Source of the DNA: Escherichia phage usur
Reading direction: 5' to 3' (one strand)
Sequence record: MN850624.1
Length of the DNA stretch: 41,906 bases
Shown: positions 1 to 41,906 of the stretch, one piece after another
Position numbering within the stretch: the first letter of the stretch is position 1
How the letters are laid out: each line of letters begins with the position of its first letter
Notes under the pieces: generated by a model
Databases searched by the model: none
Told to the model about the DNA's origin: nothing
What the model saw: only the letters and a program-made list of their open reading frames with translations
Translations under genes and position numbers: made by a program

Positions 1-39
1 CACCCACGGCCTGTTCAATGTGTCAGCTTTCAGATGCCC

Positions 40-576
40 CTACAGCGTCGCACAGTAAGCGCTACAGCGTTTTGCACGAGCAACCAAGGCATCCCTATAG
101 CGAACGACTGTCGGGGCTTTAGAAGCCTTTAGGAACGCAATACGAAGGTCACAGACGGCTGCTGCTGCGGCGTGAGGTTCCAGACGTTGTGCTGCTTCCA
201 AGGTGACAGTACCAATATCCCCGTCCTGTGCAACGCCGCATACCCGCTGTAGAGCTTTCGCAGCACGGGAGATGCCGGAGTTGACGCCGTAGTCAAACAC
301 GGCACATGCAATCGCAGGGTGAAGCTCGTCACCTCTGATGGGGCTGTAGTAGTCCCGGCGATAGATTGCTTCGGCTTGCTCTTTGGTGAGCTGTTTAATA
401 GGCACGCACACAGTGCCGCCAAGCCCAGTAGGGACACCACAAGCTCTGCCATCCAGCTTCCCATCACGAGCGTCACTAATTCCATGGTTGGTTTCCCCTC
501 CAGTGTCACCGGGCAGCTTGGTGTACCCACCCTCGGCCAGCCCGGTGAACTTCATACAGATTTCAAAGTTAGTCAT
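40..576 (-). CDS. endolysin, GH108-like lysozyme domain plus peptidoglycan-binding domain
   Basis: N-terminal 'GLAEGGYTKLPGDTGGETNHGIS' matches the GH108 signature (EGGY...D.GG.T..GI); C-terminal 'DGDIGTVTLEAA' resembles a PG_binding_3 motif. Last gene of the phage, the usual position in phiKMV-like genomes. No signal peptide or SAR helix seen. Confidence 0.7.
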   Translation of the reverse strand: MTNFEICMKFTGLAEGGYTKLPGDTGGETNHGISDARDGKLDGRACGVPTGLGGTVCVPIKQLTKEQAEAIYRRDYYSPIRGDELHPAIACAVFDYGVNSGISRAAKALQRVCGVAQDGDIGTVTLEAAQRLEPHAAAAAVCDLRIAFLKASKAPTVVRYRDALVARAKRCSAYCATL

Positions 577-959
577 TACATCCCCACAATCGTTGTGATA
601 AAGGACTGGAGCGCCGTGAGGTCGCCAGCCTTGACCGCAAGATAGATACCGCTAACGAGTGAAGCGGTCAGGAGACACCACTTGACGGCGTGAGCCGCGT
701 AAGAGAACAGCTTACCGATGTGGCTCATAGTCTTTTGAATGTCCTGAATTTGCTCGACGACACGGAGCTGCTGCTGAATCTCCAGCCACCGGGAGTCGTT
801 CTCCGATAGCTTGGCCAGCATAGCAGCATCACCTTTCTCAAGGTTGGCGATTTGAATCTCGTGTTTGTCGAGGCGAGTTTCTACGGATTGCATACGAGCC
901 TCCACAGCGCCCATACGCGAGTGGATGTTAGGAGTTGGCTCCTTCTTTGCTTCCGTCAT
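576..959 (-). CDS. membrane protein with N-terminal coiled-coil and C-terminal TM helix; possible holin/antiholin
   Basis: 127 aa ORF; heptad-like polar N-terminus, hydrophobic stretch 'VKWCLLTASLVSGIYLAV' near the C-terminus. Sits between the lipoprotein gene and the endolysin. True start may be the internal Met (MGAVEARMQ...). Confidence 0.35.
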   Translation of the reverse strand: MTEAKKEPTPNIHSRMGAVEARMQSVETRLDKHEIQIANLEKGDAAMLAKLSENDSRWLEIQQQLRVVEQIQDIQKTMSHIGKLFSYAAHAVKWCLLTASLVSGIYLAVKAGDLTALQSFITTIVGM

Positions 960-1416
960 CTTTCACCTTCTTCTTCCACGGAGATGGTACAAACCACATC
1001 ACCAGACCTAAGATACAAGTAAGGCCCATGCCAAATGCCCACAGGAGACTGCGTGGGTCGCTCTGAGAGACCACGATAGTCTTAGCCTGCACGTTTCCAT
1101 TGGTAATCTGCGAACCCTGCTTAGAAGCGTTTACAGAGCCTCCTGTGACGTCCTTCACAGTCGTCGAATCACTACCCTGTTTAGCGGTATCCACTTGCGC
1201 GTTACCAGATACGTCACCGACCTTCGTTTCGTCGGACTGTTTCGCAGTCAAGCCGATGCCCTGTTTCGTGTTCTCTGCGCCAACCTGTGCCGTTAGTTCC
1301 GGCTTATTGGGAGAGACAGCCGAGGTTACAGCAGACAGTGCGCTTGTTGCGGAGCAGCCCGTCAAAGTCAAGGACAGTGACAGGACTGCCCCGGCCATAA
1401 GCCGAGACAGTTTCAT
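928..1416 (-). CDS. outer-membrane lipoprotein with C-terminal TM anchor; candidate unimolecular spanin
   Basis: N-terminus 'MKLSRLMAGAVLSLSLTLTGCSA' is a signal peptide with lipobox (LTGC); C-terminus 'LLWAFGMGLTCILGLVMWFVPSPWKKKVK' is a TM helix followed by a basic stretch; the middle is Thr/Ser/Gln/Lys-rich. Located in the lysis cassette. Confidence 0.5.
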   Translation of the reverse strand: MKLSRLMAGAVLSLSLTLTGCSATSALSAVTSAVSPNKPELTAQVGAENTKQGIGLTAKQSDETKVGDVSGNAQVDTAKQGSDSTTVKDVTGGSVNASKQGSQITNGNVQAKTIVVSQSDPRSLLWAFGMGLTCILGLVMWFVPSPWKKKVKDDGSKEGANS

Positions 1417-1425
1417 ATTGACCCC

Positions 1426-1611
1426 TTAGTTGGTCAGCGCAGTGAGCGCGTTGGACACACGAGTGACATACGCCTGATACGCCGCCACCAGCGTGGTGTT
1501 GGTGGTGTCGAAGAAGTAGTCCTCAGTCCACACGTTCAGGTACTTAGCCGCCATATTACAGGCTGCCACGAACTCTGCGCGTTCGGCTGCGGTAGAATCT
1601 ACAAGTGCCAT
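1426..1611 (-). CDS. hypothetical protein
   Basis: 61 aa ORF in gene-strand orientation, packed between neighbours; no TM segment. Confidence 0.35.
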   Translation of the reverse strand: MALVDSTAAERAEFVAACNMAAKYLNVWTEDYFFDTTNTTLVAAYQAYVTRVSNALTALTN

Positions 1612-1622
1612 AAAGACTCCTA

Positions 1623-2303
1623 TTAAGAGAGGGTAATGCCAGTGATTGCACCAGCGGAAACAGCGAAGGTCACGGTGTTGGTGTACGTGCCAGTGACCGG
1701 GATTGCCAGTGCATCACCGTTATCCACCATAGCCACAGTAGCGGCGAGGTTGAAGCCGGAGAGAGCACCGTTGCTTGCCACGACAGCGGTGGCGTTGTGG
1801 CCATCAGCGCCAGCAGAGTTACGGACGGAATAAGCCGTACCGTTAACCACTGCATCAGCGTTGGCCGGGAGCCGCACGTTGCTCAGCAGACCATCAGCTA
1901 CACGGGCCGTAGCGGTGGTGATGCCGAGGATAGAGCCGTCGAAGCGACGAATCTCAGTTGCGTCAGTGTGGTCTACCAGAGCTGCGGTAGACAGGACGAG
2001 CTGCACGTTATCCAGCGTGGTGCCAGTAACGTTGGCGGTGGCATTGTGCGCGTCGTTGCCTGCGGAGTTGACCACAGATACAGTAGCGCCGTCAGCCAGC
2101 AGAGCGGAACCTTCCGGCGTACCAGCATAGCCAGCCGCCTCAAGTGCCGCCACCAGATTGGTGATAGCCGTTTCAATGTCAGCAGCCTGAGCTGCCGTCA
2201 CTGCACGGGTGTCATTGATGAAGCGCTGAGTCTCGTTAGCTGCGATACCGCAGCGATAACCAAGCTCATACCGCTGAGCATCAGTGATGGTGATGATGGA
2301 CAT
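1623..2303 (-). CDS. hypothetical protein with internal tandem repeat; possible minor virion/fibre protein
   Basis: 226 aa, rich in A/T/V/N/G/S; two related segments ('VSVVNSAGNDAHNATANVTG' and 'YSVRNSAGADGHNATAVVAS'). Start abuts the stop region of the terminase large subunit. Confidence 0.45.
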   Translation of the reverse strand: MSIITITDAQRYELGYRCGIAANETQRFINDTRAVTAAQAADIETAITNLVAALEAAGYAGTPEGSALLADGATVSVVNSAGNDAHNATANVTGTTLDNVQLVLSTAALVDHTDATEIRRFDGSILGITTATARVADGLLSNVRLPANADAVVNGTAYSVRNSAGADGHNATAVVASNGALSGFNLAATVAMVDNGDALAIPVTGTYTNTVTFAVSAGAITGITLS

Positions 2304-4063
2304 TATCTAATTCTCCGTCGCGTACCGCGTACAGGCTTGTGGCTGCGCCATTTCGGGTCATCGTACCCCATAGGGTTGGCGATGAACTCTTTGGCCACAG
2401 CGACTGCACGGCGCTCCGCTTCTTCGTTTTCGTCTTGCTGCAACACCTCGGCGTGGAGGTACACGGCAGCGGCTAAGGTTTCAATTCGGTCATCGTGTGG
2501 GATGGATTGACGGTCTTGAGTCAGGTTCTGGAGCTGCCAGAACAGGCTGTACTCACGGCCACCGTTGGCCATACCCCGGCATAACCGCAGGTCTTCTTCA
2601 ACAACGCTCCAGTGGATAACCACACGGTGGCGCTGCATGATTGGGCCGAGGCGGTTGATGATACGCACCTCTTTCTGGCCGGACGAGTACACACCCTCGC
2701 AGCCCATGGTCAGCTTCTGCCGCTTAATCTCACCTCGGTACATGTTGGTCACGGTGCCGTGGCCCATGTTGTCCTCAATGACGAGACGTTTGCAGCCCAA
2801 CTCACCTAACCACGACACCGCCGTCTGGATGTTTTCCTCCGTCTGGCCGCCGTGGTAGACGTGCATACCAAGGACGTGGATAAACGGGCCGATAGAAGCG
2901 GTGACGATGATAACTGATTCATCCGACCCACCACCAGCAGGGTCAAGAAACGCCGAGGCATTTTCGAATGGTACATAAGTGTCCGAGAAATCAGCAGCCA
3001 AGAATAGCTGCGCACGAGCGAGTGGGAAATCCAGTGGCAGCTCGGCGGCGTGCCGTGGGTGATTCGACCAATGCAAGACTTCCGGCGCGGAGATAGGCGA
3101 GCCGTGGAAGAAGATTAAGTCCTTGAGATGCAAGGTCTGTTTGAGAGCATCCGACAGAGAAGTGTCCAGCATGAACTGCAACTGGAAGCCTGCCTGCTGG
3201 TAGTCTCGTTCGTTCTGCAACTGCTTTTCTTCGGAGTAGCGTTGCGGGTCGGTCTGCGCACCACGGTTCCCAAGGATACCGTAGCCTGTGCGAAGTTCCG
3301 GGTGGCCCTCCATCTTCTGCTTAATCCACGGGGCCAGACAGCCGCCGTAGCGTTCTTCTTCCTCAACCGTTGGGAAACGACCGGGCCAGATGCGAACGTC
3401 GAAGCCACGCTGCGGGAGCGTGTTGTAGATGGAGTCCTGAGTCTGTGGCGTGCCGAGGTACAGAATCTCTGCACCATCGTTGGCGATAGCCGCGAACTCT
3501 TTGGTCAGGGTGTTGATACGGGCGCGGTTGGCAGGAGAGCTACCGTTACTGGTAGTCTCCACGTCATCGGCAATCAACAGCGATACGTGGTTCCCCTGCA
3601 ACTGGCCGAAGATACCGACCGCTTTTACAGAGGGTTGTTTGTCAGGGATACGGAATGCGTGATGCACGTCGAAGCCATCGGTGTACGATGTACGTGCGCC
3701 AGCGCGAGTCTCCGGGCGTAACCATTCCAACCTGTCCCATTGCATGATAGCCGACACGATAGCGTGCGACAGCGTACCAGCATAGTCGTCGGAACCGGAT
3801 ACGAGCAGGACAGTGGCGTTCGGCATCTGCACAAATTCGTACAGAGCACGGGCAATGCCGATGGTGGACTTAGCCTCACCACGCTGCGCCATGACGCACT
3901 TGTTCTTGAGCGTCCGGTCGGCCATGTAGCGGCCAATGTCGAGCTGCATTTCAGTGAGGTCAAAGCCCAGCCATGCGAAGTAGTCATGCAGGAACAGCGG
4001 GAAGTTGTTCTCGTAGTGAGCGCGAACGATTCCTGCCATCACCATGCGGCGTTGTAAATCCAT
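2303..4063 (-). CDS. terminase large subunit (DNA maturase B)
   Basis: 586 aa, the same length class as T7 gp19; position after the small subunit and tailspike as in phiKMV-like phages. Confidence 0.85.
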   Translation of the reverse strand: MDLQRRMVMAGIVRAHYENNFPLFLHDYFAWLGFDLTEMQLDIGRYMADRTLKNKCVMAQRGEAKSTIGIARALYEFVQMPNATVLLVSGSDDYAGTLSHAIVSAIMQWDRLEWLRPETRAGARTSYTDGFDVHHAFRIPDKQPSVKAVGIFGQLQGNHVSLLIADDVETTSNGSSPANRARINTLTKEFAAIANDGAEILYLGTPQTQDSIYNTLPQRGFDVRIWPGRFPTVEEEERYGGCLAPWIKQKMEGHPELRTGYGILGNRGAQTDPQRYSEEKQLQNERDYQQAGFQLQFMLDTSLSDALKQTLHLKDLIFFHGSPISAPEVLHWSNHPRHAAELPLDFPLARAQLFLAADFSDTYVPFENASAFLDPAGGGSDESVIIVTASIGPFIHVLGMHVYHGGQTEENIQTAVSWLGELGCKRLVIEDNMGHGTVTNMYRGEIKRQKLTMGCEGVYSSGQKEVRIINRLGPIMQRHRVVIHWSVVEEDLRLCRGMANGGREYSLFWQLQNLTQDRQSIPHDDRIETLAAAVYLHAEVLQQDENEEAERRAVAVAKEFIANPMGYDDPKWRSHKPVRGTRRRIR

Positions 4064-4368
4064 TAGTGCATCATCCCGCTATCTTCTGCGATTGAGTTGA
4101 TGGCAGCAGTCATGATATCCTTACGGCCAGCCTCGGTCTTCTCGTTGTTGAGCTGTTCTTGCAGCGCGAGCAGGTCGTCGGCGTGGTCTTTATCAGCCTG
4201 AATGCCGTTGTCTTTCAGGAACTGGCGAAGCACAGACAGCTCAGCCGCCGCCATAGGTTCGATGATATTACCGTTCTCATCTTTTCTACGTGCGTCGGCC
4301 AAGCGGTCGGACAGATACTCCACCAGCATCCGGTGCAGCCCGTCGAGCTGCTTGTTCACGGATGCCAT
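4063..4368 (-). CDS. terminase small subunit (DNA maturase A)
   Basis: 101 aa charged helical protein immediately upstream of and overlapping the large-subunit start. Confidence 0.6.
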   Translation of the reverse strand: MASVNKQLDGLHRMLVEYLSDRLADARRKDENGNIIEPMAAAELSVLRQFLKDNGIQADKDHADDLLALQEQLNNEKTEAGRKDIMTAAINSIAEDSGMMH

Positions 4369-4377
4369 GGTTTCTCC

Positions 4378-6750
4378 TTAGATATAAGTGACCGGGTACG
4401 TCGCGGCAAGCTGAGTCCCAGCAGGGATAGCCGTAACGAGCGCCGGGGTAATGTCGATGCGTACCGGGTTCCCGATGTTGTTGTCCACCTGATAAGGCGC
4501 ACGAACCACCGTAACCGTCAGTGGCGCACCACCAGCGCCAGCGCCCGGCACCTGTAGACGAGTACCAGCCGAGATAGGCTTATGGTACAGCCACGAGGTG
4601 GAAGCCTGAGTACCAGCCGGAGTCAGGTTCTGCTCAAGATACGTCTGGCCAGCGGCAGCAGCACGCACCTTGAAGTTGTTCCCATCATCCGGGATATACG
4701 CACCGAAGCCTGTCACGATGAAGTTGCCACCTGAGCCGTCAGTCTTAAACAGCACCGTCCCCTCGCAGAACTCTTTACCAGTCGGGAACTCCCCACCAGT
4801 CAGGGTTGCAAGGTTATTCGGTAGCGTGTACATGCGGTTGACCGGAGACAGGATGACGCCTACGTTACCTTGGATGTTGGTGTACGGGATAGCACGCACG
4901 TTGGAGTTCAGCGTGCTGATATCCGAGTAGCGAGCCTTACTGTACAGCGCACCCTCAGTCATGCCCTCGCCGTAGAAGTTCACGTTCACCATGTTGAGAA
5001 CAGTCTTCTTGCGCGGGTACAGACCGTTGGATGAAGTGCCGCCGCTGGAGTCATCGCCCACAGCATCGAACACCACCCCGGTCACGTTGGTCATATTCAG
5101 CAGCGTTGCCACGCCGAACAGACTCATCGTATGACAGTGGATGTTTTCCAGATGGTACGTGTTGTTGTTCACGTCATCAGAGCCAACGCCAGCATAGAAG
5201 CGTCCGGTACGGGTCTGCACGTTGCGCACAGTCATGTCAAACGAAGGACATGCCGCGCCCGGCGTACCGCCTGCACCTGCTTGGTTCGCACCCCACTCCA
5301 GCATAACGAGACGAATCGCGTTAGGAGAAGTTGCGCCAGTGTTGATTGGCTCACCAGCCACGCCATCAATGGTCATTCGCTTGCAGCCGTAGGTGATTAC
5401 ACCTGCCGCCGTCAGGCCAGTGCCAGTTGACACAGCGAGGTCAGGGTTACAGAACACGTTCTCACACACGCTGTCGCGGGTAACTTCGAAGTGGACAACC
5501 TGACGCACGCCACGCGGAGCATGGACGTTACGGACTACCACGTTCTTGGCGTACTGCGTTTCAGCAGCATCCCAACCGAACGGGCCTTGGCCAGCAATAC
5601 CAATGCCGATACCCCAGTTGGACAGGGGGATAGGAGCGGTCGTACCGTCGAGGTCTTCAAGGTAGATGTTCTCAATCAGCAGGCCACCATCATAGTGCTT
5701 GTTGATTACGTTCATCTCAATGCCGTCACCCAGCATGTTCATCATAGCGATGTTGCGGATAACGCCGTTCTCGATAGCCTCACCCGTACCCTGCTGGAGA
5801 ATACCGAACTTGCCATTGCGGTGGATACCGTTCTCAATGACGTAGCTGCCCCCGGCGATGTTACCTTGGAACAGGATGCTCGCTACCTTGGAGTTCGATG
5901 GCGCACCAGTGAACTCGTAATCGGAGATGCGAACCTTGCCACCCCAGTAACAGACACGGACAGTGGAGGCTTTGAAGTCACGGAACGTGGAATCCAGCAG
6001 CCGGATATCAGCCGTACCGTTCCAAGTGCCGCCGACAACCTCGATACCGTCCATCAGGACAGTGGAGTTGACAGTACCGACCCAGCCACGGGCATCCACA
6101 GTCTTAGCGTTAGCCTTGGCATAGTCGAAGCACGCTTGTACCGCAGCGGCGATAGAGGCGTACCCGGTGTTGTTGGTGAACTCTGACAGGCATACGGTAT
6201 CCTGACGGTCAAGGAACGTACCGCCGCCCAGTGTACCAATCCACTTACCGCCGTCAGCCATTGCCAAAGCAATCGCCAGTGCGGAGTCAGGGATATCAAC
6301 CAGAGGAATCATGAACGGCTGGCCATTGCTGTCAAAGCCCAGTGCCTTGTTGCGGCGGCCAGCGACGTTCGGTAATGCGTTGATGGAGACTTCGGAGTTT
6401 GGGACACGGACGGCGCGGTCAAGCGGCGCGAGCCATGCTTCCTGAGTTTCCTCAGCCTTGAACAGAATCTGCTCGAAGTTCTCGTCGAGGTTGCTGCCCG
6501 TAAAGGCAGCGTCCTGTCCGAACTTGTTCAGCAGAGTCTCAGAGGTGTAGCGTTGCAAACGGACAATCACCCCGGCAAGCGGGGCGGTGTCAAAGACAAT
6601 CTGTTTGGTCACAGAGTTGTAGGTGTACCCGCTCGTCTGGAGTTCGGAGTTGAGGTACACCTGAATCTGTGTGAACACGCGCTGCTCAAACGTAACGAGG
6701 AACGCGGTCTGCGAGCCGTTCGCCACGTAAGTGTTGTAGCTGTTCGCCAT
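4378..6750 (-). CDS. tail fibre/tailspike with T7 gp17-like N-terminal adaptor and beta-helix depolymerase domain
   Basis: 790 aa; N-terminus 'MANSYNTYVANGSQTAFLVTFEQ...' resembles the T7 gp17 N-terminal domain; central region is Gly/Asn/Thr/Val-rich in a way typical of pectate-lyase-like right-handed beta-helices. Confidence 0.75.
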   Translation of the reverse strand: MANSYNTYVANGSQTAFLVTFEQRVFTQIQVYLNSELQTSGYTYNSVTKQIVFDTAPLAGVIVRLQRYTSETLLNKFGQDAAFTGSNLDENFEQILFKAEETQEAWLAPLDRAVRVPNSEVSINALPNVAGRRNKALGFDSNGQPFMIPLVDIPDSALAIALAMADGGKWIGTLGGGTFLDRQDTVCLSEFTNNTGYASIAAAVQACFDYAKANAKTVDARGWVGTVNSTVLMDGIEVVGGTWNGTADIRLLDSTFRDFKASTVRVCYWGGKVRISDYEFTGAPSNSKVASILFQGNIAGGSYVIENGIHRNGKFGILQQGTGEAIENGVIRNIAMMNMLGDGIEMNVINKHYDGGLLIENIYLEDLDGTTAPIPLSNWGIGIGIAGQGPFGWDAAETQYAKNVVVRNVHAPRGVRQVVHFEVTRDSVCENVFCNPDLAVSTGTGLTAAGVITYGCKRMTIDGVAGEPINTGATSPNAIRLVMLEWGANQAGAGGTPGAACPSFDMTVRNVQTRTGRFYAGVGSDDVNNNTYHLENIHCHTMSLFGVATLLNMTNVTGVVFDAVGDDSSGGTSSNGLYPRKKTVLNMVNVNFYGEGMTEGALYSKARYSDISTLNSNVRAIPYTNIQGNVGVILSPVNRMYTLPNNLATLTGGEFPTGKEFCEGTVLFKTDGSGGNFIVTGFGAYIPDDGNNFKVRAAAAGQTYLEQNLTPAGTQASTSWLYHKPISAGTRLQVPGAGAGGAPLTVTVVRAPYQVDNNIGNPVRIDITPALVTAIPAGTQLAATYPVTYI

Positions 6751-9700
6751 TATTCACCCTTAACTGCTTCGTTGAGTGCCCGGACGCCCGGCACGATTGA
6801 GATGAGTGGGATAGCTTGGATGATGTTACCTGCCGTTTTACGAGCGCCGGACACTGCCTGCTCGGTATCACCAGTCAGCACGCCGCCAGCAGCACTGGTA
6901 GCTGCACCCGCCACACCGTAAGCGCGGTCAAGGAACAGCAAGCCCGGCGCACCGAAGCTACGCTGCTGCCCAGTCAGGACGCCAGTGAACTCAGAGGCAA
7001 AGCCGATAGCACCAAGATAATTCAGCGCTTGGCCAGCCAGCTTGTTAGGTGCCATGGTTTCCGGGTCAGAGAATGCTTTACCGGAAATCACGTTATTGGC
7101 GGCAGTGGCCATCATTGCCAGCGGGTACTGGTACGCCATGAGCGTAGCCATGCCACGCGCACCCTCACGATTCCATGTACCCACCAGAGTCTTGTTGTGC
7201 GTAGCCGCGACGAATCGACGGAACGTAAACAGGAACTTACCCAGTGTACTGAACTCAGCAAATGCAGGCAGCTCACCTACACGAGCGCGAACAATAGCGT
7301 CATCCATGGCATTCATCATGACAATGCGAGAGCGATTGAACACCCCTTCATCCCAAGCGTCGGGCTTGGTGCCATGAGTACCAACCTGCTTGCGAATGTC
7401 AGCCAGCAGCGCGTCATTGGCACCATAGGTTTTCATGGCTGCGATAGCCTTGGCATCACCTTCGGCTGCCTTACGCAGCGTCTGCATCACGAGCGCAGCA
7501 TTGGTTCGAGTCTGGTGGAAGTGGATGTATTTCTGCATGTTGATGAACATCGTGGCGTCACGGGCGTGCTCAAGACGCATAACCCACGGTGACTTGTCAG
7601 CAGAGAACATGTCTTCATAGTGCTGCATGATTGGGCGCATACGGATATCGCTCGCCACGGCAGCGGTCAGAGCTTCCTCAGCATCCAAGGCCAACTGACG
7701 ACCTTCCTTAGTAGTAGCCCTCATTTGCTTAAATAATGCGCGAGCTTCCGGGATTGTACGCATCATGGCGCGAAATGTGTTGACCGCCCCGAAACGTTGC
7801 ATCATCGTGCCGTATTCCACCAACTGCCACAGACCGGACGCAGCCAGACCAGTAGCCTGAGTCAGTGCGGAGAGCTGGCGCATGAACTGCGGCATTTCCT
7901 CGCCGACCGGGGAACCCTGATAGTAGGCCATGATATTGTCATACTGCTCCAGTGCTTGGCGTCGAGCCGTACCATCCTTGATGGATTTGGCCAGAGCCTC
8001 ACGAGCAGCAGCGCGTTCGGCGTCAGTACCCAGTCCAGCCTCATGCAGAGCCAATCGCCCTGTAATGCGGCGGTTGTACGCATCCATCATGCTGGTGATG
8101 CTGTCATCGAACAGGTCACGCACCTGCAAGTTAGGGCCGAGCTGGTGCATCATGTCGATGTTGATACGGCTCTTAAGCATCGACGGTCGGCCAGCGTCCG
8201 AGCCAGATTCACGAAGGAGTGCGGAAGCACGGGCCTTGGCAGCCTCGTCAAGTCCTTTCGAGTTCTCAATGATTTCGAGCAGCTCATCGCGGCCCTCCTT
8301 GTTGATAATCATACCGGAGTTGTCGATACCGTAACCCTTGCGGCGAGCACGCTCCACCATGGCATGGGCAATGACGTTGGCAGTCGGACGGTCAGTACCG
8401 ATACCGCGCTGCACGGCAGTCGTCATCTGCTTCATGAATGCTTTCTTGCCAAGCAGTTGCTCAGCCTGCTCAACCTTGGTTACGTTCATCCGACGCGGGT
8501 AGTAGTACGGGTTCTTCTCCACGAAGCCCGGCTCAACCATACCCTTGCGCTCCAGCTCCCGGCCCACGGCGCGAGAGTATTCGCCCAGTCGGTCAGCAGC
8601 ATTGGCCACGTTCGGGTTAGCGCCACGGAAGTTGTTGTCAATCATGCGCTTGTCCAGCTCAAGACGAACAGCAGCTTCGAACTCCTGCTGCGCCCGGCGA
8701 TAGCCAACCGGGTCACGGAAGCGTCGGATGTTACTCCAGCCATCAGTGGTCAGGGCATGGCGCAGGGTGTCCTCGTACTGATTCAGCAGCACACCGAAGC
8801 GAGCCTGAGTCTCGCGCTGGATTGCAGCAGCAGAGGTCATGTTCGGATTCAGCGGGTCATCCAGCAGACGCCCGGCCAGAGCACTGGCTTCGTCAGAATG
8901 CTGACTGAACGACTTGAACAGTGACCACTCAAGGAACGGGCGCTTGGGGTTGGTCTGCTCACCACGGCGAGCGAGGTCGAGTCCACGCTGAGCCGCAGCT
9001 CGGATGGATTCAGGAACCTCATCAGTCTCCATTGCACCGCGACGCCCGAAGCCCAGTGACATTGCCAGCGGAGACATGGCGTTGTTCGGGTCGAACTGCG
9101 GCGGGTTGTTCGGGTCAATCCCGTTACGGCGCTGCATCTCTGCCGCAAATTCCTCCGGCGACAGCTCATCAAGGCGACGAGCTGGTGCAGCGGCTGGGCG
9201 ATAGAATGCAGTGGTGGCCGCCCCGTGCAGGGCAGCCGCAAAGATAATCTCGTTCTGAGACACTGGGCGTGCTTCATTACCCACCGCTGTCATAGTGACA
9301 GCAGTTGAAGCTGCACCGACAGCGGCGGTTCCGAGGCGACCAAGTTTCAGGGCAGTGCCTGCTCCCATCGAGAGCAGGTCAGTGGCGAGGTACAGCGGGT
9401 CAGCGAATTGCAGCACTGCGTTCATCACTGGCGCAGTGTGAGCCAACTGGGTACGCTCGCGCATCTCTTGGAGCTGCTGTGTACGCCAGTTGAACTCATC
9501 CATTGATTTGGACTTGAACAGGAACGTGCGGTCATCCTCAGTCACCGGGAACTGGACATTCTGCAATGCCTCGTTCGGGTGGAAGTCAGGGTCAGCCTGA
9601 AACACAGGCTTGTTGATTGCCGCATCAAAGAGCTGAGTGGTATCCCAGTTCTTCACAGAAGCGCTCAAAGCCGTGGCAATTGGGGTTGCTTCCAGTTCCT

Positions 9701-9857
9701 GCATCTTATCGAACTGCTCAACAGCACCCTTACGAGTGGCGTCTTGCAGTGGAGTGCTGAGCGTCTCAGCTTTTACGGGAGCTGGAATCACCAGCGTAGG
9801 GGCGTTGGCCCCCTGCTTGGGAGCCATGAACTTGTCGAGCGATTCTTGTGTAATCAT
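6750..9857 (-). CDS. internal virion (ejection) protein, gp16-like
   Basis: 1035 aa, last of three consecutive internal-virion-protein genes after tail tubular B; Ala/Arg-rich helical composition. Confidence 0.7.
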   Translation of the reverse strand: MITQESLDKFMAPKQGANAPTLVIPAPVKAETLSTPLQDATRKGAVEQFDKMQELEATPIATALSASVKNWDTTQLFDAAINKPVFQADPDFHPNEALQNVQFPVTEDDRTFLFKSKSMDEFNWRTQQLQEMRERTQLAHTAPVMNAVLQFADPLYLATDLLSMGAGTALKLGRLGTAAVGAASTAVTMTAVGNEARPVSQNEIIFAAALHGAATTAFYRPAAAPARRLDELSPEEFAAEMQRRNGIDPNNPPQFDPNNAMSPLAMSLGFGRRGAMETDEVPESIRAAAQRGLDLARRGEQTNPKRPFLEWSLFKSFSQHSDEASALAGRLLDDPLNPNMTSAAAIQRETQARFGVLLNQYEDTLRHALTTDGWSNIRRFRDPVGYRRAQQEFEAAVRLELDKRMIDNNFRGANPNVANAADRLGEYSRAVGRELERKGMVEPGFVEKNPYYYPRRMNVTKVEQAEQLLGKKAFMKQMTTAVQRGIGTDRPTANVIAHAMVERARRKGYGIDNSGMIINKEGRDELLEIIENSKGLDEAAKARASALLRESGSDAGRPSMLKSRINIDMMHQLGPNLQVRDLFDDSITSMMDAYNRRITGRLALHEAGLGTDAERAAAREALAKSIKDGTARRQALEQYDNIMAYYQGSPVGEEMPQFMRQLSALTQATGLAASGLWQLVEYGTMMQRFGAVNTFRAMMRTIPEARALFKQMRATTKEGRQLALDAEEALTAAVASDIRMRPIMQHYEDMFSADKSPWVMRLEHARDATMFINMQKYIHFHQTRTNAALVMQTLRKAAEGDAKAIAAMKTYGANDALLADIRKQVGTHGTKPDAWDEGVFNRSRIVMMNAMDDAIVRARVGELPAFAEFSTLGKFLFTFRRFVAATHNKTLVGTWNREGARGMATLMAYQYPLAMMATAANNVISGKAFSDPETMAPNKLAGQALNYLGAIGFASEFTGVLTGQQRSFGAPGLLFLDRAYGVAGAATSAAGGVLTGDTEQAVSGARKTAGNIIQAIPLISIVPGVRALNEAVKGE

Positions 9858-12550
9858 TCCTGCATACCTGCGAGTAGAGTTTGGACGTAATACTGCTTGC
9901 GCTCATCCTGCGACAGCTTGTAAGCCGGGGTCGCAGCCAGAGCCTGAACAGCCTTGTCACGGTCGCCAACACGGATAGCATCAGCCAACTTGCTGTACGC
10001 GCCCTCGTTGCGATACCAGCTTGCGCCAGCCTGATAACCAATCTGCATCATGAACTGGAACTGGGCGTCGTTGTCACGACTCCACCCCAGCGCTGCCGCA
10101 GTACCGGGCATCTGTCGGGCTACCATGTTGGTGTGATTGACGAACGTGTCGTGAATTGTACGAGGCGACCATTCAGTACCGCCGCGCATACCAGAAGCCT
10201 GACCCTCAGAGAAGTACGGGCTGCGGTCGGAGATACCGATGCCGTTGGTCTGGACGCCAGTGCTGTCACGGTACGTGGTGTTGCGGATACCTTCGAACTC
10301 AATCAGCTTGCCACGGGCAACGAGCATACGCTGCTCATCAACCCCGGCAGTATTCACGCCGTTGACACGAATCCCGATGTTGCTGGACTTATCGACAAAG
10401 AGTTTCCCATCACCGTAGACTTCGTTATTTGCGGTGGCGGCTGCACGGTCGTCTTCACGGATACGTTCCTGAATAGCCTGCGGCGTAATCCGGTAGTTAT
10501 TCGGGGAAACGTCACCCGTCTTGTTGAAGAACTGAACGTTCAGTGAGCCATCGGGCATAAACGAGTACGACGATTCGAAACCTTCCGGTGCCTTGCTCTG
10601 GTCAAGTGAGGCGATGGCGCGACCGATACGGTCAGGTGCCACGTCAGCAGGCAGGCCAAGCATAGACTGAACAGTTTGGTTTCTCGGAGCGATAAGCACA
10701 GAGCCGGGACTGAACGTAGTCTCCCCGACACGCAGCACGCGGTTGGCCAGCTTTGCAGACGCGAGTGCTTCCATACCGTCTTTCGTGATGTTCGGGTTCT
10801 TGAGTACCACGGCTTGCAGTTCCTCGCGGTACGCGGCAGACACCTCCGACATTTCCTGCGCAGCAGTAATGTCACCAGATGCGACACGAGCTTGGAACAG
10901 GTTGCGCTGTGTGTCTGAGAACAGACCAGCTAAGCCCTGCCAAGTGCGAGAGAAGAAGCCTTGAGACTCAAGTGAGTTGACTACACTGTTCACGTCAGAT
11001 TGACGCTGTGTTAAGATTTGGGACTTCTGAGCAGGGGTCAATCCAGAGTAGTCCTGCTGCTGCTTGATGTAACCCTGACCAGCTTGGTCGATGGTGCGGC
11101 CAGCTTTAATCTGCTCGCGCATGTACACCATCTTCTCTTGGTTTTCCTCTGACAGACCAGACAGGAGCTTAGTCCATGCGGTCTTGTCACCCTGATTTTC
11201 TGCCACAGTCACACGGTCAATTAGACCAGTGACGGTACGGGCAGCATCCGGGTTCATCTCATCCACGGTGCCGAAGTTCGACAGGGCTGGCTCAATCAGT
11301 TTGGCTGCGGATTTGTACGCAGATGGGAAGCCAGTCTGTGCGCCAACTTGCAGCAGGTCGAATGCCACAGAGCTGGCCGTAGCGCCCGGCTGCTTCATGC
11401 GAGCTTTGATGAATGCGTCAGCACCATCCTGCTCACTTGCGCCCTGCTGGAGCATGTACGTCTGGTTCCCAGTGGCATACGCCTGACCGAGCTGGCTGGC
11501 CTTGGCTTGCTTGGCGTAGTCCTTGTAGAAGGACTCGATAGCAGAGCTGTACCCGGAAGCAGTGATGAGCTTGTTGTCCACTAACTGCTGGAGCACCTGA
11601 CCGTACTGGCCCGGCGTAACGTCTCCAAATACAGCCTGACGAGCATCAAGCTGGCCCTTCGCCTCCAGCAGACCCATGTTATCCTGAACCTCGGTACGAG
11701 ATTTGGATTCACGAATCTGACCTTGCAGCTTGGCCAAGTCCTCAGCAGGCAGGTCATTGAACAGGCCAGAGTTAACCGCCGTCTCGACCGGGGTACGCAA
11801 ATCCTGTGAAAGCATCAGGCCCATCATGGACGTAACCTGCGTGCGCCGGGTTTCCAGCGGCAGCTTGTCGTCGGCCAGAATGGACTTAGCCCAAGCCATG
11901 GTAGCAGCCGTGGCGTTTGCATACGCACCGCCGTCACCGGATGCTTTGGCCTGAGCCGCCAGAGTAACCAGAGTGTTACCCTGAGAGTTGTACATTGCTG
12001 CACGCTGCTCAACCAGATACTTACCGTGCTGCGCAGCCTGCGTGCGAATCAGGGTGTTGCTGAACGTGAGCTGGTTCTCCAGCAGCGACTGGCGACCGCG
12101 AAGGGTCATACCATCGGTATTGTCGAACAGCCCGGTAGTCTTCTCATCAATGACTTTCAGGAAGTCTTGCGGAGACATTTTAGCGTACTCGGTCATGTTG
12201 GCCGAGATTTCAGAGGCTACGCCAGCCATCTGCATACGCTTGAATTGGTCGTTATAACCAGCTTTCTGGAACTGTGCAGTCAGCCAGTTCGAATCCAAAT
12301 CCTCAACAGCCTTACCGCTCGCGGCGGCGTTGGCACCTTTGAGATATTCTTCCTCGTTAGCACGCTCAGTGACACGGCCAGCCAACTGACTGGCCATGTT
12401 GAGTACGCGCTGGATGGACTCAGTAGGGAACGTGTCGATGCGAGTATCGCGGCCTGCGAGACTAAACGGAGTCTGAGCCTGCTGCACATTCGGTACGCCC
12501 TGTTGCGCAGCGTTGAGATTTGCGCCACGCTGGTCACGCATAATTGGCAT
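9854..12550 (-). CDS. internal virion protein, gp15-like; possible C-terminal muralytic domain
   Basis: 898 aa, second of the three internal-virion-protein genes. The C-terminal domain assignment is by positional analogy with phiKMV-like phages only. Confidence 0.65.
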   Translation of the reverse strand: MPIMRDQRGANLNAAQQGVPNVQQAQTPFSLAGRDTRIDTFPTESIQRVLNMASQLAGRVTERANEEEYLKGANAAASGKAVEDLDSNWLTAQFQKAGYNDQFKRMQMAGVASEISANMTEYAKMSPQDFLKVIDEKTTGLFDNTDGMTLRGRQSLLENQLTFSNTLIRTQAAQHGKYLVEQRAAMYNSQGNTLVTLAAQAKASGDGGAYANATAATMAWAKSILADDKLPLETRRTQVTSMMGLMLSQDLRTPVETAVNSGLFNDLPAEDLAKLQGQIRESKSRTEVQDNMGLLEAKGQLDARQAVFGDVTPGQYGQVLQQLVDNKLITASGYSSAIESFYKDYAKQAKASQLGQAYATGNQTYMLQQGASEQDGADAFIKARMKQPGATASSVAFDLLQVGAQTGFPSAYKSAAKLIEPALSNFGTVDEMNPDAARTVTGLIDRVTVAENQGDKTAWTKLLSGLSEENQEKMVYMREQIKAGRTIDQAGQGYIKQQQDYSGLTPAQKSQILTQRQSDVNSVVNSLESQGFFSRTWQGLAGLFSDTQRNLFQARVASGDITAAQEMSEVSAAYREELQAVVLKNPNITKDGMEALASAKLANRVLRVGETTFSPGSVLIAPRNQTVQSMLGLPADVAPDRIGRAIASLDQSKAPEGFESSYSFMPDGSLNVQFFNKTGDVSPNNYRITPQAIQERIREDDRAAATANNEVYGDGKLFVDKSSNIGIRVNGVNTAGVDEQRMLVARGKLIEFEGIRNTTYRDSTGVQTNGIGISDRSPYFSEGQASGMRGGTEWSPRTIHDTFVNHTNMVARQMPGTAAALGWSRDNDAQFQFMMQIGYQAGASWYRNEGAYSKLADAIRVGDRDKAVQALAATPAYKLSQDERKQYYVQTLLAGMQE

Positions 12551-12552
12551 GA

Positions 12553-13287
12553 TTAGCCCCCAAGCAAGCTACCGGAGCTGTAGCCCGTGTAGCGATTAGA
12601 ACTGTACTGAGCAGGAACCGGGTCAAATTCCCCAGCTTTCTGCATCCAATTGGTAGTGCCGAGCTGAACCGTGCTCGCACCAGTATTCCCGGACAGGCCA
12701 CCCAACCCGCTACCACCCTGAGTACCTGTGCCTTTGGCACCCTCAGTAGGCATGTAGTCGAAGCTGGTCTGCGCGAGGCTGGAAGCGAACTGCATTGCAG
12801 ACACGCCGATGGCGCGGCCAACAATCATGCTGTTGCTCGCAGGTTTCTGAGAGTATCGCTGTGCGGCGACTGCCGTGTTCACAATATCCTCAATGCTCGT
12901 GTCCAGATTCATCTCCTGAATCTGCTCATTGAACCGGGTCTGCGCTTGGCTTTCCTGATTCTGACGACTGATATCGTTGACTGATTCGTCAACCGATGCA
13001 CCTTCAATACCAGCGGCGGCGGCGTTGTTGATGCTGGCACCTGCTGCCCGGTTAGCTTCCTTGTTGATGTTGTACAGGTCGGTGCCAGTTTGCTGCCGGA
13101 GTAGGCCACGCTGGAGATTGACGGTGTTGATGCGCTGGCCCATTGCCTGCCACGTCTGCTTGTTCAGGCGTTCATTCTCTGCCTGCACAGCTTTCATCTG
13201 CGCACGCTCTGCTCGTCCTTGAGCATAGGTGGTGATGAAAGAGTTCGTGGCGTCGGCACCAGCTTTAGCAAAAGCTGCCCAACCCAT
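12553..13287 (-). CDS. internal virion protein, gp14-like
   Basis: 244 aa, Gln/Asn/Ala-rich, directly after tail tubular protein B. Confidence 0.55.
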   Translation of the reverse strand: MGWAAFAKAGADATNSFITTYAQGRAERAQMKAVQAENERLNKQTWQAMGQRINTVNLQRGLLRQQTGTDLYNINKEANRAAGASINNAAAAGIEGASVDESVNDISRQNQESQAQTRFNEQIQEMNLDTSIEDIVNTAVAAQRYSQKPASNSMIVGRAIGVSAMQFASSLAQTSFDYMPTEGAKGTGTQGGSGLGGLSGNTGASTVQLGTTNWMQKAGEFDPVPAQYSSNRYTGYSSGSLLGG

Positions 13288-13289
13288 AT

Positions 13290-15734
13290 TTAAATTCTCC
13301 GAGTGCGATTGTAGAACTTGACGTAATAACCCAGCCCCTGAATATTCAGGTCGCCAGCCGTAGACGAATCAACGACCATGCTGCTGGATTCGACCTCAAG
13401 GCCCATGCGAACTTTCAGGTGCGCACGTTTCGCCAGCATTGCAGATTCCAATCCGAGTTCCTTACTGGTGTAACGAATCGGGCTGGACTCAATGTTGTAG
13501 GCGTCGTATGCTCCCCGGTCGGTCGCCGTGATATTGAACAGGCTGGTGTACCGCAGGGTGAAGTTATAGAACATCACGACCATCTTGTTCACGTCCATGT
13601 ACGAGCCGTCACCGTTGAAGATGCGCGGCGGCGTAGGACTGAACAGTGCTGTGAAGCGCAGGCCAACCCACAGAGTTGTGGAGCCATAAGATGGTTGCAG
13701 GTACAGACGGCGGTTCGTGGTGTCCACTGACTTGATACCGACCTCGGCACCAATGTAGTCGCCGGACGGCACAACCGTGGTCATGAAGTCAGTGTTGCCA
13801 TCGGCCAGATACCGGGCCTGAATAATATCCCACAGCGCTTTCTGCACGCCATCGGCAGCGAACTGGATGTACGAGCTATCAGTGCTTGGGTTGGTCACGG
13901 TCATGTTCTGCGCATAGTCCATCGCAGGCAGGAATCGTGCTGGGTCAGTCGGGTCTGGTGAATCACGCATAGACAGCGTGAGCATGTGCATGTGGCCATT
14001 CTGCTCAACCAGCGCCACCAGAACCTCACGGACAAACCACGCTGCGTGGATAGTGCCGTACAGCTCCCAGCGATGCCACGAGGACATTACCTTCTCATCC
14101 CCTGACCAGAGGTACTCGTTCACGTACAGTGTCGAGCGCTCAGTGGTCGAGCCAAACACGACGATGTTATTCGTGGTGCTGGCCGAGATGTAGCTGTTAG
14201 CCCCTTCCAGATAGGTCGGCAGGTGGTCGGTCACGTCCTGACTCACGTACTGCAAATCCGTGTAGCCGGACGGCAGCATCTCCTTGATGGAGAACGAGCT
14301 GTTCGAACGCGGGTACGAATAATACAGGCTGCGGCCAGAGGTGGTCGGCGCTACGCCAGTGTCCATCTGGTACGTCGAGGTGAGCACAGCCGTGGCGTTG
14401 CTCGGTGACAGAATCTGGTTACGTCCGGGGATGACGGCCTGATGTTCTTCACTGGCCAGAATCAGGTCAGAGTTGAACGGGATGCCATACCGGAACGATG
14501 CGCCAGCGAAGCTCGACGCGGTGAACTCAATGCGGTCACTCTCCAACAACTGGGTCACAGTGGTGCGGAAGAAGTTAGTCCGGTCATCCTTGTCGCTGGA
14601 ACCCATGGTGATGTACGGGCCAGAGAAGATAATCAGGCGACCTTGGAACGATGCCAGCCCAGTGATGCCCACGCCATTGGCGTCGGTGAATGCAGGAATG
14701 GCGTTGGTCTTGTCATCGCCAGCAGTACGCCCCGGCCAAGAGCCTTGAGCGAACGAGTGCTGATTGAGCGTGCTGGTCGTGTTGAATACCAGCGGCATAC
14801 CACTTGGGTTAATCCCGGTCGGTGAGCCGTAGGCACCCTTCTCCACCCAGCGCGAGTTGGCGTAATCCCACTGGAAGTATTGCGCAAAGCTGTCATCACC
14901 TACGGTCATGATGAAGCCACCAGCCTGAGTCGGCAGACGTGCCGGGAGCTTGGTGGTCAGGTCAACCCTGTGAGTGTTTGATGCGATGGCATACGTTGAG
15001 CCAGTGTTCGTGGACACGTTCAGGTCAGTGTAAGCGGCAGTCGTCTGGAGGTACATGTACGCCCCATCCGTCTGCACAACCTCAAGCCCGGTAGAGCCGC
15101 CAATGGCAGTGTCGAGCTGAGTCTTCAACTGGCCAATGATATACTCGGCAGTGGCCTTGGTAGCATCACCAGCGGTAGTGCCGTCCGGTGTGGTGTATGA
15201 GGCGCTGTATGCGCCGCCGCTCGTCTCAATGCGAACAGTGTACTGCTTGCCATAGGCACCAGCCAAAACGAAAAAGTAACCCCGGCGACCCGGATTCATT
15301 CGCGTTTCGTTCTCAAGCAAAACAGGTAGCTTCGAACAGTTGGCCACATACATCGTGTTGCCTACGGTCGTGAATACAATGTCGTCAGGGTTGGAGGTAA
15401 TCAGGTAGTTGGACTGCCCCATGAATTGGACAGTCTCAGTCTCAACGAAGGAGGTGACGTACCCGGTCAGCGTATTGACCACGAAGGTAGTTACACCCCA
15501 CCCAAGGTTGGTTGTGTAAAAGCGCAGGTGGCCAAAGTTACCAAGGCTCCAGACACTGGCGTTGGTGGAGTCCACCAGTTTAGTGTCGCGGGTGCCGGGG
15601 CGTTTACGCAGGCCACGCACGGTATCAGAGGTCATATTGACCTGTTCCTCAACCTGCGATAGCTGGCGGTCAGTGTAGACCTGCTGGCTCACGCCGCCGA
15701 GGATGGATTTATAAGCGCCTTGGTATACTGGCAT
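13290..15734 (-). CDS. tail tubular protein B (gp12-like)
   Basis: 814 aa, immediately after the ~200 aa tail tubular A gene; same size class as T7 gp12. Confidence 0.8.
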   Translation of the reverse strand: MPVYQGAYKSILGGVSQQVYTDRQLSQVEEQVNMTSDTVRGLRKRPGTRDTKLVDSTNASVWSLGNFGHLRFYTTNLGWGVTTFVVNTLTGYVTSFVETETVQFMGQSNYLITSNPDDIVFTTVGNTMYVANCSKLPVLLENETRMNPGRRGYFFVLAGAYGKQYTVRIETSGGAYSASYTTPDGTTAGDATKATAEYIIGQLKTQLDTAIGGSTGLEVVQTDGAYMYLQTTAAYTDLNVSTNTGSTYAIASNTHRVDLTTKLPARLPTQAGGFIMTVGDDSFAQYFQWDYANSRWVEKGAYGSPTGINPSGMPLVFNTTSTLNQHSFAQGSWPGRTAGDDKTNAIPAFTDANGVGITGLASFQGRLIIFSGPYITMGSSDKDDRTNFFRTTVTQLLESDRIEFTASSFAGASFRYGIPFNSDLILASEEHQAVIPGRNQILSPSNATAVLTSTYQMDTGVAPTTSGRSLYYSYPRSNSSFSIKEMLPSGYTDLQYVSQDVTDHLPTYLEGANSYISASTTNNIVVFGSTTERSTLYVNEYLWSGDEKVMSSWHRWELYGTIHAAWFVREVLVALVEQNGHMHMLTLSMRDSPDPTDPARFLPAMDYAQNMTVTNPSTDSSYIQFAADGVQKALWDIIQARYLADGNTDFMTTVVPSGDYIGAEVGIKSVDTTNRRLYLQPSYGSTTLWVGLRFTALFSPTPPRIFNGDGSYMDVNKMVVMFYNFTLRYTSLFNITATDRGAYDAYNIESSPIRYTSKELGLESAMLAKRAHLKVRMGLEVESSSMVVDSSTAGDLNIQGLGYYVKFYNRTRRI

Positions 15735-16339
15735 TATCCTCTCCGAGCACTCTCATATCGCCACCAGCTCTGACGCTGGCGTGCATTGAATCGACGTTGA
15801 CGGGTATGGATTGACTGGCACTGCTGCAACGCCATGGCATAGCCGCCTGTCACGCTGGCCGGAGGGTTATCCCCAATGTCGTCGGCGTAAGCTGAGATAG
15901 CTGCTTGATATGCAATGAGTCGTTGAACAGGACTCGGTAGGTCATCCCACCCCAAATCATAAGTAACCAATCCCGGAACATCCTCAGTAAAAACAAAGGT
16001 TTGGGATTGCGCGTTGTAAAGATACCCGCCTCGCACAATACACTCAAACCCATCGGGGATGAAGCTCAGTGCGTCTGCGGGATATTTGACTCGACCATCC
16101 GACTCGCGTGGAATGGTGATTCGGATATTGTTGAACCACCAGCCATCGGTGAGGACTTCTTCCGTCGCCACGTTAATCTTGTCAAGCGCAAGGGTAACGG
16201 ACGGGTTTCGAATCTCAGTCGAGGATACGGTGTGCTCCGACAATGCCCGAAGAACAATATTAACTGCTTCGAGTAAAGTCATAAAACCTCCAGTGACAAT
16301 CATAGAAGCCCCTCGTGAGAAGGGCTTCGAGTTTGCCAT
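15734..16339 (-). CDS. tail tubular protein A (gp11-like)
   Basis: 201 aa, directly downstream of the major capsid gene. Confidence 0.75.
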   Translation of the reverse strand: MANSKPFSRGASMIVTGGFMTLLEAVNIVLRALSEHTVSSTEIRNPSVTLALDKINVATEEVLTDGWWFNNIRITIPRESDGRVKYPADALSFIPDGFECIVRGGYLYNAQSQTFVFTEDVPGLVTYDLGWDDLPSPVQRLIAYQAAISAYADDIGDNPPASVTGGYAMALQQCQSIHTRQRRFNARQRQSWWRYESARRG

Positions 16340-17331
16340 TAGGCTTCGGTAGTAACCACGCCTACCACGTCAGGACGACGCTGACCCACGGTGTACATGT
16401 GGAAGCTGTCCAGAACGTTGGTCAGTTCACGTTCGTCATCCCACACGCGGTTGAACAGCGGTTGGGCTTCGACAGTGACCAGAGCCAGAGACGGGTCGAA
16501 GATAATCATCTTACGCTTGATTTCTTCGGCGGTGACGTTGAAGTCGGCACCGAGGATGTGGCTGGTGATTGCTGCCTGCGGGAATGCGTTGCTCTCGATG
16601 ATACGGATACCGTTCACGTAAGCAACACGACGCATAGCGAAGTCGTTCACACCACGACCACCAGTGAACTCAACGTTCATCAGTTTCTTGTGCTCCAGCA
16701 GGATGCTGAACCACGCCGGGTCAATCAGCGTCACCAGACGGCCAAGGTCGGCATCGCGGCGAATGAACGCCTCAATGACTTTCTTGTGGCCATGCACCAG
16801 TGCGCTTGCATCTGCTTCCTCAGAAGCCACGGTGCCAGTCAGCGTTACCTTCTCCTTGATGCCGGAGTTGAACGCGCCTGCCAGAGAGGTCGGAGGAACG
16901 AAGTCAGCAGACTTCTGGAGCTGGATGACGTGCGCTTGGTCGAACGCTTTCGCCTGCGCAGTACCCATGTTACGGGTCAGCTCAGCACGGAAGTCCGGCG
17001 CAGTCCAGTCGTCCTGATAGTCAATCGGGATACGGATGTAAGACACGGTATCCACAGTGACAATCAGCTTCTCAGAGCGAACAGGCTGGTTGTCCAGAGA
17101 CTGACCAGACTTACGGCCCTTCACAGACACGGAGCCGAGACGGTCGCCACGCCAAGTGTTGGACTGGTTCGCAACAGACTTGAAGTTGGTCAGGCCGCTG
17201 CGGAAGATGGAGTTGTAGATGAACTGGGTCTGCACATCACGGTCATACACCTCAAGGTGAATGTCGTTATCAGAGTTCGCGCCACCCCAGTGTGGACGGA
17301 ACTGATTCGGCTGATAGTAGTTGTCGGCCAT
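16339..17331 (-). CDS. major capsid protein
   Basis: 330 aa; follows the scaffold gene; 'AAGGA' RBS 7 nt before the ATG at 17331. Confidence 0.85.
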   Translation of the reverse strand: MADNYYQPNQFRPHWGGANSDNDIHLEVYDRDVQTQFIYNSIFRSGLTNFKSVANQSNTWRGDRLGSVSVKGRKSGQSLDNQPVRSEKLIVTVDTVSYIRIPIDYQDDWTAPDFRAELTRNMGTAQAKAFDQAHVIQLQKSADFVPPTSLAGAFNSGIKEKVTLTGTVASEEADASALVHGHKKVIEAFIRRDADLGRLVTLIDPAWFSILLEHKKLMNVEFTGGRGVNDFAMRRVAYVNGIRIIESNAFPQAAITSHILGADFNVTAEEIKRKMIIFDPSLALVTVEAQPLFNRVWDDERELTNVLDSFHMYTVGQRRPDVVGVVTTEA

Positions 17332-17351
17332 GTGAAATCCTTACGAAGAAA

Positions 17352-18581
17352 TTAGTAACCCTGAGCTTTGGCCTGACGGCGCTGCTCTACCAGTACGGCG
17401 TAGTGCTTGTTGTATTCCGGGGAACCAACAGGATGCGCCTGCTCAAGCCAGCCAAGGTGCTGACGGAATGCCTCGTTTGTCATAACATCACGAGGTGCTT
17501 GACCGCCACCATTAGGCGTCAAACTTTGTCCAGAACGCTGAATCATGTTCCCTTGGGAACCAGCAAACTGGAGGATGGTGTTCACTGCCAGACGCACCTG
17601 ATTAGGGTCGCCGGAGTTCACAGCCGCTACTACTGCATCAACCGTTGCTTTATCAGCGCCAGTGTTGAATGCCTGTACCGCCAGACCCCAACGCTCTTGG
17701 CCGCCAGCCATCTGGTAAACCTGCTGCTCGATTGCAGCATCGCGCTGCTGACCAGCGGCAACCAGTGCGCCGAATTGACCTTTGAGGATGGCTACAGTCT
17801 GAGGGTCGAACTGTGCCAGATAGCGCTCGTTCACCAGAGTAGGGTCACGACGCTCGTAGGCAGAACCGAACGCTGCAAGCAGGTCGATGTTCTGGCCACG
17901 GGCAATGGTGTCCATACCTTGGAACACTGCGCGGCTGGTGTCGTCCGGGAAAATCTGAGCAACCTGCTCTGCGGTCAGCCCACCTTCCTGCGCCGCCAGC
18001 TTATCTGCTGTCAGGTTAGGATTCTGGAACTGCTGCGGAGGCTGGCCCGGCTGCTGCTGCAACTGCTGGAAAGGCTGCTGCTGCTGAGGTGCCTGCTGTT
18101 GCGGTTGCTGCTGCTGAGGCTGCTGCCCATAAGGGTTGAAGCCATACGCAGGGTTGTTCGGTGCTAAGCCCGGCTGCTGTGCCGGAGCCGCTTGGCCCGG
18201 AGGCGTGTAGCCCTGTTGCGGATACCCATTAAGCGGAATAGGTGGTGCCGCAAACGGGCTTTGCGGTTGCGGAGCACCATACGGGTTCTGCTGAGGTACG
18301 GGTGCGTAAGGGCTTGGGTTTCCCTGCTGCTGTTGGGCATACGGGTTGTACTCCTGATTTGGAATCAGGCCCGGCTGTTGACCGAACGGCTGTTGCGGCT
18401 GCGGAGTTGCACCACCTCGCGGCAGTTCAATCGGCGTGCCTAAGCGTCCGAGCGCTGGGTTCTGTACCACCTGTGGGCTTCCACCATAATCATTACCGCT
18501 GTGACCAGAGGGAGCATAGGTCGGGCCAGCGGGTACGTTTTGGGGAGCGGGTGCGGCAGTAGGTTGGTATTCACCAGACAT
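17352..18581 (-). CDS. scaffolding protein (Gln/Pro-rich)
   Basis: 409 aa between portal and capsid; long low-complexity N-terminal half (QQPQQQQPQQQAPQQQQ...). Confidence 0.65.
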   Translation of the reverse strand: MSGEYQPTAAPAPQNVPAGPTYAPSGHSGNDYGGSPQVVQNPALGRLGTPIELPRGGATPQPQQPFGQQPGLIPNQEYNPYAQQQQGNPSPYAPVPQQNPYGAPQPQSPFAAPPIPLNGYPQQGYTPPGQAAPAQQPGLAPNNPAYGFNPYGQQPQQQQPQQQAPQQQQPFQQLQQQPGQPPQQFQNPNLTADKLAAQEGGLTAEQVAQIFPDDTSRAVFQGMDTIARGQNIDLLAAFGSAYERRDPTLVNERYLAQFDPQTVAILKGQFGALVAAGQQRDAAIEQQVYQMAGGQERWGLAVQAFNTGADKATVDAVVAAVNSGDPNQVRLAVNTILQFAGSQGNMIQRSGQSLTPNGGGQAPRDVMTNEAFRQHLGWLEQAHPVGSPEYNKHYAVLVEQRRQAKAQGY

Positions 18582-18593
18582 GTAATCTCCAAA

Positions 18594-20159
18594 TTAAATC
18601 TGAGCGACGTTCGGCGCTACATCGACTGCGCCCGGCTGTACGCCTGCGGCAGCGGCTGCTGCTCTGTCGATTTGCTGACCTTCATTTGCGAGGTCTTGCG
18701 CTGACTTACGATAGTCATCAAGCGCGACGCCGTTGGAAGCGAAGATAACCTCAATGACCTTCTGCGGGTCAATGACGTTGGCAACGCCGTTAATGTTTTG
18801 GACAGCAACCATTGCTGCCTGCGAATCCGAGAGCGCACGAATAAGCGTCTCAGCTTCGATGCTGCGACCGAGGGCATCCAGACCAGCTTCAACTTGAAGC
18901 GTCAGGATATCGCCCACAATGTCAGGTACGGAGGACTCGTCAATCTCTGCGAGCAAGACGTATGCCAGAGGAATCTGGAGGGTCTTTGCCTGCATTGAGT
19001 ACGGGCCACCCAGCCCACGTTCGGCGCTGGTTGCTACCTGCTGCACTTCGGTTGCGGTGGTACGCTCCGAGTCACGGAACTCACCAGTGTACATGAACGC
19101 CTGCGCGAGTCGCTGCACAATCTGGTTAATTTCGTCACGGGCCTGTTGAACTTTCTGGTAATCCCCGACCTCAAGACCAGACAGCGTGGTGCCATTCTGG
19201 AGAGGTACGACCTGCCCGGTCTGCGCGGATTCAATGTCATCGACGTTGCCGCCAGAACCAGTCAGCATCCACAGGACACGCAGCGCCTCTTGCATGTACA
19301 GAGCTGAGTGCTCAGACAGCATCGACAGACGTGCGAAATCCCCAGCGTGGTCTTCGACAATCCCGCGACCATAATGCTCGCCAGACTTCAAAGACCACAC
19401 TGGGAAAATCCAAGGGCAGACTTTTTCAGGGTAGTAATCTTTACCGGGGGTGTAGACACAGCCTTGGTAGTTGCCCACCTGCTGCGTTACTTCATAGCCA
19501 TACAGCCCACTGTCCTTCCGAACTCGGAGGACGCGAGTGTACAGCCACACACGTTTGTTGCCACCACAGCGGAAGCCCTTGGCGTTCAGCATGTCCTGAA
19601 ACGCTTTGTCGAGGGAATCCCACTGGATGCGTTCTTTGACCACGGCGTCCGTAACAACGCCACGACCGTCGCGCTGCACCACGAAGGATTCCAGCCCGTA
19701 CACTCGGTACGTTCCAGTTTCCATATCGCGGTACAGCGCGGCGTTACCAGTGACTGCTTGTTGGGCAATGGTCATTAACAGGTCAGCGTAGCCGCCATTC
19801 TCTTTGGCTTTGTCTACGATGCCCTTTTCAATAGTGATGAGTGCCTGATTAACCTTAGACATTTGCTGCCGCTGTTGGTCAGACACCTTATCGAGTTTCA
19901 GCTTTACGAACCGGGCTGATGCCGGGAACAGGAACTCACCCAGTCGAGCGACGAGGTTGTTAACGAGCAGAGCGCCGACAGATTGGTAGTCACGAGTAAT
20001 CTGCTGGCGGTTCATGTCGTCTACTTCGGCGCGGTCGTATTCACTGACCAGCTTGGCCAACGTGTAACGACTGTACTCACGAGCCTTGGTGACTACGTTA
20101 CTGTCCCGGTACTTTTGCCAGAGCGATTCATAGCTGACGTTCTGCGCGTCATATGCCAT
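18594..20159 (-). CDS. portal (head-tail connector) protein
   Basis: 521 aa, size and position match T7 gp8. Confidence 0.85.
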   Translation of the reverse strand: MAYDAQNVSYESLWQKYRDSNVVTKAREYSRYTLAKLVSEYDRAEVDDMNRQQITRDYQSVGALLVNNLVARLGEFLFPASARFVKLKLDKVSDQQRQQMSKVNQALITIEKGIVDKAKENGGYADLLMTIAQQAVTGNAALYRDMETGTYRVYGLESFVVQRDGRGVVTDAVVKERIQWDSLDKAFQDMLNAKGFRCGGNKRVWLYTRVLRVRKDSGLYGYEVTQQVGNYQGCVYTPGKDYYPEKVCPWIFPVWSLKSGEHYGRGIVEDHAGDFARLSMLSEHSALYMQEALRVLWMLTGSGGNVDDIESAQTGQVVPLQNGTTLSGLEVGDYQKVQQARDEINQIVQRLAQAFMYTGEFRDSERTTATEVQQVATSAERGLGGPYSMQAKTLQIPLAYVLLAEIDESSVPDIVGDILTLQVEAGLDALGRSIEAETLIRALSDSQAAMVAVQNINGVANVIDPQKVIEVIFASNGVALDDYRKSAQDLANEGQQIDRAAAAAAGVQPGAVDVAPNVAQI

Positions 20160-20162
20160 TCG

Positions 20163-20423
20163 TTAACTCCCGATGCCGAGGTTGCTTGCTACACCCGTTC
20201 CGGTGCGGCGGCGTCGGCTCGATAAAGTGTCGGAGGCCGAAGTAACCTGACCACCTGCCTGAATCGTCGGGGTGTTATCGTTCGCCAAATCAGCCTGCAA
20301 GTTCGCATTCAAGGTTTCAGCCTTGACCTGATTCGGGTCGGTCTTAATCGTGTACTGGGGTTTCTGGCTGCCGAGTCCAAAGACCGAGCCAATCCCCTTG
20401 AAAACTTTACCTACGCTACCCAT
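20163..20423 (-). CDS. small virion protein, gp6.7-like (hypothetical)
   Basis: 86 aa Gly/Ser/Thr-rich with a basic C-terminal stretch (SRRRRTG), immediately upstream of the portal gene. Confidence 0.4.
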   Translation of the reverse strand: MGSVGKVFKGIGSVFGLGSQKPQYTIKTDPNQVKAETLNANLQADLANDNTPTIQAGGQVTSASDTLSSRRRRTGTGVASNLGIGS

Positions 20424-20842
20424 TACGGTTTCTCCAAATCAATGAAGCGGTACTCCTGAACGTAAGGCCGCACCATGTGGGAGTAACCGCACCAACGCAC
20501 ACCCTCGGAACGGGCCACGTCTTTGAGTACACGGAGGATGACACGCATCACTCCACGGTTTCTGTACTGGGGCCAGACGTATGAGGCCATAACGACCACC
20601 ATCTCGCCCACATGAATATCGAATAACCTGCCGATGTGAGCAACAGCCATGAGGCTGCCGTCATCGTCAGTGATGTAAACGTCAACACAGCCATTGGCCG
20701 TAGCATCGTACATGCTGTCAACGATTACATCGGGAGATAGGTTCGACCATGGCCGCTCGGCTTGGATGCCCTCGGCCACTGCACGGCGAATGTCAATCGG
20801 CATTGTCGTGTGTGATGTATTTCCCATAGTAGTAGCTTTCAT
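20423..20842 (-). CDS. GNAT-family N-acetyltransferase (putative)
   Basis: 'VWPQYRNRGVMRVILRVLKDVARSEG' matches GNAT motif A (R-x-x-G-x-G/A followed by a helix). No clear RBS for any of the N-terminal Met codons, so the start is uncertain. Confidence 0.45.
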   Translation of the reverse strand: MKATTMGNTSHTTMPIDIRRAVAEGIQAERPWSNLSPDVIVDSMYDATANGCVDVYITDDDGSLMAVAHIGRLFDIHVGEMVVVMASYVWPQYRNRGVMRVILRVLKDVARSEGVRWCGYSHMVRPYVQEYRFIDLEKP

Positions 20843-20843
20843 T

Positions 20844-21110
20844 TCAAATCACTCTTTCGCGTATGAAATCCAGCACGTCCTGCTTACCAGCTTCTCTGTT
20901 GATGAGAGGAAGGTTAGTGTCTATGGTTACTGTCCGGCCAACCTTCTCCCATGTACCGAAGTGCTTTTCCAGTAGAGCTAACTGAGCTTTAGTGAACGTT
21001 ACTCTATCTAATGGAGATTCTTTACCCATACAATCCTCTCTGAGTGGCAGCACCCCCGCCACTGACGGGGCTACCGGTAGCGTGATATCTATCACTATAG
21101 TAGCTTTCAT
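20844..21110 (-). CDS. hypothetical protein (start uncertain)
   Basis: 88 aa ORF starting MKATIVID. The internal Met at 21029 has a strong RBS (AGAGAGGATTGT-ATG) and lies downstream of the promoter-like element, so the real product may be 61 aa. Confidence 0.4.
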   Translation of the reverse strand: MKATIVIDITLPVAPSVAGVLPLREDCMGKESPLDRVTFTKAQLALLEKHFGTWEKVGRTVTIDTNLPLINREAGKQDVLDFIRERVI

Positions 21111-21139
21111 AAATAGTCAAAGAATACAGTACCTTATTA
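21088..21139 (-). promoter_or_regulatory. conserved element A, candidate phage-RNAP promoter (late)
   Basis: Minus strand reads TAAGGTACTGTATTCTTTGACTATTTATGAAAGCTACTATAGTGATAG; the core CTACTATAG resembles the T7/SP6/K11 promoter core CACTATAG. Starts at the RNAP stop codon; followed by a GC stem-loop (GCCCCGTCAGTGGCGGGG) and a strong RBS. Confidence 0.4.
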
Positions 21140-23569
21140 ACAGAAGAATTTGGTAGATTCTTTGACAAGATTTATGTCCAAGCTGCCCTTAGCTGGAGCC
21201 TCACGATTATACGCTTTGGCAAGCTGTTGAATTGGGTCATGTTGCTCATACATCTGCACGAACTTTTCACGGATGACTTTGTGCAGTAACCCTGCATGAG
21301 CAGCAGCAACACCGAATGAGTCATGGATGGATACCATGTAAACCCCGTTATTCCACATCTCCCACAGCACGCGCATCATGTGGCTGGCGTCCATGGCGTG
21401 TACGAAATTCGGAGCAATCGCAGCCGCACACTTACGTCCGTCAGGCTTATCCAGATACTCCCTCAGTTTAATCTGATGGACACCCATGAGGTGCAGGTGC
21501 ATCGGGGATTCCTTGGACGCTTGGTACAGGTTCGGCACCCGCAAACCGGATGGTGCAATAATCTCCACGTACTCGCCCATGCTCGCAGCTTCCAGCGCGA
21601 TAGCCTGCAACCATGCCATAAGCTCAGCAGCTTTCGGCACAACGCGAGGGATAGCGTTCCACATGAACTCAGCAATGAACTGCGCACACTCCAGCAGGGT
21701 CTTCCCTTCCGGCAGCTTGACGCGGTTCTCACGCAGGTACAGGCAGTAGTAATCCACCATGCCGTGCCGGGTTGCCCCGTACACGTAGGTCATCACTGGC
21801 TTCTTCGCCATCGCCCGAACAATGCCGATGGACACCAGCCAAGCACCCATTGGCGTCGGCGTGACTGCCTCACTTTCTTCAAGAGCCTGCATCGCCGCTG
21901 CTGCCGTCTTAAGATAGATGTCTGCTTTGCGTCCCACGCTATTGATAAGATTGACAGCAGCACCTCCAACCTCATCTCGTAGCATCGCACTGAGGTGCTG
22001 GAGTCCTGAACATGTAGCGTCCCATTGCGTAACCACTCGGCAGGGATAAGTCTCAGGACTTCCTGAGTCGATAGCTCGAATGAGTTCAACAGAAGCAGCC
22101 CACGCTGAGATAGGGCTATCGGCCTCTGACCAGAACGAATCAAATGCCTCTGGAAGACGGCACGCCTCACGTAATCGGGGGAGTGTTTTGTCCGTCCACG
22201 CTGCCCGGTCTTCGAAGTCTGTGGCGTCGTATCCAAAACAATTCGCAACATGTACCTTGAGCCAGAACAGCCCCTCGTTTCCGAGAGCCACTGGTTCAGC
22301 AAGTTCGAGCAGCGCTCGCACCGCGTCGATGGACTGAGGGTTAAGGGTCGAAGAATAATAAATTCGGCCCCGCGTATCGGCGTAAGTCGGGAGATAAATC
22401 CTATCGTACTGGGCATAGCGCTCGGCCTCTTTGACTGCGCCGTTCAGTGCCAGCATCTGCGACGTGAACTTACGCAACTCATTGTAATACAAGCGAGTCT
22501 TCACCTTGTACTCATGAGCTTCCGCATCCATCTGCTGCTGCATTTCCGGTGGGAACTTGCTGATGTACTGGGCGAAGCTGACGCCTGCCGGGATAGTGAA
22601 TGGGAGCTTAGGCTCACGGGGCGGCACAGGCAGCCCCATAATGCCTGTACGGTTCGTTCGCAGGAACTCCAGTACCATTGGGTTAACTCGGTACGGAACG
22701 CTGCTGAGCATCATACACGGCTCTATAACGGGGGTCGGGTCAACGCCCAGCGCACGATACCCTTTGTGGTTCATGCGACTGATAACCCGGTACATTGCTG
22801 ACTGCCCCGGCGAGTGCCACATACCACTGCGACCGTTCGGAGCAATCTGCGCTGGCGGTACAATAAGCGGTGGGCAGCACATGCCATCGGCACGCGGCAT
22901 ATCCAGCCAGTCATTCATTGTGGCCAGCACATCTTCGTGCAGGGCGAAGTGCGCAGTACCGCGCTGACGGTGGTTGCCGCCGACGCGGATAGTGCAGACC
23001 AGACCAGTTGGCTCAACGCACTGCATCATCAGCTTGCCCATGGTGATGAGCGCACGCTGAGGCAGGATATCAATCTCTACCCCAACATTGGCTGCCGACG
23101 CTTTGGCTTTGTTGTAAGCATGGTTCGCTGACTTGGTGCGTGACTTCTTCACGTCAGCCTTAACCTTCTCCATGTACGCCGCGCCGACTGGCCCTGACTT
23201 CTTCGCACGCTGGTACACCACCTCAGCCATGAGCGCCTTACCCATGTCTTTCAGCAGATTCAGTACCGCCTGCTCCGACGCTGCACCGGACACCGCCATG
23301 CTGAGCGCCAGCGACGAACACGCCTTGACGCCCAGCTCACGCATAAATGTCCGGTACTGCGCACCAGCACCACGGGTCGTTTCATTCAGGAGGTCTTGCA
23401 TCGCAGCTTCAACTTGAGGGAAAGCCTCAACCATCATACGTTGGAGCAACGGCACCGACCCTGCCCGGCCAGCGGCCATGGCATCTTTGATATTGTCCAG
23501 CCAGCCCTCGCGGTGTCTGGCTCGCGCTTCTTCTTCAAGTCGAATCTGCTCAGCAAGTAAGTCCATCAT
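21137..23569 (-). CDS. single-subunit DNA-dependent RNA polymerase (T7-like)
   Basis: 810 aa; '[20 protein letters not shown]' (T7 '[20 protein letters not shown]'), '[14 protein letters not shown]' and 'SIHDSFGV' match T7 RNAP catalytic motifs. Confidence 0.92.
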   Translation of the reverse strand: [810 protein letters not shown]

Positions 23570-23805
23570 TACTCCGTTGGTTGGTCATAGCCCGGCTGCA
23601 CTTGGCAGCGCATACCTTGTTCCCGCAGCACTGAGCGTTGCAGTGCTGGGTCAGTCACGCCTGTGCCACCACAGGCTTCGCATTCAGTTTGGACAAGCTC
23701 GTGTCGAATGGTCATGCTGGTGAATGTGCCACAGCCGTGGCACGCCCCGCATACACCTTTCTCGACCACGGTATCCTCAATGGCTCGTTGGTATCTGCTC
23801 ATCAT
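23569..23805 (-). CDS. small zinc-finger protein (DnaJ-type CxxCxGxG repeats)
   Basis: 'CGACHGCG' and 'CEACGGTG' motifs; ATG at 23805 preceded by GGAGAT. The ORF track extends the frame to 23958, but that extension overlaps a better-supported small ORF in another frame. Confidence 0.5.
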   Translation of the reverse strand: MMSRYQRAIEDTVVEKGVCGACHGCGTFTSMTIRHELVQTECEACGGTGVTDPALQRSVLREQGMRCQVQPGYDQPTE

Positions 23806-23810
23806 ATCTC

Positions 23811-23990
23811 CTATGCCAAGTAACAAATGAACCACGTTGGCAGCACAGCCACCAGCAACCATACGATGAAGCCAGCAGCCCCGGCGCGTTGCGGGTAGTG
23901 GATAACGTTGTAGGATTGGCAGGCATTCAAGCAGCGCAGCGTGAAGCATACAAACCATGCCAGAGCAATAACGTAAAGTAAAGCACTCAT
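23811..23990 (-). CDS. small two-helix membrane protein (not in ORF track, 59 aa)
   Basis: Hand translation: MSALLYVIALAWFVCFTLRCLNACQSYNVIHYPQRAGAAGFIVWLLVAVLPTWFICYLA. Its ATG overlaps the stop of the upstream gene (ATGA); two hydrophobic helices. Confidence 0.35.
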   Translation of the reverse strand: MSALLYVIALAWFVCFTLRCLNACQSYNVIHYPQRAGAAGFIVWLLVAVLPTWFICYLA

Positions 23991-24571
23991 TTAGTTTTCC
24001 TTAAAGCCAGTTCGAGAATGAACAGTGCATTGCAAGCGGCGTGCGCCAGATGGTGCAGGCCAGATTCCGGGTCGAGTTCTTCACCCTTACCCACCGCAGT
24101 CAGGTGCCGAAGCAGTGCTGACTTGTATCGTTCCTCACCTTCCGGCACAGTCTGCCATGAGTGAGCCGCGTACTTCTGAGCGCCGAAGGTTAGCACGCTG
24201 GCCACAGCCTCCAGTGCATTCGGGCAGCCGTCGAACAGCAGGGCCATGCGAGGCTTACCTCCGTCATACTTCATGCCGCCCGGCCCACCAGCACCCGCAC
24301 CAACGGCCACCGCCACCTCAACATCGGAGGCCGGGTCATATGGGTCAACTGGGATGAACGAAGTTTGCACTGGCTGTACCTCATACGGCTCCAGTACCAG
24401 CACCTCAGTCTTACCTTCATGCACGCAGGTGTAGTAATCACGGCTGTCATTTGGTACATCGTATGGCTCATCATAAGTCAGGATGACGCCGTTGTCTCGA
24501 AGCTCATTGAGCCGGGGGCTGTGGTAGTCACGGTTGATATCCAGACAGAACTTGTCGCCACGTTTACTCAT
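23987..24571 (-). CDS. hypothetical protein with 'KYDGGKPR' domain (possible dATP/dGTP pyrophosphohydrolase-like N-terminal domain)
   Basis: C-terminal half 'MKYDGGKPRMALLFDGCPNALEAVASVLTFGAQKYAAHSWQ' resembles a phage domain family linked to nucleotide pyrophosphohydrolases (from memory, not searched). Start set at the Met overlapping the upstream stop (ATGAGTAA); ORF-track start is 24625. Confidence 0.35.
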   Translation of the reverse strand: MSKRGDKFCLDINRDYHSPRLNELRDNGVILTYDEPYDVPNDSRDYYTCVHEGKTEVLVLEPYEVQPVQTSFIPVDPYDPASDVEVAVAVGAGAGGPGGMKYDGGKPRMALLFDGCPNALEAVASVLTFGAQKYAAHSWQTVPEGEERYKSALLRHLTAVGKGEELDPESGLHHLAHAACNALFILELALRKTK

Positions 24572-25067
24572 CTTTATCCCCATCGTATTTTGCATTGGCA
24601 TGGACATACTCATGGTTGTCTTCATACCGGGTTACTTCGTACACCGTGATGCCGAGGCTACGCATGAAGTCCACAATATGTGGCAGGTCATCAAAGGCAC
24701 AGACGATGTTCTCAATGCCAATGTCCTCCAGCGCAGCACGCTTCATCTCAGTGTCTTTGCGGCAGTCGCCAATCTCACGCATGATGAGCTTGTCATACAC
24801 CACACCATTGTCATCGAGCCACTGCTCGGTTACTTCACGGGCCACGGCTCCGCGTCCGGTCAGGATGATAATGCGATACGTGAGGGCCAGTGCGTTCACA
24901 ATATCAATCGTGTCCTGAAACGCTGGGTCGTCAGCGCCAGCCAAGTTGAACTCGGCCCACGCTTCGTCGAGATGCCTGCGCTCCGGTGGAGGCAGCAGGT
25001 GCAGACGCCAACGGCCATCAGCCAGCGTGCCGTCAAGGTCTACTACTACGGTGTCTTTCATGTGCAT
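24564..25067 (-). CDS. HAD-superfamily phosphatase (polynucleotide 3'-phosphatase / nucleotidase-like)
   Basis: 'VVVDLDGTLADG' is the HAD motif I (DxDGT). Start chosen at ATG 25067 with RBS GAGGAAG; ORF-track start is 25160. Confidence 0.6.
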   Translation of the reverse strand: MHMKDTVVVDLDGTLADGRWRLHLLPPPERRHLDEAWAEFNLAGADDPAFQDTIDIVNALALTYRIIILTGRGAVAREVTEQWLDDNGVVYDKLIMREIGDCRKDTEMKRAALEDIGIENIVCAFDDLPHIVDFMRSLGITVYEVTRYEDNHEYVHANAKYDGDKDE

Positions 25068-25257
25068 CGTGTGCTTCCTCAAGAGCGAAGATAATATCTT
25101 TGACATATGCCCACGGCACCCACACCTGCTCCCCTTCCTGCGAGATACAGACGGTGCCATCTTTGTACAGCTCGACCTGAGTGTTGGCCTCCCAGTCTAT
25201 CGAGAGGCCGTCATCTTTGAGCTGCACCACATCTTCTTGGTACAGGGTTCTACTCAC
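25033..25257 (-). CDS. hypothetical protein
   Basis: 74 aa ORF; start overlaps the stop of the metallophosphoesterase gene. Confidence 0.4.
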   Translation of the reverse strand: MSRTLYQEDVVQLKDDGLSIDWEANTQVELYKDGTVCISQEGEQVWVPWAYVKDIIFALEEAHDAHERHRSSRP

Positions 25258-26381
25258 TCCAACATCTCCGGGCTAATGGTGAATCGTGCGACCTCACCGT
25301 ACCGGGCATGATAAGTAATCACGCTCGCGCTGCGCTCACTCAGCCAACCACCACGAGAAGCATAGGCATCCTTAGCTGCCAGCGTCTGGTGCTGCTCAAC
25401 AATCATGACAGCAGACTCCAGCACCTTCTTGTGATGCAGGTGGCCAACGTGTGCATACGCATGTTTGGTTCGGCCATACACTTCGCGGAACTTCGCAACC
25501 AGTACAGTCTCCAGTTGCTCAGCCTTACGCTTGTGACCATGGTGGAAGAACAGTGCCGTCTCGCCATGCTCATAGCAGTAGTACGGGTCAGGGCTGCGGT
25601 CAACAGTGACACGCGGCTCGTCGGCGTACAGTACGTGCAGCAGCTCGCGCATCCAAATTGAGCTGGCCATGTCGTGGTTGCCCTCGGCGCACACTACGTG
25701 AACCTGCGGGAACTTCTCCAACAGCATGGAGATGATACGGCGCTGCGCCCGGATAGCCACACGCACCAGCTTCTGGAATCGCGTGTCTGCATCCAGCACA
25801 TGCCCACTCGATGGCGTCACTGCATCCAACCCATCCCAGTGCAGGAAGTCACCGAGCTGTCCGAAGATAGCAACTTGCGCTGGCGGCGCACTGGCAATGG
25901 CTGCCGCGAACCACTTGACCAGCAGGTCTTCGGCAATCTTCATATCCCAGTCATCACCAGTTTCCTCTGACCACGCCAGCATACCGAGGTGGTAGTCAGT
26001 GAGGATGAATAGGTTCAGCAGCTCAGCAGGTGCCGGGCCGCCGCCGTATGGCAGGGCCACTTCCGGGGTAATGGTTTCGCTGATTGCATCCACAGCTTCT
26101 TGCAGCAGGGCCAGCTCCTGCTCCCGGTCGAGTGCAGTCTTCACCCACTGCATGACCACGTTGCCGTCCTTATCGTACAGCGTGGACGTACCCTTCACCG
26201 CATATGGCTCCGGCACTTCCTTGGTCATGTCGTGCTCAGGACTCCAGCCGCTCTTGGCAAGCTGGCGCTTCCGGTAGCGAATAGCACCCGTGGACATGTC
26301 ATGCTTCTCAGCAATCTCAGTGGTGCCAAGACCCTCAGCGATATCTGCCTTGAGCTGTGCGTTACTTAACTTCGTCATCAT
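25254..26381 (-). CDS. calcineurin-like metallophosphoesterase with N-terminal helix-turn-helix domain
   Basis: Metallophosphatase motifs in order: 'ILTDYHLG' (D-x-H), 'QLGDFLHWD' (GD-x-x-D), 'EGNHDM' (GNHD), 'HHGH', 'VGHLHH'. N-terminal 'LGTTEIAEKHDMSTGAIRYRKRQL' looks like an HTH. Confidence 0.65.
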   Translation of the reverse strand: MMTKLSNAQLKADIAEGLGTTEIAEKHDMSTGAIRYRKRQLAKSGWSPEHDMTKEVPEPYAVKGTSTLYDKDGNVVMQWVKTALDREQELALLQEAVDAISETITPEVALPYGGGPAPAELLNLFILTDYHLGMLAWSEETGDDWDMKIAEDLLVKWFAAAIASAPPAQVAIFGQLGDFLHWDGLDAVTPSSGHVLDADTRFQKLVRVAIRAQRRIISMLLEKFPQVHVVCAEGNHDMASSIWMRELLHVLYADEPRVTVDRSPDPYYCYEHGETALFFHHGHKRKAEQLETVLVAKFREVYGRTKHAYAHVGHLHHKKVLESAVMIVEQHQTLAAKDAYASRGGWLSERSASVITYHARYGEVARFTISPEMLE

Positions 26382-26794
26382 TTCCCCTTAGTGATTACGG
26401 CACGCGCTTTAGCTGCTGCTGCCTTTTTACGTCTGTCGGCTGCTGCCGCTTTCTTCTCAGCCTCAGTCTTATGCGTCGGATACATCAGACCTGTGTGCTG
26501 CTTACGTCGCCACTCGATGGCGCTATCCAACCAGTCATCCACTGTGCGCTGGCGCTTCGCTCGGTTGGCAGAGTTCTCCACCTTACCGAGCTGAGCATTA
26601 CACCAGCGGCAGATGACACCGCGAATTTCCCCAGTCACATGGTCGTGGTCAACCACCATGAGCTTGAGGTCAACCATCGGCTCATCACAGAGTGGGCAGT
26701 TGCAACCCATCGCATTCTTCCGAAGCTGCAACAGAGTCGCGCCAGTCACTTTCCGCATACCATTCCTCACCCAGTTTCTTATGCAGCCAGACAC
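26378..26794 (-). CDS. endonuclease VII-like Holliday-junction resolvase
   Basis: 'CNCPLCDE...VVDHDHVTGEIRGVICRWCN' matches the endonuclease VII zinc/HNH-like signature. Start probably an internal Met because the ORF overlaps the exonuclease 3' end. Confidence 0.65.
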   Translation of the reverse strand: MSGCIRNWVRNGMRKVTGATLLQLRKNAMGCNCPLCDEPMVDLKLMVVDHDHVTGEIRGVICRWCNAQLGKVENSANRAKRQRTVDDWLDSAIEWRRKQHTGLMYPTHKTEAEKKAAAADRRKKAAAAKARAVITKGK

Positions 26795-27659
26795 GCAGCT
26801 CCTTGCTCAAGGTCAGCGTGTTCAAGTGGGCTGCGAATGAGTAGGTCGGCGTGCGGTACAGCCACAGCGCCACTGCCTCTGGCCACGGGTTCTGGTCACG
26901 CTGCATGTATTCACGCAGCACCAATTCCGCAACCACTGATTCATCATCAATCTCTTGATAATCAACCAGCATATCGTAGGCAGTCTGCTTCCCAATCTTC
27001 TTCACGCCAGCGATATTGTCGGCGGTATCGCCCATCAACATCTGCGCCCAAAAGAAGATAGGCCCGTGGCCGACCAGCGACTTGTCGCTTTTCGTTTCAT
27101 GCCACCACAGCCTGCCAATACCAACGCACGGCTCCAGCACCTTGTTGTCATACGGGTCAAGGAATCTGCCCGGCCAACAACGCAGGTCTTTATCCGCGCT
27201 GTAGATTACTGCATCGTTAATGCCAATCGTCCACGCATCCATGATTAAGGTATCGTCAGCCTCGAACTCAAAGTTCAGGTGGACGTACCAGTCCTCACCA
27301 TCCGGGACGTTGAACATGTTGCGGCCAATCGCTTTACGCAACGGCTCGACCAGACCGGGCTTGCGGTCTTTGTCTCGGTTGCCTTGGTACAGCTTGGCCC
27401 CACGCAGCTTGTACCGTCCAGCTTTCGTACACTCCGCAGCGGTCAACTCGATACGAACTGACTGAGCATTGGCGAGGAACTTGGCGGTCAGTACCCCGGA
27501 ACAGAACCGTGTCTTCGCCGTCTCGATGTTCTTCGTGGTTGCTGCCGCGACGTAGACTGTCGAGTCAGCATCGCACAGCAAGATACGACCAGACACGTAA
27601 CCATCAAACTGGTCATCGAGTTCCTCTGCATTGTGGAGCAAGCGTTGAAGTCTACTCAT
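26685..27659 (-). CDS. 5'-3' exonuclease (FEN-like, T7 gp6-like)
   Basis: 324 aa; 'GDTADNIAGVKKIGKQTA' matches the H3TH motif of 5'-3' exonucleases; position after the DNA polymerase. Confidence 0.8.
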   Translation of the reverse strand: MSRLQRLLHNAEELDDQFDGYVSGRILLCDADSTVYVAAATTKNIETAKTRFCSGVLTAKFLANAQSVRIELTAAECTKAGRYKLRGAKLYQGNRDKDRKPGLVEPLRKAIGRNMFNVPDGEDWYVHLNFEFEADDTLIMDAWTIGINDAVIYSADKDLRCWPGRFLDPYDNKVLEPCVGIGRLWWHETKSDKSLVGHGPIFFWAQMLMGDTADNIAGVKKIGKQTAYDMLVDYQEIDDESVVAELVLREYMQRDQNPWPEAVALWLYRTPTYSFAAHLNTLTLSKELRVWLHKKLGEEWYAESDWRDSVAASEECDGLQLPTL

Positions 27660-27695
27660 CGTTGTCCTCCGGCCACGTCCCTGTGGCCACCAGTC

Positions 27696-28583
27696 TTACA
27701 GGCTAGGCAAACCGAAGTCAGCGTCGCCAGTCACGTCCGGTTCTTTCTTGCTGTCGGCTTCACCCTTCACCGGAAGCTCAGCGACTTCCTGCTTAACTTC
27801 CTTCACTTCCTCCGGCTGGCCTACATCACCCAGCTCCGGCAGCTCAGCGATGGCAGAGCCAGCGCCAGCACCATTGAGCAGCAGGTCAAGAGGTGAGCCG
27901 GGGAACTCAGGAGACTCAAGCAGCTTGTCCTGAATCCAGTTCTTGGATTTGCCATCGTCGTTCTTGCCGTCGATGTACAGCGATTCCCAGTCTTCCTTGG
28001 TCGGACGGTTCCACAGGAACAGCTTGAACAGCGTCTCGTCTTCGACTTCCGGCACCGGGTACGGCTGGTCAGTTACCGGGTCAACAGCGAGCATGATGTT
28101 CTCAAGGTCGATGTTCGCATACACCTTCTTGTTCTCACCCTCGCCAGATTCATTGTGGGTAATCGGAACGATGAAGGTGTGGTTCAGCAACTGCGCGAAG
28201 TGCTTCGCAGTCTTGTCCGGGTTCATGCGCTTGAACAGTTTGTAAGCGCCGGACTTACTGTTCAGGTCTTTCTTCACAGCGATGAACTGCGTGCGAACTT
28301 TGCCCGGCACCATCTTACCATTGACAACTTCATGGTAAGTCTCGCCGTTCTTGGCCTTGCCCCACAGTGCGAACTGGAGGAAGAACTTATTGACTGGCGG
28401 TTTGTCCGGTGCCTGCTTAGTGGCGTGTGGCCCCACCTCAACGTAGCCAACCAGACGGGCCAGCGCCTTACCTTCCGGCAGGAGCTTACCACCACCAGAC
28501 GTGGCTTCGTTAAAGTCAAGTTCTTCCTCGTCAACATACTGTTCGACGATGGAGTTCATGCGGTTCAATACTGATGCGGTCAT
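27696..28583 (-). CDS. hypothetical protein with acidic C-terminal tail; possible ssDNA-binding/replisome protein
   Basis: 295 aa between polymerase and exonuclease; C-terminus 'EEVKEVKQEVAELPVKGEADSKKEPDVTGDADFGLPSL' is acidic with a penultimate aromatic residue, reminiscent of SSB-type tails. Confidence 0.4.
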   Translation of the reverse strand: MTASVLNRMNSIVEQYVDEEELDFNEATSGGGKLLPEGKALARLVGYVEVGPHATKQAPDKPPVNKFFLQFALWGKAKNGETYHEVVNGKMVPGKVRTQFIAVKKDLNSKSGAYKLFKRMNPDKTAKHFAQLLNHTFIVPITHNESGEGENKKVYANIDLENIMLAVDPVTDQPYPVPEVEDETLFKLFLWNRPTKEDWESLYIDGKNDDGKSKNWIQDKLLESPEFPGSPLDLLLNGAGAGSAIAELPELGDVGQPEEVKEVKQEVAELPVKGEADSKKEPDVTGDADFGLPSL

Positions 28584-31069
28584 ATGCTAATACCCTTACT
28601 CGTCAGGAAGTTACGTTTGAACTCCAGCACTTCTTCGGCTGTCGTCTCTACGTGATGCTTTTCGTACATGCTTGGCCCAGCTTCTACCTCTGCCGGAAAC
28701 GGAACTGTCAGGTTATATTCAGGCCAGATGTGGTTGTAGTATTCCGGGATGGATTCCATGATTGCCTTGAGTCCAACGAAGAACTCGTGAGGGCAGTCAG
28801 GTGCCACGTCGAAATAGAATGCGTCATGCACTTGGTTGATGGGAACCACACGCCCACCAAAGAAGTCATTGGCCAGCAGCCAGCGGAACAGCAGCCCACC
28901 AATTCCCTGTACCCAAAACGCTGTCTCACCCTGAATAGGATAGTTACGCATTTGAGTTGGTTTGTATTCCATCAGATAAGCACGCGCCGCCTTGTTCCAT
29001 TTCTCGTACTGACGGAATGAATAACAAGTTCCACCCGGCGAGCGGAAGTGACCACGGCGATACACCTGCCACCGTCCGTTCTCATCTTGTTCCTTGAACA
29101 CGTTGCTCTGTCCACTACGCTCAACGGCGGGGAAGATTACAGCGTCGAACCATTCTTCAACTTCCGGGAACAGACCCTTCTCGTTGTCGATGAACGCCTG
29201 TGCTTCTTCCTCCGAGCAACCAGTCGAGTAGGCAATGCCTCGCGCTGTTGCACCATACTGATAGGAGAACGCCTTTGGCTTAATGTCAGTACGCATCTGA
29301 CTGTATCGTGCATGGTCAGGATGGGTTTCATCCTTGCACTTCTTAAGCACGTCCTCGTATGGCTCATTGAGTTGAGCAGACAATCGCATACAGTGCATGT
29401 CGATACCATCGAGCAATGCACGAATCAGGTTCTTATCCTTACTGAACCCGGCCAGCCCCACCACTTCCAGTGCCGAGTAGTCAGCCTCAACGATGCGGCC
29501 ACCTTCACCAAAGCGGGAGGTGAACATCTGCTTAACTTTACTCGTACCTTTACGCGGCAGGTTCTGGCTGTTCGGTCGCTGAGATGACAGTCGCGTCGTC
29601 TCAGTCGCGGTCATGTTGATGGTGTGGTGTACGATGCTGTCCGGCTGGATGAACTGCATCATCCCCGACTGGCCAGTCACGTTGCCATCCTCATCAAACG
29701 TCTCGCTGAGGTAGTAGGTGCCGAGGTCTTTCTGCGCCTTGGCCCGGTCAGCAATCTCCACGACGCCGGGAATCTTACGAGCTGCCAGAATGTCCAGCAC
29801 CTCACCCGCCGTACTGAATACAGGAGAACCGTCAGCCAGCTTGCGCTTACCTACCCAGTCACCAGTGCGCCGGAGATATTCACCCGGACGCTTCGGGTCT
29901 TCCCACTCAAGGTTGTCGGCAATCTCCCGCGCTCGTCTGTCCTGCACACGCAGCAGACCGGGCAGCCGGAACAGTACCTCACCCCACTTGGTGTCCACCT
30001 CATCGGTCGCCAGCTTCTCAAACTTCGGCTCGCCTTTGTGCTTGCCGCTGGAGTAGATAGTCTGGTGTACCTTCTCAACCGGGTCGTACCATAACCCAGT
30101 CTCGTCATCCCATACGCATTCGCTGGTATGCTTGAGCCACTTGTCCTTGCCACGCTTGAACAGTGGTGCATCCACCTTCACGTAAATGAGATTGCCATCC
30201 CCATCTCGGCGCTCGACTCGCGCCTTGTACTTCATCACGCCGCCGAACACGAACGCGCTCATGTGATATGCAGACGTGAACTTGAATTGCTCACGCGCTT
30301 CACTCGGCATGTCGGCAGGCAGGTAGCCAAGCAGTGTCTCGGTCAGCCCACTGATTGCATCCTGTAACTCACGGCGGTTACGCTCTGCTACCTCGCGGTC
30401 AACATGCAGACCGGAGTGCATCATGTACGCCCACATGAGCATACCTTCGAACCGGGTCAGTGCCATCTGCAACATGCCCTGCTTCGTCAGCTCTGCCCAC
30501 TGACCAACGAACAGCTTGGTCGTGTTCTCAATATCCCCGGACGGCCCGGACAGATACTCGCTCAGCAGCTCAGCGTCAATCTGGCTGGTCAGATAACCTG
30601 ACTCCCACATTGCCTTGACTGCATCCACCTTGTGAGTACCACCATACTTCGGTGCTGTCTCGTTCAAGGATGGGTACTGGGATTGCTGGTGTGTCAGCAG
30701 ATACTCAGCATACGCGGTACAGAATACGCGGCCACCTCGTAAGAGGAACGCCGTGAACTCGTCACCGTAATGCTCGAACCACCAGCTCAGTTCATACGGA
30801 GCGTTGTGTGCAACCAGTATGTTCGTATCCGGGTGGAGGTGCAGGCTCTTGTTGGCCAGCCAATCCTCACGGGATGCGTACCGATATTCCTCACGCTTGT
30901 AGAACTCCCAGCCATCCTTGGTCAGCACACAGTCGCGCTGTCCCTGCATCACCACGTAGTTGTCAGGGCAGCGCGGCGATGCCAGCTCCCCATACCACTC
31001 ATGGTTCTCAGTTTCAACGTCGATAATCTGTGCTCGAATAGCCATCAATCCCCCGCTATGCTTTGCCAC
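28580..31069 (-). CDS. DNA polymerase, family A, with 3'-5' exonuclease domain
   Basis: 829 aa; 'IIDVETE' (exo I), 'DYSALEVV' (motif A), 'KAFSYQYGATA' (motif B), 'QVHDAFYFD' (motif C). Confidence 0.9.
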   Translation of the reverse strand: MAKHSGGLMAIRAQIIDVETENHEWYGELASPRCPDNYVVMQGQRDCVLTKDGWEFYKREEYRYASREDWLANKSLHLHPDTNILVAHNAPYELSWWFEHYGDEFTAFLLRGGRVFCTAYAEYLLTHQQSQYPSLNETAPKYGGTHKVDAVKAMWESGYLTSQIDAELLSEYLSGPSGDIENTTKLFVGQWAELTKQGMLQMALTRFEGMLMWAYMMHSGLHVDREVAERNRRELQDAISGLTETLLGYLPADMPSEAREQFKFTSAYHMSAFVFGGVMKYKARVERRDGDGNLIYVKVDAPLFKRGKDKWLKHTSECVWDDETGLWYDPVEKVHQTIYSSGKHKGEPKFEKLATDEVDTKWGEVLFRLPGLLRVQDRRAREIADNLEWEDPKRPGEYLRRTGDWVGKRKLADGSPVFSTAGEVLDILAARKIPGVVEIADRAKAQKDLGTYYLSETFDEDGNVTGQSGMMQFIQPDSIVHHTINMTATETTRLSSQRPNSQNLPRKGTSKVKQMFTSRFGEGGRIVEADYSALEVVGLAGFSKDKNLIRALLDGIDMHCMRLSAQLNEPYEDVLKKCKDETHPDHARYSQMRTDIKPKAFSYQYGATARGIAYSTGCSEEEAQAFIDNEKGLFPEVEEWFDAVIFPAVERSGQSNVFKEQDENGRWQVYRRGHFRSPGGTCYSFRQYEKWNKAARAYLMEYKPTQMRNYPIQGETAFWVQGIGGLLFRWLLANDFFGGRVVPINQVHDAFYFDVAPDCPHEFFVGLKAIMESIPEYYNHIWPEYNLTVPFPAEVEAGPSMYEKHHVETTAEEVLEFKRNFLTSKGISI

Positions 31070-31739
31070 CTAAGTGGTCGGGCATACGATTAACGTATGC
31101 TTCAATGGCTGGCAGATACTTTTCGTGCTTCTCCAGCATGTAGGCCACACGACTCAGGCTGGCATCCGGTCGGCAGACACGGAGGGTCAGCAGGTCATCG
31201 TAGCTTTCTACCAGACTGGCCAGTGCCGGGAACCACTGCACATCTTCGGCAGTCAGGTTCGGCTCATACGGGTACGCCATGAACTCGCCGGGGTCGCGGC
31301 TGTACTGGCCGGAGTAACGCGGGATACTGGACGGGAAGTAGAACTGGTTCAGGTTGAAGTCGAACTCGTTCAGTACCTGCGACCAGCACCCACACTTACT
31401 GATAATCACATCGACCGGGCCAATCTTATACACACCCCACAGACGGGAGCCGAAGTCGCCACCCTCTGCTGCATCGTGGTAGCTCGGCATGTACTCATAC
31501 GACAGCTCGTTCTGCTTGGCGTAGTCCTCCAGTCTGGAGTCCAGCCAGTCCAGTCGGCCAGCCACACGGCTCACATCACCACCCCAACCAAAGACCACAA
31601 TGTCGTAGTCCTTCGGCTCAACACCCAGCGCGGTATCCCTTGCCCCTCCCCCGGCAACCACGAAGTTCAGTTCTTCGGATTGCAGCAGACGGCAGATATC
31701 TTCTGCCCACACGCGCTTAGCTTCGGCATTACTTATCAT
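31056..31739 (-). CDS. Pol-beta-superfamily nucleotidyltransferase, tRNA-NT/poly(A) polymerase head-like
   Basis: 'FVVAGGGARDTALGVEPKDYDIVVFG' closely matches the class II tRNA nucleotidyltransferase signature GG-x-VRD-x-LLG...D-x-D. Start set at ATG 31739 (RBS AAGGGGAAA); the ORF-track start at 31880 is a GTG that overlaps the upstream gene. Confidence 0.55.
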   Translation of the reverse strand: MISNAEAKRVWAEDICRLLQSEELNFVVAGGGARDTALGVEPKDYDIVVFGWGGDVSRVAGRLDWLDSRLEDYAKQNELSYEYMPSYHDAAEGGDFGSRLWGVYKIGPVDVIISKCGCWSQVLNEFDFNLNQFYFPSSIPRYSGQYSRDPGEFMAYPYEPNLTAEDVQWFPALASLVESYDDLLTLRVCRPDASLSRVAYMLEKHEKYLPAIEAYVNRMPDHLGGKA

Positions 31740-31920
31740 GCTTCTGTTTCCCCTTACGATAGGTGAAGTTAACCACAGCCACGATATCTTCGGGTGCCAC
31801 GTTGTAACGCTCACCCAATGCTTCCTCCCCACGGAACGCATCACCCTTCCGGTACTGCGCCCGGATGGTGTCTTGTTCACGCTGGGTTAAGGGTGCTGCT
31901 CGATACACCTTGTCTTCCAT
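31729..31920 (-). CDS. hypothetical small protein (possible HTH)
   Basis: ATG at 31920 preceded by GGAG; 'LTQREQDTIRAQY...ALGERYNVAPEDIVAVV' loosely resembles a sigma region-4 type HTH. The ORF-track start at 31944 is GTG. Confidence 0.4.
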   Translation of the reverse strand: MEDKVYRAAPLTQREQDTIRAQYRKGDAFRGEEALGERYNVAPEDIVAVVNFTYRKGKQKHDK

Positions 31921-32039
31921 ACTGCTTAGCTCCACACTTTTCACACTCGTAAATCACCAGCGGTTTGCCAGTGGCTTTGCCCTTGACCTGCTCAACCAGC
32001 AGGCATCCGCCGCAAGAGCAACGGCGATAGCTGCGCCCC
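31877..32039 (-). CDS. possible small zinc-ribbon protein (not in ORF track; overlaps the previous feature in another frame)
   Basis: Hand translation from a GTG start: ...RRCSCGGCLLVEQVKGKATGKPLVIYECEKCGAKQYGRQ..., a four-Cys CxC/CxxC arrangement. The start overlaps the upstream stop (GTGA). Only one of the two overlapping small ORFs is likely real. Confidence 0.25.
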
Positions 32040-32040
32040 T

Positions 32041-32385
32041 TCACCACTTACTCGGCTTGCTGCCGGGCAGGTAGCTGGTCGTAGGCTTACGCTCAACGTA
32101 CTGATTGTACTTGGCCATGGCATCACACGCCGCCTGATACAGACGCTCAGCCTCAGCGTAGCTCCAGTCCTCATCAGTGGTCGTCGGCTCCGGCACCTCA
32201 ACCAGCAGCTCCCAGCACTCAGGCCGTGCAGTCCACGAGCCATAGATACCGGAACCGCGAGAGCCATCATCACGCTTGATGCTGATACACTTGCTGTCAA
32301 TATCAACCACAGTACCAGTCGCGCCACAGTGTACGCTCTTGGTGTCACAGTTACGAACTCGGTCGCCTACCTTAAGCACGCTCAT
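32041..32385 (-). CDS. hypothetical protein
   Basis: 114 aa starting MSVLKVGDRVRN; start overlaps the helicase stop. Confidence 0.5.
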   Translation of the reverse strand: MSVLKVGDRVRNCDTKSVHCGATGTVVDIDSKCISIKRDDGSRGSGIYGSWTARPECWELLVEVPEPTTTDEDWSYAEAERLYQAACDAMAKYNQYVERKPTTSYLPGSKPSKW

Positions 32386-33650
32386 TACATATCCTCGAAT
32401 TGGCAGCGGTCAGCAAAGAAGTGAACCTGCGACCGCACGTTGGATGGACGCCCAGCAATCTGGCGTTTGTTCTTCGGAGTGCTGACGCCTCGCCGCGCTG
32501 CCAGCGATGGGTCATCCACGCTGCCGAGCATGACGATAACATCAGTCGCACCTTGGATACCAGTCTTGGAATCCTTGAGTGCGTCCAGTGCAGGGAACAT
32601 ATCATCCTTACCATCGGCTGATACCTGCACCGTGGCCATTGATACGAAGTCATGGCGCACAGCCAGCTCACGTACCTCCTGCCATAGCTGCTCAACCTGC
32701 GACGCCTTGTTGCTGTTGGCATCGGAGACAGACAGCTTGAAGTTAGCCAACATATCCCACACCACAACACATGGGTTCATCGCTTCGATAACCTGCTCAG
32801 CTTTCGCCAGCGATGCGCCGTGCATGTCCTTCACACGAATGATGTTGGCTGGCGCACCCAGCGCTTTGGCATACGCAGCGTGCAGCTTAGCCCTGTCCTC
32901 TCCCAGCTCTTTCAGTTCCGGGAGCGTGCAGTTGAGCGCCGCTTGGTAGATGCGCGGGATGATGTTGATGCCCTGCCCTTCGTTGTTGAACCAGAGGATT
33001 GGCCTGCCCGGATAGAGCTTCGCTGCTGTCGCCGCCATTCGCGTAAGGTTAAACGCGATGAAGGAAGTCTTTCCGCTGTCAGGTCGAGCACCGATGGCAA
33101 CGGAGTCGCCGGGTAGAAGTACGCGAACGCTGTCTTGCAGGCAGAGCAGACCGAACTTGAGGCCGTGATTATCATCCGTCCGGTTGAGAATATCAACCAC
33201 ATCATCGTCCACGTAATCAGTGACAGATGACTGCCCCCGGCTGCGACGTGCGCCCTCAGCAAGACGGCCCAGCTCATAGATAATATCCAGTTCCTCACCA
33301 TTGTCGTACCTCTGCATTAGCAGGTTAGCACGGCCAGCGGTATCCAACTCGACGAGCTGGTCAAGCACACCTTCCTTCTGTTCCTTCGTTGGCTTGTACT
33401 CTCGAAGCTGCGAGCACAACGAATCAAAGGCTGCCATCTGTTCAGGCGTGCTGCCTGTCTTTAAACGAACGTGCGTACCCAGCGTGTCAATGTCAATGTA
33501 GTCACTGTCCGGGAACGCATCAAAGTATGAGCCGTAAGCCTTGAGCATATAGCTCGTGGTCTGGCTCATCGTATCTTCCGGGATGGCGTGTCGCAGGGAG
33601 TTGAACTTCCCGCGCTCGCGCATCACCGTTAACAACAGCTTGTCAAGCAC
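32385..33650 (-). CDS. DnaB-like replicative DNA helicase
   Basis: 421 aa; Walker A 'GARPDSGKTSF'; position after the primase as in phiKMV-like phages. Confidence 0.85.
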   Translation of the reverse strand: MLDKLLLTVMRERGKFNSLRHAIPEDTMSQTTSYMLKAYGSYFDAFPDSDYIDIDTLGTHVRLKTGSTPEQMAAFDSLCSQLREYKPTKEQKEGVLDQLVELDTAGRANLLMQRYDNGEELDIIYELGRLAEGARRSRGQSSVTDYVDDDVVDILNRTDDNHGLKFGLLCLQDSVRVLLPGDSVAIGARPDSGKTSFIAFNLTRMAATAAKLYPGRPILWFNNEGQGINIIPRIYQAALNCTLPELKELGEDRAKLHAAYAKALGAPANIIRVKDMHGASLAKAEQVIEAMNPCVVVWDMLANFKLSVSDANSNKASQVEQLWQEVRELAVRHDFVSMATVQVSADGKDDMFPALDALKDSKTGIQGATDVIVMLGSVDDPSLAARRGVSTPKNKRQIAGRPSNVRSQVHFFADRCQFEDM

Positions 33651-33651
33651 A

Positions 33652-34359
33652 TCACTCTCCTACGATTAGCACATGGCCTACGATGCGCAGTTCTCTGCGC
33701 AGCCTCTGTGCCGATGGGTGGTGGTAGATGTTCACTCGCTGGTAGCCATAGGCCAATGCCACACTGACCAGCGCCTGCACTGTACTGTCATCCACGTTGG
33801 GAACGAACGCACAGTTGCCACCTCCACGCACAGCCGTCAGATAATCAGCCGCCTCAGCATAGATGCTGAGGGTATGGTTGTCATCATATGGGCCGTACAC
33901 CTTCATCGCCAAGCTATGCTTATGCGGCGAGCGCCACGGGATGAACTGCCGCCCGGTGTAGTCCAGACCACAGTAGCTGCCCGTGTCGTCCGGCAGATAC
34001 AGCCTGCCATACGTTGGGCTTGCAGTCAGGAGTGACAGGTGCGGCATCAGGTTCTCCCGCTCCAGCACTGGCAGCAGCAGCCGTGGCTGCTTGGCAATCA
34101 CCTCAGTGATAGGCACCACATCAGTCGGCACCTTCACCTGCACCTCGGCTGGCGGCACATACACAGCGTGAGTCAGGTCACGCTTCTGGCTGTACCCACA
34201 GCGGTGGCACTTGCACCAGATGTAATCCGGCGCACGGCCATACTCGAAGTTGGTCTTATTGAATGACCGCGAGCAACTGTGAAACGTCCTTCGCTTTTGT
34301 CCTACAGGCAGACGCTTCGCCAGCTCCGGCCACTCGTCGTTGCTCACTGATTTCATCAT
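33652..34359 (-). CDS. DNA primase (zinc-binding), putative
   Basis: 235 aa with a Cys/His cluster 'HSCSRSF...CKCHRCG' near the N-terminus; immediately upstream of the helicase. Confidence 0.55.
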   Translation of the reverse strand: MMKSVSNDEWPELAKRLPVGQKRRTFHSCSRSFNKTNFEYGRAPDYIWCKCHRCGYSQKRDLTHAVYVPPAEVQVKVPTDVVPITEVIAKQPRLLLPVLERENLMPHLSLLTASPTYGRLYLPDDTGSYCGLDYTGRQFIPWRSPHKHSLAMKVYGPYDDNHTLSIYAEAADYLTAVRGGGNCAFVPNVDDSTVQALVSVALAYGYQRVNIYHHPSAQRLRRELRIVGHVLIVGE

Positions 34360-34796
34360 TCGTTATCCCAGTCCGGTATGTACTGAATCTTCTTCTTCAT
34401 CTTCACGCTGGCTACAACTTGTAGCACACGGACAGTACCACCGTGGCGCTCTGCCAGACGCTCAGCTTCATCCCGCGCTTCACGTTCAGTGATGTGCTCA
34501 ATCTTCGGCGGCGTGCTGCCACCCTCAAGCAGACACATGAACCGACCGCGCTTCTGCGCCGGGGTACTGACCAGACTGGTGTTGTCCTCCAGCCAATCAG
34601 ATTTGTAGTGGCTGATATCCGGCTGCGCATTCAAGCGCTCACCAATCCAGCTCACGATGTAACGAGTCTCCCCGCTGCGCTCCCACGCTCGGCGGTCAGG
34701 GTTAACCCATGCGATGATACCCAGCTTACCCGACCGGGTGCCAGTGCCATCGTCGCCTACGATTTCATCCCCGACTTTGTACTTTGGCTTTACCAT
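34356..34796 (-). CDS. hypothetical protein
   Basis: 146 aa, tightly packed in the operon. Confidence 0.5.
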   Translation of the reverse strand: MVKPKYKVGDEIVGDDGTGTRSGKLGIIAWVNPDRRAWERSGETRYIVSWIGERLNAQPDISHYKSDWLEDNTSLVSTPAQKRGRFMCLLEGGSTPPKIEHITEREARDEAERLAERHGGTVRVLQVVASVKMKKKIQYIPDWDNE

Positions 34797-34990
34797 TTAA
34801 TCCACCCCTTACTCCAGCCAATGTCAATGCACTTGGACATGCCAACTGCGCCAACAACAAAGCCCAGCAGCGTACCAATTACAGAGGTAAGCTGTTCTCC
34901 AATGTAAGGCTGAATAAGATAGGCAACACCTACCCACAACGCGCCCCACAATATAACGACGACTACGAATAACATTAATACTCGGAACAT
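34790..34990 (-). CDS. small membrane protein (two TM helices)
   Basis: 66 aa, 'MFRVLMLFVVVVILWGALWVGVAYLI...'; strong RBS GGAGGAAAT before the ATG; first gene after the promoter-like element at 35008-35025. Confidence 0.5.
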   Translation of the reverse strand: MFRVLMLFVVVVILWGALWVGVAYLIQPYIGEQLTSVIGTLLGFVVGAVGMSKCIDIGWSKGWIKW

Positions 34991-35007
34991 ATTTCCTCCA
35001 CGTTGGC

Positions 35008-35030
35008 CAATATAGTAGCTTTCATAATGC
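35008..35030 (-). promoter_or_regulatory. conserved element B, candidate phage-RNAP promoter (middle genes)
   Basis: Minus strand reads ATGAAAGCTACTATATTGGCC, same 15-nt core as element A; 226-bp intergenic gap at the early/DNA-metabolism boundary. Confidence 0.35.
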
Positions 35031-35173
35031 CAGCTAAATAATAACTGGCATGAGTAAGATACTAAGCTGGAATAATATTCCGCATAATACGTTGAAGGTC
35101 TTCGAGTTTACTCTCGGCTTCCCACTTTGTATCACGCACAGCCAAAGGTTTATTTGGTTGCAGCTTATCAACT

Positions 35174-35197
35174 ACCCACCAGAATAATCCGGTGGGT
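35174..35197 (-). terminator. stem-loop 19 nt after the last early gene; possible early terminator or processing site
   Basis: Perfect 7-bp stem ACCCACC/GGTGGGT with 10-nt loop; no clear U-tract on the transcribed strand. Confidence 0.25.
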
Positions 35198-35215
35198 GAT
35201 TTGGTTACGGTGAGA

Positions 35216-35731
35216 TTAGTGACGGGTTGCATTCTTGGCCTGCTGCATTGCCTGAATTAATTCACCCACCTGACCACTGACTGCACGGATGGTTGCGTCG
35301 ATGAACTCACCAACGAACAGCAGGCCCAGCGTCGTCTCACTGATATCGCTTGGCACATTAGCGCACGCCATGTACCAGTCGTGATAGCGCTCAGCAATGT
35401 CCGGTTCCGACATGGCCTTAGCTGCGAGCGTACCAGTCAGGCGCAACGTCTCAACCTCAGCCGCATTGCCCTGCTCACTGGCACGCTTCACGTTCATGCC
35501 AATCAGCACGCTAACGTTGCGTGCCAGCAGCGCTCCGGTTCTGGTCTGCGGGATAATGTCCAGCATACCTTCGCGGCCTTTGCGCACCGCGCCGATGTAA
35601 CTTTGCTTCGGCAGGTAGCCACCCTTGAACTCAACCAGTTCGCTCAGCTCCGGGTGGTTGTCGATGAACTCAGCCAGAGACTTGACAGTTTCGAGCTGCT
35701 CTGCGTTGAATAATTTAAAGTCAATAGCCAT
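35216..35731 (-). CDS. hypothetical early protein
   Basis: 171 aa, last gene of the early block. Confidence 0.5.
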   Translation of the reverse strand: MAIDFKLFNAEQLETVKSLAEFIDNHPELSELVEFKGGYLPKQSYIGAVRKGREGMLDIIPQTRTGALLARNVSVLIGMNVKRASEQGNAAEVETLRLTGTLAAKAMSEPDIAERYHDWYMACANVPSDISETTLGLLFVGEFIDATIRAVSGQVGELIQAMQQAKNATRH

Positions 35732-35733
35732 GA

Positions 35734-36027
35734 TTACTTTCCTTCTTTCAGTGTGCGGATTGTGAACTCGTCGTCTTCAAACGCCTGCCATTCACGTTCA
35801 GGGCTATGCCCCAGCTTGGTTACAACCAGTCGGCTGCCGTCATATTCAACGGCACCGATGCGCTGGATGTACCCACCATATGCTACAACGTAGTCGCCCA
35901 GCTTAAGCTCCTGCGTTTTCTTCTCGACGTATGTGAACGGCGAGTCGTCGTGGTCAGGGGTAGGCGGTGGCCCGAAGCTATCCTTCACCCACTGTACCAG
36001 CGCATCCCACTTAGCACTTCTGCTCAT
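35734..36027 (-). CDS. hypothetical early protein
   Basis: 97 aa from ATG 36027 (RBS GAGAGGTG); the ORF-track N-terminal extension overlaps the upstream gene. Confidence 0.5.
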   Translation of the reverse strand: MSRSAKWDALVQWVKDSFGPPPTPDHDDSPFTYVEKKTQELKLGDYVVAYGGYIQRIGAVEYDGSRLVVTKLGHSPEREWQAFEDDEFTIRTLKEGK

Positions 36028-36028
36028 G

Positions 36029-36313
36029 TTACACCTCTCTTTTCTCCAGCCATTCTTGCGCGGCTGCATACGCATCCTCATAACTAATGAAGCCATCGAA
36101 CTCATCACCCGCTGGTGTGAGGAAGCACCAGTCGAGCTTCACATTAGGATTGCCACGAGCAAAGATAACGCAGGGGAACACACCGCCTACGCTGTGACCA
36201 CGCAGGCCACCGTTGCCAGAGAGATGACCACGGGTAGCTGCGACCCCGCGCTTTTCAACCGCCGCCCGGATATCAGCAGCGTGTTCAATGATTGATTCGG
36301 ATGCCAGTACCAT
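36029..36313 (-). CDS. hypothetical early protein
   Basis: 94 aa ORF on the gene strand. Confidence 0.5.
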   Translation of the reverse strand: MVLASESIIEHAADIRAAVEKRGVAATRGHLSGNGGLRGHSVGGVFPCVIFARGNPNVKLDWCFLTPAGDEFDGFISYEDAYAAAQEWLEKREV

Positions 36314-36322
36314 GATGTTACC

Positions 36323-36787
36323 TCACTGTATGGTTATGGTTTTATGCAACACTTTCTGATATCGAAATATCTCCACTTTGTCACAGCCGTGTACCGCTTG
36401 CTGCCAAGCGTAAGCCAAAGCCTCAGCCTCTGTATCAAAATGCTTGGTGCCTACCATGAAACCAAGGTACGGCTCAGCAACCTCGGCTCTTTTCACAGGC
36501 TTATGGCACACAGCTATGGCATTGTCATCTTCCAGTAAGCCAGCGTCGTATAGCTTTTCCCACACCAGAACAGCACCGCTTACCTTGTTGTTCGGGCCAC
36601 CTTTGTACTGCTGCCTGACAAAAGGATAGTCAGGGTAGTGCGTCAACAAGGTGACGTACTTAGGTATCCCATCAGCCAAACCCTCTTTCAGTTTCTGGCA
36701 CACCTCGCGTTTAAACCAAGTAGCGTACACATTGTCCACTCGGTTCTGCCGCCGTGTTGTTCCCAGCACACCGCGTAACAATTCCAT
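36323..36787 (-). CDS. hypothetical early protein
   Basis: 154 aa from ATG 36787 with RBS GGAGG; the ORF-track start (36799) lacks an RBS. Confidence 0.5.
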   Translation of the reverse strand: MELLRGVLGTTRRQNRVDNVYATWFKREVCQKLKEGLADGIPKYVTLLTHYPDYPFVRQQYKGGPNNKVSGAVLVWEKLYDAGLLEDDNAIAVCHKPVKRAEVAEPYLGFMVGTKHFDTEAEALAYAWQQAVHGCDKVEIFRYQKVLHKTITIQ

Positions 36788-36813
36788 ATCTACCTCCATC
36801 GTTTGATAATGAC

Positions 36814-36838
36814 ACTGCCCCCGGCACGCAGGGGCAGT
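36814..36838 (-). promoter_or_regulatory. GC-rich stem-loop in early intergenic region
   Basis: Perfect 8-bp stem ACTGCCCC/GGGGCAGT with 9-nt loop, between two early genes and ~20 nt upstream of an RBS. Confidence 0.35.
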
Positions 36839-36844
36839 AGCTTA

Positions 36845-37090
36845 TCACACTTCAATAGTCCCGGCCAGTTCATACGGGCCGAAGCGATTGATGACAGCCT
36901 GCGACTTGACATGCGTGCGGTTAGCTTCGAAGCCTGCACGCTTGGTGGTTGCGATGCGCTGCACATCAGCCAGTGTCTCAGCCGCCGCGCCATTCATTGC
37001 AATCACATCGACCGGGGCTACAATCTCCTGCCCTTCCGGTACGATAGTCCAGTCACCTTCGCCGTCTTTGTATACGTCATACTTAGCCAT
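36845..37090 (-). CDS. hypothetical early protein
   Basis: 81 aa; preceded by GAGAGGCAAGC-ATG. Confidence 0.5.
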   Translation of the reverse strand: MAKYDVYKDGEGDWTIVPEGQEIVAPVDVIAMNGAAAETLADVQRIATTKRAGFEANRTHVKSQAVINRFGPYELAGTIEV

Positions 37091-37148
37091 GCTTGCCTCT
37101 CATTTATTTGGTAGTGAAACAGCCCCTGCAAGCAGAGGCTGTAGATTA

Positions 37149-37400
37149 TTACTCGACGAACTTGAATGACTTACCTTCATGGTAGTCAATGTGTGCGCCA
37201 GCTAAGTCACCCACTTCATCACGGAAACTGACCGAGCGCTTGTCAACTTCATCCCCTTCGGCGTCCACCTCGCCCGGTTCGAGGATGAGTACATCGTACT
37301 CTTTACCCTCGACGGTATCGAGGAACGGACAGAAGGTGCCGAACGGAGTAGGACGGCCATAGTCGTTGCGCAGAATTACAATCTTAGCTTGAGTGCTCAT
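37149..37400 (-). CDS. hypothetical early protein
   Basis: 83 aa from ATG 37400 with RBS GAGG. Confidence 0.5.
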   Translation of the reverse strand: MSTQAKIVILRNDYGRPTPFGTFCPFLDTVEGKEYDVLILEPGEVDAEGDEVDKRSVSFRDEVGDLAGAHIDYHEGKSFKFVE

Positions 37401-37408
37401 ATAAAACC

Positions 37409-37723
37409 TCACGTTAGGTTGATGTTATGACCGTTGATTGAGAGAGTCACGATGGTGGTCACGCCATCATGCTCCAGCTTTTCTTTCAGGTGTGGCAGCA
37501 CATCCTCACACTCACCAACGTAGGCCAGTGTGCTGACAGTGCCGCCTTTGCGTAGGTCAATGACGCAAGCAGAGTACACCTGTCCATCAGGTGCGCCCAG
37601 CGGTACGTCATACGCATCCAAATGCACCTTCTCCACAGTGGCTGCCAGTGCCACATGCACGGTGCTGAGATACAGGGTGGCCAGCATCAACAGCACGAAC
37701 AGATATCCTTTGCTTACCTTCAT
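37409..37723 (-). CDS. secreted/periplasmic early protein (Sec signal peptide)
   Basis: N-terminus 'MKVSKGYLFVLLMLATLYLSTVHVALAAT' has n-, h- and c-regions with an A-L-A cleavage motif; mature part ~75 aa with two Cys. Confidence 0.55.
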   Translation of the reverse strand: MKVSKGYLFVLLMLATLYLSTVHVALAATVEKVHLDAYDVPLGAPDGQVYSACVIDLRKGGTVSTLAYVGECEDVLPHLKEKLEHDGVTTIVTLSINGHNINLT

Positions 37724-37726
37724 GAT

Positions 37727-38065
37727 TTAACCCTCGTTGTCTACGCCAAAGAGATACATCTCCCCTTCGTAGATTGTTGTGAGAGCATAAAGCCATGCCT
37801 TGAACAGCAGCGAACCATCAGCATTGATGTGCTGGTCATTCATCAGGTCGATGATGAACGGTCTGCCCCCGGCGTATGCCTTGCAGCGCTCAATGATTTG
37901 CTCATCGGTGGCATCAGCAATCAGCATGTGCTCACCCATGATTTCAATCTGGTCAATGATGACCAGCCCCTCCTGACCGGACGGCAAGCGGTACTGCAAT
38001 GCAGCAATCTCTTGCCCGTCTTCGAAGTCAGGCCCACGCATTACCTTCACTCGATGTAGTGCCAT
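37727..38065 (-). CDS. hypothetical early protein
   Basis: 112 aa; RBS GAGAGGGGAGC before the ATG. Confidence 0.5.
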   Translation of the reverse strand: MALHRVKVMRGPDFEDGQEIAALQYRLPSGQEGLVIIDQIEIMGEHMLIADATDEQIIERCKAYAGGRPFIIDLMNDQHINADGSLLFKAWLYALTTIYEGEMYLFGVDNEG

Positions 38066-38129
38066 GCTCCCCTCTCGTCAATGGATTTCAAAAAGGCTAC
38101 CCGCTGGACAGCCTTGAGTAATCCACTGC

Positions 38130-38303
38130 TTACAACTTCCACAACCATAGCAGGTTGGTGCTGATACCAACGGCTATTGCTGCGGTGGTTGGCAGGAAAT
38201 AAGCAGCAGCCAGTCCAGCGCTTATGCTTACCTTAAGGATGATGGCCGTCTCCCAGTGCCGACGCTCCATACCCTTGACCCGTTGTAACAGATTAATGTT
38301 CAT
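38130..38303 (-). CDS. possible small membrane protein (57 aa, not in ORF track)
   Basis: Hand translation: MNINLLQRVKGMERRHWETAIILKVSISAGLAAAYFLPTTAAIAVGISTNLLWLWKL; hydrophobic C-terminal two-thirds. Lies in an otherwise unassigned 390-bp gap. Confidence 0.3.
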   Translation of the reverse strand: MNINLLQRVKGMERRHWETAIILKVSISAGLAAAYFLPTTAAIAVGISTNLLWLWKL

Positions 38304-38456
38304 TGCCCAGCGACGGCGCTTCGTCTACCTTATCACCAGCGATGAATGCCAGACCGCCGTTGCTCAGGGAATACACGTTGATTGTAGCCATGGTAAATCT
38401 CCAGTTAGGTTGGGCATGATTGCCGCACTGCCCCGTCGCAACGAGGCAGTAAGGTA

Positions 38457-38792
38457 TCACGCAGAGAAGTCCACGTCATCGTCGTCGCTGTCCTGCTCGT
38501 ACTCAGCGATGACTTCGATGGTCGCTTCTTTCAGGTTGTCAGGGCTGACGAATGCCAGACCTTCGAACATGGCAACCAGTTGCAGCGGCAGCGCTAGCGG
38601 CAGGTTGTCTTCGTGGAAGTGCGCTTTCACATCTTCCGCGCTGTCACCACCAGTCGGGCCAACAACCAGTGCGCCCGGTTCGCCGTCACGCTGGAAGCCA
38701 ACGAAGGTCTGCGGTTGCAGTTCTGCCACGTCATCAGCGTCGAAAGCGTCAGCAGCGATGTTAGAAATCAGTACCAGTTTCAGTGTAGACAT
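38457..38792 (-). CDS. highly acidic small early protein; candidate DNA mimic
   Basis: 111 aa from ATG 38792 (RBS GAGGA); roughly 25 Asp/Glu against ~5 Lys/Arg; C-terminus 'EYEQDSDDDDVDFSA'. Confidence 0.55.
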   Translation of the reverse strand: MSTLKLVLISNIAADAFDADDVAELQPQTFVGFQRDGEPGALVVGPTGGDSAEDVKAHFHEDNLPLALPLQLVAMFEGLAFVSPDNLKEATIEVIAEYEQDSDDDDVDFSA

Positions 38793-38865
38793 AGGATTAA
38801 TCCTCAGATTGGAATAAGGCAGTATTGCCACGCTGCACCCTCGCAAGGATGCAGCAGGACAACGC

Positions 38866-39150
38866 TTATTCGTCGTCTACGTCAGCTTCGAAGCTGCCGA
38901 TACCCTGAATGGTCAGGTCATCGCCGTGACGCAGTTGCAGGTCATCTTCCGTCTGGCCAGCCAGCATACAGATGATTTCGTGCGGCAGCGGAATGCCTTT
39001 CAGCGTTTCCAGAATGCCATCGTGGTCGGTCGGTTCACCTTCTTCACGAACGTGGTGCAGGTAGTTGTGGCCGCCGTCGATAGACACAGCATAGCCGTAC
39101 ACTTCTTCGCCTTTCTTGGTGACGTAGGCCAGAACAGTTTTAGTGGTCAT
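38866..39150 (-). CDS. highly acidic small early protein; candidate DNA mimic
   Basis: 94 aa from ATG 39150 (RBS GGAG); roughly 20 Asp/Glu against ~6 Lys/Arg; C-terminus 'GSFEADVDDE'. The ORF-track start at 39219 is TTG. Confidence 0.55.
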   Translation of the reverse strand: MTTKTVLAYVTKKGEEVYGYAVSIDGGHNYLHHVREEGEPTDHDGILETLKGIPLPHEIICMLAGQTEDDLQLRHGDDLTIQGIGSFEADVDDE

Positions 39151-39225
39151 GGATGATACTCCGTAATTGTTGGGGCAGAATTGCCATAAAGCCAGCGCCT
39201 TGACACTGGCTTGAGTCAATCCCGC

Positions 39226-39753
39226 TTACGCAGCTTTCAGCTTGCGCAGGCCGTCCAGCACGTTCTGAGGCACGACAACCTTGTTCGCATCCTCATCGCG
39301 CCCTTCATGGCGCAGCTCGTTCGCCTTGTTCATTGCCTTTTCAGCTTTGGCAATCAGCTTTTCGAGCGCATCTTGCAGGTCGAAGCCATCAAAGGCCGCT
39401 TCTGGCTTGCAAGTCCACCACATCGTGGCTTTCGCCTTGTCGATGTTCTCTTTGATGAAGTCAGCACCCTTCCAGCCAACGAAGCCGGACTTGCCATCTT
39501 CATGCTCACCCACAATCAGGCCGCCGAACTGGACGAACCAGTCAACCAGTGCCTTACCACGGACGCCATCACCCAGTTGGTGAGTGAACGACTCAGCACG
39601 AGTGTAGTCGCCGTGATGGTAAGCGTGCAGGATAATACCGACCGCAACGTTCTGAATATCGTTACGGAGTGAGTGCGCCTTTTTGACAGTCGCTTCGATA
39701 GCTTTGTCCAGCGCCGCAGCATCTTTGAATGCAGTATATTTAACAGTAGTCAT
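39226..39753 (-). CDS. hypothetical early protein
   Basis: 175 aa; RBS GAGGTG before the ATG. Confidence 0.55.
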   Translation of the reverse strand: MTTVKYTAFKDAAALDKAIEATVKKAHSLRNDIQNVAVGIILHAYHHGDYTRAESFTHQLGDGVRGKALVDWFVQFGGLIVGEHEDGKSGFVGWKGADFIKENIDKAKATMWWTCKPEAAFDGFDLQDALEKLIAKAEKAMNKANELRHEGRDEDANKVVVPQNVLDGLRKLKAA

Positions 39754-39975
39754 GATACACCTCGTCGGGTTGTTGGTTGGTTACTTCACAATGCGCCTCG
39801 CAAGACGCATTAGGCAGTCACCATAATTTGGGACGAGTCAACCAGTAAATCCACAAGCCTGCAAAGACAAACCAGAACAACGCTACCAGTAAGTCCCACA
39901 TATCAGGCTCGCTTAGACAGGCGCTGGTCAATCAGCCAGCACGCCGCCGCTATCACACAGAGTGCAGTGAACATA

Positions 39976-40368
39976 TTACGCCTCCACTACCCAAAATTGC
40001 TCACCATCGTAAGTCCAAGCAGTGAACTGCCCGGCTTCCATCTCCGCTTCTGTCTTGCTGACAAACTTGCCAGCAGGCTTGCCCGGATATGGTGAATCCA
40101 TGAAGATTGCATCATTGTCATCGATCACTACCATGATGCAGTCCTGTTCAAAGGCTTTACAGAACAGCTTAACAGCCTGTCTGATTTCGTAGATTCCATC
40201 GACAGGAAAGACCATGCTTAACTCATACGCATTGTCGAATTTGCCTGTCAGTGTGACCGGAATCACTCCGAACATATCCTGCACCGTTCGCAGTGCCTTG
40301 CAATGAAGCGCCAGATTAACACACTCAGCATTGTTCTGGCGGTATGCGCTTGCATAGATACGGTACAT
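39976..40368 (-). CDS. hypothetical protein, first early gene
   Basis: 130 aa; RBS GGAGAAA 6 nt before ATG 40368; first ORF downstream of the tandem sigma70-like promoters. Confidence 0.55.
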   Translation of the reverse strand: MYRIYASAYRQNNAECVNLALHCKALRTVQDMFGVIPVTLTGKFDNAYELSMVFPVDGIYEIRQAVKLFCKAFEQDCIMVVIDDNDAIFMDSPYPGKPAGKFVSKTEAEMEAGQFTAWTYDGEQFWVVEA

Positions 40369-40846
40369 AGTTATTTCTCCAGTTGTTGGCTATTTTCAGG
40401 TGGATAGTGAACCCATTGTGACGCGCCGTACAGTCTGCACTCAGTGGCATTGATTGGCTTGTCGGATTCACTACCCTGAAAAATCGCCCCGCCCATTTCG
40501 CGCCGTGGATATTGTCTGCATCCACTCTCAGGAGTCTTCCAGCAGTCCGTCGCGTATCTTGCTCACCGTTGCCAGCTAACAAGCCGTTTGACTACCTACC
40601 CGCTATACTCCGCGCCTTATAAGACGTTTGGTATTGTGCTGATACTGCGCTGCGTCTATCGCGCTTCTCTGTTACCTTGCATCAGGCGCTACCCCTACGG
40701 CGTTAGCATTGTTGCGATACCGTTGCCTTTCGGCGATGCCTCACCCAGTTCCAACCTGCGGCGGATACCCAGTGAGCCGTGACACTACGCGGCCAGTTTG
40801 CGTTCACTCAGAGCAGGATGCTTTCCATCCTTTCAACTCGGTGCTG

Positions 40847-40875
40847 ATTACAACACAGTGTATTCAGCTTGTCAA
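40847..40875 (-). promoter_or_regulatory. sigma70-like early promoter P1
   Basis: On the minus strand: TTGACA (40875-40870), 17-nt spacer, TGTAAT (40852-40847), preceded by TGc (extended -10). Confidence 0.5.
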
Positions 40876-40926
40876 CTACTTTTTACTACTGACTGTCAGG
40901 CTTGCTGCCCTGTCAATCTGGAGCGT

Positions 40927-40955
40927 ATTACAGCATACTCGTTTCATCCTGTCAA
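40927..40955 (-). promoter_or_regulatory. sigma70-like early promoter P2
   Basis: Minus strand: TTGACA (40955-40950), 17-nt spacer, TGcTGTAAT (-10 at 40932-40927). Confidence 0.5.
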
Positions 40956-41063
40956 CCGATTTAATCAGCGCCCGTTCTGAGATGAATAAACCGTACCAGT
41001 TTGCCTGCGTGTGTTTTAACGTCTTTATCAATGACTGTTTAGCTTGCTGGCTGACGTGGAAGC

Positions 41064-41092
41064 ATTACAGCATAGTGAGCTTGCCTTGTCAA
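41064..41092 (-). promoter_or_regulatory. sigma70-like early promoter P3
   Basis: Minus strand: TTGACA (41092-41087), 17-nt spacer, TGcTGTAAT (-10 at 41069-41064). Confidence 0.5.
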
Positions 41093-41167
41093 TACACTCC
41101 AGATTGTTAAAGAGCAGTGTTACCGTCTTGCCACCGTGTAGCGATGTTCTGCTACCCGGCGAGATGA

Positions 41168-41197
41168 ATTACAGCACAAAGCGAATCAGACTTGCAA
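41168..41197 (-). promoter_or_regulatory. sigma70-like early promoter P4
   Basis: Minus strand: TTGCAA (41197-41192), 18-nt spacer, TGcTGTAAT (-10 at 41173-41168). Confidence 0.4.
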
Positions 41198-41229
41198 GAA
41201 TTATTTTCACTGAATAGCTCAAATAGTGG

Positions 41230-41330
41230 ATAAGTTACTGTAATCATTAGGAATAAATATTTGATTGAATAGGTTATTGCATAGGATAGATACCGATATC
41301 AGATAGGTTATAAGTTACTGTAATCATTAG
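41230..41330. repeat. two perfect 20-bp direct repeats (TAAGTTACTGTAATCATTAG) 81 bp apart in an AT-rich segment
   Basis: Exact copies at 41230-41249 and 41311-41330; the second copy forms the 5' part of element C. Confidence 0.8.
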
Positions 41331-41358
41331 ATAATTATGAAAGCTACTATAGTGATAT
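41311..41358 (+). promoter_or_regulatory. conserved element C (plus-strand copy of the promoter-like element)
   Basis: Plus strand reads TAAGTTACTGTAATCATTAGATAATTATGAAAGCTACTATAGTGATAT, about 40 of 47 positions identical to element A but in opposite orientation to all genes, pointing into the T-depleted tract. Confidence 0.35.
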
Positions 41359-41374
41359 GTATCGCTAGATACGC

Positions 41375-41860
41375 AGAGCGAGCGCGGCGCAGCCGAAACA
41401 AGCGAGCGCGGAACGGCAACGGATGGAATCCGACAGGATGACAGGCGGCAGCCAGTGAACGCAGTAGGACAGGTGACACAGTAGCAGAGCATGACGCGCA
41501 GAGCTGGCGGCGCAGACAGTAGACCAGCAGACAGGACAGCACCACGGCAGCACCGCCACCACACAGCACCACACGGCGCAGAGCATCACGGCAAAAGAGA
41601 CAGATACCCGCACGACCGAGCGCAGCACGCAGCACCGCACAGCCAGCGCAGAGCGTCCCCATAGGACAGCACCGCACCGCACAGCCAGCAGGACAGCGCA
41701 CAGCACGCCACACGGCAGACGATGAAACGCGACACGCACGAGCTATACCGCACGCAGGCAATCCTCTTGACGCGCCGCGCAGCGCACGCGAGCAAATATC
41801 GCGCACGTCGCGAGGCTAATCCGCGCACACGCTATGGGGGCACGCGCGGTCATTCGGGTC
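41375..41860. other. strand-asymmetric, T-depleted (plus strand) low-complexity tract; candidate genome-terminus region
   Basis: Over ~450 bp the plus strand is almost entirely A/C/G with quasi-repeats (GCGCAGAGC, CAGGACAG, CACAGCCAGC). All three minus-strand frames are open here, as expected for an A-poor strand. Confidence 0.6.
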
Positions 41861-41906
41861 GAGGGAGGCCCACGCACAAATAGTCAATTTTCAAGCCGGG
41901 GTATTG

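Follow-up and report, generated by a model that had tools for sequence, protein, structure and literature searches.

We propose, as the reading that we on balance favor, that the interval between the first two early genes of Escherichia phage usur contains two overlooked small protein-coding genes on the first early mRNA, whose products would modulate a protein of the host inner membrane. With high confidence, we regard the first of them, ORF A, as a genuine gene of the Bonnellvirus early operon that encodes a well-translated small membrane protein. The second, ORF B, occurs in one group of close relatives, probably as a coupled accessory gene. Both ORFs precede a strongly conserved RNA hairpin, and neither is annotated in any deposited record that we examined.

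Results

Early region and layout of the interval

The window, that is, the whole stretch of 41,906 nt that we analyzed (record MN850624.1), shares ~99% identity with Escherichia phages forsur and glasur and 84–96% with 17 further records. All relatives with a genus assignment belong to Bonnellvirus (J8-65-like Autographiviridae). The genes of the window lie on the minus strand, and upstream of the first one are three exact matches to TTGACA-N17-TGTAAT, all on that strand, for which 0.08 matches are expected by chance (Table 1). By analogy with the A1–A3 promoters of T7 and T3, we regard these sites as putative promoters. The SAM lyase gene, whose counterparts are labeled SAMase in the records of relatives, is the first ORF downstream of the three sites, which makes it reasonable to call it the first early gene, as a preliminary description of this DNA had done. 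Its 3′ end reads GTG GAG GCG TAA (TAA at 39978–39976), and an exact look-up of the window’s SAM lyase in the contig index returned no match. The second early gene, gp2, is annotated as hypothetical in relatives.

Table 1 Features of the early region of the window.
Feature	Position	Strand	Description
Three tandem host-type promoter-like sites (TTGACA-N17-TGTAAT)	40847..41092 (exact matches 40847-40875, 40927-40955, 41064-41092)	−	Upstream of the first gene
SAM lyase (anti-restriction SAMase), 130 aa	39976..40368	−	First early gene; PF23780, E = 1.9e-26; phrog_2226
Shine-Dalgarno sequence GGAGG of ORF A	39981..39985	−	Within the last SAM-lyase codons, 6 nt before the ATG
ORF A, 23 codons, MFTALCVIAAACWLIDQRLSKRA	39903..39974 (ATG 39974, TGA 39903)	−	Starts after a single T following the SAM-lyase TAA
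ORF B, 27 codons, MWDLLVALFWFVFAGLWIYWLTRPKLW	39818..39901 (ATG 39901, TGA 39818)	−	Starts after a single T following the ORF A stop (UGAUAUG)
Two-tier hairpin	39778..39823	−	7-bp lower stem, internal loop, 10-bp upper stem, UGCG loop
gp2, 175 aa	39226..39753 (ATG 39753)	−	Second early gene; phrog_1448, E = 3e-52, function unknown

The preliminary description had placed two ORFs of 23 and 27 codons between these genes, in an interval of 220 nt, each starting 1 nt after the preceding stop codon. When read on the minus strand, both ORFs are present with exactly the peptides quoted, although the interval from SAM lyase to gp2 measures 222 nt. The single-nucleotide spacing recurs at both junctions, TAA-T-ATG between SAM lyase and ORF A and TGA-T-ATG between ORF A and ORF B, so that the stop–start arrangement of coupled cistrons is found twice in succession; the ORF A/ORF B junction is invariant in all seven phages and contigs that carry ORF B. 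From the ORF B stop to the start of gp2 are 64 nt. No gene is annotated in the interval in any GenBank relative examined. Of 200,000 shuffled versions of the 222-nt interval, 4.5% had a single coupled ORF, and 203 (0.1%) had two ORFs of at least 20 codons each, coupled in tandem. The tandem coupled layout exceeds chance expectation.

The translational coupling that this layout had suggested is supported in part. The spacing is real, and ORF B plausibly depends on it, but ORF A does not need it: its Shine-Dalgarno (SD) sequence pairs with the anti-SD sequence at −9.3 kcal/mol, compared with −6.4 kcal/mol for SAM lyase, −7.2 kcal/mol for gp2 and −4.5 kcal/mol for ORF B, and even −8 kcal/mol is reached by only 2% of the window’s ATGs. 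Since the SD of ORF A is among the strongest in the window, coupling is not required for its translation. Termination–reinitiation coupling is established in E. coli, and because the SD of ORF B is weak, this ORF is likely translated by reinitiation at UGAUAUG.

Conservation of ORF A as a protein

Searches with tblastn found ORF A, unannotated, in 18 of the 19 GenBank bonnellvirus records at 77–100% identity, and it also occurs in metagenomic relatives. Nineteen distinct nucleotide versions were extracted from GenBank, IMG/VR, JGI and Logan/ENA contigs, with the consensus MF[TA][AVI][LAF]C[VI][IVL]AA[AGL]CW[LVA][IVF]DQ[RY]L[SNP][KR]R[RK]?[GA]; in addition, there is a 20-aa version, from contig L048 (MFTIACIIAAACWLINLRIG). 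Six residues are invariant (A4, C6, A9, A10, C12 and W13), replacements are conservative (I/V/L, K/R, A/G), and the only indels, of 3 and 12 nt, are in frame. The pooled NG86 dN/dS is ~0.20 (63 pairs; pairwise values ~0.1–0.3), compared with 0.14 for SAM lyase in the same genomes, and the minimum numbers of changes at codon positions 1, 2 and 3 are 15, 11 and 30 (p = 0.005). Conservation of the reading frame had been named beforehand as a point on which the proposal could fall, and for ORF A it is clear in the dN/dS, in the third-position bias and in the in-frame indels. These patterns make it very probable that ORF A is a true gene.

The junction between SAM lyase and ORF A exists in at least three architectures: GGAGGcgTAAtATG; gagTAAGGAGcatgacyATG; and ggtGGAGTAAcgattATG or ggtGGAGTAAaccATG. 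Every junction type retains the ATG and an SD at 5–7 nt, which in the types other than that of the window reads AAGGAG or AAGGGG, or GGUGGAG. The ATG is found 1, 3, 5 or 11 nt past the SAM-lyase stop among relatives, and the frame of ORF A relative to SAM lyase varies accordingly (0, +1, +2); this variation excludes a SAM lyase–ORF A fusion made by frameshifting or readthrough. We also rejected ORF A as the signal peptide of a lipoprotein, as it has no basic n-region and its lipobox is not conserved (the residues preceding C12 are AAA, AAL or AAG, and those preceding C6 are TAL, AAL or TIA). As a separate observation, the end of the SAM lyase gene (GUAGUGGA) can pair with ORF A codons 2–4 in a local stem that, by eye, is lost in Lidtsur-type sequences.

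ORF A has been deleted independently at least three times. In HHU8, a clean deletion runs from the SAM-lyase stop to the last ORF A codons; two contigs (L046 and L047) have a frame-shifting 41-nt deletion inside ORF A; and in a further contig (L049) only the last few ORF A bases are left. In LIMEzero and in a distant relative whose gp2 is 65% identical (L020), SAM lyase is followed directly by the hairpin, without ORF A. As these natural deletion variants show, phages can grow without ORF A. ORF A is a conserved but non-essential gene, and any function it has is conditional. Early accessory genes typically combine conservation and dispensability in this way.

ORF B on a lineage-restricted segment

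ORF B was found in seven carriers only: the window, forsur, glasur, ROV85, LF82-23 and the Logan contigs L036 and L045. Compared with the other phages, these carry ~84 extra nt, a length that matches the ORF, and within the lower hairpin stem the ORF B stop replaces that of ORF A. Among the seven carriers, ORF B varies at three sites, and all three changes are synonymous (P = 0.008–0.02), including a first-position change from TTG to CTG; in the other open frame across this DNA, the same three changes alter amino acids. Conservation of the frame thus has weak support for ORF B, in which every change is synonymous but three sites vary in all. A local comparison of DNA and of protein gave scores no better than shuffles, and we rejected the idea that ORF B is a diverged duplicate of ORF A.

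The non-coding DNA adjacent to ORF B, namely the hairpin and the 5′UTR, is 100% identical among the carriers. In LF82-23, SAM lyase is 90% and gp2 85% identical, compared with 100% for hairpin and 5′UTR, so that the segment looks like a recently exchanged module. The conservation of ORF B may thus reflect recent shared ancestry and not selection.

This bears on an alternative that we consider rather unlikely but take seriously, namely that ORF A is a real gene and ORF B a recently inserted or de novo frame that is not (yet) functional. Only seven closely related modules with three variable sites are at hand, the neighboring non-coding DNA is as well conserved as the ORF, the SD is weak, and no relative was found in 1.84 billion representative proteins or in viral, genome, plasmid and E. 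coli collections. A non-functional frame, however, would not be expected to accumulate synonymous changes only (3/3, P about 0.01), to consist of inserted DNA of just the size of one ORF with its ATG 1 nt past the ORF A stop, or to encode a peptide of extreme hydrophobicity with a positive-inside pattern; moreover, the module has been retained in phages of E. coli K-12, E. coli LF82 and Pantoea origin. We therefore retain ORF B as a probable coupled accessory gene.

A covarying hairpin at the last stop codon

The two-tier hairpin between the micro-ORFs and gp2 has a fold energy of −21.6 kcal/mol and includes the ORF B stop codon in its lower stem. Across eight alleles, it keeps one architecture of 18 pairs, with 98.6% of cells paired and compensatory changes in six of the 18 pairs, values that were reached by none of 500 shuffles and by no slid register. 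For example, ATAGCG/CGCTAT is replaced by AATGCG/CGCATT, and a change of the stop from UGA to UAA is balanced on the 3′ arm (contig L025). Whichever ORF comes last before the hairpin, be it ORF B, ORF A or, in L020 and LIMEzero, SAM lyase, its stop codon is always part of the lower stem. The same hairpin follows SAM lyase in LIMEzero, a clearly homologous one is present in Era103-like phages, and GC-rich hairpins of a comparable kind come after nearly all early genes of the window.

An Rfam search returned no family match. The hairpin has the architecture of a T7-like early RNase III site, being irregular, interrupted by an internal loop, covarying and intercistronic, with 18 pairs, and the annotation of T3 places the RNase III site R0.5 at exactly the corresponding point behind the SAMase gene. 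By this analogy, we interpret the hairpin as a putative RNase III-type processing or 3′-stabilizing element that ends the first early mRNA unit. We rejected an attenuator or terminator, since the hairpin is followed by GUGAAGUAACC and not by a U-run, and no terminator-like site was called. Lying upstream of the conserved hairpin, both ORF A and ORF B belong to the first early mRNA unit.

The position of the last stop codon within the lower stem, whichever ORF supplies it, and the almost complete filling of the gap by the ORFs would suit a role in cis, in which the act of translation, and not the peptides, matters: it would hold ribosomes on the mRNA as far as the hairpin and so prevent Rho-dependent polarity over a long untranslated stretch, or termination within the lower stem would tune hairpin processing or gp2 translation. 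We consider this improbable. Such a role does not require conservation of amino acids, yet ORF A has six invariant residues and a dN/dS of 0.2; phages without micro-ORFs have a short gap (75 nt in HHU8, 69 nt in L049 and 55 nt in L020), so no filler is needed; and the hairpin, which lacks a U-tract, is not an attenuator.

We give very little credence to the view that both are chance ORFs in a non-coding spacer whose conserved component is RNA, i.e., the processing hairpin and surrounding structure. It is true that the interval holds a strongly conserved, covarying hairpin, that ORF B may hitch-hike in carriers with identical hairpin and UTR, and that no GenBank record annotates either ORF. The hairpin, however, is located downstream of both ORFs without overlapping ORF A, and an RNA constraint leaves unexplained the third-position bias, the low dN/dS, the in-frame indels and the retained SD and ATG of ORF A. 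Neither the rarity of the tandem coupled layout among shuffles nor the fact that the three ORF B changes are synonymous in the proposed frame only fits chance ORFs.

Predicted membrane peptides

Among the 150 ATG-initiated ORFs of 20–40 codons in the six frames of the window, ORF B and ORF A rank first and second in hydrophobicity, and on the Hessa scale none but ORF B has a 19-residue insertion energy below zero. Its aromatic-rich core of 18–19 residues (5 W, 4 F, 1 Y; 19-residue sum −1.9 kcal/mol) is flanked by D3 on the N-terminal and R23/K25 on the C-terminal side. With 18 hydrophobic residues, these flanks and a negative insertion energy, ORF B agrees well with its earlier description as a single transmembrane (TM) helix. 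ORF A has a hydrophobic N-terminus of 15 residues (Hessa sum −2.0 kcal/mol) and then the basic tail DQRLSKRA; 15 residues are short for a full TM span, and the 17- and 19-residue windows are positive in insertion energy. Both peptides are hydrophobic towards the N-terminus and basic at the C-terminus, for which the established positive-inside rule predicts an N-out/C-in orientation; they would accordingly be single-helix peptides of the inner membrane.

No match beyond bonnellviruses was obtained with the concatenated ORF A and ORF B peptides against 5.8 billion proteins, with degenerate DNA patterns (ORF B and the ORF A motif) in viral and genome contigs, by tblastn of phages and plasmids or by blastn of E. 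coli genomes. A 37-aa TTG-extended version of ORF B had no relative among 1.84 billion representative proteins, and profile searches of Pfam, PHROGs and NCBIfam with ORF A and ORF B gave no match (E up to 10 or 1). The missing profile matches argue against the known type I toxin families. On the plus strand near 39750–40000, a crude consensus scan, which also missed the three TGTAAT sites, found no promoter-like site.

The preliminary description had suggested that the peptides insert into the membrane as toxins or as inhibitors of host division or transport, and either may apply. An acutely lethal toxin seems unlikely for a strongly expressed product of the first minutes. Type I toxins (Hok, Ldr, Ibs, TisB, ShoB) are short hydrophobic peptides with a basic end; ORF A and ORF B differ from them in having neither a family match nor, in the crude promoter scan, a sign of an antisense RNA, in the strong SD of ORF A and in their place in the early operon of a lytic phage. 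That they are membrane-damaging toxins of the type I or holin kind, which kill or permeabilize the host, is highly doubtful: their small size, strong hydrophobicity and basic C-termini give them a superficial likeness to the Ldr/Ibs/TisB type, but the profile libraries without a match include type I toxin families, the crude scan of the opposite strand gave no antisense promoter-like site, a lethal membrane lesion caused this early, from the first early mRNA and a strong SD, would harm the phage itself, and the lysis genes are located elsewhere, in an endolysin/spanin cluster.

A parallel in Era103-like phages

The Era103-like phages belong to a different subfamily, the Molineuxvirinae, and their SAM lyase is ~27% identical to that of the window. 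In Era103, phiEa100 and phiEa1H, an unannotated 27-aa ORF (MIKNTGFAWAIAFSGSFWLAVVYYGFN) starts 5 nt past the SAM-lyase stop and ends in the lower stem of the homologous two-tier hairpin. The 27-aa peptide is located ~100 nt further from the SAM lyase gene in S2, where it is likewise unannotated, and in Tapenade, VyarbaL and Nifs112; in Nifs112 and Tapenade, both of which were read, an interposed hydrophilic ORF of 32 aa overlaps its start (ATGATTAA). Nine of the ten codon differences between the Era103 and Tapenade peptides are synonymous, and dN/dS values of 0.02–0.07 indicate strong purifying selection.

The Era103-type peptide resembles ORF A and ORF B in its slot, its coupling to the preceding ORF and its hydrophobicity, and is 27 aa long and aromatic-rich. 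It differs in that its polar end is N-terminal (MIKNTG), compared with C-terminal in ORF A and ORF B, and homology was rejected, as neither ORF has sequence similarity to it. Going by these sequences, the slot between the SAM-lyase stop and the hairpin is filled by unrelated hydrophobic micro-ORFs in two distant lineages.

Discussion

In the explanation that we favor, host RNA polymerase would start at the tandem early promoters and produce one mRNA unit consisting of SAM lyase, ORF A, ORF B and the hairpin. The hairpin would mark the 3′ end of this unit, as an RNase III site or stabilizer by analogy with R0.5 of T7 and T3. ORF A would be translated from its own strong SD embedded in the end of the SAM lyase gene. 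Translation of ORF B would rely mainly on ribosomes that, having terminated at the UGA of ORF A, begin again 1 nt further on. Within Bonnellvirus, ORF A would be the conserved core gene of the slot, and ORF B an accessory, moron-like cassette on a recombining module of one sub-lineage. Translation of the two ORFs, membrane insertion of the peptides and cleavage of the hairpin by RNase III are what we infer from these features.

In the first minutes of infection, both peptides would bind and modulate a larger protein of the host inner membrane, with a component of division, transport or defense as the candidate target, and they would serve as accessory fitness factors without being essential. 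This putative mode of action is modeled on MgtS, MgtR and the effect of T7 gp0.4 on FtsZ; as no homologue, family or partner was found, it is an analogy only. A more far-reaching idea, to which we assign a low probability, is that the hydrophobic micro-proteins and SAM lyase form a functional pair, made in fixed proportion from one mRNA, and do not share a slot through the coincidence of an insertion hot-spot. If this were true, the membrane-embedded partner could block a membrane-bound SAM-dependent defense arm or SAM/methionine homeostasis, and the peptides would represent a new class of phage anti-defense micro-proteins of at most 30 aa that is invisible to current annotation.

ORF A would be a genus-wide phage protein of 20–24 residues that is missing from deposited annotations as well as from Pfam, PHROGs and NCBIfam. 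To our knowledge, ORFs shorter than about 90 nt are passed over by common gene callers, and this would account for the gap. As it is encoded on the very first early mRNA with a ribosome binding site stronger than those of its neighbors, ORF A is likely an abundant product of the first minutes of infection, the period that decides host takeover and counter-defense. The system lends itself to experiments: E. coli K-12 and relatives serve as hosts, natural deletion variants exist, and a 23-aa peptide can be synthesized. The recurrence of unrelated hydrophobic micro-ORFs in the corresponding slot of Era103-like phages suggests a hidden layer of membrane-directed micro-proteins in T7-like early operons. 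Small membrane proteins of phages and bacteria are well known, and what we describe is a new small-protein family (ORF A) and an orphan cassette (ORF B) without a new principle. The finding can serve annotation and offers a starting point for experiments.

Comparison with known systems

T7 has the same layout, with the anti-restriction gene 0.3 followed by the coupled small gene 0.4 (TAATG; here TAATATG), and the gene 0.4 stop is located at the base of the R0.5 hairpin region, like the last micro-ORF stop here. The first gene differs, encoding Ocr in T7 and SAM lyase in the window, and T7 gp0.4, which acts on host FtsZ (PMC4944311, PMC13423816), is hydrophilic, unlike ORF A and ORF B. Closer in character is the product of T7 gene 0.5, which is hydrophobic and has a basic C-terminus; at 47 aa, it is about twice the size of the peptides described here, and its gene follows the hairpin, whereas ORF A and ORF B precede it. 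Homology of either ORF to gp0.5 was rejected, as local alignments were no better than shuffles (p = 0.12–0.5).

Among bacterial proteins, MgtS (31 aa) and MgtR (30 aa) are small membrane proteins that act by binding larger membrane proteins (PMC12648545). They have no homology to ORF A or ORF B, which are phage-encoded and predicted to be expressed in infection only. The likeness is one of form: MgtS, MgtR and the two phage peptides share the size range, a single hydrophobic helix and charges at one end.

Mosaicism in the region of ORF A and ORF B

Comparison of the window with LF82-23 and ROV85 revealed a mosaic in which 39754-39975 differs in its similarity from its flanks. Among carriers of the 27-aa micro-ORF ORF B, the 3' end of the 23-aa ORF A, ORF B itself, the hairpin and the gp2 5'UTR share 96-100% identity, while the flanks are less alike in LF82-23 and ROV85 (SAM lyase 90%, gp2 71-85%). 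In many pairs, moreover, ORF A exceeded the SAM lyase gene severalfold in dS (0.81 vs 0.04 for the window and phage RZ4). This contrast in identity, together with the high dS of ORF A, suggests that recombination breakpoints lie where SAM lyase and ORF A meet. ORF A was deleted independently at least three times (in HHU8, in the related sequences L046/L047 and in L049), with one clean, one 41-nt frameshifting and one near-complete deletion, and the downstream hairpin is intact in every case.

Hairpins and small ORFs in related phages

LIMEzero shares the Bonnellvirus hairpin, with the same upper-stem allele as the window (GCCTAATGCGTCCTACGGGGCGCATTGTGA), and there it follows the SAM lyase gene directly, without an intervening micro-ORF. 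Era103-like phages harbor an unannotated hydrophobic 27-aa micro-ORF (MIKNTGFAWAIAFSGSFW[LM]AVVYY[GS]FN; dN/dS = 0.02-0.07) directly 3' of SAM lyase, and the stop codon of this micro-ORF falls within the lower stem of a hairpin that is homologous to its Bonnellvirus counterpart. A hydrophilic 32-aa ORF lies between SAM lyase and the micro-ORF in Nifs112 and Tapenade and overlaps the start of the latter; in S2 and VyarbaL, tblastn likewise placed the 27-aa peptide ~100 nt further downstream.

Two IMG/VR contigs (L023 and L024), whose gp2-like gene is 45% identical, encode a 28-aa ORF whose N-terminus is hydrophobic (MLAVAWFIY[VI]SCSFN[FV]KPWPKGTYHVRS), possibly a further coupled micro-ORF from a distant relative. 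The window itself contains further small membrane-type ORFs in its early or middle region (see table).

Coordinates of small ORFs, hairpins and promoter-like sites
Feature	Sequence	Position	Strand	Remark
Hairpin as in Bonnellvirus	LIMEzero NC_015585	1300-1345		directly 3' of SAM lyase
22-aa ORF3, annotated (MIGAVPNSWWGLIPPLPVNDSK)	LIMEzero NC_015585	1897-1965		overlaps ORF2 stop
27-aa micro-ORF	Era103 NC_009014	1308-1391		
27-aa micro-ORF	Nifs112	651-734		
27-aa micro-ORF	Tapenade	651-734		
28-aa ORF	L023 and L024	1302-1388 (each)		starts 2 nt past stop of 76-aa ORF; upstream of gp2 homologue
66-aa membrane-type ORF (MFRVLMLFVVVVILWGALWVGVAYLIQPYI...)	window	34790-34990	-	
104-aa membrane-type ORF	window	37409-37723	-	signal-peptide-like N-terminus MKVSKGYLFVLLMLATLYLSTVHVALAATV...
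Intergenic hairpins (examples)	window	~39160-39215, ~38800-38860, ~38400-38450, ~38070-38125, ~37095-37140, ~36800-36840	-	
TTGACA-N17-TGTAAT sites	window	40847-40875, 40927-40955, 41064-41092	-	

Probable early promoters and intercistronic hairpins

Three exact matches to the motif TTGACA-N17-TGTAAT (0.08 expected by chance) are located within the 958-nt non-coding leader upstream of SAM lyase. A generic promoter scan did not pick up these sites, as their -10 hexamer has a G in its second position. They are likely tandem early promoters for the host RNA polymerase, comparable to A1-A3 of T7.

Between 36800 and 39225 on the minus strand, the intergenic gaps contain a stable GC-rich hairpin 3' of nearly every early gene, with a 10-11-bp stem, often a UUGCGA-type loop and frequently a lower stem. 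These elements appear to form a family of processing or stabilizing hairpins between cistrons, of the kind represented by the RNase III sites of T7.

Follow-up and report, generated by a model that had tools for sequence, protein, structure and literature searches.

The high-coordinate end of the window (the whole stretch of phage usur DNA that was analysed, MN850624.1, 41,906 nt) carries four tandem sigma70-type sites, P1 to P4, which very probably serve a T3/T7-like coliphage as left-end early promoters for the host polymerase. With a probability of roughly three in four, we regard the region as the part of a Bonnellvirus left end that controls early transcription. P1 is set apart from the other sites by an rrn-type boxA and one arm of a conserved long-range helix, and all four transcripts share a conserved folded leader RNA.

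Four tandem promoter-type sites at the left end of the genome

The window belongs to the genus Bonnellvirus (Autographiviridae), its nearest relative being phage forsur, at 96% identity. The earlier note had taken the high-coordinate end of the window for the left end of the genome, and this is borne out by phage J8-65, the determined left end of which (terminal repeat 1–259) aligns there, at about nt 46 of the minus strand or window position ~41861. The promoter sites and the first gene are the following:

41168–41197, minus strand: P1, −35 TTGCAA (41197–41192), 18-nt spacer, −10 TGTAAT (41173–41168)
41064–41092, minus strand: P2, TTGACA-17-TGTAAT, extended −10 TATGC, predicted start ~41057
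40927–40955, minus strand: P3, TTGACA-17-TGTAAT, extended −10 TATGC, predicted start ~40919
40847–40875, minus strand: P4, TTGACA-17-TGTAAT, extended −10 TGTGT, predicted start ~40839
39976–40368, minus strand: S-adenosylmethionine (SAM) lyase gene (T3 gene 0.3 family), the first early gene and the first downstream of the promoters

The product of the first gene matches Pfam PF23780 (E = 1.9e-26), and the four sites lie between it and the end of the terminal repeat, facing the early genes as had been proposed. The same order of terminal-repeat end, promoters and SAM lyase gene is found in T3, and tandem rightward host-type promoters between the left terminal repeat and an anti-restriction gene are the arrangement of a T7-group class I cluster. 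In J8-65 the phage RNA polymerase gene lies 17.2–19.6 kb from the left end. Scoring of the window for sigma70-like sites revealed no further strong host-type promoter besides the four. phiKMV-like phages are described as relying on the polymerase of the host in the earlier phases of infection (PMC7552054). The promoters carry no annotation under the match in any Bonnellvirus record examined, and a comparison of the promoter and leader region with E. coli genomes returned no homology.

All four minus-strand sites, spanning 41197–40847, were recovered at the positions given by the earlier note, with the −35 elements named there (TTGACA at P2, P3 and P4, TTGCAA at P1) and with spacers of 18, 17, 17 and 17 nt from P1 to P4, within the claimed 17–18 nt. 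The common extended −10 that had been described stands for P1–P3, which carry the exact 9-mer TGCTGTAAT, but not for P4, which reads TGTTGTAAT; the deviation falls on the free n of TGn. The claimed site spacing of 70–110 bp has to be corrected to 105, 137 and 80 bp, measured from −35 to −35. At P1 the extended −10 has the form TRTGn, with TG at 41176–41175 and the hexamer preceded by TGC; an A-rich tract, GAAAATAAT, lies upstream, and the predicted start is at ~41161–41160. P4 likewise has an upstream A-tract, GTAAAAAGTAG. Purines occur at the expected distance past the −10 for the predicted starts, and P2 and P3 are followed by paralogous stretches (repeat D5).

When the window was scored for −35, −10 and TG together, the kind of sigma70 prediction that had been suggested as a check, P1–P4 ranked top as its best sigma70-like sites, three of them scoring 12/13 (expected 0.005 per genome). 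Chance expectation was taken from 200 first-order Markov simulations, in which four sites scoring at least 10 within 351 bp never occurred (maximum 3, mean 1.3). The motif TGnTGTAAT is present five times in the window, always on the minus strand and four times at P1–P4. A pattern-based promoter scan of the window reported 0 sites because its rule demands A at −10 position 2, where these sites have G. In every other element the sites resemble sigma70 promoters: the −35 is close to TTGACA and conserved in relatives, the spacer falls within 17 ± 1 bp (at P1, 17 or 18 bp in relatives), and TGC or TGT stands directly 5′ of the hexamer at 4/4 sites, within the wider T-R-T-G-n. TRTGn is the extended −10 consensus. 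Other registers for the −10 (GTAATn, TAATnn, AATnnn) were rejected: they would require spacers of 19–21 bp, and the bases after TGTAAT are not conserved.

Four copies of the shared 9-mer within 350 bp, beside an AT-rich direct-repeat block, might instead serve a DNA-binding protein of the phage or the host as operators or iterons, or the phage RNA polymerase as promoters. We consider this extremely improbable, given that the conserved parts are exactly the −35 and the TGn-hexamer at 17–18 bp with a free spacer, which is a sigma70 signature, and that it is a different 20-mer, TTATGAAAGCTACTATAGTG, that resembles T7-type promoters. This 20-mer is itself likely a phage-polymerase promoter because of that resemblance and because its copies on the sense strand follow the RNA polymerase gene and occupy an intergenic gap. 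We also considered TATCACTATAGT (41357–41346) as a rightward phage promoter and rejected it, as the full 20-mer puts the promoter-like element on the opposite strand.

Conservation of the promoters in relatives

P1–P4 are kept in the same geometry in 14/14 relatives examined, except that Lidtsur has three, its P2 and P3 being fused into one promoter. Across the window and the 14 relatives the −35, TG and −10 are essentially invariant (in smaasur the −10 of P4 is TGAAAT), with P1 and P4 spacers occurring in at least five versions of 17–18 nt. The P2 and P3 spacers are conserved as strongly as their hexamers, leaving no footprint contrast at these two sites. At the −10 and in the initial transcribed sequence, P1 can be aligned base by base with promoter A1 as annotated in T3 (TATTAT-tcatctcgtc in T3, TGTAAT-tcatctcgcc in the window), an alignment that points to P1 as a homologue of A1; between P2–P4 and A1–A3 no homology was detectable. 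The Waewaevirus-like contig L022 has a homologous last promoter with AACTAT in the same register. Position, conservation and the alignment of P1 with T3 A1 together support the original proposal of tandem sigma70-type early promoters like T7 A1–A3.

In the search for homologues, a metagenome scan added one Bonnellvirus contig and a scan of viral contigs added two Waewaevirus-like contigs (two more matches being chance); a distant blastn search with the leader of the Pantoea phage LIMEzero found no additional homologues.

An unusual −10 hexamer with G at −11

TGTAAT matches TATAAT at 5/6 positions and has T at −7, but all four sites carry G in place of the A expected of sigma70 promoters at −11. 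According to a study of this position, G at −11 is strongly deleterious in vitro and severely impairs open-complex formation (PMC1919498); because of this, P1–P4 may open slowly or be weak. The G is nevertheless conserved at every promoter in Bonnellvirus, and TGTAAT recurs in the related genus Waewaevirus and is present at the LIMEzero and L017 promoters. We suggest that the consensus −35, the 17–18 bp spacer and the full TRTGn extended −10 would offset the weak hexamer.

Another way to read the G is that the sites bind host polymerase tightly and open poorly, acting as elements for polymerase capture or pausing and not as four independent strong promoters; they might trap polymerase in closed complexes and so load it onto the DNA end that enters the cell, or be sigma-dependent pauses for complexes started at P1. 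The strict conservation of G at all four sites in the genus is compatible with such elements, and so is the description, in PMC1919498, of −11 substitutions that barely affect initial binding and block later steps. Sigma-dependent pausing, however, relies on the same recognition of A at −11, the T3 A1 and L022 homologues have A there, which points to ordinary promoter function, and TGTAAT works as the −10 of the AhdI promoter, whose start has been mapped (PMC2275141). We therefore hold capture or pausing to be very unlikely and retain the reading as promoters. The conserved −11 G makes these promoters a natural case in which to ask how much of the role of the key −10 base a consensus −35 and an extended −10 can take over.

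A boxA and a long-range helix beside P1

Downstream of P1 we observed elements that are absent from the earlier note, of which boxA and the long-range helix distinguish P1 from P2–P4:

41131–41162, minus strand: hairpin predicted at the 5′ end of the P1 transcript, within its first 40 nt, weakly indicated by folding energy
41104–41115, minus strand: rrn-type boxA, GCTCTTTAACAA, perfect match, between P1 and P2
41091–41106, minus strand: 5′ strand of the long-range helix, CAATCTGGAGTGTATT, running from within boxA (3-nt overlap at its end) into the P2 −35 (2-nt overlap at its start)
40914–40929, minus strand: 3′ strand of the long-range helix, AATACGCTCCAGATTG, beginning in the P3 −10

Across boxA, the rrn leader of E. 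coli has the same 16 nt (ACTGCTCTTTAACAAT). The gamma-proteobacterial boxA consensus is GYTCTTTAANA (PMC5725501), to which GCTCTTTAACA is the sole match in the window (0.09 expected). The leaders of T7 (813) and T3 (781) carry the identical boxA sequence, and boxA is kept in all Bonnellviruses examined, always within the consensus (in J8-65 as GTTCTTTAACAA), as well as in Era103 and in Waewaevirus-like contigs. It begins ~46 nt past the predicted P1 start, in the untranslated leader, and upstream of P2–P4, so that only P1 transcripts could use it. A search of one literature collection for boxA in T7-group phages or for Bonnellvirus promoters found nothing there. The hairpin predicted at the start of the P1 transcript varies in sequence, most of its versions folding (the majority of genomes give −15 to −22 kcal/mol, the ROV85 type −8).

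The long-range helix comprises 13–16 bp (repeat I1, 16 nt, 94% complementary), with the partner strand 164 nt downstream and a loop that encloses P2 and P3. A 13-bp duplex of −20.7 kcal/mol is found in 14/15 Bonnellvirus genomes scored; smaasur, which was unscored, has the same arm sequences. Two alleles of the helix, GGAGUGU/ACGCUCC and GGUGUG/CACACC, are always matched between the strands, and the interior alleles between the arms reassort. In Lidtsur the same arms flank the single fused promoter, and three Waewaevirus-like genomes have an equivalent helix of 25–30 bp with a different sequence. At 13–16 bp the Bonnellvirus helix is short for RNase III, and just one of its pairs is fully compensatory. 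A 51-aa ORF in the P2–P3 interval was discarded, its start and frame being unconserved.

P2 and P3 are situated within the loop of the conserved helix, and no transcripts but those from P1 can form it. This raises the question of whether P1 alone, perhaps with P4, is active, P2 and P3 being duplicated promoter-like sequences kept for another reason, e.g. as RNA enclosed by the helix of the P1 transcript. Their spacers are conserved like their hexamers, and conservation could thus act on RNA; in addition, G at −11 is deleterious, Lidtsur lost one site by the fusion with no obvious harm, and Waewaevirus relatives have just two sites of such geometry. On the other hand, P2 and P3 are the best sigma70 matches of the genome (consensus −35, 17-bp spacer, TRTGn), the Lidtsur fusion rebuilt an intact −35/17/−10 unit, and T7 and T3 have three such promoters. 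On balance, inactivity of P2 and P3 appears unlikely, and the reading of all four sites as promoters is preferred.

A conserved folded leader RNA

The leader was said to be of ~470 nt and unexplained. Its length agrees with the 478 nt that separate the P4 −10 from the ATG at 40368. The second part of the statement no longer holds in full, since covariation identifies a conserved structured RNA.

40369–40846, minus strand: structured leader RNA, identified by covariation, 431–505 nt in relatives
40393–40482, minus strand: interrupted hairpin of ~25 bp that forms the 3′ domain of the leader, candidate RNase III site

The leader is a conserved folded RNA common to all four transcripts. Its fold is multi-domain, with a GAAA-tetraloop hairpin, a three-way junction, a replaceable middle domain and the 3′ hairpin domain, and has 67 consensus pairs that are 99% paired across 19 sequences from two genera; compensatory changes occur in 19 pairs, vs. 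0–5 in slid controls and 0/500 shuffles. Within Bonnellvirus, 123 pairs are predicted. The G-U pairs fit the sense strand only, and the folding energy of the single sequence is ordinary (z = −1.4). Comparison of the window and of four relatives with Rfam 15 at permissive thresholds gave chance-level matches only (E > 4), and a search for tRNA and tmRNA found none.

The 3′ hairpin consists of 8 + 11 + 3 + 3 bp with asymmetric internal loops, and 24 nt separate its end from the ATG. The hairpin is conserved, LIMEzero showing compensatory changes in it (GUGAAU/GUUCAC to GUUCAU/GUGAAC), and as an interrupted helix of at least ~20 bp with an internal loop it resembles sites of the R0.3 type. The R0.3 stem-loop of T3 (822–875) lies 26 nt before the SAM-lyase-family gene at 901, by analogy with which, and with T7 R0.3, we propose 40482–40393 as a candidate RNase III site.

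Several other readings of the leader were set aside. Its small ORFs (41 aa at 40496–40371, and others) are unconserved: the start codon is lost in contig L024, Lidtsur has an 8-nt insertion, and other relatives have 25-nt, 5-nt and 1-nt indels. A predicted helix closing the 5′ and 3′ ends (CGAGUU/AACUGG, touching the Shine-Dalgarno sequence) shows no covariation, and in Waewaevirus its 5′ strand pairs in a different local stem. A sigma54-like reading of CTGGCAACGGTGAGC fails on inspection, the GG/GC spacing being one off, and the GGA motifs that might make the leader a CsrA sponge are not conserved between alleles.

A proposed course of early transcription

From sequence and conservation we infer that P1–P4 would be read by host RNA polymerase with sigma70 during DNA entry. 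The P1 transcript would present boxA and, directly after it, the 5′ strand of the long-range helix, both evident in the sequence. As in rrn operons and at lambda nut sites, boxA may recruit NusB/NusE (S10) and other Nus factors, and the Nus-modified polymerase would resist Rho over the long untranslated leader and over the ~18 kb that reach through the phage RNA polymerase gene. RNase III may cut the long-range helix and the ~25-bp leader hairpin, as at T3/T7 R0.3, freeing the SAM lyase mRNA.

Promoter clusters of this kind are textbook features of T7-like phages, and the promoters themselves were to be expected. The module of boxA and long-range helix is found in differing forms in T7, T3, Bonnellvirus and Waewaevirus, and this brings the old idea that these phages use host Nus antitermination within direct experimental reach, in a coliphage of E. 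coli K-12. Furthermore, a large covarying leader RNA without a known family lies at the very first transcribed sequence of infection.

More tentatively, we entertain the notion that the left end imitates an rRNA operon, its tandem promoters and exact rrn boxA being combined with a helix of the leader-trailer kind and a long folded non-coding RNA. It would convert host polymerase to a fast, Rho-resistant Nus form that pulls in and transcribes ~18 kb; the leader would be a new phage RNA family with a specific role (protein binding or a tertiary fold) in addition to serving as an RNase III substrate, and the −11 G would be adaptive and not a defect. We consider this full picture possible but doubtful.

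Comparison with known systems

The early region of T3/T7 has the same order of terminal repeat, rightward host promoters 80–140 bp apart and anti-restriction gene, and the first gene of T3 belongs to the same SAM lyase family. T3 A1 and P1 have a common −10 position followed by TCATCTCG, and T3/T7 and the window share the identical GCTCTTTAACAATCTGG and an interrupted hairpin ending ~25 nt before the start codon. The window differs in having four promoters instead of three, and in a −10 that reads TGTAAT, with G at −11 and a complete extended element, in place of TATTAT, TAAGAT or TACGAT. Its boxA lies past the first promoter only, whereas in T7, T3 and rrn operons boxA follows all promoters, and the helix after boxA is long-range, around two promoters, whereas T3/T7 have the local R0.3 hairpin. 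Between the last promoter and the first gene lie ~470 nt, with a conserved multi-domain fold, vs. ~175–190 nt in T7/T3. The upstream phage-type promoter of the window points leftward, unlike phiOL.

With the E. coli rrn leader the window shares tandem promoters, the 16-nt boxA identity, the 5′ strand of a long-range helix after boxA and a long structured untranslated RNA downstream. There is, however, no homology past boxA, no GC-rich discriminator is seen, the helix (13–16 bp) is far shorter than the rrn leader-trailer helix, and 3/4 of the window promoters lie downstream of boxA. The C-protein-dependent AhdI promoter, TGGACT-18-TGTAAT, has the same −10 hexamer and an experimentally mapped start (PMC2275141); it differs in being weak, activator-dependent, and plasmid or chromosomal, with unrelated sequence and context.

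A region homologous to that of the window carries the "putative Pantoea specific promoters" annotated in LIMEzero (FR751545) at 801–847, 928–974 and 1399–1445. The first and last of these have the −35/17/TGTAAT geometry seen in the window, making two such sites vs. four, and the same ~450-nt leader, with compensatory changes, precedes the same first gene. The middle annotated "promoter" corresponds to a boxA-like sequence together with the 5′ strand of a long-range duplex of ~25–30 bp, and this duplex encloses an ORF (~113 aa in related contigs) where the window has P2 and P3.

Four putative host promoters at the left end

Four minus-strand sites with a -35 element (TTGACA three times, TTGCAA once) and a 17-18 nt spacer had been described from the sequence alone in an earlier note, and all four can be read as claimed:

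41197-41168, minus: P1, -35 TTGCAA, spacer 18, TGC-TGTAAT
41092-41064, minus: P2, -35 TTGACA, spacer 17, TGC-TGTAAT
40955-40927, minus: P3, -35 TTGACA, spacer 17, TGC-TGTAAT
40875-40847, minus: P4, -35 TTGACA, spacer 17, TGT-TGTAAT

The extended -10 thought to be common to all is TGC-TGTAAT only at P1-P3, with P4 carrying TGT-TGTAAT, and the spacing given as 70-110 bp fits two of the actual intervals (105, 137 and 80 bp) but not the second. A pattern promoter scan of the window returned no sites, solely because its rule excludes any -10 without A at position 2. When sites were scored on the sum of -35 matches, -10 matches and TG (maximum 13), P1-P4 outscored every other site in the window on both strands; 12/13 was reached at three of the four against 0.005 expected, and a quartet of sites scoring at least 10 inside 351 bp was absent from all 200 simulated genomes. 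Further, four of the five copies of TGnTGTAAT in the genome lie at the promoter cluster.

The TGTAAT hexamer is anomalous in placing G at -11, the position at which A nucleates promoter melting. Other -10 registers were ruled out: they would stretch the spacer to 19-21 bp, and the bases 3' of TGTAAT vary. Throughout Bonnellvirus every site keeps the G, and TGTAAT recurs in the Waewaevirus relatives. The wider T-R-T-G-n, which is the extended -10 consensus, is present at all four sites and the -35 is perfect at three, features that probably compensate for G at -11. In the AhdI system, a promoter with a mapped start likewise has TGTAAT as its -10 (PMC2275141).

The sites are retained with the same geometry in 14 of 14 relatives examined. 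While the P1 and P4 spacers of relatives occur in at least five unrelated versions of 17 or 18 nt, the -35, TG and hexamer are invariant except for one TTGCCA and one TGAAAT, a footprint of the kind that sigma70 promoters should leave. Lidtsur (L014 869-900) has three promoters: a 137-bp deletion joined its P2 and P3, leaving a single intact -35/17/-10 unit. The annotated E. coli promoter A1 of T3 can be aligned with P1 (ggcTATTATtcatctcgtc in T3, tgcTGTAATtcatctcgcc in the window), a P4 homologue in the Waewaevirus-like viral contig L022 reads TGc-AACTAT in the same register, and homologous sites in the Pantoea phage LIMEzero, a Waewaevirus relative, were annotated by its authors as putative host promoters. 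Considering that in J8-65 the phage RNA polymerase gene is 17.2-19.6 kb away from the left end and that scoring of both strands found no other good host-type promoter in the window, host polymerase starting at P1-P4 must express the early genes, and probably the middle genes as well. A host polymerase role of this kind is described for phiKMV-like phages (PMC7552054). On their own, the promoters are ordinary.

Just upstream of P1, a 70% AT block contains two 32-nt direct repeats (41219-41250 and 41299-41330; 88% identical, 80 bp apart), and AATCAAATATTTA between them (41266-41254) fits the IHF consensus, WATCAANNNNTTR. This block with its IHF-like sequence may serve as a host-factor site, UP-like region or origin element. 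The 20-mer TTATGAAAGCTACTATAGTG, which resembles a T7-type promoter (…CTATAG), occurs three times where none is expected:

41335-41354, plus: copy 140 bp upstream of P1, on the opposite strand
21112-21093, minus: coding-strand copy
35027-35008, minus: coding-strand copy

Of the two coding-strand copies, one is found 25 nt past the end of the 810-aa RNA polymerase ORF, the other in a gap between genes. From the opposite-strand copy, phage polymerase would transcribe leftward into the terminal repeat, in contrast to phiOL of T7 and T3.

Genome identity and orientation

Nucleotide matches assign the high-coordinate 1.6 kb of the window (41,906 bp; GC 55.4%) to the genus Bonnellvirus (Autographiviridae), with Escherichia phage forsur the closest (96%) and J8-65, Lidtsur, Kc261, ROV85 and others at 83-95%. 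The first bases of the annotated J8-65 terminal repeat (1-259) align near minus-strand nt 46 of the window, which puts the genome left end near window 41861 with the genes on the minus strand and bears out the orientation previously proposed, with the left end at the high-coordinate end. Ahead of the point that corresponds to the physical J8-65 left end, the minus strand has 45 further nt (41906-41862), whose counterpart in relatives comes after the endolysin gene. The window thus resembles a circularly collapsed assembly with one terminal-repeat copy, opened just before the true end. In and adjoining the terminal repeat is a 400-nt block (41780-41380, minus) with 5% A on the coding strand vs. 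23% in the genome, the genome minimum. The block is built from short GTGCTG/GCGGTGC-type repeats and recalls the arrays of short repeats beside the T7 terminal repeat.

A boxA and a long-range helix within the cluster

The earlier note overlooked an element between the first two putative promoters:

41115-41104, minus, between P1 and P2: boxA, GCTCTTTAACAA

It is the sole match in the window (0.09 expected) to GYTCTTTAANA, the gamma-proteobacterial BoxA consensus (PMC5725501). A 16-nt stretch, ACTGCTCTTTAACAAT, is shared exactly with the E. coli rrn leader, a sequence found in about 7 copies per genome some 100-140 nt upstream of 16S rRNA. In this phage, boxA is present in P1 transcripts alone. 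The element is retained in every Bonnellvirus examined (GTTCTTTAACAA in J8-65), the same CGCTCTTTAACAATCTGG is present in T7 (811-829) and T3 (781-799) between A3 and the RNase III site R0.3, and consensus boxA also occurs in the early leaders of Era103 and the Waewaevirus-like contigs. The T7 boxA has reportedly been noted previously. In BHUENT7 (L013 ~497-634), an insertion of ~86 nt, predicted to be strongly folded, separates P1 from boxA.

Beginning in boxA, CAATCTGGAGTGTATT (41106-41091) is complementary to AATACGCTCCAGATTG (40929-40914), and P2 and P3 are enclosed. A 13-bp duplex of about -20.5 kcal/mol is predicted in 14 of the 15 genomes scored (smaasur was left out of the scoring; its sequence carries both arms). 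The helix has two alleles, GGAGUGU/ACGCUCC and GGUGUG/CACACC; one pair is fully compensatory between them and two changes are wobble-compatible. The arms are always allele-matched, and interior alleles combine with arm alleles in every way. The same arms in Lidtsur lie on either side of its one fused promoter, with a 27-nt loop. LIMEzero and the Waewaevirus-like contigs L017 and L022 have, in the equivalent place, a predicted duplex of unrelated strands (~25-30 bp, -40 to -48 kcal/mol):

LIMEzero (L015): 930-966 with 1360-1391
L017: 5456-5487 with 5865-5904
L022: 8175-8210 with 8601-8632

Here boxA lies within the 5' strand, the duplex beginning in boxA, and the 3' strand stops just upstream of the last early promoter. 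The ~380-390 nt enclosed hold a ~113-aa ORF in L017 and L022; the longest ORF called there in LIMEzero is 70 aa. The middle annotated 'promoter' of LIMEzero (928-974) coincides with the boxA-like sequence and the 5' strand of the duplex. In rrn operons, boxA is followed directly by the 5' strand of the processing helix, the same arrangement as in the window, and boxA followed by R0.3 in T7 and T3 is its local form.

A structured leader RNA

The leader before the first ORF, put at ~470 nt in the earlier note and left unexplained, spans 478 nt between the P4 -10 and the ATG (40846-40369, minus) and contains a covarying RNA fold. When the window's leader was aligned with 15 further Bonnellvirus and three Waewaevirus-like leaders, RNAalifold gave 67 consensus pairs, with 99% of cells paired, many of the changes being inherited blocks and thus fewer independent events than cell counts suggest. 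Compensatory double changes occur at 19 pairs, as against 0-5 with partners slid by 1-3 columns, and none of 500 column shuffles matched any observed value. In 13 Bonnellvirus leaders, 123 pairs are predicted, of which 13 have compensatory changes and almost none are broken. Examples are GGAUG/CAUCC to GGUUG/CAACC, GCC-GAAA-GGC to GCU-GAAA-AGC, GCAUC/GAUGC to GCACC/GGUGC and GGUA/UACC to GGGA/UCCC. G-U pairs in several helices indicate that the fold belongs to the sense transcript. The single-sequence folding energy of the leader is unexceptional (z = -1.4), its small ORFs show no conservation, a search of the window and relatives against Rfam 15 gave no match, and neither a tRNA nor an E. coli homologue of the region was found.

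The middle domain (~40615-40490) exists as two unrelated alleles, one in BHUENT7, Lidtsur and a Bonnellvirus metagenome contig (L024) and the other in all remaining genomes, and about half of the genomes carry a 25-nt hairpin, CGGTATCGCAACAATGCTAACGCCG; the leader is thus modular and exchanged by recombination. Bonnellvirus and Waewaevirus share the conserved loops GGCGCGUCACAAUGGGU, CGAUAGAC and GCUGGCAACGGUGA. The leader ends as follows:

40482-40393, minus: leader 3' domain, an interrupted hairpin of 8 + 11 + 3 + 3 bp ending 24 nt before the ATG
40368-39976, minus: first gene, S-adenosylmethionine (SAM) lyase (PF23780, E = 1.9e-26), of the same family as T3 gene 0.3

The 3' hairpin shows compensatory changes in LIMEzero, and the annotated R0.3 stem-loop of T3 ends 26 nt before the homologous SAM lyase-family gene. 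On these grounds our best guess, at slightly under even odds, is that the 3' domain is an RNase III site. The 222-nt gap after the SAM lyase gene (39975-39754) holds a 10-bp hairpin, AAUGCGUCUUGCGAGGCGCAUU; the fold of the gap as a whole is not significant (z = -0.7). Gaps of ~70-150 nt separate consecutive early genes in the J8-65 annotation, and such gaps are possible further processing sites.

Proposed mechanism and comparison with T3

The left end combines four conserved sites of sigma70 geometry, a boxA, a long-range helix, a covarying leader fold and a positional match to the T3 control region. We propose that host sigma70 polymerase would initiate at P1-P4 while the left end enters the cell, and that the boxA of P1 transcripts would recruit NusB/E and other Nus factors. 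By analogy with established rrn and lambda nut biology, these factors may protect against Rho over the long untranslated leader and on the way to the phage RNA polymerase gene. Nus-modified transcription might also speed genome entry, if the transcription-driven DNA entry of T7 is a guide. The long-range helix and the leader 3' hairpin would be cut by RNase III. Most deserving of experiment are the leader RNA and the rrn-like module.

Among known systems, the early region of T3, with A1-A3, boxA, R0.3 and a SAM lyase, comes closest. The window differs from it in having four promoters, a -10 with G at -11, a boxA that follows the first promoter only, a helix that is long-range and encloses two promoters, and a leader that is ~2.5 times longer and highly structured.

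Follow-up and report, generated by a model that had tools for sequence, protein, structure and literature searches.

A predicted antisense promoter for the phage RNA polymerase and its U-poor leader at the left end of Bonnellvirus genomes

Layout of the Left End

The window analyzed here is the whole of a 41,906-nucleotide stretch of DNA from Escherichia phage usur (MN850624.1), and comparison with relatives identifies it as a complete Bonnellvirus (phiKMV-type) genome, collapsed and deposited as the reverse complement. The minus strand carries all of its long open reading frames and genes, an arrangement that makes GC skew uninformative as an indicator of an origin. Judged by the order in relatives, the first gene of the genome is that of the anti-restriction SAMase (39976–40368, minus strand) and the last is that of the endolysin (40–576, minus strand), and the RNA polymerase (RNAP) gene lies at 21137–23569 (minus strand). 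The segment under study, at 41230–41358, falls within the non-coding region of about 1.5 kb that separates the last gene from the first and that forms the conventional left end. The 1.2 kb around it are matched at 84–96% identity by 19 phage records, the annotated ones among which are Bonnellvirus (Autographiviridae; in the newer taxonomy Autoscriptoviridae, Stentvirinae). The end of the window joins its start in the relatives, so that the two are circularly contiguous; the preliminary description, which had treated the window end as the genome end, was therefore only approximately right, and the physical left end is predicted some 44 nt earlier. We identify the segment as the divergent control region of the Bonnellvirus left end.

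Facing into the genes are four early promoter-like sites of the host type, all on the gene (minus) strand: three of the form TTGACA-N17-TGTAAT at 40847–40875, 40927–40955, and 41064–41092, and one of the form TTGCAA-N18-TGTAAT at 41168–41197. Chance would supply 0.02 such matches, and a consensus scanner rejects all four because the second base of the −10 hexamer is G. They are followed by a spacer (41198–41334) of about 27% GC that lies between the divergent promoters and contains small internal repeats, namely a 32-nt pair and two copies each of ATAGGTTAT and TTTSAYTGAATAG; the segment had been described as AT-rich, and its GC fraction of 0.27 across 41200–41349 agrees. Beyond the spacer comes a promoter for the phage polymerase, which is thus placed between the host-type early promoters and the terminal repeat.

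The Antisense Promoter and Its Sister Copies

The antisense phage-RNAP promoter, TTATGAAAGCTACTATAGTG, occupies 41335–41354 on the plus strand, adjoins the second copy of a 20-bp repeat, and reads leftward in the conventional orientation; since the genes are all on the minus strand, it does point away from every one of them, as had been claimed. The same sequence recurs on the minus strand as a forward promoter directly after the RNAP gene (21093–21112, identical) and again upstream of the primase/helicase/DNA polymerase block (35008–35027, one mismatch), and a weaker fourth promoter-like copy, AAATGAAAGCTACTACTATG, at 20825–20844 (minus strand) overlaps a gene start and has specificity bases that co-vary between genomes. 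Three copies with zero or one mismatch plus the weaker fourth compare with 0 expected by chance. The resemblance between the antisense copy and the element after the RNAP gene, first put at about 40 matches in 47 nt, is confirmed and extends over 54 nt at 83% identity (41310–41363 against 21084–21137). This extended similarity to the late promoter is specific to the window's genome, and it may be the trace of a copying process that keeps the promoters in step with their polymerase.

Set against the familiar T7 promoter consensus, TAATACGACTCACTATA followed by the initiating G, the element TTATGAAAGCTACTATA with its own G matches at 11 of 18 positions, including every position from −6 to +1. 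The promoter falls into the T7 register with an AT-rich stretch at −17 to −13, CTATA at −5 to −1 (TATA at −4 to −1), and G at +1, and this register predicts G41352 as the start site. Twelve of the 15 Bonnellvirus genomes keep the antisense promoter in place with at most four mismatches, and the remaining three (smaasur, J8-65, and Lidtsur) have a diverged promoter copy at the same place.

Co-variation of Promoter and Polymerase

The antisense copy has the same specificity bases as the forward copies of its own genome in five Bonnellvirus genomes, which between them display four variants of the motif: GCTA in the window, GTGA in forsur, GTGT in altidsur, and GTAA in J8-65, where CTGT also replaces CTAT just downstream, with Lidtsur sharing the J8-65 variant. 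The RNAPs of these phages are 76–91% identical to that of the window, and one short segment in them is hypervariable (SPM-HLHLMGVHQ, IALNNINLMGIHG, TMLNNINLMGIHS, TTM-GIKLMGVHA, and AAM-GLNLMGVHG) and tracks the promoter variants. It aligns with the T7 RNAP stretch IQTRLNLMFLGQFRLQ, which holds the specificity-loop residues R746, N748, R756, and Q758.

The closest left-end DNA to that of the window is found in forsur (95.6%), yet forsur uses GTGA, and the RNAP of Kc261 is 99.4% identical to that of the window, with GCTA in both. Since the window thus combines an RNAP and a GCTA motif like those of Kc261 with left-end DNA like that of forsur, the promoter follows the polymerase and not the flanks. 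At the level of sequence, this co-variation with the RNAP and with the forward promoters across genomes establishes the plus-strand copy as a genuine promoter of a T7-type phage RNAP, and the outward-facing element, initially called promoter-like, can be named accordingly.

A Left-End Class Shared with LUZ19

A counterpart has been mapped experimentally. In the phiKMV-like phage LUZ19, four phage-specific promoters were located by ONT-cappable-seq (Putzeys et al. 2024, PMC10914365), one of which, P001, is active, lies antisense in the early region, and gives transcripts that reach the right end of the genome over gp47–gp49; 15 further Phikmvvirus species keep the LUZ19 motif at corresponding positions, and the authors suggest that P001 may block elongation into the early genes on the circularized LUZ19 genome (PMC10914365). 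The sole copy of the motif in the first 3 kb of LUZ19 is at 751(−), and the top strand contains 2–9% A over nt 1–700, the 472-bp repeat included.

The likeness to Bonnellvirus is one of design. In both, the motif of the forward promoters appears reversed at the left end, with the terminal repeat on one side and the host early promoters on the other; in both, the set is small, with one antisense copy, a pair immediately past the RNAP gene, and a further forward copy; P001 is kept across its genus as the Bonnellvirus antisense promoter is across Bonnellvirus; and in each phage the A-poverty of the top strand extends from the genome end as far as the antisense promoter. The differences are that the promoter sequences are unrelated, that the RNAPs of the Pseudomonas podoviruses are only about 30–32% identical to that of the window, that the LUZ19 repeat measures 472 bp against about 245–259 bp, and that P001 is mapped whereas the Bonnellvirus promoter is predicted. 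With the forward motif on the non-coding strand of the leftmost region and kept in place across the genus, the predicted Bonnellvirus promoter belongs to the phiKMV-type left-end class represented by LUZ19 P001.

The third genus with this arrangement is Waewaevirus, whose member LIMEzero has two annotated forward phage promoters and, at 656(−), an unannotated reverse copy exactly where its A-poor tract ends. The class is not universal among phiKMV-like phages: in KP34 the promoter-like match at 477 faces forward and the A-depletion is mild, and the GAP227 record has neither the antisense promoter nor the A-poor tract.

The 20-bp Repeat

The preliminary description had noted two exact 20-bp direct repeats, and TAAGTTACTGTAATCATTAG does occur exactly twice in the window, both times on the plus strand, at 41231–41250 (copy 1) and 41311–41330 (copy 2). 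The two lie at a spacing of 80 bp from start to start, or 60 bp between copies, in place of the 81 bp first given. None of 100 dinucleotide-preserving shuffles produced a match to TAAGTTACTGTAATCATTAG, even with three mismatches allowed, and the similarity extends to 32 nt at 88% identity (41219–41250 against 41299–41330). Copy 1 lies about 35–55 bp upstream of the −35 element of the leftmost early promoter-like site, and copy 2 covers roughly −41 to −22 of the antisense promoter.

Conservation of the two copies is unequal. Copy 1 is recognizable in place in all 15 aligned Bonnellvirus genomes with at most five mismatches, at 15–16 of 20 positions in the J8-65 clade (J8-65, smaasur, and Lidtsur). 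Copy 2 is found in 12 of the 15; four of these 12 have the variant form TAAGTTACTGATATCAATAG, in which copy 2 differs from copy 1 at four or more positions, and the J8-65 clade has other sequence at the promoter in its place. In LIMEzero, the same element (TAAGTGTATGTATT...) stands equally far upstream of the antisense promoter (26 nt and 25 nt in the two genomes). The core TAAGKNNNTGTAWT has three sites in the window, in the two copies and upstream of the late promoter, where 0.07 would be expected; the promoter at 35008 is without the 20-bp element.

The 20-bp repeat is a conserved upstream module of the control region, with one copy beside each promoter group, and the element is possibly a protein site. 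A stronger version, in which the repeats are origin iterons or binding sites of a specific protein and the promoter is incidental, draws on the confinement of TAAGKNNNTGTAWT to the control region and the late promoter, on the retention of the element, at an unchanging distance from the antisense promoter, in both genera of the subfamily, and on the AT-rich surroundings. We consider it quite improbable: an iteron-type origin calls for at least three direct repeats at regular spacing with a cognate initiator and an adjoining AT-rich unwinding element, and two copies, of which one varies at four positions in four genomes and is lacking from the J8-65 clade, are not an iteron array; the promoter at 35008 dispenses with the element, and no initiator gene is evident in the annotations of relatives. 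Other identities for the repeat were considered and set aside. The scanner found no sigma-70 promoter on the plus strand in or around the repeats, and the best candidate found by hand, GTTATA-N17-GATAAT (3/6 and 5/6), is too weak; a possible DnaA box at AGTGGATAA (41224–41232) is not conserved among relatives; and LexA and IHF sites in the repeat amount to half-site or partial matches found by eye.

The T-Poor Tract

Downstream of the antisense promoter, the DNA rises to 60–69% GC and becomes poor in T on the plus strand. In windows of 250 nt, T averages 22.9% (sd 3.5) over the genome, whereas it makes up 4.7% of 41400–41760, and the six such windows with the least T all fall within this tract, where T ranges over about 4–8% as opposed to about 23% genome-wide. 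The tract had been called T-depleted, which is accurate in the sense of T-poor and inaccurate if taken as T-free (7.6% T over 41352–41862). All 14 genomes measured share the T-poverty. The underlying sequence is poorly kept (60–62% identity to the J8-65 clade, with many indels), and it is the composition that is retained. None of the genome's 10 Chi sites, which are all on the minus strand, lies in the tract. CTGTC, a possible primase site, was rejected as a common motif of the tract, being enriched in the window, altidsur, and LUZ19 and not in J8-65 or LIMEzero. Mutational loss of A by deamination of single-stranded DNA is unlikely as the origin of the tract, because C is not depleted along with A. 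A literature search that was limited and not exhaustive turned up nothing relevant to a prior description of an A-poor tract and, as far as it went, no report of a compositional signature that extends from the start site as far as the genome end.

Several deposited genomes (forsur, Kc261, HHU8, Lidtsur, and ROV85) have a hypothetical protein annotated in the tract. The long minus-strand open reading frames there result from the A-poverty of that strand, since every stop codon contains A, and a protein-coding gene can be rejected: the reading frame is not conserved among relatives, and of the indels, all 4 relative to forsur (98% identity) and 11 of the 12 relative to altidsur have lengths that are not divisible by three.

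The composition could have a cause unrelated to the promoter, namely the avoidance of restriction in the DNA that is injected first, until the SAMase is expressed; this need not exclude the other readings. On a strand devoid of A there is no room for targets with a required adenine in each strand (Type I and most Type II enzymes), and asymmetric Type III sites can be present in a single orientation only; the tract is the leading end of a genome whose first gene is the anti-restriction SAMase. In other Autographiviridae, motifs in the leading region decide Type I sensitivity (PMC12455610), and KP34 is mildly A-poor with no antisense promoter. Protection would nevertheless be partial, as the depletion does not continue through the roughly 1 kb that separates the tract from the SAMase gene. 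In three genera the tract stops right at the antisense start site, and T7 lacks a tract of this kind. We rate this explanation as unlikely.

The Predicted Transcript

RNA initiated at G41352 is predicted to run for about 511 nt to the predicted left end. The sequence indicates that this transcript is non-coding, and its composition is accompanied by a lack of structure: among 672 windows in the genome, the two plus-strand RNA windows at 41376 and 41501 fold least readily once GC content is allowed for, with GC-adjusted folding residuals of +33.5 and +45.4 kcal/mol, respectively (sd 8.5), whereas the complementary strand of the tract folds in an ordinary manner. Against its own shuffles, the 511-nt RNA gives z = +1.94. 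Over the first 250–300 nt, the preference for an RNA:DNA hybrid over the DNA duplex has z = −2.6, the third of 1678 windows, though the estimate is a rough one.

Such an RNA might act in trans or as an antisense regulator, that is, as a stable non-coding species that controls the lysis genes on concatemers or serves as a protein sponge. The overlap of the LUZ19 P001 transcripts with gp47–gp49 would suit this role; a U-poor RNA should offer few sites to RNase E; and there is no plus-strand terminator-like site just past the junction or before the endolysin gene. Against this, the core of the tract is poorly conserved in sequence with its composition kept; the transcript has no Rfam family at E ≤ 1; GGA of the CsrA type is not enriched (a hand count of about 10 against about 14 expected from base composition); and the CTGTC enrichment is not common to all genera. 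The reading is very unlikely in our estimation.

Predicted Terminal Repeat and CJ-like Block

J8-65 was deposited with a 259-bp repeat_region annotated at both ends, which begins 73 nt past the endolysin stop (TCGACCCGAAGG...), with 12 nt between its end and GGGGCTATCTATCTTTTTTCG. Mapped onto the window through the 15-genome alignment, with boundaries good to about ±10 nt, it predicts a direct terminal repeat of about 244–245 bp at 41619–41862, present as one copy in the assembly, and a physical left end at about 41862. The antisense promoter is then about 267 nt from the predicted inner boundary, and the unique part of the U-poor leader spans those roughly 267 nt (about 270 bp) at 41352–41618 on the plus strand, with 7.1% T, 63% purines, and more G than C.

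Just inside the inner boundary, 9–12 nt from that of J8-65, is a conserved block, GGGTATCTGTCTCTTTT (41593–41609, read on the minus strand), which is in the gene-sense orientation and kept in all 15 genomes. It recalls the class II (CJ) signal of T7, whose non-template strand has the consensus ATCTGTT and then a U-rich stretch and in which any base change abolishes termination by T7 RNAP (10.1101/2021.01.11.426313). The block reads ATCTGTC and then TCTTTT in the window's clade and ATCTATC and then TTTTTT in J8-65, for a polymerase that differs from that of T7. It resembles the T7 site in lying a few nucleotides inside the inner repeat boundary, in gene sense, with T's after it, and differs in being inexact, matching at 6 of 7 positions in the window's clade and 5 of 7 in J8-65, and we treat the CJ likeness as a lead rather than as membership of the class.

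Transcription and pausing at CJ matter for T7 maturation, and the arrangement invites the thought that the antisense unit serves repeat duplication or packaging: leftward transcription, or RNA-primed leftward DNA synthesis, across the one repeat of a concatemer junction might displace a strand and so give the downstream genome its left repeat. A promoter of this direction and strand is suited to copying the repeat from the inner side; it lies close to the predicted inner boundary, and a conserved CJ-like pause motif is found at this boundary, which recalls T7. T7, for its part, manages with rightward promoters only, and we regard this reading as improbable.

Comparison with T7 and R-Loop Origins

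The preliminary description offered two T7-like parallels, a promoter-primed replication origin and a terminal promoter that transcribes across the concatemer junction. The nearest T7 relative in position is phiOL (nt 405), likewise a phage-RNAP promoter between the terminal-repeat region and the host promoters A1–A3, beside an AT-rich stretch and upstream of the anti-restriction gene. phiOL is regarded as a secondary replication origin of T7. It fires rightward into its AT-rich stretch, whereas the Bonnellvirus promoter fires leftward with the AT-rich spacer (41198–41334) upstream, and the left end of T7 is A-rich and has no A-poor tract. With both orientation and AT-rich placement reversed, a T7-style origin does not fit, and the first parallel fails on the anatomy of the T7 origin. 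In direction, the closer match is T7 A0 (nt 224 in the NC_001604 annotation), a leftward promoter just inside the left end that faces the terminal repeat; it is used by the host RNAP and not by the phage enzyme, and we know of no function for it. The second parallel fares better in part, since the promoter lies beside the repeat and has in LUZ19 P001 a published counterpart with transcripts to the right end.

An origin of another kind is conceivable, in which an R-loop of the ColE1 type primes leftward synthesis and the displaced strand loads the helicase-primase for a rightward fork. Only for this reading are ColE1 RNA II and T4 oriF/oriG relevant models, with their promoter-driven, persistent RNA:DNA hybrids; the hybrid, its processing by RNase H, and the DNA starts belong to those systems, and a Bonnellvirus R-loop is hypothetical. 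The position is that of phiOL, beside an AT-rich stretch between the terminal-repeat region and A1–A3-like promoters; the RNA is U-poor, purine-rich at its 5′ part (63%, G exceeding C), untranslatable, and the least structured in the genome; the hybrid-versus-duplex estimate is favorable; and the layout is kept in three genera. The inverted promoter with its AT-rich stretch upstream remains at odds with the anatomy of a T7 origin, leftward priming would reach the end after about 0.5 kb, and the LUZ19 transcripts are long and released. We hold an R-loop origin to be unlikely.

Proposed Function

Our preferred reading, to which we assign a probability of roughly 0.55, is that the antisense promoter drives a cis-acting junction transcription unit that opposes read-through and opens the repeat. 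The AT-rich spacer would separate the host-type early promoters, which face into the genes, from the opposite-facing phage-RNAP promoter. Once made, the phage RNAP would start at G41352 and transcribe the unique leader of about 270 bp and then the terminal repeat of about 245 bp. On unit-length DNA, it would run off at the physical left end and yield an RNA of about 511 nt; on concatemers, transcription would cross the junction, past which no plus-strand terminator-like site closely follows, and proceed antisense to the lysis genes, as measured for LUZ19 P001. There it would meet late read-through head-on and so may insulate the early region, and the terminal repeat may be kept open as an R-loop for replication priming or for concatemer maturation. 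An RNA that is naked, poor in U, and rich in purines tends to remain hybridized to its template, which makes the R-loop a possibility.

Several observations weigh against this junction unit. Insulation does not account for the U-poor composition, and read-through might already be checked at the conserved, sense-oriented CJ-like pause site. The long LUZ19 transcripts show that most of the RNA is released and not kept in R-loops. KP34, mildly A-poor despite a forward left-end site, indicates that the composition may belong to the genome end rather than to the antisense RNA, and the GAP227 record does without either feature. The start site and the repeat boundaries, moreover, rest on analogy.

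A more ambitious proposal joins the antisense promoter and the U-poor leader into one conserved device of Bonnellvirus, Waewaevirus, and Phikmvvirus, which would lay a persistent RNA:DNA hybrid across the repeat and so open or prime it for the start of replication or for repeat duplication in concatemer maturation. We put this forward as a speculative proposal that is probably wrong; were it true, the mechanism would be distinct from both the rightward-promoter/AT-rich origins of T7 and the CJ pause.

Significance

The antisense left-end phage-RNAP promoter is already known as a type, having been mapped in LUZ19, and the Bonnellvirus case extends the class to a distant enterobacterial subfamily. 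The genus also provides four natural RNAP–promoter pairs in nearly isogenic backgrounds, in which the specificity bases move with the loop despite exchanged flanks, and the analysis flags the hypothetical proteins annotated in the tract of several deposited genomes as spurious. Three genera share a strong U-poverty of the RNA between the start site and the genome end, which in the window's genome is also unusually unstructured. These properties suggest that the RNA acts in cis at the terminal repeat, and they give a starting point for learning how replication is initiated, or the terminal repeat copied, in these phages.

Structures at the left end and the genome junction

Within the A-poor tract, an open reading frame runs along the minus strand from 41327 to 41806 and has equivalents in relatives' records L002, L005, L009, L010 and L013. 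The genes that the deposited records of forsur, Kc261, ROV85, HHU8 and Lidtsur place in this tract as 'hypothetical protein' are almost certainly artefacts: stop codons cannot occur on an A-free strand, and close relatives do not keep the reading frame. At 9-12 nt inside the inner boundary of the terminal repeat stands a block, GGGTATCTGTCTCTTTT (41593-41609, read on the minus strand), that is kept in 15 of 15 Bonnellvirus genomes; it is similar to the class II pause signal of the T7 concatemer junction, and LIMEzero, a Waewaevirus, carries a similar sequence, GGGGGCTACTCTACCTCTTTTCGC.

Between the endolysin stop codon and the predicted repeat, the joined window ends (41895-41906 and 1-10) form the hairpin GCCGGGG-TATTGCA-CCCACGGC, a candidate end-of-late-operon structure, the stem of which is lengthened in altidsur, Kc261 and aldrigsur by paired insertions (a G in one arm and a C in the other). 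Chi (GCTGGTGG) occurs 10 times in the whole window against 2.8 expected, always on the minus (coding) strand, with four of the sites in the final 4.5 kb of the genome (1485-4536) and, in this whole-genome count, none in the left-end tract.

Early promoter-like sites

Four early promoter-like sites with -35 and -10 hexamers were located on the minus strand (40847-40875, 40927-40955, 41064-41092 and 41168-41197), all of which combine a perfect or near-perfect -35 element and a spacing of 17-18 bp with a TGn-preceded -10 hexamer, TGTAAT, whose G occupies a position that in sigma-70 promoters is almost invariably A. The same form, TTGTCA-N17-TGTAAT, is seen in a 'putative Pantoea specific promoter' of LIMEzero. 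CTGTAAT is also contained in both 20-bp repeats, on the strand opposite to these sites.

Phage-promoter copies and polymerase specificity

Copies of phage promoters or promoter-like motifs also occur in reverse orientation outside Bonnellvirus: in LIMEzero, an antisense copy, TATGAAGGCAAGCACTAAGG, stands at the end of the A-poor left-end tract (637-656, minus strand), unannotated in a record that lists two forward copies only, and in Cronobacter phage GAP227 a promoter-like motif, GAATTGGCACCGCTATAG (~19248-19265, minus strand), directly follows the RNAP gene and faces a forward copy ~60 nt away.

In the window, a fourth promoter-like copy (20825-20844, minus strand) and the start codon of the second gene behind the RNAP gene overlap, in a sequence (ATGAAAGCTACT...) that encodes M K A T. 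Between genomes, the specificity bases of this copy vary in step with the other promoters, so that encoded residues 3-4 are altered. In the RNAP itself (21137-23569, minus strand), the hypervariable spot is the specificity-loop homolog (residues ~687-700). An RNAP of the Kc261 type (99.4% identity) and a left end of the forsur type (95.6%) occur together in the window, a pairing that shows mosaic exchange in which the promoters were re-matched to the polymerase.

Follow-up and report, generated by a model that had tools for sequence, protein, structure and literature searches.

Why a phage would keep several hundred nucleotides of its genome almost free of one base is the question raised by the last part of the Escherichia phage usur sequence (MN850624.1), the whole 41,906-nt stretch of which is referred to here as the window. 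We looked at what this tract is, where it begins and ends, how it behaves in related phages and which of several explanations best accounts for its composition.

Base composition and open reading frames of the tract

By sliding-window composition, no 450 nt of the genome contain less T than those beginning at 41367, at 5.6% against a mean of 23.0% (sd 2.6). Between 41371 and 41860 there are 32 T in 490 nt (6.5%, genome mean 23%; all 32 lie in the 486 nt from 41375), for which the binomial probability of finding T<=32 of 490 at p=0.229 is ~1e-22. The original prediction that the tract is real and not a product of chance is therefore borne out. All four of the longest T-free runs in the genome (65, 60, 53 and 50 nt) fall inside the tract, AT skew reaches +0.82, and where T is missing A, C and G are all raised roughly in proportion. 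The tract is built in part of short quasi-repeats (CGCAGAGC four times, GCGCAGAGC three times, CAGCAC seven times and CACAGCCAGC twice), each of which occurs far above its frequency in composition shuffles, as had been noticed by eye. Tandem Repeats Finder returned two tiny arrays only, with a 14-nt unit repeated 2.4 times and a 7-nt unit repeated 2.1 times, and the repeats are dispersed and do not form a regular short-repeat array of the T7 type, in which the unit is 7 bp.

Stop codons are absent from both strands of the tract and long ORFs are consequently found in several frames. The minus strand had been described as open in all three frames, which holds, although the property is not restricted to it as the plus strand is equally stop-free. 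We considered whether the tract encodes protein, given minus-strand ORFs of 159, 124, 96 and 80 aa, plus-strand ORFs of 57 and 53 aa, and the hypothetical proteins annotated here in GenBank on the gene strand (forsur_28, and in Kc261, HHU8 and Lidtsur) and on the opposite strand (glasur_55). Such ORFs are however the automatic outcome of stop-free strands, the annotators of these relatives differ on both strand and frame, and the gaps between close relatives are mostly 1, 2, 7, 8, 10, 11 or 16 nt long, so that most are not multiples of three and break the frame. The tract ORFs gave no Pfam match above threshold and no PHROG match. With the frame broken by indels and no family match the coding reading was dropped as barely credible, and the ORFs annotated in several GenBank records are artefacts of the stop-free composition.

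Position of the tract at the left genome end

The nearest relatives of the usur genome are Bonnellvirus phages (Autographiviridae) at 85-95% identity, and the record of usur, itself a Bonnellvirus, is in reverse orientation. It was circularly opened and contains a single repeat copy without terminal redundancy, and there are strong grounds to place the opening point 44 nt outside the left physical end. The feature order in relatives is endolysin, tract and SAMase. In usur the endolysin, the last late gene, runs from 576 to 40 and the SAMase gene from 40368 to 39976, both on the minus strand, and the whole tract between them (41371-41862) is T-poor on the plus strand and A-poor on the gene-sense minus strand.

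A direct terminal repeat of 245 bp is predicted at 41618-41862 by homology with the annotated repeat of J8-65, whose two copies (1-259 and 40723-40981) are identical on direct check and whose boundaries align to 41862 and 41618 of the window. In minus-strand reading the putative outer boundary is CCTCCC|TCGACCCGAA, a variant of which is also present in LIMEzero and in the IMG/VR contig L025, and the block GGGTCGAGGGAGG (41856-41868) that spans it is kept in at least 14 of 15 genomes. The elements follow one another as endolysin, an 83-nt spacer, the TCGACCC boundary, the inner boundary, early promoters and SAMase. The endolysin-side spacer (41863-41906 then 1-39, minus strand) carries a conserved block GGCTTGAAAATTG and a hairpin; the latter straddles the arbitrary opening point of the record.

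Inward of the repeat lies a T-poor spacer of 247 nt (41371-41617), which is rich in indels and in the quasi-repeats CGCAGAGC, CAGCAC and GGACAGC. T is unevenly distributed over these parts, at 4.9% in the spacer, 8.2% in the repeat (41618-41862), where it is mostly confined to the outer 100 nt, and 2.9% in a core at 41500-41740. Within the spacer a conserved island reading CGGGTATCTGTCTCTTTTG on the minus strand (41591-41609) is found 9 nt outside the inner repeat boundary. Its AAAAGAGA part is kept in at least 14 of 15 genomes, the J8-65 equivalent GGGGCTATCTATCTTTTTT begins 7 nt past the end of its repeat, and L025 contains two copies of CAATCTCTTTTGC. This island is a candidate signal for right-end processing or pausing.

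In T7 the class II (concatemer-junction) pause and terminator is ATCTGTT preceded by A, C or T, with any base change abolishing the signal, and it sits at the corresponding place. The conserved T-rich TATCTGTCTCTTTTG, on the gene-sense strand just beyond the inner repeat boundary, is similar to it. An exact T7 class II pause was rejected, as the heptamer within the island is ATCTGTC in usur (TATCTGTC), one base away from ATCTGTT, and ATCTATC in J8-65 (CTATCTATC); the polymerases of usur and T7 are only distant relatives. The usur genome shows no enrichment of ATCTGTY.

At the inner edge of the tract we identified a predicted promoter for the single-subunit phage RNA polymerase, TTATGAAAGCTACTATAGTG, at 41335-41354 on the plus strand. 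It is opposite in orientation to every gene and faces outward into the tract, with a predicted +1 at the G at 41352. The assignment is based on motif identity, as it matches at 20 of 20 positions a copy just after the RNA polymerase gene (21112-21093, minus strand) and at 19 of 20 a copy before the class II genes (35027-35008, minus strand), and with up to one mismatch the 20-mer has three copies in the genome where none is expected. The core, CTACTATA|G, is T7-like (...CTATAG). Each genome has its own version of the motif, namely GCTACTATAG in usur, GTGACTATAG in forsur, GTGTCTATAG in altidsur and GTAACTGTAG in J8-65, and each version is carried by at least three of that genome's copies including the inverted one, a few copies showing further differences. 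The copies co-vary within the genome in usur, forsur, altidsur, J8-65 and Lidtsur, positions -10 to -7 and -4 vary among usur, forsur, altidsur and J8-65/Lidtsur, and every lineage has its own form of the RNA polymerase segment aligning to the T7 specificity loop. These patterns suggest that the promoter copies change together with the polymerase reading them. An ORF starting at the ATG of the inverted promoter is not conserved and is broken in altidsur-type genomes. A first guess at the promoter, ATCACTATAG in minus-strand reading, was discarded as it has one minus-strand copy only and the repeated motif is the reverse reading.

Beyond the inverted promoter an AT-rich region (41226-41330, GC ~34%) with two direct copies of ATAAGTTACTGTAATCATTAG (41230-41250 and 41310-41330) possibly represents upstream promoter elements or an origin-like region. 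It separates the antisense promoter from three to four host-type early promoters (TTGACA or TTGCAA, 17 nt, TGTAAT), read by eye at 40850-41200 on the minus strand upstream of SAMase. These are conserved in relatives, and the LIMEzero record annotates equivalent sites as host promoters. A sigma-70 consensus scanner missed all of the early promoters, as it accepts only -10 hexamers with A in second place and the hexamer here is TGTAAT.

The tract thus has the predicted physical end as its outer limit, and its inner limit lies 19 nt beyond the antisense start site in the direction of transcription. The combined evidence strongly supports that it is the non-coding left-terminal segment of a T7-like genome, made up of a direct terminal repeat and a 247-nt spacer, and that it occupies exactly the space from the physical end of the DNA to a phage promoter that faces outward. 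We regard this anatomy as solid and what follows on mechanism as inferred.

Turnover of the tract and its counterparts in other phages

T makes up 6.5-9% of the tract in all 15 independently sequenced relatives, even where the sequences no longer align, and the tract is therefore neither an assembly artefact nor peculiar to usur, two of the points that had been named as counting against the original prediction. Among 12 close genomes 129 of 480 tract columns vary. The changes are mostly A/G (43), A/C (46) and C/G (29) and far less often C/T (16), A/T (8) and G/T (5), whereas in the flank C/T (41) and A/G (38) are about equal. Sequence and length of the tract drift fast while T stays excluded from the plus strand.

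A top strand that is poor in A between the DNA end and an antisense phage promoter is the layout at 15 of 15 Bonnellvirus junctions and in phiKMV, where the A-poor top strand extends from nt 1 to about 700 (A 7.3%) and the exact motif lies at its inner edge (730-715, minus strand). In LIMEzero and L025 the inner edge of the tract carries a promoter-like sequence, and LKA1, in which the tract alone was examined, has an A-poor tract. Scanning IMG/VR with a 14-mer of the boundary motif gave mostly chance matches and only ~6 relevant loci, and an endolysin-based search gave five loci, the most distant of which (L026) is without the tract in its available 1.4 kb. Bonnellvirus tracts avoid homopolymer runs and favour purine/pyrimidine alternation. 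Z-DNA-like alternation and homopolymer avoidance were nevertheless rejected as a shared property, since they occur in the enterobacterial phages and are absent from phiKMV and LKA1.

In LUZ19 a phage-specific antisense promoter, P001, has been mapped in the early region by ONT-cappable-seq, with transcripts that extend to the right genome end (Putzeys et al. 2024, PMC10914365). It is conserved in 15 other Phikmvvirus species and was suggested to act by collision with, or insulation against, late read-through into early genes, with no word on composition (PMC10914365). The putative usur promoter is placed likewise, on the non-coding strand with the terminal repeat on one side and the host early promoters on the other, as are its counterparts in four relatives and at the other junctions. 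LUZ19/phiKMV and usur share a direct terminal repeat, a non-coding stretch, the antisense phage promoter and host early promoters, together with other promoter copies just after the RNA polymerase gene, but differ in the promoter itself (GGTTATGTCACACACA against TTATGAAAGCTACTATAGTG), in genus and in host. Antisense transcription across the genome end has been shown for LUZ19 only and is predicted for usur from sequence. In the literature we found no description of the base composition of the tract.

The left end of T7 (160-bp terminal repeat, short-repeat array, leftward E. coli promoter A0, phiOL and A1-A3) has the same order of repeat, strand-biased non-coding array, early promoters and anti-restriction gene, and, close to the end, a promoter that points leftward (A0 at 224). 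As to location, the original prediction of terminal-repeat DNA comparable with the left end of T7 is in agreement with this, the predicted repeat and spacer standing where T7 has its repeat and G-poor array. The T7 repeat is A-poor on the top strand at ~75-150 and T7 146-345 is low in one base (G 11%); however the T7 array is G-poor where the usur tract is A-poor, and the depletion is far weaker in T7 (11% against 2-6%). The T7 array reportedly consists of regular CCTAAAG units. The leftward promoter of T7 is of host type, while its left-end phage promoter, phiOL, points rightward. As the T7 left end is not U-poor in the leftward direction despite A0, the link between promoter and composition is not universal in the family.

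Fast turnover raises the possibility that the tract is neutral non-coding DNA in which mutation, biased between the strands by transcription or single-strand exposure, has come to equilibrium, and that its composition has no function. In keeping with this the rate of change in the tract interior is close to neutral, indels are numerous, and fourfold sites on the coding strand have the same polarity (A 13% and T 29% in usur, A 13% and T 27.5% in J8-65), so that a genome-wide bias could account for part of the usur skew. The skew of the tract is nonetheless far above that of the fourfold sites, with ~3% T in the usur core and most clearly in phiKMV, where the tract has 26% T and 7% A against 13% and 9.5% at fourfold sites (AT skew -0.57 against -0.15) and hence twice the top-strand T, indicating that the tract is not simply neutral DNA. 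Further, A, C and G rise roughly in proportion rather than one base replacing T, the edges at promoter and DNA end are sharp across several genera of differing GC content, and by established chemistry, applied here by inference, deamination of a displaced strand or 3' tail would add T to the plus strand and not remove it. We consider neutrality improbable as an explanation.

A T-free strand excludes A/T-containing palindromes, EcoKI- and EcoBI-type sites, Dam sites and sigma-70 -10 hexamers in both directions and forces each asymmetric site into a single orientation, and the composition might thus serve to avoid host recognition of the first DNA to enter. There are indeed no EcoKI, EcoBI or GATC sites in the tract, its CAGCAG and AGACC sites are all on one strand, and it stands at the end that enters first in T7, and by inference in usur, upstream of the anti-restriction SAMase gene. 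That the tract lacks most restriction sites, as first suggested, is to this extent correct, but 6-bp palindromes are as frequent as elsewhere (two against 2.6 in an average 490-nt window), 4-bp palindromes are more frequent (33 against 26), and the genome as a whole, with one GATC and no CCWGG, already avoids such sites without strand bias. Moreover the next 450 nt to enter, which contain the promoter DNA, are unbiased, and the bias is shared by Pseudomonas phages, whose hosts have other restriction systems. With palindrome counts ordinary, restriction avoidance was rejected as the main cause, and host avoidance in general seems to us slightly less plausible even than neutrality. The tract also contains no Chi sites, all ten in the genome being located elsewhere.

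Possible accounts: outward transcription and DNA-level roles

The reading we favour, in which we place about half of our confidence, is that the composition has been selected to give a U-free, termination-proof and hybrid-stable outward transcript over the terminal repeat, made from the inverted promoter. From mid-infection the phage RNA polymerase would initiate at this promoter and read leftward over spacer and repeat. On unit-length DNA it would run off at the end, while on concatemers transcription would pass the junction and continue antisense to the late genes. The antisense RNA would be nearly U-free, because the non-template strand is without T, and ~59% purine. Both classes of T7 terminator need U, and a transcript of this kind could hold neither of the known T7-type stops (hairpin plus U-run, or AUCUGUU), nor would it have AUG, GUG or UUG start codons. 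The hybrid with the template would be free of weak rU:dA pairs, and unusually processive, hybrid-stable outward transcription through the repeat would be expected. This could serve (a) to collide with late transcription that would otherwise run on into the next unit's early genes and to insulate them from it, as suggested for P001 of LUZ19, or (b) to hold the repeat open or as an R-loop for end replication, concatemer formation or packaging-time duplication of the repeat, or both.

Nearest-neighbour energies, taken as hybrid minus duplex, come to -0.125 kcal/mol per nt with the antisense RNA and to -0.019 with the sense RNA. The phiKMV tract is the genome-wide extreme in hybrid stability (z -4.6) and usur is at z ~ -2.9, while the J8-65 tract is not the minimum of its genome. 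We take the R-loop energetics as supportive and not decisive. R-loop-prone, purine-rich transcribed regions prime or open DNA at the ColE1 RNA II origin and at the promoter-dependent origins of T7. As in these, the predicted promoter in usur would give a purine-rich, U-poor RNA whose hybrid is predicted to be stabler than the duplex, and an AT-rich region adjoins the promoter as in R-loop-type origins. The excess in hybrid stability is however moderate in usur, where hybrid, priming and origin are a matter of analogy only.

That the locus might give rise to a U-depleted non-coding RNA was part of the original prediction and stands in outline, as the inverted promoter is aimed into the tract and has a mapped counterpart in LUZ19 (PMC10914365). 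The added proposal that CAGGA-type motifs make it a protein sponge did not survive. A structured regulatory RNA or a sponge of CsrA or Hfq type would suit a promoter in this orientation and the several CAGGA/GGACAG motifs present; nevertheless GGA occurs 8 times where 13.3 are expected from composition, the RNA folds more weakly than 97 of 100 shuffles, there is no Rfam family at E<=1, and no conserved RNA structure is possible as the tract is poorly conserved and full of indels. It also departs from a CsrB-like sponge, with its many GGA in hairpin loops. We hold an RNA of either kind to be highly unlikely.

The composition may instead act at the level of DNA, in end replication or packaging and independently of any RNA, which we regard as possible but doubtful. 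In one version the T-free strand, with its 3' end at the left terminus, would offer no sites to a DnaG-type primase that requires T, leaving a long 3' single-stranded tail that would include the whole repeat for concatemer annealing; in another the composition would serve the terminase or a motor that tracks one strand. The tract begins at the physical end and takes in the repeat, a coincidence of edges that suits these accounts equally well, and at least three genera share its orientation. Each strand folds less well than its shuffles (z +1.9 and +2.2), as would DNA kept unstructured when single-stranded, GTC is found 4 times on the plus and 16 times on the minus strand of the tract, and the conserved islands at the two repeat boundaries resemble processing signals. 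A DNA-level role leaves unexplained, however, why the tract stops exactly at the antisense promoter, and the T7 left end has many GTC primase sites on the corresponding strand, opposite to what exclusion of primase would lead one to expect.

The property under selection may be either the depletion of U from the RNA, as in our favoured reading, or the depletion of A from the top DNA strand. A more specific proposal, which we think unlikely, is that exclusion of one base was selected so that a U-free, purine-rich RNA stays on the top strand and displaces the bottom one, so that the repeat is exposed there as single-stranded 3' DNA, enabling concatemer joining or packaging-time duplication of the repeat in phiKMV-type phages. 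If so, linear phage DNAs with terminal repeats would have a previously unrecognised way around the end-replication problem.

The analysis goes beyond the original prediction in several respects, as the plus strand too is free of stops, the ORFs of relatives are artefactual and the feature spans other genera. T7-like terminal repeats and the DNA adjoining them are the least understood parts of these genomes, and pipelines often annotate hypothetical proteins in them. Judging by motif identity, one copy of the Bonnellviruses' own promoter faces outward, as the mapped P001 does in LUZ19. The segment from this promoter or promoter-like sequence to the end is nearly free of one base, while its sequence turns over, in Bonnellvirus, phiKMV, LIMEzero and one related contig, and LKA1 has the tract. 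An unexplained antisense transcript thereby gains a testable physical property, as it would be U-free, without known terminators, untranslatable and held in a stable hybrid, and the bias is a practical marker with which to find the left end and to orient phiKMV-type genomes that have been assembled as circles.

T depletion and the predicted terminal repeat

By sliding-window base composition, the 450-nt window with the least T anywhere in the genome starts at 41367 (5.6% T on the plus strand compared with a mean of 23.0%, sd 2.6), and the plus strand holds only 32 T in 486 nt between 41375 and 41860, which bears out the T-poor tract of the original prediction. The binomial probability of a T count this low over 41371-41860 is ~1e-22, AT skew rises to +0.82 and the four longest T-free runs in the genome (65, 60, 53 and 50 nt) all lie inside the tract. 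Depletion is graded, with 2.9% T in the core (41500-41740), 4.9% in the spacer (41371-41617) and 8.2% in the predicted terminal repeat (41618-41862). The quasi-repeats originally named are present (CGCAGAGC four times, CAGCAC seven times and CACAGCCAGC twice, each expected <0.5 times) and are scattered through the tract with no regular tandem array. The minus strand is open as claimed, but not that strand alone, as stop codons are missing from both. Seen in the enterobacterial phages only, homopolymers of ≥3 nt number 8 against 30 expected and purine/pyrimidine alternation reaches 0.64 where 0.48 would be expected.

The tract region is 85-95% identical to that of Bonnellvirus (Autographiviridae) phages including forsur, Kc261, RZ4 and megetsur among others. 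All genes are carried on the minus strand of the window, and the order in phage orientation is late genes, TerS, TerL, endolysin (576-40, minus), the tract, an AT-rich region, the early promoters and SAMase. The opening point of the record is arbitrary and, judged from relatives, 41906 continues into 1. In the relative J8-65 repeats are annotated at 1-259 and 40723-40981, and the two copies were checked and are identical; this genome starts with TCGACCCGAAGG and the sequence before it, at the right end, is ...GGGCCTCCC. The outer boundary in usur, read on the minus strand, is ...gggcctccc followed by tcgacccgaatg, with the T at 41862. Of 15 Bonnellvirus junctions at least 14 keep the boundary block GGGTCGAGGGAGG, and a variant of the outer boundary is present in LIMEzero and the IMG/VR contig L025. 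In the alignment the J8-65 repeat has its inner end at 41617/41618. Because the J8-65 repeat ends align to these positions, a direct terminal repeat of 245 bp is predicted by homology at 41618-41862. The location at a genome end proposed for the tract held up, with the T-poor sequence extending 247 nt past the inner boundary of the predicted repeat.

A conserved hairpin, GCCGTGGGTGCAATACCCCGGC (minus-strand reading, 41885-41906 and 1-22), is split by the start and end of the record and lies with its flanking block GGCTTGAAAATTG between the stop codon of the endolysin gene and the repeat. Altidsur-type genomes carry length variants of this hairpin and J8-65 a shorter form, and it is probably the late terminator since phiKMV annotates a terminator at the equivalent place. 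A conserved island, CGGGTATCTGTCTCTTTTG (41609-41591, gene strand), lies 9 nt outside the inner repeat boundary, reads GGGGCTATCTATCTTTTTT in J8-65 and is represented in L025 by two copies of CAATCTCTTTTGC. Its position resembles that of the class II pause signal at the T7 concatemer junction, but the T7 signal is strictly ATCTGTT with no substitution tolerated, which the island does not match, and the positional likeness is a lead only.

A putative antisense phage promoter

A genome-wide repeat search found CACTATAGTAGCTTTCATAA, the opposite reading of which, TTATGAAAGCTACTATAGTG, has three sites in the genome compared with 0 expected. Two are on the minus strand, 24 nt past the 810-aa RNA polymerase ORF (21112-21093) and ahead of the DNA-metabolism genes (35027-35008), while the third is inverted (41335-41354, plus) and opposed to every gene; a weaker fourth copy lies at 20844 (minus). 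The core, ...CTACTATA followed by G, has the form of the T7 and SP6 promoter consensus sequences. Versions of the motif are genome-specific (GCTACTATAG in usur, GTGACTATAG in forsur, GTGTCTATAG in altidsur, GTAACTGTAG in J8-65 and GTAACTG... in Lidtsur), and in these five genomes most copies within a genome agree, the inverted one included. We regard this concerted variation as the decisive sequence evidence that the motif is a promoter. The polymerase segment aligned to the T7 specificity loop (residues 739-770) differs in every lineage, T7 N748 being matched by H, N, N, K and N and Q754 by Q, G, S, A and G, and it is one of the less conserved stretches in the C-terminal half. By analogy the inverted promoter is predicted to start at the G at 41352, and the first long T-free run begins at 41371. 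Its ATG opens no conserved ORF, altidsur-type genomes reaching a stop after 7 codons. The earlier idea of a U-poor RNA holds in outline, in that the putative promoter points outward into the tract.

The ATG in the motif is also the start of ORFs at 21110-20844 (minus, MKATIV...) and 20842-20423 (minus, MKATTMG...), and J8-65 CDSs are annotated from it at 5664 and 19870. Should transcription begin at the G that follows TATA, the first of these ORF starts would lie ahead of the transcript, and several records may therefore carry a wrong start for the small gene behind the polymerase gene. The AT-rich region preceding the antisense promoter contains ATAAGTTACTGTAATCATTAG in two exact copies, 80 nt apart (41230-41250 and 41310-41330, plus), and a related ATAAGGTACTGTATTCTTTGAC (21140-21113, minus) lies ahead of the late promoter; candidate roles are upstream promoter elements, or binding sites in an origin-like region between divergent promoters. 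The early promoters at 40850-41200 (minus) comprise TTGACA, 17 nt and TGTAAT with TGC ahead, the -10 hexamer being without the usually essential A at position 2. They are kept in all relatives and LIMEzero, and were missed by a consensus promoter scanner. An insertion of ~85 nt in this region of Ec1-ASingh (L017), between the equivalents of 41121/41122, is also found in SS-2025 by match coordinates and is absent from the other junctions.

Conservation of composition and its possible causes

Comparison with the terminal regions of relatives found the depletion in all 15 genomes (6.5-9% T), including the clade of J8-65, smaasur and Lidtsur, in which the tract interior is barely alignable. Across the 12 close genomes variation affects 27% of the columns in the tract, equal to the flanks, and the changes are mostly among A, C and G (A/G 43, A/C 46, C/G 29), with those involving T at C/T 16, A/T 8 and G/T 5; C/T (41) and A/G (38) are about equally frequent in the flank. 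A neutral mutational equilibrium is an unlikely source of this composition, and four points count against mutation as the sole explanation. A, C and G are all raised in roughly equal proportion, the core skew goes far beyond that of fourfold sites (A 13% and T 29% on the usur coding strand), the phiKMV top strand has 26% T and 7% A in its tract compared with 13% and 9.5% at fourfold sites, and if antisense transcription exposed the displaced strand to deamination, established chemistry would lead one to expect a gain of T on the plus strand and not a loss.

Hypothetical-protein CDSs are annotated in the tract on strands and in frames that differ between records (forsur L001, 6466-6981; glasur L006, 1399-1875; Kc261 L007, 775-1314; HHU8 L012, 665-1213; ROV85 L013, 824-1390; Lidtsur L016, 773-1180), and look like false gene calls produced by a composition free of stops. 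That the tract encodes protein is almost certainly wrong and was rejected, as gap runs in the 15-genome alignment are mostly of frame-breaking lengths (1, 2, 7, 8, 10, 11 and 16 nt) and searches gave nothing above threshold in Pfam and no PHROG hit. A sponge or structured RNA is highly improbable and the folded-RNA reading was likewise set aside, with no Rfam match at E<=1 and the 509-nt antisense RNA folding worse than 97 of 100 shuffles and its complement than 98 of 100; GGA is not enriched in the tract, so the protein sponge originally suggested found no support.

Avoidance of host recognition is also improbable as the cause, since palindrome counts in the tract are ordinary and GATC and CCWGG are shunned throughout the genome, not in the tract alone. 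Dam, Dcm and EcoRI sites are strongly avoided genome-wide, independent of the tract, with one GATC in 41.9 kb and zero CCWGG and GAATTC. The genome has 10 copies of the E. coli Chi sequence GCTGGTGG compared with 2.8 expected, a count that no shuffle reached; they lie at 1485, 2931, 4320, 4529, 14917, 15761, 16136, 23849, 24285 and 30779 (minus). All are on the gene-sense strand, the orientation for RecBCD entering from the right genome end, and none lies in the tract.

Proposed outward transcription through the genome end

Start sites in the phiKMV-like phage LUZ19 were mapped by Putzeys et al. 2024 (PMC10914365), who reported four phage-specific promoters with the common motif GGTTATGTCACACACA, two directly past the polymerase gene, one in the structural region and one, P001, in the early region "on the opposite orientation". 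P001 transcripts extend over gp47-49 to the right genome end, the arrangement is kept in 15 other Phikmvvirus species and the authors suggested that P001 may keep elongation from entering early genes when the DNA is circularised (PMC10914365). The phiKMV genome carries the exact motif at 730-715 (minus) and at 20489, 20675 and 34953 (plus), and its top strand is likewise A-poor from nt 1 to ~700 (7.3% compared with 20.7% for the genome), with the lowest-A 400-nt window of the genome (5.5%, start 281) falling within its tract. A-poor leading segments are also present in LIMEzero (~580 nt, then a promoter-like ATGAAGGCAAGCACTAAGG, reverse complement), L025 (~640 nt) and LKA1 (6.2% A over 400 nt) and are weaker in KP34 and SP6, whereas T7 has a short A-poor stretch only, then a G-poor array (11% G), with the leftward host promoter A0 at 224. 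What every case has in common is a strand free of T that reaches from the DNA end to a phage promoter facing outward; the promoter is mapped in LUZ19 and elsewhere sequence-inferred or simply promoter-like. The tract is of a known kind, the end of a T7-like genome with an antisense promoter of phiKMV type; no paper found in our literature search mentions its composition, a conserved exclusion of a single base.

Transcripts of the outward promoter would contain hardly any U and 56-64% purine. U is needed by the two known classes of T7-type polymerase terminator, hairpin plus U-run and AUCUGUU with a helpful U tract, and is part of all bacterial start codons, and rU:dA is the weakest hybrid pair. 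With Sugimoto parameters for hybrids and Allawi/SantaLucia parameters for duplexes, the energy difference (hybrid minus duplex) comes to -0.125 kcal/mol per nt when the RNA is antisense and to -0.019 when it is sense. The phiKMV tract is a genome-wide extreme for hybrid stability (z -4.6), usur has z ~-2.9 and the J8-65 tract is not its genome's extreme. Given a U-free RNA, the need for U in terminators and start codons and the weak rU:dA pair, we propose that outward transcription through the terminal repeat would be processive and hybrid-stable. We are confident in the anatomy of the genome end as described, and more tentatively suggest that its composition may have been selected through this outward transcript; a DNA-level role in end replication or packaging, for example by primase-site exclusion, is a possible but doubtful alternative. 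The function proposed for the outward transcription is insulation of the early genes on concatemers, opening of the repeat ahead of end replication or processing, or both.
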